From IMG/VR virus record IMGVR_UViG_2541047441_000021: a DNA stretch of 5,806 bases, one strand, 5' to 3'. A program made the translations under genes and the position numbers. Origin of the DNA: a virus (lineage: Duplodnaviria > Heunggongvirae > Uroviricota > Caudoviricetes). The notes beneath the pieces were generated by a model, which saw nothing but the letters and a program-made list of their open reading frames with translations, did no database searches and was not told the DNA's origin. Positions 1-5,806 of this stretch are shown here, in pieces. How positions within the stretch are numbered: the stretch's first letter is position 1; each line of letters starts with the position of its first letter.

Positions 1-96
1 GAGGGATAGCAATCCCCCAATTTGAGGGATAGCAATCCCCCAATTTGAGGGATGTTTTATCCCTCGTTTTAGGGGATTTTCCCTCGTTTTGAGGGA
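1..96. repeat. ori iterons of the lambdoid replication origin, lying inside the O coding sequence: four full palindromic ~17-bp iterons (TCCCnnnnnnnnnGGGA type) at about 13-29, 36-52, 60-76, 80-96, plus a half iteron at 1-7
   Basis: Exact 23-bp tandem repeat gagggatagcaatcccccaattt at 1-23 and 24-46; repeated TCCC...GGGA palindromes; embedded in the O reading frame exactly as ori-lambda is embedded in O. Confidence 0.8.
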
Positions 97-445
97 TACA
101 CCATTCTGAGATGTTTTTATTTGGTCCAAACATGCCGCCTTGCTGCTTGATAATATTCATTCTGACGAGTTCTAACTTGGCTTCATTGCACCGTTTGACA
201 GGTAACTTTGTAATCTCGCTAAGTTGAGAATCGGTGATTCTGTCCATTGGTTTATTCCACCCATAGGTTTTACGCAGAATGGCAAGCAGCACTTTAAACT
301 GTCGCTTGGTCAGATCTGCGCCTGAATAAGCCTCAATCAGCATATTTGATAGTCTGGCGTAACCATCATCGAGATCTGCCACATTACGCTCCTGTTCGGC
401 AAAGTTACCTCTGCCGAAGTTGAGTATTTTTGCTGTATTTGTCAT
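1..445 (-). CDS. O: Replication initiation protein O, N-terminal part (gene runs off the left edge of the window)
   Basis: Minus-strand ATG at 445-443; translation MTNTAKILNFGRGNFAEQERNVADLDDGYARLSNMLIEAYSGADLTKRQFKVLLAILRKTYGWNKPMDRITDSQLSEITKLPVKRCNEAKLELVRMNIIKQQGGMFGPNKNISEWCIPQNEGKSPKTRDK... matches my recollection of lambda O; iterons inside the frame. Confidence 0.9.
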   Translation of the reverse strand, partial: MTNTAKILNFGRGNFAEQERNVADLDDGYARLSNMLIEAYSGADLTKRQFKVLLAILRKTYGWNKPMDRITDSQLSEITKLPVKRCNEAKLELVRMNIIKQQGGMFGPNKNISEWCIPQNEGKSPKTRDKTSLKLGDCYPSNWGIAIP

Positions 446-456
446 AATGACTCCTG

Positions 457-532
457 TGGATTGATCCAGTAATTCCCTCAGAATTGCATATCAATTTGCT
501 TAGAGTCCCCGGCGGCCACCGGGGATTTTTTC
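457..532 (+). ncRNA. oop: oop-like antisense RNA, overlapping the 3' end of cII and ending at an intrinsic terminator (hairpin 507-524 ccccggcggccaccgggg, then T-tract 526-532)
   Basis: Plus-strand sequence ggattgatccagtaat...cccggcggccaccggggattttttc resembles lambda oop RNA as I recall it (GUUGAUAGAUCCAGUAAU...GCCGCCGGGCGUUUUUU); antisense to the cII 3' end as in lambda; possible pO -10 cataat at 443-448. Exact 5' end is uncertain. Confidence 0.6.
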
Positions 533-774
533 TTTGTGATTCCATCCAATGCATACTTAAAAGCCCTGCTAATCGGACTGATGTCTGATGCCATTCCGAA
601 AGCACACAAGACCGAAGCAATAAACCGCCAGTCCGTTCTGCTTATCTTCGATTCATGACAGCCAATCATCTTTGCCAGACCGCGCTGGGTAAGCGTTGAC
701 AGGTTGATGAGTAAATCAGTTTCAGCGCGATCAATTTCTCGCTGTGTTGGCTTGCTGTAGCTTGCTTGTGCCAT
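478..774 (-). CDS. cII: CII-family transcriptional activator (lysogeny establishment)
   Basis: 98-aa ORF; C-terminus ...KKKSPVAAGDSKQIDMQF parallels lambda CII ...NKKRPAATERSEQIQMEF; position between cro and O; TTGC-N6-TTGC lies in codons 3-7 on the opposite strand as in lambda. Confidence 0.8.
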   Translation of the reverse strand: MAQASYSKPTQREIDRAETDLLINLSTLTQRGLAKMIGCHESKISRTDWRFIASVLCAFGMASDISPISRAFKYALDGITKKKSPVAAGDSKQIDMQF

Positions 775-781
775 TTGTTAA
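752..781 (+). promoter_or_regulatory. pRE-like CII-dependent promoter: CII binding motif TTGC-N6-TTGC at 752-765, weak -10 around 775-780, reading toward cro antisense and cI
   Basis: ttgc tgtagc ttgc seen directly at 752-765 on the plus strand inside the 5' end of cII, the same arrangement as lambda pRE. Confidence 0.6.
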
Positions 782-842
782 TTTTCCTATATTGATATTG
801 AGTTATAGCGGCACACCCAATGGATTTGCCGCTGATGTTTGC

Positions 843-880
843 TCACCCGGTTAGAGGTGAAAGGCCATGATGAAAGAGCG
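843..880 (-). promoter_or_regulatory. nutR-like site: boxA-like CGCTCTTTCA (plus 871-880) and boxB-like hairpin (plus 843-860) in the cro-cII intergenic transcript
   Basis: Minus strand reads cCGCTCTTTCAtcatggcctttCACCtctaaccgGGTGag; the loop shares CUAACC with the nutL boxB at 3208-3227. Confidence 0.45.
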
Positions 881-888
881 GGTACTGC

Positions 889-1107
889 TTAGGCGGCTTT
901 GTTACTGGATGGAGGGAAAACATCATCCAAAGAACATTGGCACCCTAACTTCCTGAGGCCTTCTACGATCATTCGGCAATCGTTAAGGCCAGGAGTACGG
1001 ATATTCAGCTCATAGTTGGCGATGCGGGATTGCCCCCAACCAATTGCCGAAGCTAGTACAGCTTGCGAAACTCCGATTTTTTTTCGCTGCTGGGCAATTT
1101 TGTTCAT
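889..1107 (-). CDS. cro: Cro-like HTH repressor (XRE/Cro family)
   Basis: 72 aa from the ATG at 1107-1105, preceded by GGGAGA (revcomp of 1111-1116); sequence MNKIAQQRKKIGVSQAVLASAIGWGQSRIANYELNIRTPGLNDCRMIVEGLRKLGCQCSLDDVF..NKAA has an HTH pattern; divergent from cI across an operator region. The ORF track's longer start at 1146 would overlap the operators. Confidence 0.75.
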   Translation of the reverse strand: MNKIAQQRKKIGVSQAVLASAIGWGQSRIANYELNIRTPGLNDCRMIVEGLRKLGCQCSLDDVFPPSSNKAA

Positions 1108-1215
1108 TGCGGTCTCCCTAGCATTAATCACACACCCATTACACACAATTTGTGATTAACAGTCAACCTCAATTCGTGTACAGAGTTCAATCACGTTGCG
1201 TGTTACATTTAAGGG
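1108..1215. promoter_or_regulatory. OR region: divergent pR (minus strand, -35 TTGACT = revcomp of 1161-1166, -10 TGTAAT = revcomp of 1138-1143, 17-bp spacer) and pRM, with operator-like imperfect palindromes built on ATCACA/TGTGAT half-sites (about 1124-1140, 1143-1159, 1188-1205)
   Basis: Sequence ttaatcacacacccattacacacaatttgtgattaac and caatcacgttgcgtgttacat lies between divergent cro and cI; the same half-sites recur in OL (3096-3137). Confidence 0.55.
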
Positions 1216-1863
1216 ATGAAAACGATGCATGAAATTATCGGGGAAAGGATCAAGTCCCTTAGAGAAGCTAAAGGACTTAGCCAGGCTCAATTGGCCAAGC
1301 TTTGCGGCTGGGCTGCGCCTTCACGCCTGGGGAACTACGAGTTAGGAACAAGAAAGGTTAGCGCGGATGACGCGCTGGTTCTTGGGGCGGCACTCGGCGT
1401 ATCTCCGGCAAAAATAATGTTTGGCGAGGATTCAGACGCCGTATTTCGCCAATATGAATACCCGTTATTTTCTTCAGTGCAGGCCGGGCCATTTTCGGAG
1501 GTGGGAAGCTACACAGCCAGCGATGCAAAGGCATGGGTCCCAACGACCACAAAAGCCAGCGAAAAAGCTTTCTGGCTTGAGGTGAAGGGGCATTCAATGA
1601 CGGCGCCTCAGGGGGTTCGTCCAAGTTTTCCGGAAGGCATGCTGATACTCGTTGATCCGGCTGAGCCGGTAGAGTCTGGGGATTTCTGCGTGGCTTCTGC
1701 AAATGGTGATTCAGAGGCAACGTTCAAGAAGTATGAGAAGGATGCAGGGGTTAGTTACCTGGTACCTTTAAACCCGGCATATAGAACCCTGGATTGCGAC
1801 CATAGCTGCCGCATCATAGGCAAGGTAGTTAAGGCGCAGTGGCCTGAAGAGACGTTTGGCTGA
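1216..1863 (+). CDS. cI: CI repressor: N-terminal HTH DNA-binding domain plus C-terminal LexA/S24-like autocleavage domain
   Basis: 215-aa ORF; HTH region [24 protein letters not shown]; Ala-Gly cleavage-type site in SSVQAGPF; catalytic Ser in KGHSMTAP and Lys in ATFKKYE. The true start may be the ATG at 1225 (AAGGGA at 1211-1216 with better spacing). Confidence 0.9.
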
Positions 1864-1985
1864 TCGGCAAGGTGTTCTGGTCGGCGCATAGCTGGTAATC
1901 CAACTTTTCCCTGTTCTTTTTATGCAAATTAATCTAATGAAATTGAAAAGATTTTTACCTATTTTGTTGGTTCAGGAGAACATAA

Positions 1986-2267
1986 ATGAGCGATAAACAA
2001 GAAGTTTCCTTAGCACATATCAATGATGTGCTGGAGTCCAAAAATTATATTGAAACTAATGCTGATGGGGTTGTAACCATCGGAACGGATAACAATGGCT
2101 ACGAAGTTTTTAACTTCGTTTTTCTCAATAGCACCCCTGTCATCGGCCATATGAATGGCGAAATCGCAGTGGCAGGAATGCAGCGCACTAAGGTTGCGTC
2201 CGTGACTTTAAGTAAACAGAAGGCCTTCGATTTCTATCAGTCCTTGAAAAGCATGTTCGAGGAATAA
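1986..2267 (+). CDS. Hypothetical small acidic soluble protein (93 aa); first gene of the accessory cassette downstream of cI
   Basis: ORF with RBS AGGAG at 1974-1978 seven nt before the ATG; AT-rich relative to cI; no family recognised by eye. Confidence 0.6.
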   Translation: MSDKQEVSLAHINDVLESKNYIETNADGVVTIGTDNNGYEVFNFVFLNSTPVIGHMNGEIAVAGMQRTKVASVTLSKQKAFDFYQSLKSMFEE

Positions 2268-2273
2268 AAGCTG

Positions 2274-2825
2274 ATGAATGCAGCTCAATCATCTTTGGAT
2301 GAGGGAAAGCTAGTAATTGCTTACTCTGATAAGAATGGCTCTACAGTAGGGCTGGAATTTTCTTCTGTAGCATCAAGCCAAGCAACGCTCTTGATGAAAG
2401 CTTGTTCTGTTGCTGCTTCAGATAAAGAAAAACGGATTGTCACATCGGTTGTGATGGATGATACTGAGATCATTCAAACAACAAGTGATGATGGAGGCGA
2501 CGACATGGATAAGCGATTAGCAGTTCTTGAAGCTGAAGTTGCGCACATCAAGAGCAGCATGGCAGGAATTAAAGAGGATACCCGGAAAATATCTTCTGAT
2601 TCTACTGACGCCAAAAGAGACACCGCTGTACTTTTACAGAAGAGCCTGGATTTTGATGCTTCATTATCTAAGAAACCATCGGTTGACTACTTTGAAGCTA
2701 AATTTTCCGCTTTGGAAACCAAGATAGCAGATGTAAAAGTATGGATGCTCGGGGTTCTCTTGGCCTCGCTTGCTATGCCAACTATATTTTTCCTAATAAA
2801 CTTGTACCTTAAGAAAGGTCAGTAA
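2274..2825 (+). CDS. Hypothetical coiled-coil protein with a single C-terminal transmembrane anchor (183 aa); second gene of the accessory cassette
   Basis: Starts 6 nt after the upstream stop, so probably translationally coupled; acidic linker TTSDDGGDDMD; heptad-like segment KRLAVLEAEVAHIKSSMAGIKEDTRK; hydrophobic C-terminus VWMLGVLLASLAMPTIFFLINLYL followed by KKGQ; followed by an intrinsic terminator. Confidence 0.65.
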   Translation: MNAAQSSLDEGKLVIAYSDKNGSTVGLEFSSVASSQATLLMKACSVAASDKEKRIVTSVVMDDTEIIQTTSDDGGDDMDKRLAVLEAEVAHIKSSMAGIKEDTRKISSDSTDAKRDTAVLLQKSLDFDASLSKKPSVDYFEAKFSALETKIADVKVWMLGVLLASLAMPTIFFLINLYLKKGQ

Positions 2826-2834
2826 TTTAGCAAA

Positions 2835-2858
2835 TCCGGCCACCGAGCCGGGTTTTTT
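2835..2858 (+). terminator. Intrinsic terminator ending the cI-cassette transcription unit
   Basis: GC hairpin CCGGC-caccga-GCCGG (2836-2851) followed by TTTTTT (2853-2858), 10 nt after the stop of the 183-aa gene. Confidence 0.7.
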
Positions 2859-3069
2859 ATTGCCCGCCGATCACTATCAGGACAGCACCTGCCCGCCGGT
2901 CCAAACTATTGATTAAATTACTATAATTCTTAATACAACTCCCATATCCCGCCATCTCGCCACCACCCCATTCGCTCGTTTTTCGAACTTTTCAGCACCC
3001 ATCCTGCTGTTGCCACCGACTTAAGTAAGCAAAACCATCGCGGGTAAAACTATTTACACAAAAAAATCA

Positions 3070-3139
3070 TACACATAACGTGTCACACCTTTATTTTACA
3101 CATTTTGTGATTGACCATTAAATCACAATATGTGACTAT
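3070..3139 (+). promoter_or_regulatory. OL/pL: -35 TTGACC (3111-3116), 17-bp spacer, -10 GACTAT (3134-3139); operator-like palindromes at about 3070-3088, 3096-3112 (TTACACATTTTGTGATT) and 3121-3137 (AATCACAATATGTGACT)
   Basis: Consensus-like sigma-70 elements seen directly, interleaved with the same ATCACA/TGTGAT half-sites as OR; located upstream of nutL and N. Confidence 0.65.
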
Positions 3140-3187
3140 CATTTCCATCAGCAGGACGCTGAGACGCCACAAGGAACAGATTGGCAG

Positions 3188-3227
3188 GCTCTTTAACATC
3201 GACGAACTCTCAACCTAACCGTTGAGA
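3188..3227 (+). promoter_or_regulatory. nutL: boxA (GCTCTTTAACA, 3188-3198) and boxB hairpin (TCTCAAC-ctaacc-GTTGAGA, 3208-3227)
   Basis: boxA consensus-like sequence and a perfect 7-bp stem hairpin in the N leader; I recall this boxB as the phage-21 type. Confidence 0.7.
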
Positions 3228-3337
3228 CCAGAACTTGAGTGGTTTTGGGGATGGCGCGAATTGCAGCTGCAAGACAGCGATCGAGAAGATAAACACCTCG
3301 ACGCGTCATGCGCCAAAGCCACTTAAAGGAGACCATC

Positions 3338-3610
3338 ATGGTAACCATTGTCTGGAAAGAATCCAAAGGTACGGCAAAAAGCCGCTACAAAGCTCGCAGA
3401 GCAGAACTTATTGCCGAGCGACGCAGTAATGAAGCACTGGCGCGAAAAATTGCGCTAAAGCTCTCTGGTTGCGTCAGAGCAGACAAAGCAGCATCACTCG
3501 GAAGCCTTCGCTGCAAGAAGGCAGATGAATGCAGTGGAAGTATTTGCCTGCCAAACGTAGCCATTTACGCGGCAGGCTACCGGAAATCAAAACAACTGAC
3601 GGCGAGATGA
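3338..3610 (+). CDS. N: N-family transcription antitermination protein (phage-21-type arginine-rich motif)
   Basis: ATG at 3338 with RBS AAGGAG at 3326-3331; N-terminal MVTIVWKESKGTAKSRYKARRAELIAERR is an arginine-rich boxB-binding motif that I recall as the phage 21 N peptide; downstream of pL/nutL. The ORF track's start at 3308 lacks an RBS. Confidence 0.85.
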   Translation: MVTIVWKESKGTAKSRYKARRAELIAERRSNEALARKIALKLSGCVRADKAASLGSLRCKKADECSGSICLPNVAIYAAGYRKSKQLTAR

Positions 3611-3626
3611 TAAATTAATTTGCTAA

Positions 3627-4208
3627 TTACTTGTTTTTGCCATGCTTATCCTGAGCGATAAGTTCATCCATAAGACTGTCTTTCTTCCCAGCAAACCTAA
3701 TGTAGCACTCATTTCTATAGCGTTCCGGGATAACAAAACGGTCGATTTCAGGATATCCAGTAGCAGAAGGTACCCGAATAAGAAGCCCTTTTTCGAGCAA
3801 TGAGATTGCTTCAGGGCTTCCCTTTTCTGTCTTTAGCTGGTTATTAGCGGCTACAGCGAATGCCAAATACGCTCTTTCTCCAAGAGTTAACGAATCAAAC
3901 AAATCTTGCACGTATTTCTCTTCTTTAGATTTGCGCTTCTGAGCAGCGAATATCTCAATTCTTTCAGTCACAGCGTGATAAGCGGAATTAACAACGCCGT
4001 TAAGCACATAGCTAACGCAAAACAACAGGATGTAATACATCCAGTAATGAGGAAGGATTTCTGGATTATGCAGGTTTATCCATTCTTTTACGCTTACAGG
4101 CATAACAATAATCAATATAATCAGGATGATTAGCATATGAATCAACTGTTTAAGTGTCATTCCTTGCAGGAAAAAATGCATTAGTTCCTGCCACCATGAG
4201 TTGTTCAT
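3627..4208 (-). CDS. sieB: SieB-like superinfection exclusion membrane protein (convergent with N)
   Basis: 193-aa ORF; N-terminal hydrophobic segments (LIHMLIILIILIIVMPV, YWMYYILLFCVSYVL); size, position between N and ea10, and orientation opposite to the pL operon all match lambda sieB as I recall it. Confidence 0.7.
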   Translation of the reverse strand: MNNSWWQELMHFFLQGMTLKQLIHMLIILIILIIVMPVSVKEWINLHNPEILPHYWMYYILLFCVSYVLNGVVNSAYHAVTERIEIFAAQKRKSKEEKYVQDLFDSLTLGERAYLAFAVAANNQLKTEKGSPEAISLLEKGLLIRVPSATGYPEIDRFVIPERYRNECYIRFAGKKDSLMDELIAQDKHGKNK

Positions 4209-4224
4209 CGGCGTTTCTCTTTTG

Positions 4225-4278
4225 CTCTCTGTAGGGGTGAATAGAGTTTATCCGATTTCTCGCTGTAGGGGTACACGA
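4225..4278. repeat. Direct repeat CTC(n)CTGTAGGGGT(G/A) (4225-4240 and 4257-4278) just upstream of the sieB start
   Basis: ctctctgtaggggtga and tctcgctgtaggggtaca seen directly, about 34 bp apart. Confidence 0.5.
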
Positions 4279-4332
4279 GAACCACCGAGCCTGATGTGGT
4301 TAAAAGACAGGCATACTAATAAACACTGCACT

Positions 4333-4360
4333 GTGTATTCATTCCAACGAGTGAATACAC
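4333..4360. repeat. Perfect 9-bp inverted repeat GTGTATTCA-N10-TGAATACAC (stem-loop or dimeric protein-binding site)
   Basis: Seen directly at 4333-4341 and 4352-4360. Confidence 0.55.
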
Positions 4361-4422
4361 TGAGCAATGTCGCTCGTAACTAAACAGGAGCCGACTTGTT
4401 CTGATTATTGGAAATCTTCTTT

Positions 4423-4449
4423 GCCCTCCAATGTGAGGGCGATTTTTTA
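4423..4449 (+). terminator. Intrinsic terminator on the pL-direction strand upstream of ea10 (tL2-like)
   Basis: Hairpin GCCCTC-caatgt-GAGGGC (4423-4440) followed by gATTTTTTAT. Confidence 0.65.
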
Positions 4450-4468
4450 TCTGTGAGGATATGAACAG

Positions 4469-4837
4469 ATGTCAAACATCAAAAAATACATCATTGATTA
4501 CGACTGGAAAGCATCAATAGAAATTGAAATCGACCATGACGTAATGACAGAGGAAAAACTTCACCAGATTAATAATTTCTGGTCAGACTCTGAATACCGA
4601 CTCAATAAACACGGCTCTGTATTAAATGCTGTATTAATCATGCTGGCGCAACATGCTCTGCTTATAGCAATTTCAAGCGACTTAAATGCATATGGTGTTG
4701 TGTGTGAGTTCGACTGGAATGATGGAAATGGTCAGGAAGGATGGCCTTCAATGGATGGTAGCGAAGGAATAAGAATTACCGATATCGATACATCAGGAAT
4801 ATTTGATTCAGATGATATGACTATCAAGGCCGCCTGA
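4469..4837 (+). CDS. ea10: Ea10-like protein (lambda early-left gene; putative ssDNA-binding function)
   Basis: 122-aa ORF, the size I recall for lambda Ea10; RBS GAGGA 9 nt upstream; immediately upstream of cIII as in lambda. The protein sequence itself is not recalled, so identity rests on size and synteny. Confidence 0.6.
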   Translation: MSNIKKYIIDYDWKASIEIEIDHDVMTEEKLHQINNFWSDSEYRLNKHGSVLNAVLIMLAQHALLIAISSDLNAYGVVCEFDWNDGNGQEGWPSMDGSEGIRITDIDTSGIFDSDDMTIKAA

Positions 4838-4909
4838 GTGCGGCTTTACCGCATACCAATAACGCTTCACTCGAGGCGTTTTTCGTTATGTATAAATAAG
4901 GAGCACACC

Positions 4910-5074
4910 ATGCAATATGCCATTGCAGGGTGGCCTGTTGCTGGCTGCCCTTCCGAATCTTTACTTGAACGAATCACCCGTAAATTACGTGACGGATGGA
5001 AACGCCTTATCGACATACCTAATCAGCCAGGAGTCCCAAAGAATGGATCAAACACTTATGGCTATCCAGACTAA
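4910..5074 (+). CDS. cIII: CIII, inhibitor of FtsH-mediated CII degradation
   Basis: Translation [54 protein letters not shown] (54 aa) matches lambda CIII as I recall it; RBS AAGGAG at 4898-4903. The ORF-track start at 4838 is an upstream in-frame extension. Confidence 0.95.
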   Translation: MQYAIAGWPVAGCPSESLLERITRKLRDGWKRLIDIPNQPGVPKNGSNTYGYPD

Positions 5075-5186
5075 ATTCACTATCGCCACTTTTATTGGCG
5101 ATGAAAAGATGTTTCGTGAAGCTGTCGACGCTTATAAAAAATGGATATTAATGCTGAAACTGAGATCAAGCAAAAGCATTCACTAA
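5043..5186 (+). CDS. kil: Kil, host-killing/FtsZ-inhibiting small protein; overlaps the 3' end of cIII
   Basis: Translation [47 protein letters not shown] (47 aa) matches lambda Kil as I recall it; 32-nt overlap with cIII as in lambda. Confidence 0.9.
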
Positions 5187-5261
5187 CCCCATTTCCTGTT
5201 TTCCTAATCAGCCTGGCATTTCGCGGGCGATATTTTCACAGCCATTTTCAGGAGTTCAGCC

Positions 5262-5558
5262 ATGAACGCTTATTACATTCAGGATCGTCTTGAGGCTCAG
5301 AGCTGGGCGCGTCACTACCAGCAGATCGCCCGTGAAGAGAAAGAGGCAGAACTGGCAGACGACATGGAAAAAGGCCTGCCCCAGCACCTGTTTGAATCGC
5401 TATGCATCGATCATTTGCAACGCCACGGGGCCAGCAAAAAAGCCATTACCCGTGCGTTTGATGACGATGTTGAGTTTCAGGAACGCATGGCAGAACACAT
5501 CCGGTACATGGTTGAAACCATTGCTCACCACCAGGTTGATATTGATTCAGAGGTATAA
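5262..5558 (+). CDS. gam: Gam (short form), RecBCD inhibitor
   Basis: 98-aa translation [98 protein letters not shown] is near-identical to lambda GamS as I recall it; RBS CAGGAG. Confidence 0.95.
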
Positions 5559-5563
5559 AACGG

Positions 5564-5806
5564 ATGAGTACAGCACTCGCAACGCTGGCTGGGAAGCTGG
5601 CTGAACGTGTCGGCATGGATTCTGTCGACCCACAGGAACTGATCACCACTCTTCGCCAGACGGCATTTAAAGGTGATGCCAGCGATGCGCAGTTCATCGC
5701 ATTGTGATCGTCGCCAACCAGTACGGCCTTAATCCGTGGACGAAAGAAATTTACGCCTTCCCTGATAAGCAGAACGGCATCGTTCCGGTGGTGGGCGTTG
5801 ATGGCT
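5564..5806 (+). pseudogene. bet: bet (Red-beta recombinase) 5' part, interrupted by an apparent 1-nt deletion: frame opens MSTALATLAGKLAERVGMDSVDPQELITTLRQTAFKGDASDAQFIAL then TGA at 5705-5707; the Bet sequence continues in another frame from 5707 (IVANQYGLNPWTKEIYAFPDKQNGIVPVVGVDG) to the window edge
   Basis: Both halves match lambda Bet as I recall it but lie in different frames; the window has gcattgTGAtcgtc where lambda has GCATTACTGATCGTT. Confidence 0.8.

Follow-up and report, generated by a model that had tools for sequence, protein, structure and literature searches.

A repressor-linked gene pair of an E. coli O157:H7 Stx1 prophage belongs to a two-gene cassette family with a tail-anchored coiled-coil module

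Exclusion genes such as rexAB and sieA classically reside in the slot beside a prophage repressor. Two genes, here called A and B, fill this slot both in the E. coli O157:H7 Stx1 prophage and in laboratory phage HK544; they are nevertheless nameless and lack both a domain family and a PADLOC model. This raises the question of what kind of proteins the pair encodes, and whether it is a superinfection-exclusion cassette of a new type. The window, i.e., the whole stretch of 5,806 nucleotides that was analysed, is the immunity region of the E. coli O157:H7 Stx1 prophage VT1-Sakai (Sp15, also CP-933V).

In this region the cI repressor gene (1216–1863, + strand) encodes an HTH and peptidase S24 protein (Pfam Peptidase_S24, 3e-26; HTH_3). 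It is annotated as cI in AP000400, together with pRM and the operators, and is the first gene of the maintenance operon, in which A and B come after it. Gene A (1986–2267, +; alias ECs2991/Z3359) is an ORF of 93 aa preceded by a Shine-Dalgarno sequence, AGGAG (1974–1978, +), 7 nt before its ATG; a promoter scan revealed no promoter-like site between cI and A. The stop codon of A occupies 2265–2267 and the ATG of B lies at 2274, an intergenic spacing of 6 nt that suggests translational coupling. The Shine-Dalgarno sequence of full-length B, GAGGA (2259–2263, +), is situated inside the 3' end of gene A. Gene B (2274–2825, +; alias ECs2992/Z3360/H0053) encodes a protein of 183 aa and 19.8 kDa that matches phrog_12602 over its full length. 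Downstream, an intrinsic terminator, t_imm (2832–2861, +; a 9-bp stem with five G-C pairs, then a T-run), ends the cI-A-B transcript; HK544 labels it Timm, and AP000400 gives it as the pRM-transcript terminator. On its far side the slot is bounded by the oL operators and the pL promoter (3069–3139, +; transferred from the AP000400 annotation), followed by N (3308–3610; Pfam N_peptide, 5e-17), and the window also contains sieB (3627–4208; Pfam SieB, 1e-25). The gene order cI, A, B, terminator, oL/pL, N is found on the maps of both VT1-Sakai and HK544. These annotations directly support placing B at the end of the Stx1 prophage's cI-A-B maintenance operon, A and B together filling the rexA/rexB slot between cI and t_imm. 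The same A-B cassette follows at least six different repressor alleles.

Gene B was described in the initial annotation as encoding an N-terminal domain, an acidic linker, a coiled-coil segment and one hydrophobic helix at the extreme C-terminus. The ORF and all the strings quoted were located where that description implied: TTSDDGGDDMD at residues 69–79, the heptad segment KRLAVLEAEVAHIKSSMAGIKEDTRKISS at 80–108, the hydrophobic helix VWMLGVLLASLAMPTIFFLINLYL at 156–179 and KKGQ at 180–183. The AF2 model of B is of modest confidence (mean pLDDT 65, pTM 0.22) and silent on oligomers; it places helices at residues 78–132 and, after a break at KKPS, at 137–182, with disorder at 59–75. The N-terminal domain (residues 9–58; 2298–2447, +), delimited by AF2 and conservation, is modelled as a β-hairpin plus helix, with strands at 10–18 and 24–33, a helix at 34–48 and pLDDT of about 72–76. 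The domain, put at about 70 aa in the initial annotation, measures approximately 60 aa. Its residue Cys44 is nearly invariant among full-length family members. The acidic, Gly-rich linker (residues 59–77; 2448–2504, +) is predicted to be disordered, with pLDDT below 50 at residues 59–75, and shows no variation at G74, G75 and D76 within the family.

The coiled-coil claim held up well. The head motif and coiled-coil helix 1 (residues 78–132; 2505–2669, +) were delimited by a heptad test, the AF2 helix and conservation. Hydrophobic positions L82, L85, V89, I92, M96, I99, (T103) and I106 follow a perfect 3,4,3,4 spacing. The head motif has the consensus M-x-x-R-[LIV]-A-x-L-E-x-[DE]-V-x-H-I-K; R81 does not vary across 34 diverse family members, and conservation reaches 90% or more at A83, L85, E86, V89 and I92. 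The KKPS helix break (residues 133–136; 2670–2681, +), seen in the AF2 model, lies within a conserved LSKKPS motif and leads to the juxtamembrane coiled-coil helix 2 (residues 137–155; 2682–2738, +), supported by the shuffle test and AF2. Here the heptads run through F140, F144, L147, I151, V154 and M158, and the pattern continues into the TM helix. The a/d enrichment of residues 82–106 and of residues 140–158 was reached by none of 5000 shuffles for either segment, and many sub-threshold matches to coiled-coil families were obtained. Together these results directly support a cytosolic part in which a small N-domain is joined by a flexible linker to approximately 75 residues of coiled coil.

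The C-terminal tail anchor, of the 'NLYLKK' type (residues 156–179; 2739–2810, +), is followed by the dibasic tail KKGQ and the stop codon (2811–2825, +). The sole windows with a 19-residue Kyte-Doolittle mean above 1.6 fall within residues 154–180, with a maximum of 2.15 at 157–175; taken alone this peak is only moderately unusual, being reached by 52 of 2000 composition shuffles. No 19-residue window of residues 1–150 exceeds 1.6, i.e., there is no N-terminal signal or TM segment. Hydropathy and AF2 thus agree on the single C-terminal helix that characterizes C-tail-anchored proteins, and a C-terminal hydrophobic helix was found in all B homologues examined. No other segment of B is as well conserved within the subtype as the TM helix (0.79 column identity), its polar Ser, Pro and Asn residues included, which suggests that it may be more than a passive anchor. 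TM types are also exchanged between close B homologues.

Published data are consistent with such an anchor. The Z3360 product had an APEX value of 858 in a membrane-enriched SEC fraction and of 0 in soluble fractions, the membrane/Triton-micelle fraction also containing large soluble complexes (PMC3210124). Sequence statistics, structure prediction, family conservation and this fractionation support the view of B as a tail-anchored coiled-coil inner-membrane protein, predicted to face the cytoplasm. Z3360 mRNA reached log2 values of 11.8–13.0, versus 5–8 for the majority of the other prophage genes tabulated alongside, and was about 2-fold higher in an rpoS mutant (PMC2907692); the product of A was also identified by O157 proteomics (PMC3936929). 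These data directly support abundant B mRNA and protein in uninduced lysogens. Since B is abundant in healthy, growing lysogens, it is not constitutively toxic, and any toxicity must be tightly gated.

Gene A encodes a protein with no hydrophobic segment, β-rich with a C-terminal helix. It matches phrog_12039 only, with no Pfam or PADLOC match, and its AF2 model (mean pLDDT 46) is too poor for fold searching. A homologue of A is located upstream in 22/22 loci with a B-type N-domain, down to 39–42% identity. DxNG-type stretches in the N-terminal regions of A and B, from which a weak hint of a common fold had been drawn, are real, and both models put them on a β-hairpin turn; the common fold itself was not borne out, as hhalign gave a probability of 0.2% for the A-family against the B-N-domain profile. 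A shared origin of A and the B N-domain was rejected on the same value, as was kinship of A with the 94-aa partner in phage UPF_BP1 (probability 0.2%).

The linker, coiled coil and TM of B make up a conserved C-terminal module, which marks out an unnamed family found mostly in Enterobacterales. The module protein is nearly always encoded by the second gene of a pair, with gene spacing mostly of −44 to +30 nt, and the upstream partner is variable, being either A or one of three unrelated types. The pair is usually located directly downstream of a prophage repressor, which may be cI-type, RacR-type or P22-like mnt; S24- and HTH-type repressors are represented. The cassette also occurs in Rac-like prophages, and one relative follows mnt in a P22-like immI region, on the side of sieA, where it is convergent with the ejection-protein gene 16. 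Some module copies are morons within tail-gene clusters, and the family is essentially restricted to repressor-linked prophage slots and such moron sites; a scan of genome contigs yielded only two loci. A-B is one case of a two-gene prophage cassette family not described before, of which B is the conserved half. The defence context assumed for gene B in the initial annotation is upheld as context only, through the rexA/rexB slot and the relatives in equivalent repressor-linked slots. The modularity of B, the wider cassette family and the conserved internal RBS and start at M78 had been missed there. A proposed co-variation of partner type with short N-terminal peptides was discarded, as BLAST clustering was confounded by the common Gly run and was clean only for the A/B-type N-domain.

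Database searches assigned no function to the pair. Pfam gave no match to B, XhlA at E ≤ 0.1 included, and neither A nor B matched any PADLOC model of known or candidate defence systems at E ≤ 1; the 11 alternative partner proteins had no PADLOC match either. Across B, A, 34 family members and the 11 alternative partners, Pfam, NCBIfam and PADLOC returned only sub-threshold generic coiled-coil matches, apart from one weak CpXC/Zn-ribbon hint in a Cys-rich partner. The model of B gave a best E of 0.1–0.25 against the PDB and viral predicted structures, and its N-domain, a minimal hairpin plus helix, had no informative match. A literature search by locus tags, slot and architecture retrieved no functional study of A or B; the Tai paper with 21 mentions of HK544 was set aside, as HK544 serves there merely as a challenge phage. 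The sources examined report no phenotype for A, B or their relatives and all label them hypothetical. The absence of a PADLOC match for A, B and the alternative partners, and of a known phenotype, speaks against an anti-phage mechanism.

Gene B DNA also contains a candidate second start. An internal RBS, GGAGG at 2493–2497, is separated by a 7-nt spacer from the in-frame ATG of Met78 at 2505–2507 (feature 2493–2507, +). Of 25 distinct homologous DNAs, 18 have GGAGG 4–12 nt before the conserved ATG, versus 9.2 ± 2.4 expected from synonymous resampling (none of 5000 resamples reached 18), although these sequences are related and hence non-independent. In 146/153 proteins a Met, whose register shifts, is located 3–5 residues ahead of the invariant Arg, and six short gene calls each coincide exactly with the C-terminal part of a longer call. 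Ahead of the internal start, the reading frame nevertheless continues uninterrupted for 28 codons or more in 31/31 loci. Gene B DNA shows what is expected of a dual-start gene, a conserved in-frame start codon with its own Shine-Dalgarno sequence, and the conserved GGAGG and ATG suggest a second, short isoform of B of 106 aa and about 11.6 kDa. The predicted N-terminal peptide of this isoform, (f)MDKRLAVLEAEVAHIK, would be non-tryptic, since the residue before it is Asp. An internal promoter for the short form was considered and rejected: the match TTGTCA-17-GATACT (2437–2465) is weak, and the region has 2 promoter-like hits versus 3.7 in shuffles.

Considering the slot and the layout of the two proteins, we hypothesize that A-B could be a superinfection-exclusion or abortive-infection cassette, RexAB-like in position and in its soluble-plus-membrane layout, and non-homologous to it. 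That the cassette is anti-phage at all seems to us somewhat probable. The specific mechanism, superinfection-triggered membrane permeabilisation with B as the membrane-acting subunit, is put forward tentatively and with considerable doubt; the permeabilising effector suggested in the initial annotation is thus one of several readings. In such a scheme, the variable partner, here A, would bind the variable N-terminal part of B and give specificity or restraint, and infection by another phage would alter this restraint. The coiled-coil/TM module might then form higher-order parallel oligomers that compromise the inner membrane by depolarisation and halt the infection. The Met78-started 106-aa bare module could co-assemble with long B and tune the threshold. 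Dual-start holin/antiholin pairs tune their threshold by such long/short co-assembly, and SieB/Esc reportedly works likewise. A constitutive isoform devoid of the N-domain would escape control by A, which is awkward for the module as a toxin; the single uncharged TM helix of B, with only four residues beyond it, also speaks against the permeabilising model. The composite reading, in which a dual-isoform tail-anchored module has its long form coupled to an interchangeable sensor and the isoform ratio or co-assembly triggers permeabilisation on superinfection, would amount to an undescribed modular cassette class; we regard it as unlikely.

The strongest competing explanation, itself rather doubtful, is a non-lethal Sie-type tether. 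Here the module would be an oligomeric anchor and spacer holding the variable N-terminus of B, together with A, against the inner membrane on its cytoplasmic side, where they would catch phage DNA on its way in, ejection proteins or an entry factor of the host and leave the membrane undamaged. The free trading of TM types among close homologues, as expected of an interchangeable anchor, fits an anchor as well as a pore and accords with this explanation, as do the abundance and evident harmlessness of B in lysogens, the variability of partner and N-terminus (which is expected of active or target-binding parts) and the relative situated exactly at the sieA position of P22-like phages, convergent with gene 16. 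The linker and the 55-residue helix would, by estimate from the model, put the A/N-domain complex several nanometres below the membrane. However, with only four periplasmic residues B cannot meet the injection conduit beyond the cytoplasm; conservation of the head motif and of LSKKPS far exceeds the needs of a spacer, and the TM sequence is the most conserved segment within the subtype. Moreover, A and the other partners have no recognisable DNA- or protein-binding domain.

A role as a lysogenic-conversion factor, which would modulate host physiology (stress tolerance, translation) or prophage maintenance and induction, appears distinctly improbable. B is built like ElaB and YqjD, with a helical cytosolic part, one C-terminal TM and a dibasic end, and these host proteins are reported to tether ribosomes and inactivate them (bioRxiv 10.1101/2024.08.16.608256). 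The constitutively high expression of B and the approximately 2-fold rise of Z3360 mRNA in the rpoS mutant also agree with a conversion factor. Against it stand the lack of sequence relationship between B and DUF883 or any other host family, the near-confinement of the family to repressor-linked slots and moron sites, and the fast swapping of partner and N-terminus, which resembles arms-race diversification rather than housekeeping.

Very improbable is an XhlA-like lysis accessory that cooperates with or regulates the holin in lytic growth, as for XhlA/XhlB of B. subtilis PBSX, where lysis needs XhlA together with XhlB and XlyA (PMC5589764). B shares the XhlA build, in which a short coiled coil leads into a C-terminal TM helix; sub-threshold XhlA matches were obtained for four family members (best E = 0.003), and the module profile aligned with an NCBI-named 'hemolysin XhlA' protein at 97% probability, only over the 33-residue head motif. 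However, B itself gives no XhlA match, and even the 'XhlA'-named relatives, at 23–25 bits, fall below the Pfam gathering threshold of 34.7 bits. None of the surveyed loci has the gene in a lysis cassette, the positions being in immunity operons or those of morons, and B is made in uninduced lysogens, when lysis genes are silent. Finally, the atypical lipoprotein anchored via Cys44 (motif MKAC44S), proposed by the O157:H7 proteome paper that listed Z3360 among proteins without a predicted TMD, is hardly credible despite co-fractionation with lipoproteins and membrane proteins and the near-invariance of that Cys in full-length members, as no hydrophobic leader precedes it (the paper's own score is 'no hydr LS'), residues 34–48 are predicted to form an amphipathic helix of a folded domain, and the C-terminal TM helix accounts for the fractionation alone (PMC3210124).

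If the A-B cassette is anti-phage, it would represent a new defence family with an unusual effector layout, i.e., a tail-anchored coiled coil, a swappable partner and possibly a second isoform. The cassette is present in 93% of lineage I strains and in 0% of the other two groups (PMC1890555), and A-B could affect which phages, other Stx phages included, superinfect O157:H7 lineage I. If the dual-isoform reading were true, a holin/antiholin-like switch would be used for defence; many Enterobacterales prophages, the O157:H7 Stx1 phage among them, would carry it beside the repressor. If the cassette is not anti-phage, B still is an abundant, unexplained membrane protein of a major pathogen. The cassette is directly testable, as HK544 lysogens and K-12 expression constructs are easily made.

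Among known systems, the DUF883 proteins ElaB, YqjD and YgaM share with B the absence of a signal peptide, and KKGQ is comparable to the dibasic C-termini of ElaB and YqjD, both of them E. coli tail anchors (PMC5525287). The function of YqjD reportedly depends on its N-terminus and on dimerisation (bioRxiv 10.1101/2024.08.16.608256). In contrast to these chromosomal stationary-phase genes, B is prophage-borne and has an obligate partner gene and a modular N-terminus. With the XhlA family (PF10779), the resemblance extends to the head motif R-[VI]-A-K-L-E-x-D-V-x-x-I-K, common to B and the NCBI-named XhlA proteins; however, B has roughly double the length of XhlA and additionally carries a further helix, the LSKKPS motif and an N-terminal domain, and it is expressed by the lysogen from an immunity operon, whereas XhlA is holin-associated and belongs to phage lysis cassettes.

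Lambda RexAB is the closest parallel in location. Like rexAB, A-B is flanked by cI and t_imm, with oL/pL and N further downstream, is co-transcribed with the repressor in the lysogen from pRM/pRE, and pairs one soluble with one membrane protein. RexB is a polytopic (4-TM) protein and RexA has approximately 280 aa, whereas B has one C-terminal TM helix and A only 93 aa. No sequence similarity connects the pairs, as judged by the whole PADLOC library at E ≤ 1 and Pfam, and the cytosolic coiled coil, Gly-rich linker and internal start of B have no Rex counterpart. SieA and SieB of P22 are inner-membrane proteins that lambdoid and P22-like prophages express in the lysogen, and SieA, with three predicted TM helices, acts alone (PMC10883804). 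B, with its one hydrophobic segment and obligate partner gene, is set apart from SieA by description, while a relative of the cassette occupies the side of mnt where P22 carries sieA. B also differs from SieB in giving no match to Pfam SieB, the model that recognizes the window's own sieB. The sieB gene reportedly yields a second, shorter in-frame product, Esc, which counteracts SieB (Ranade and Poteete, 1993); the PHROG label 'inhibits SieB' in the annotation of the window agrees with this arrangement, and the second product would parallel the proposed Met78 isoform of B.

There is strong support for gene B (2274-2825, + strand) encoding a tail-anchored, coiled-coil membrane protein that is expressed in lysogens. 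The repressor transcript carries B together with its obligate small partner, gene A (1986-2267, +, 93 aa). In B, the module composed of linker, coiled coil and C-terminal transmembrane (TM) helix is conserved, whereas both the partner and the N-terminus can be exchanged. The ORF, its length of 183 aa and all peptide strings quoted in the initial annotation were correct on checking. The C-terminal hydrophobic helix described there corresponds to residues 156-179, the sole hydrophobic stretch of the protein (KD19 = 2.15); this value is only moderately unusual on composition alone (reached by 52 of 2000 shuffles). All retrieved homologues keep a C-terminal hydrophobic helix. The proposed coiled coil was borne out by exact 3,4 heptad spacing in both segments (L82, L85, V89, I92, M96, I99 and I106 in the first; F140, F144, L147, I151, V154 and M158 in the second), matched by 0 of 5000 shuffles for each. 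Because B lacks any N-terminal hydrophobic segment, it fits the tail-anchored class, as had been suggested, with a predicted cytoplasmic N-terminus and KKGQ alone past the membrane. Its dibasic C-terminal end resembles the dibasic patch that ends the genuine E. coli tail anchors ElaB and YqjD (PMC5525287).

AlphaFold2 modeling with an 18-sequence family alignment yielded a β-hairpin (residues 10-18 and 24-33) and a helix (34-48) in the N-terminal domain (pLDDT ~72-76), a disordered linker (59-75, pLDDT <50), a 55-residue helix (78-132) that ends at a KKPS break, and a last helix (137-182) in which the second heptad stretch is continuous with the membrane segment. As the mean pLDDT is 65 and the pTM 0.22, the relative placement of these parts is not meaningful. 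Cys44 (2403-2405), located in the amphipathic N-domain helix, is nearly invariant among full-length homologues and is the residue read as an atypical lipobox in an O157:H7 proteome paper. A common fold of A and B, previously raised as a weak hint from their DxNG-like stretches, was rejected: comparison of the two family profiles showed no relationship (probability 0.2%), and the A model cannot be relied on (pLDDT 46). Both stretches lie on predicted β-hairpin turns.

Searches of B against Pfam, NCBIfam and PADLOC models gave no match, and fold searches with its model gave no significant match. The protein is a member of phrog_12602 (function unknown), and its C-terminal two-thirds also match phrog_3556. 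An exhaustive phmmer search over 1.84 billion representatives recovered only 56 relatives, most of them 93-150 aa long and aligned solely to B residues ~70-181. A profile of the module retrieved 127 clusters, all annotated as ‘hypothetical’; Enterobacterales account for nearly all of these and Pseudomonas for a few. The module comprises, in order, a run rich in Gly and Asp, the head motif M-x-x-R-[LIV]-A-x-L-E-x-[DE]-V-x-H-I-K, the coiled coil, a conserved LSKKPS break, a second, short heptad stretch and the TM helix. R81 of the head motif is invariant, and conservation is 90% or more at A83, L85, E86, V89 and I92. Module members show many sub-threshold matches to generic coiled-coil families (FlaC, Lpp, SlyX, DUF2730, CCDC90-like and XhlA).

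Many database homologues start exactly at the Met aligned to Met78 of B. Six of these short entries match the C-terminal end of a longer entry of the same gene exactly; annotation pipelines therefore disagree on the start. Read from the DNA, an in-frame internal site consists of GGAGG (2493-2497), a 7-nt spacer and ATG (2505-2507), and is at least equal to the annotated start's own site (GAGGA, 10 nt). GGAGG lies 4-12 nt ahead of this ATG in 18 of 25 distinct homologous DNAs; synonymous-codon redrawing of the same peptides gave an expectation of 9.2 ± 2.4, and 0 of 5000 resamplings reached 18, although the test overstates independence because the 25 DNAs are related. Codon use at the adjacent Gly residues does vary (GGT 38, GGA 34, GGC 24, GGG 14). 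Among 153 head-motif proteins, 146 carry a Met 3-5 residues ahead of the invariant Arg, and of the seven others, six have Val or Leu at that position. Since the Met-Arg distance shifts (3 in 93 proteins, 4 in 52), the Met tracks the end of the Gly run and keeps no fixed structural register. The upstream frame is open for at least 28 codons in 31 of 31 distinct loci and in 28 of them exceeds the other two frames in length, so the long form is also real. The simplest reading of these sequences is that B may be a dual-start gene with 183-aa and 106-aa forms. In Klebsiella Rac-like prophages, a G-run precedes the internal ATG (G7 in locus L061, 2975-3000; G8 in L062 and L063); the G7 run frameshifts the N-terminal peptide off the module, leaving the internal start alone usable, and could reflect homopolymer slippage (phase variation) or a read-assembly error.

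The 1 kb of the window tested is 100% identical to the Stx1-converting prophage VT1-Sakai (Sp15 of E. coli O157:H7 Sakai; CP-933V of EDL933) and 99.5% identical to the laboratory phage HK544. Family scans place A and B in a lambdoid immunity and early-left region with cII (478-774, -), cro (889-1146, -), cI (1216-1863; HTH plus peptidase S24), N (3308-3610), a full-length sieB (3627-4208, -; Pfam SieB, 1e-25) and a DUF2528/Ea10-like gene (4469-4837, +; Pfam, 2e-47), after which come gam and bet. The DUF2528/Ea10-like gene is labelled ‘single-stranded DNA binding protein’ in AP000400; Pfam and PHROGs list a family of unknown function. Rfam identified a lambda cIII thermoregulator RNA element at 4897-4955 (+; 88.5 bits, E = 3e-21), where the cIII/kil region begins. 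In lambda, the slot between cI and t_imm holds rexA and rexB. The deposited VT1-Sakai and HK544 annotations give the order cI, A (ECs2991/Z3359), B (ECs2992/Z3360/H0053), t_imm, oL/pL, nutL, N, with t_imm annotated as the end of the pRM transcript. No promoter-like site was found between cI and A, and a clean intrinsic terminator (2832-2855) lies 3' of B. Within the t_imm-oL spacer (2826-3060) no ORF reaches 40 aa, and its + strand is strongly C-rich (GC skew to -0.41); other family members, e.g., L021, L027, L033, L049 and L051, carry a small convergent gene (65-89 aa) in this position.

The context survey covered 58 module-containing loci and annotated phage records. A homologue of A lies directly upstream in 22 of 22 loci with a B-type N-domain (residues 9-58 of B), and the pairing holds down to 39-42% identity of A and the N-domain. 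This pair sits behind at least six different repressor alleles, so its movement is not tied to immunity specificity. Many other prophages have, in the same position, another gene ahead of that for a module protein; the repressor directly upstream is of the S24/HTH or short HTH type (confirmed by Pfam in 10 of 10 tested). These alternative partners, either Cys-rich (112-132 aa) or β-rich (143-166 aa), gave no match in Pfam or PADLOC; their module proteins have an N-terminal peptide of just 25-47 residues ahead of the Gly run, and the module gene start usually overlaps or abuts the partner stop. Further slots linked to a repressor show this arrangement again. Rac-like prophages carry ydaT and ydaS leftward and a RacR-like repressor, a 152-aa partner and a module protein rightward. 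The P22-like Salmonella phage UPF_BP1 has a 94-aa partner and a 149-aa module protein in its immI region (locus L064, 2048-2785); they lie directly downstream of mnt, convergent with ejection gene 16, on the same side of mnt as sieA and orf59a, which adjoin it in P22 (PMC10883804). A few module copies are morons within tail-gene clusters (L053, L055, L058, L060 and phage 29485). From these observations, the module is the constant half of a two-gene cassette family, whose members occupy sites where temperate phages keep prophage-expressed genes. In L053, L058 and L060, extra ~11-residue tandem repeats (e.g., ...NKIQSVESSL...), placed after the head motif and before the TM helix, lengthen the coiled coil to 180-221 aa.

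The A-B cassette was found in 108 of 5426 complete E. coli genomes, for the most part O157:H7. A microarray comparison of O157:H7 strains detected ECs2990-2995 (cI, A, B, N, sieB) in 93% of the strains of lineage I and in 0% of those in the other two groups (PMC1890555), which makes the cassette a lineage marker. In an O157:H7 shotgun proteome, Z3360 was detected at its full-length mass of 19.8 kDa, and only in the SEC fraction where membrane proteins and detergent micelles are enriched and large soluble complexes also run (APEX 858 vs 0 in later fractions; PMC3210124). By microarray, its mRNA reached log2 11.8-13.0 in EDL933, far above most other prophage genes tabulated, and was ~2-fold higher when rpoS was mutated (PMC2907692). 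A rumen-fluid proteome included the A protein (ECs2991, 10 kDa; PMC3936929). A and B are therefore expressed, abundantly, in uninduced lysogens, as expected for genes on the repressor transcript.

The A-B pair probably has an anti-phage role of some kind, directed at superinfecting phages, like that of RexAB and SieA, occupants of the same slots. The superinfection exclusion gene sieB lies ~800 bp past B on the opposite strand, so this short region may hold two separate exclusion functions. Recognition or restraint would come from the variable partner and the N-terminus of B, and action at the membrane from the conserved module. As a mechanism, we tentatively favour a regulated one in which the coiled-coil/TM module oligomerises and the resulting assembly compromises the membrane, because the heptads continue in register into the TM helix, because the TM sequence, its Ser, Pro and Asn included, is the best-conserved part within a subtype (0.79 vs 0.51-0.62), and because the putative short co-assembling isoform resembles the device of dual-start holins, which employ such an isoform. 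The main rival, a harmless tether placing the partner at the cytoplasmic membrane face, is a possible if rather unlikely account; the swapping of TM types among close homologues and the high steady-state level of B speak for it. A physiological role unconnected with phages is less likely still. XhlA is the nearest named family to the module, and a lysis role of that kind appears improbable: the profile match to an NCBI-named ‘hemolysin XhlA’ protein (97% probability) is limited to the 33-residue head motif, and that protein itself falls under the Pfam XhlA threshold. A C-terminal anchor explains the Z3360 fractionation more simply than the proteome paper's own account, and the proposal that B is a lipoprotein can be set aside as highly improbable.

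A literature search found no paper on A, B or the module family, the genes appearing in gene lists only. The structural observation on B is solid; the family-level pattern is new and testable, and the function attached to it is inferred in its entirety. Compared with known systems, the A-B pair is of a familiar sort, a repressor-linked, two-gene prophage cassette with a membrane component, and it matches no described system in sequence, architecture or possible dual-start logic.

Follow-up and report, generated by a model that had tools for sequence, protein, structure and literature searches.

The sieB-ea10 spacer of a ral-less lambdoid prophage matches the early-left regulatory module of lambda and P22 with an empty cargo slot

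The elements found between sieB and ea10 in the early-left region of lambdoid phages were already characterised in lambda and P22 between 1983 and 2024. In P22, the antisense RNA sas switches translation from SieB to Esc (PMC12197685). Its length is 105 nt in a review table, as against the 127 nt of the read cluster named P22A-sas in a small-RNA-seq study of 2026 (PMC13397905, Table 2). Lambda encodes a small RNA called LPR1 and since renamed PreS, which lies between ea10 and ral and whose 3' end is the terminator tL2a of the early left operon; it was seen as species of ~88 and ~68 nt, depends on Hfq and is confined to the lytic cycle (Silverman et al., bioRxiv 10.1101/2024.10.31.621285). According to the same preprint, PreS pairs with dnaN upstream of the ribosome-binding site and thereby activates its translation, and full phage DNA replication needs PreS. 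The published 5' end of PreS appears to have been set from read coverage and the size of a band, without end mapping.

The window, by which we mean the whole 5806-bp stretch of DNA analysed here, comprises the immunity and early-left region of a lambdoid prophage, presented in the pL direction. Its gene order is O iterons, cII, cro, cI, two ORFs in the rex position, N, sieB (on the minus strand), ea10, cIII, kil, gam and bet. Compared over its entire length with the Stx1 phage VT1-Sakai, the window shows 99.77% identity, the differences being 12 mismatches and a 1-nt deletion in bet, none of them in the spacer, and from 4150 to 4520 the two are 100% identical. With sieB starting at 4208 and ea10 at 4469, the spacer between them spans 4209-4468 (260 bp). 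The features of this part of the window are as follows.

3627-4208, minus strand: sieB, 193 aa, from the ORF list; annotated as sieB in VT1-Sakai, which is 100% identical across the region.
4204-4313, plus strand: homolog of P22 sas, to which the 127-nt P22A-sas read cluster aligns.
4222-4238, no strand assigned: proximal copy of a direct repeat, TTGCTCTCTGTAGGGGT on the plus strand; nucleotides +1 to +17 of the sieB mRNA.
4245-4275, minus strand: putative PsieB, by homology to P22; -10 element TAAACT at 4250-4245, putative mRNA start at the A at 4238.
4256-4272, no strand assigned: distal copy of the direct repeat, TTTCTCGCTGTAGGGGT on the plus strand; -34 to -18 of PsieB, including the -35 region.
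4314-4317, no strand assigned: empty cargo slot, TACT, from the blastn mapping of the junction.
4333-4360, plus strand: predicted RNA hairpin with a 12-bp stem (4333-4344 with 4349-4360) and the loop CAAC.
4362-4449, plus strand: PreS/LPR1 homolog, 88 nt, with boundaries from primers P810, P1103 and P1104.
4421-4448, plus strand: predicted intrinsic terminator, homolog of lambda tL2a and 3' end of PreS; stem 4421-4442, T6 at 4443-4448.
4469-4837, plus strand: ea10 (ssb-like, 122 aa), from the ORF list and the lambda alignment, with the Shine-Dalgarno sequence GAGGA at 4455-4459.

Rfam 15, searched over the window at E ≤ 1, returned the cIII thermosensor only and no sas or PreS family, so these two RNAs were identified through the literature and homology. 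A full-length match to the lambda cIII thermoregulator element (RF01804) lies at 4897-4955 on the plus strand (88.5 bits, E = 2.7e-21). Two further observations concern the ends of the window. The ori iteron repeats in gene O (window 1-100) differ from those of VT1-Sakai, with ~5 of the 12 mismatches falling at 60-100. The 1-nt deletion relative to VT1-Sakai, near 5705 (TTGTTG to TTGTG), truncates bet to a 47-aa ORF (5564-5707), which is either a frameshifted recombination gene in the prophage or a sequencing error.

A sequence-only reading of this DNA had noticed that ral is missing from the spacer, and our searches agree. Lambda Ral and orf28 gave no tblastn match in 4209-4468, the best match over the whole window (E = 0.56) lying outside the spacer, and the three spacer ORFs (60, 39 and 31 aa) matched no Pfam family at E ≤ 1, in a search whose positive control, lambda Ral, matched PF11058 at 1.6e-48. 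No remnant of the ral cassette was found in the window at the protein or the DNA level. The 60-aa ORF (4201-4383) was considered as a gene and rejected: it has no family match, and the ral cassette splits the corresponding stretch of lambda. That ral lies between sieB and ea10 in lambda, which the same reading had stated, is borne out by the lambda annotation (ral 34087-34287, orf28 34271-34357).

Comparison with lambda by blastn locates the point from which ral is absent. Window 4229-4313 corresponds to lambda 34480-34396 with 94% identity, and window 4318-5374 to lambda 34055-33000 with 98.9% identity; between these flanks lambda has 340 bp (34056-34395, carrying orf28 and ral) and the window has 4 nt (TACT). 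The junction was mapped by blastn; a MAFFT global alignment against lambda scrambled the left flank. The edges of this slot are conserved, ending in AAAAGACAGGCA on the left and reading (G)AATAA[A/G]CAC on the right, and its content varies among phages. A 340-bp ral cassette occupies it in ev017 and HK140, and 2G7b has 555 bp there. In a Salmonella phage that has both flanks the slot contains 449 bp with an unrelated ORF. P22 has the left flank in common with the window and 810 bp in the slot, followed by a hairpin of its own and a diverged PreS-like sequence. The orf28 and ral cassette (PF11058) fills the slot in lambda, ev017 and HK140 and stands alongside further small genes in 2G7b and P22, whereas the window is without it. 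The slot between sas and the PreS hairpin (4310-4320) is a hotspot of recombination whose edges are conserved. GGCA occurs at both edges of the lambda cassette, and a simple GGCA-to-GGCA deletion was considered and rejected, as it does not exactly reproduce the window junction.

The sequence-only reading had gone further and proposed that a structured non-coding region, made up of the direct repeats, the inverted repeat and the terminator, takes the place of ral. This part failed: in lambda the same repeats, hairpin and terminator flank ral at 94-99% identity. If the region were new and had arisen as a regulatory substitute for ral, with structures that are specific to ral-less phages and compensate for the loss of ral or result from it, this would be in keeping with the true absence of ral and with three structures that are statistically non-random. 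However, every one of these structures is also present in phages that carry ral (lambda, ev017, HK140 and 2G7b, 94-100% identity), P22 having the part with the repeats and sas, and only the 4 nt of the slot are specific to the ral-less junction. We consider such an origin extremely improbable. Judged by these alignments, what separates sieB from ea10 is the usual module of lambdoid phages and P22 without one optional cargo cassette, and nothing replaced ral. The functions guessed for the region, a small RNA, a terminator in the pL operon and the sieB promoter, are each right for one of its segments.

The ral-less allele is common. A 53-nt junction query, built to prevent matches seeded by either flank alone, detected the ral-less junction in 24 phage records, including VT1-Sakai, HK620, HK629, HK630, HK446 and Lambda_2E9, and in 455 of 5426 complete E. 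coli genomes. Of 80 viral contigs with a SieB at least 91% identical, 31 have an empty slot, ~37 have the ral cassette in it and a few have other cargo, 446-1022 nt long. The sequenced ral-less lambdoid phages have a junction (53 nt) identical or 98% identical to that of the window and an equal spacing between sieB and ea10, and they show no difference from the window within the spacer. No additional unique spacer sequence common to ral-less phages was found.

To the left of the slot, the minus strand of the window is identical to that of P22 from -65 to +16 of PsieB, and the position that we give for the promoter is the one that this homology would assign. In the P22 annotation (BK000583) the sieB promoter is at 29690-29720, the sieB RNA starts at 29727 and esc begins 72 nt into sieB. 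Window sieB likewise contains an internal in-frame esc start at codon 25 (ATG 4136-4134), and Met25 is conserved. The window shares with the sieB-esc unit of P22 a near-identical promoter, +1 position and 5'UTR and the esc start at codon 25; it differs by a 1-nt indel in the 5'UTR, and the host is E. coli where that of P22 is Salmonella. Ranade and Poteete, in a 1993 abstract, are said to have identified the lambda sieB promoter through its homology to that of P22.

The direct repeat next to the sieB start is present as had been described, with its coordinates corrected, since the earlier ends (4240 and 4278) were slightly off. The two copies are 17 nt long and identical at 15 of 17 positions, a level reached by 0 of 300 dinucleotide shuffles of the spacer, and they share the core CTCnCTGTAGGGGT at 4225-4238 and 4259-4272. 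The CCCCTACAG core of both copies is kept from lambda to P22, and the coding sequence of lambda sieB diverges right after the proximal copy. In 77 related viral contigs the distal copy is near-invariant, apart from one common G>A change and a single contig whose sequence diverges upstream of the copy. Covariation between the two copies, sought in 77 related sieB loci, gave no usable signal, the block being nearly invariant.

One explanation for this pattern is that the repeats are sites at which a regulator represses or activates PsieB, and not features of the promoter/UTR or of sas. Their non-random identity, their placement (at -34 and +1, 34 bp apart, so that the copies bracket the -10 element at -34 to -18 and +1 to +17) and the retention of the CCCCTACAG core beside diverged sieB coding sequence would all suit such sites. 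However, no regulator is known, and the entire 85-nt block is equally conserved, the repeats not being singled out; the dual constraint of a promoter/UTR on one strand and an antisense RNA on the other could by itself explain the conservation. An RNA-level reading fits equally, as the distal copy within sas can, by sequence, pair at 15 of 17 positions with the 5' end of the sieB mRNA. We regard regulator sites as unlikely and prefer to see the two CTGTAGGGGT repeats as built-in parts of the module, which would be the first 17 nt of the sieB mRNA and the -35 region.

The antisense RNA of P22 also has its counterpart here. Window 4150-4313 is 95.8% identical to P22 (blastn), and the antisense segment covered by the P22 sas reads, with both repeats, is ~96% identical to the window. 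The sas homolog overlaps the sieB mRNA by 35 nt (4204-4238), covering the 5'UTR and the start codon. Within the homolog lie the two repeat copies and a small hairpin formed by AACCAC (4280-4285) with GTGGTT (4296-4301), and its fold as a whole shows no significant structure (z = -1.0). In P22 the read cluster extends with its last ~16 nt into the leader of the ral cassette, which is missing in the window, so the 3' end of sas must differ here. Neither the promoter scan nor inspection of the sequence revealed a sigma-70 promoter for a 5' end at 4204, suggesting that sas is processed from the pL transcript. A strong sigma-70-like site, CTTACA-17-TATAAT (10/12), stands further into sieB at 4093-4121 on the plus strand, antisense to the gene, with the esc start region following shortly after; RNA made from it would run antisense to the starts of esc and sieB alike.

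To the right of the slot lies the PreS homolog, with boundaries taken from the primers P810, P1103 and P1104 in Table S5 of the PreS preprint (bioRxiv 10.1101/2024.10.31.621285). It is identical to lambda PreS at 87 of 88 positions without gaps, and the sole difference is loop base 4432 (A in the window, G in lambda); the authors of the preprint count as conserved a sequence with at least 92% identity to lambda LPR1 and no more than 3 gaps, and the window falls within these limits. The processed form of ~68 nt would start near 4382. The seed lies at ~4392-4423, and the published mutation sites M1 and M2 correspond to 4401-4403 and 4411-4413. Seed, M1 and M2 sites, predicted pairing with the dnaN leader, strand, position upstream of ea10 and the GC hairpin with its U tract are the same as in lambda, while the upstream neighbour differs, being ral in lambda and directly sas/sieB in the window.

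The PreS homolog is predicted to be structured (z = -3.85), and its seed region forms a predicted duplex of -31.9 kcal/mol with positions -48 to -11 of E. coli dnaN, a value that 0 of 500 shuffles reach. RNAduplex on full-length PreS against dnaN was uninformative, with 63 of 300 shuffles as good. The terminator that had been noted before ea10 was found on the plus strand by a terminator scan, with coordinates slightly corrected from 4423-4449; its 8-bp stem has 5 G-C pairs and a 6-nt loop, and it lies 20 nt before the ea10 ATG at 4469.

Related sequences vary at a few positions. The PreS allele with A at 4432 occurs in 10 sampled viral contigs, and T at -1 of PreS in 2 of 87 distinct sequence variants. 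P22 (BK000583, ~28740-28841, pL strand) has a diverged PreS-like sequence, ~81% identical over the first ~60 nt, which has a hairpin (ATAGCAGA with TCTGCTAT) upstream and a terminator, both its own; gene 17, in the position of ea10, follows directly. HnrS and EcOnc10-12, other sRNAs of EHEC prophages, were considered and set aside as unrelated, being located in late genes. The main text of Tree et al. 2014 names none of the genes flanking the spacer locus.

Between slot and PreS, the inverted repeat reported in the sequence-only reading is exact, GTGTATTCA (4333-4341) with TGAATACAC (4352-4360); a perfect 9-bp inverted repeat arose in 4 of 300 shuffles of the spacer. As plus-strand RNA the element at 4333-4360 is predicted to fold at -21 kcal/mol (z = -5.6). 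Its 3' edge is 1 nt before the PreS 5' end, and with mismatches it can be extended to 4323-4370. The -1 base of PreS is G in lambda and T in the window (4361), a change that shortens the hairpin by 2 bp. The 120 viral contigs with PreS homologs contain 17 distinct upstream variants, which represent four sequence families unrelated to one another: a lambda type, a P22 type and two more. Every variant folds as a hairpin whose 3' edge is 1-3 nt from the PreS 5' end, and z ranges from -2.9 to -6.8. The plus-strand RNA is more stable than the minus-strand RNA in 6 of 6 variants tested, because of G.U pairs in the stems. That the structure is kept across families and folds better on the plus strand argues for a role at the RNA level, on the pL transcript. 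In the organisation of the locus, the hairpin marks the fixed right edge of the cargo slot.

We also weighed whether the inverted repeat is a DNA operator, for instance for a dedicated PreS promoter or for ea10, rather than an element that folds as RNA. A 9-bp palindrome without mismatches, spaced by 10 bp and adjoining the PreS 5' end upstream, is what such an operator could look like. However, four unrelated sequences that all form hairpins imply that structure is conserved and not a binding sequence, and G.U pairing with better folding of the plus strand in all six variants again speaks for RNA. The promoter scan returned no sigma-70-like promoter in the spacer, and hence none upstream of 4362, so we did not adopt a dedicated promoter for PreS or sas. 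Moreover, the restriction of PreS to the lytic cycle fits transcription driven by pL. An operator here seems very unlikely.

RNase III, RNase E or another enzyme might act at the hairpin. A hairpin processed by RNase III has ~20 bp or more of duplex and is cut within the stem. The stem of the lambda type measures 12-14 bp, or 22 bp if 3-4 mismatches are allowed, and stems in the other families are at most 11 bp, which is less than a classical RNase III site requires. As the sequence upstream shows no evident sigma-70 promoter, PreS is probably cut from the pL transcript, beside the hairpin. Our tentative reading, held with somewhat less than even confidence, is that 4333-4360 is a conserved RNA processing or boundary element, which may define the PreS 5' end at excision from the pL transcript and may also close off, as a cap, the 3' end of the RNA upstream. 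The PreS preprint (bioRxiv 10.1101/2024.10.31.621285) treats neither the hairpin nor the biogenesis of PreS.

The spacer as a whole is very probably the ral-less allele of the standard lambdoid/P22 early-left regulatory module, consisting of PsieB with sas, the empty slot, the hairpin, and PreS with tL2a. The analysis shows the homology, where the elements lie, the junction, that the seed is intact and that the structures are conserved, and from these likenesses the elements would be expected to act in the prophage as they do in lambda and P22. On the minus strand, a constitutive PsieB would produce the sieB mRNA with a 30-nt 5'UTR, and the plus strand of the same DNA would encode the sas homolog. 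As in P22, sas would pair with the sieB 5'UTR and start codon, so that SieB translation stops and the internal Esc start stays active. The slot at 4314-4317 is the vacant site in which other phages carry ral or other small genes, with the hairpin set at its unchanging right-hand boundary. PreS, Hfq-dependent and ending at tL2a, would pair with the dnaN leader, raising DnaN translation and boosting phage DNA replication, as described for lambda.

The structure-conserved hairpin is the sole item in the spacer for which we found no earlier description, and it offers a lead on how PreS is excised from the pL transcript. If our reading of it is right, sas and PreS in ral-less phages would form a compact tandem unit of two sRNAs, ~246 nt in length. 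For the spacer of Stx1 prophages of the VT1-Sakai type, the annotation can now include PsieB, sas, PreS and tL2a, which are unmarked in public records and in Rfam 15. The intact PreS seed in Shiga-toxin prophages suggests that these prophages, too, probably boost host DnaN on induction.

Follow-up and report, generated by a model that had tools for sequence, protein, structure and literature searches.

The bet gene at the right end of the window, the whole 5,806-nucleotide stretch of DNA analysed here, lacks one base relative to its homologues. This gap is probably a consensus or joining artefact (roughly 58% in our estimate), the base having been lost in silico and not in the cell. The gene itself is unremarkable: a lambda bet of the 933W type (Red-beta, RecT family), carried in the pL operon of a lambdoid prophage with Sp15-type immunity. 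An artefact is favoured over a real mutation because the gap is private, is accompanied by no private substitutions, falls on a polymorphic branch point, and has an independent artefactual counterpart in the scaffold GCA_000215165.1 (L005).

The bet reading frame starts at ATG 5564 and runs on the plus strand to 5707, giving 47 codons followed by TGA at 5705–5707. The product of codons 1–47 is identical to residues 1–47 of 933W Bet, Sp15 Bet, and lambda Red-beta (PDB 7UJL). The downstream frame at 5704–5806 (+) covers Bet residues 48/49–81; it reads (V)IVANQYGLNPWTKEIYAFPDKQNGIVPVVGVDG, equal to Bet 49–81, and stays open until the window end. Base-level alignment with 933W bet resulted in 257 identical positions and one gap, at which the wild-type (933W) sequence GCATTGCTGATC becomes GCATTG-TGATC in the window. 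The absent base opens the Leu48 codon (bet nt 142); the site of its loss lies between G5704 and T5705 (+). The earlier note had described a lambda-like frame of 47 residues ending in TGA, a continuation of Bet shifted by one base, the loss of one nucleotide within a Leu codon, and a GTG at 5704–5706 in the downstream frame, and the ORF analysis, the alignment, and the translations confirmed all of this. The lambda string given there, GCATTACTGATCGTT, is also correct; the nearest relatives differ from it, with GCATTGCTGATCGTC (TTG-CTG) in 933W and GCATTGTTGATCGTC (TTG-TTG) in Sp15. At position 142, 933W and lambda thus have C, and Sp15/CP-933V has T.

Judged by its sequence, the window gene belongs to the lambda Bet/RecT family (PF03837; PDB 7UJL, 8TFU, 6M9K). 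Window-encoded residues 1–47 and 49–81 are identical to those of lambda Bet, whereas codons 47–48 are TTA CTG in lambda and the window ORF is split into two frames. The gap lies outside any homopolymer longer than 2 nt, and no compensating indel was found in bet within the window, which stops at wild-type bet nt 243, 102 nt beyond the gap, with exo beyond its end. The frame is therefore disrupted relative to intact bet orthologues, and the window holds no uninterrupted ORF of ~261 codons covering the N-terminal DNA-binding domain (residues 1–177). The difference is a discrete one-base change from hundreds of near-identical homologues, and a chance pattern is excluded. A Dam site (GATC, 5706–5709, +) starts one base downstream of the gap, with T5705 in between; the other 17 of the 18 GATC sites in the window have no adjoining indel. 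Rfam, promoter, and terminator scans at the gap site gave nothing relevant, and the opposite strand likewise.

In a lambdoid prophage, the window corresponds to the immunity and early-left region. It carries the 5′ portion of gene O, ori iterons included (1–445, minus), cII (478–774, minus), cro (889–1107, minus), cI (1216–1863, after which two small ORFs are also listed), N (3338–3610), and sieB (3627–4208, minus). These are followed by ea10 (4469–4837), cIII (4910–5074), kil (5043–5186), and gam (5262–5558, +, 98 aa by the ORF list and the comparison with Sp15 and 933W), before bet itself. The cIII-kil-gam-bet order of the pL operon was confirmed, and the window ends ahead of exo. The statement in the earlier note that gam, kil, and cIII are intact was borne out: all three are identical to the 933W alleles, as is ea10. 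Rfam detected the cIII thermoregulator Lambda_thermo (RF01804) at 4897–4955 (+) with 88.5 bits over the full model, spanning the cIII start. Residue 37 of cIII is P in the window and L in Sp15, and residue 40 of kil is L in the window (933W type) and R in Sp15. Public annotations of kil (window 4917/5043–5186) use two alternative starts, giving 89/90 aa in VT1-Sakai and 933W, and 47 aa in RefSeq.

In a three-way alignment, the ea10-cIII-kil-gam-bet block (4362–5806, +) equals 933W at every base except the gap. The bet of 933W (NP_049474.1) and of Sakai Sp5 shares with the window the gam–bet order and the 5-nt gam–bet spacer; 933W differs in having C at nt 142 and an intact 261-codon bet ORF that overlaps exo. 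There the end of bet and the start of exo share the letters ATGA, and an AAGGTGG motif precedes them. Two options had been offered for the broken frame in the earlier note, a decaying recombination module and a sequencing or assembly error. Our analysis leans to the second, and the first found no support, as this 1.4-kb block is otherwise that of functional 933W and the gap is private. No accompanying sign of decay, such as other disrupted genes or private substitutions, was seen, and ea10, cIII, kil, and gam are all intact.

Over its full length the window shares 99.8% identity with Sp15/VT1-Sakai/CP-933V, the Stx1 prophage of E. coli O157:H7, and the immunity region (cII, cro, cI, H0053, N, and sieB) is common to both. 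Its core, 452–4361, is of the Sp15 immunity type and non-homologous to 933W, and 933W alleles stand on either side of it. The window has the 933W allele at each of the seven sites that discriminate Sp15 from 933W (451, 5019, 5161, 5286, 5313, 5483, and 5590), six of which (5019–5590) fall in the 4362–5806 block. Sp15 differs from the window by T at nt 142, by the alternative allele at the six flanking sites and at 451, and by its six ori iterons. As 933W alleles occupy every discriminating flank site, the window prophage is distinct from the Sp15 prophage itself. This mosaic of Sp15 core and 933W flanks occurs in none of the complete E. coli genomes of RefSeq (best match 99.7%). We conclude that the prophage belongs to a lineage absent from the complete-genome, phage, IMG/VR, JGI, and GTDB-representative collections.

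The ori iteron array (window 1–100) is unlike that of Sp15 and 933W, each of which has six iterons; the window array is 39 bp (two iterons) shorter. At the window start we observed a second, perfect tandem 23-bp copy of GAGGGATAGCAATCCCCCAA(TTT). The shorter O-gene iteron allele is common, with at least 120 IMG/VR contigs having it; rarer is the tandem copy, which was seen in three fetched loci (L097, L113, and L149) and also in O157 Sp1 at 98.9%. The O-gene iteron allele is natural. A chimeric assembly of the EDL933/Sakai prophages was an attractive explanation of the mosaic, and it was rejected on account of this natural allele; it is also disfavoured by the left 470 nt, for which the best match in O157 (Sp1) reaches just 98.9%. 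In a T5/A5 run within O (window 433–437, codons 5–7, minus) the window agrees with finished genomes. IMG/VR draft contigs have T6 (L097) or T4 (L160 and L165) at the same run, which would frameshift O, and these variants are probably homopolymer errors.

The gap was found in none of the close relatives. With a 60-mer across it, 4,297 bet places were retrieved in 3,171 of 5,426 complete E. coli genomes, none at 100% identity, and 50,697 phage records likewise lack the gap. The best matches, phage and genome alike, all have 558 bases where the window has 557. A junction 33-mer gave 0 matches in GTDB representatives, IMG/VR, and JGI metagenomes, and none of the IMG/VR contigs with the O allele or an immunity ORF of the window shares the gap. 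Records found by exact protein match (the 47-aa ORF, SieB, and the 214-aa product) also included no relative with it. In the 65 other bet copies of the fetched loci the patch around nt 142 is ATTGTTG (39), ATTGCTG (18), ATTACTG (7), or ATTTTG (1, L029). The ATTGTG of the window occurs in 0 of these 65, and a 66th copy, at the contig end in L005, carries it.

Full-length bet copies in loci fetched without reference to bet were intact in 49 of 50 cases. The sole disrupted copy of those 50, L105 (IMGVR_UViG_2534681933_000014), has lesions at bet nt 420 and 499: a G4 run is reduced to G3, and 79 nt further on an inserted T brings the frame back, the stretch in between being scrambled and containing a stop. 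Lesions of this kind are typical of draft error.

The gap is also the sole private change in the 5.8-kb window. No private substitution was found in 4362–5806 or in the immunity core, and the remaining differences from Sp15 are all known natural alleles (the 933W alleles and the O iteron allele). In E. coli, substitutions arise naturally some ten times as often as indels. Zero private substitutions together with one private indel therefore fit an indel-biased error process better than evolution.

The position of the gap points in the same direction. Position 142 is a synonymous C/T site (Leu CTG/TTG) with a minor-allele frequency of 0.46, computed across 80 distinct haplotype pieces of the 1,446-position block. 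Only 25 of these 1,446 positions have a minor-allele frequency of at least 0.2, and nt 142 is among them, as it is among the 6 with at least 0.4. It is also one of just 4 differences between Sp15 and 933W in the 1,460 nt of bet and exo. The chance that a random mutation hits such a polymorphic site is 0.004–0.017, so a coincidence by chance (~0.4–1.7%) is small yet non-negligible.

Draft assemblies often break at this same place. The exact 47-aa string is recorded in 1,536 blocks of the assembly collection, and in 8 of the 10 places shown the gene is cut by a contig end at bet nt 141–143, while the ninth (L006) has an N-gap at bet nt 141. As many draft contigs (L006–L014; 1,536 blocks) end at the Leu47/Leu48 codons, this shows that the C/T (and TTA/TTG) polymorphism there between co-resident prophages is a recurrent break point of the assembly graph. 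The right end of the window was also considered as a graph branch; the nearest common variant is at nt 252 and not at 243/244, which made this comparison uninformative.

An independent case of the same gap, there a demonstrable error, was observed in L005, a scaffold in which two contig ends overlap by ~290 nt. Just two differences occur within this overlap: one in an A-run where one of the contigs begins, and one at nt 142, 15 nt before the other contig stops. The erring contig end reads GCATTG-TGATCGTCGCCAA, which is the string of the window with the same base missing, and the overlapping contig reads GCATTGTTGATC. The precise window sequence is therefore known to arise as an artefact. L005 differs from the window in the closeness of its error to a contig end (15 nt) and in having an overlapping contig that contradicts it, whereas the window has no second read-through.

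A loss in silico could have come about as follows. The C/T at nt 142 differs between the bet copies of co-resident lambdoid prophages, and at this site assembly graphs branch and draft contigs halt, with nt 141 or 142 as their last base. One contig that ended at nt 141 may then have been joined end-to-end to another starting at nt 143, or reads with C and reads with T may have been merged into one consensus (flow-space or long-read). Alternatively, polishing may have been unable to choose which base to insert, or an error-prone contig end may have been used. Each of these routes would drop one base and leave the surrounding sequence perfect, and one of them may have acted here.

Certain observations count against an artefact. 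The rest of the window is error-free, including several homopolymers of 5–7 nt, which speaks against an assembly of generally poor quality from 454, Ion Torrent, or nanopore reads alone. E. coli genomes in public databases were for the most part assembled from Illumina reads with de Bruijn graphs, where an internal one-base deletion normally reflects real k-mers, and columns with mixed alleles more often yield a substitution than a deletion. The median copy number among genomes having bet is one.

These points bear on the alternative of a real deletion, by which a private frameshift of very recent date would have inactivated bet in this prophage; we regard this as possible, though we would not bet on it. 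Translation would then stop after 47 residues and the annealase would be lost with gam intact, so that Red recombination from the prophage would be abolished, a loss which the lysogen or a recA+ host would tolerate. The deposited sequence as it stands does encode a truncated Bet, and the clean remainder of the window comes from an assembly that is not obviously error-prone. Decay of prophage bet also exists elsewhere, since a fixed O157:H7 remnant beside ybhC is without the first ~113 nt, and in a Logan contig (L029) bet has lost another single base, one position upstream. A real deletion is opposed by the gap being common to no relative, by the intact state of 49 of the 50 unbiased bet copies, and by the sole private change in 5.8 kb being an indel in no run longer than 2 nt. 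Furthermore, the gap sits on a site in the top 0.4% for polymorphism, for which no biological reason can be named.

The case for a real deletion gains nothing from quasi-palindrome correction. The gap lies in the 3′ arm of a quasi-palindrome, CAGCGATGCG-N8-CGCATTG[C]TG (5680–5706, +; RNA fold and direct reading), and the deletion reduces the complementarity of the arms, making the palindrome less perfect. A templated mutation was therefore rejected. A hot spot of single-base loss, which L029 had suggested, was rejected as well: a look-up with the 214-aa product retrieves only disruptions at codons 47–48 and thus carries an ascertainment bias.

In L029 (Logan SRR30879441_48), at ~5995–6004, GCATTGTTGATC has become GCATT-TTGATC, resulting in a 47-aa ORF ending in IAF* and a 214-aa ORF, beside a YdaS/YdaT-type immunity region. 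The O157:H7 remnant beside ybhC/pectinesterase (CDCO157_0789, Xuzhou21) resembles the window in having lost the N-terminus of Bet and in being annotated as a 214-aa protein (MIVANQ...). It is unlike the window in its cause, a large deletion that fused the ninE region to about bet nt 114, and in its start, an in-frame TTG48. Remnants of this type were seen in L026, L027, and L030–L033 and are common to many O157 genomes. The 214-aa MIVANQ... protein in databases was considered as the product of the same frameshift, and this was rejected, as it mostly stems from the large O157 prophage deletion or from N-gaps.

If the deletion were real, some Bet function might still be kept by reinitiation at GTG 5704–5706 after termination at TGA 5705–5707, which we consider very unlikely. 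The products would be Bet without residues 1–47 (with Leu48 replaced by fMet) and the 47-residue N-peptide, and the coupling to exo would be restored. The GTGA overlap of stop and start (5704–5707, +) has the classic 4-nt geometry of termination–reinitiation (PMC6728339), and this candidate restart codon is the only ATG, GTG, or TTG in the downstream frame after its last stop at 5674–5676. The 214-aa version, obtained by continuing the window into 933W sequence, still matches Pfam RecT (6.6e-28). Nevertheless, the overlap was created by the deletion and is conserved nowhere, and no Shine-Dalgarno motif (GGAG/GAGG/AGGA) was found in the 20 nt upstream of the GTG (5684–5703). In E. coli, removal of the Shine-Dalgarno sequence abolished reinitiation in one of five gene pairs and cut it by 60–90% in three others (PMC6728339).

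A restart product would also be without part of the folded domain. Red-beta residues 3–169 form one folded DNA-binding and oligomerisation domain, and the first 47 residues include K36, which takes part in DNA binding and the subunit interface, and E14, which makes an inter-turn contact (PMC9512822). Pfam RecT (PF03837) spans Bet residues 24–183, so the restart product would lose 24 residues of the match. Full 933W Bet scores 115.6 bits against a gathering cutoff of 24, Bet matches PDB 7UJL at 1.8e-122, and the 47-aa fragment alone gives no Pfam match. With no Shine-Dalgarno and part of the fold lost, any product of the GTG would presumably be scarce and incomplete, and a real deletion would thus entail the loss of Bet function. 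The N-truncated product suggested in the earlier note is formally possible, but its start has no Shine-Dalgarno sequence and it would lack part of the fold.

More improbable still is that the two polypeptides, the N-peptide and Bet without residues 1–47, reassemble as a split annealase or poison the Bet filaments of a co-resident prophage. If true, such poisoning would be a dominant-negative modulator of Red recombination in poly-lysogens. A programmed −1 ribosomal frameshift at 5702–5707 would restore the bet frame, giving full-length Bet with L48V, and this is its sole supporting point. The sequence there, C ATT GTG A, contains no X XXY YYZ slippery heptamer, and the downstream structure is not significant (z = −1.26; 20 of 200 shuffles fold as well). 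Such a signal is also not conserved, every relative having an in-frame bet. Programmed frameshifting is excluded for practical purposes.

Either outcome, a private knockout or an assembly artefact, is ordinary and brings no new kind of biology. If the deletion is real, the true sequence across the gap is GCATTGTGATC, and exo would lose its coupling to bet and probably keep its own ribosome-binding site. As a further private knockout, in a phage gene that is dispensable and well understood, it would have little biological weight. If the favoured artefact holds, the real phage encodes an intact Bet with GCATTG[C/T]TGATC as the true site, and the deposited sequence is an annotation hazard. The methodological value lies in bet nt 142 being a recurrent assembly break point in poly-lysogenic E. 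coli. One-base frameshifts at sites that distinguish paralogues need a read check before a pseudogene or prophage decay is called.
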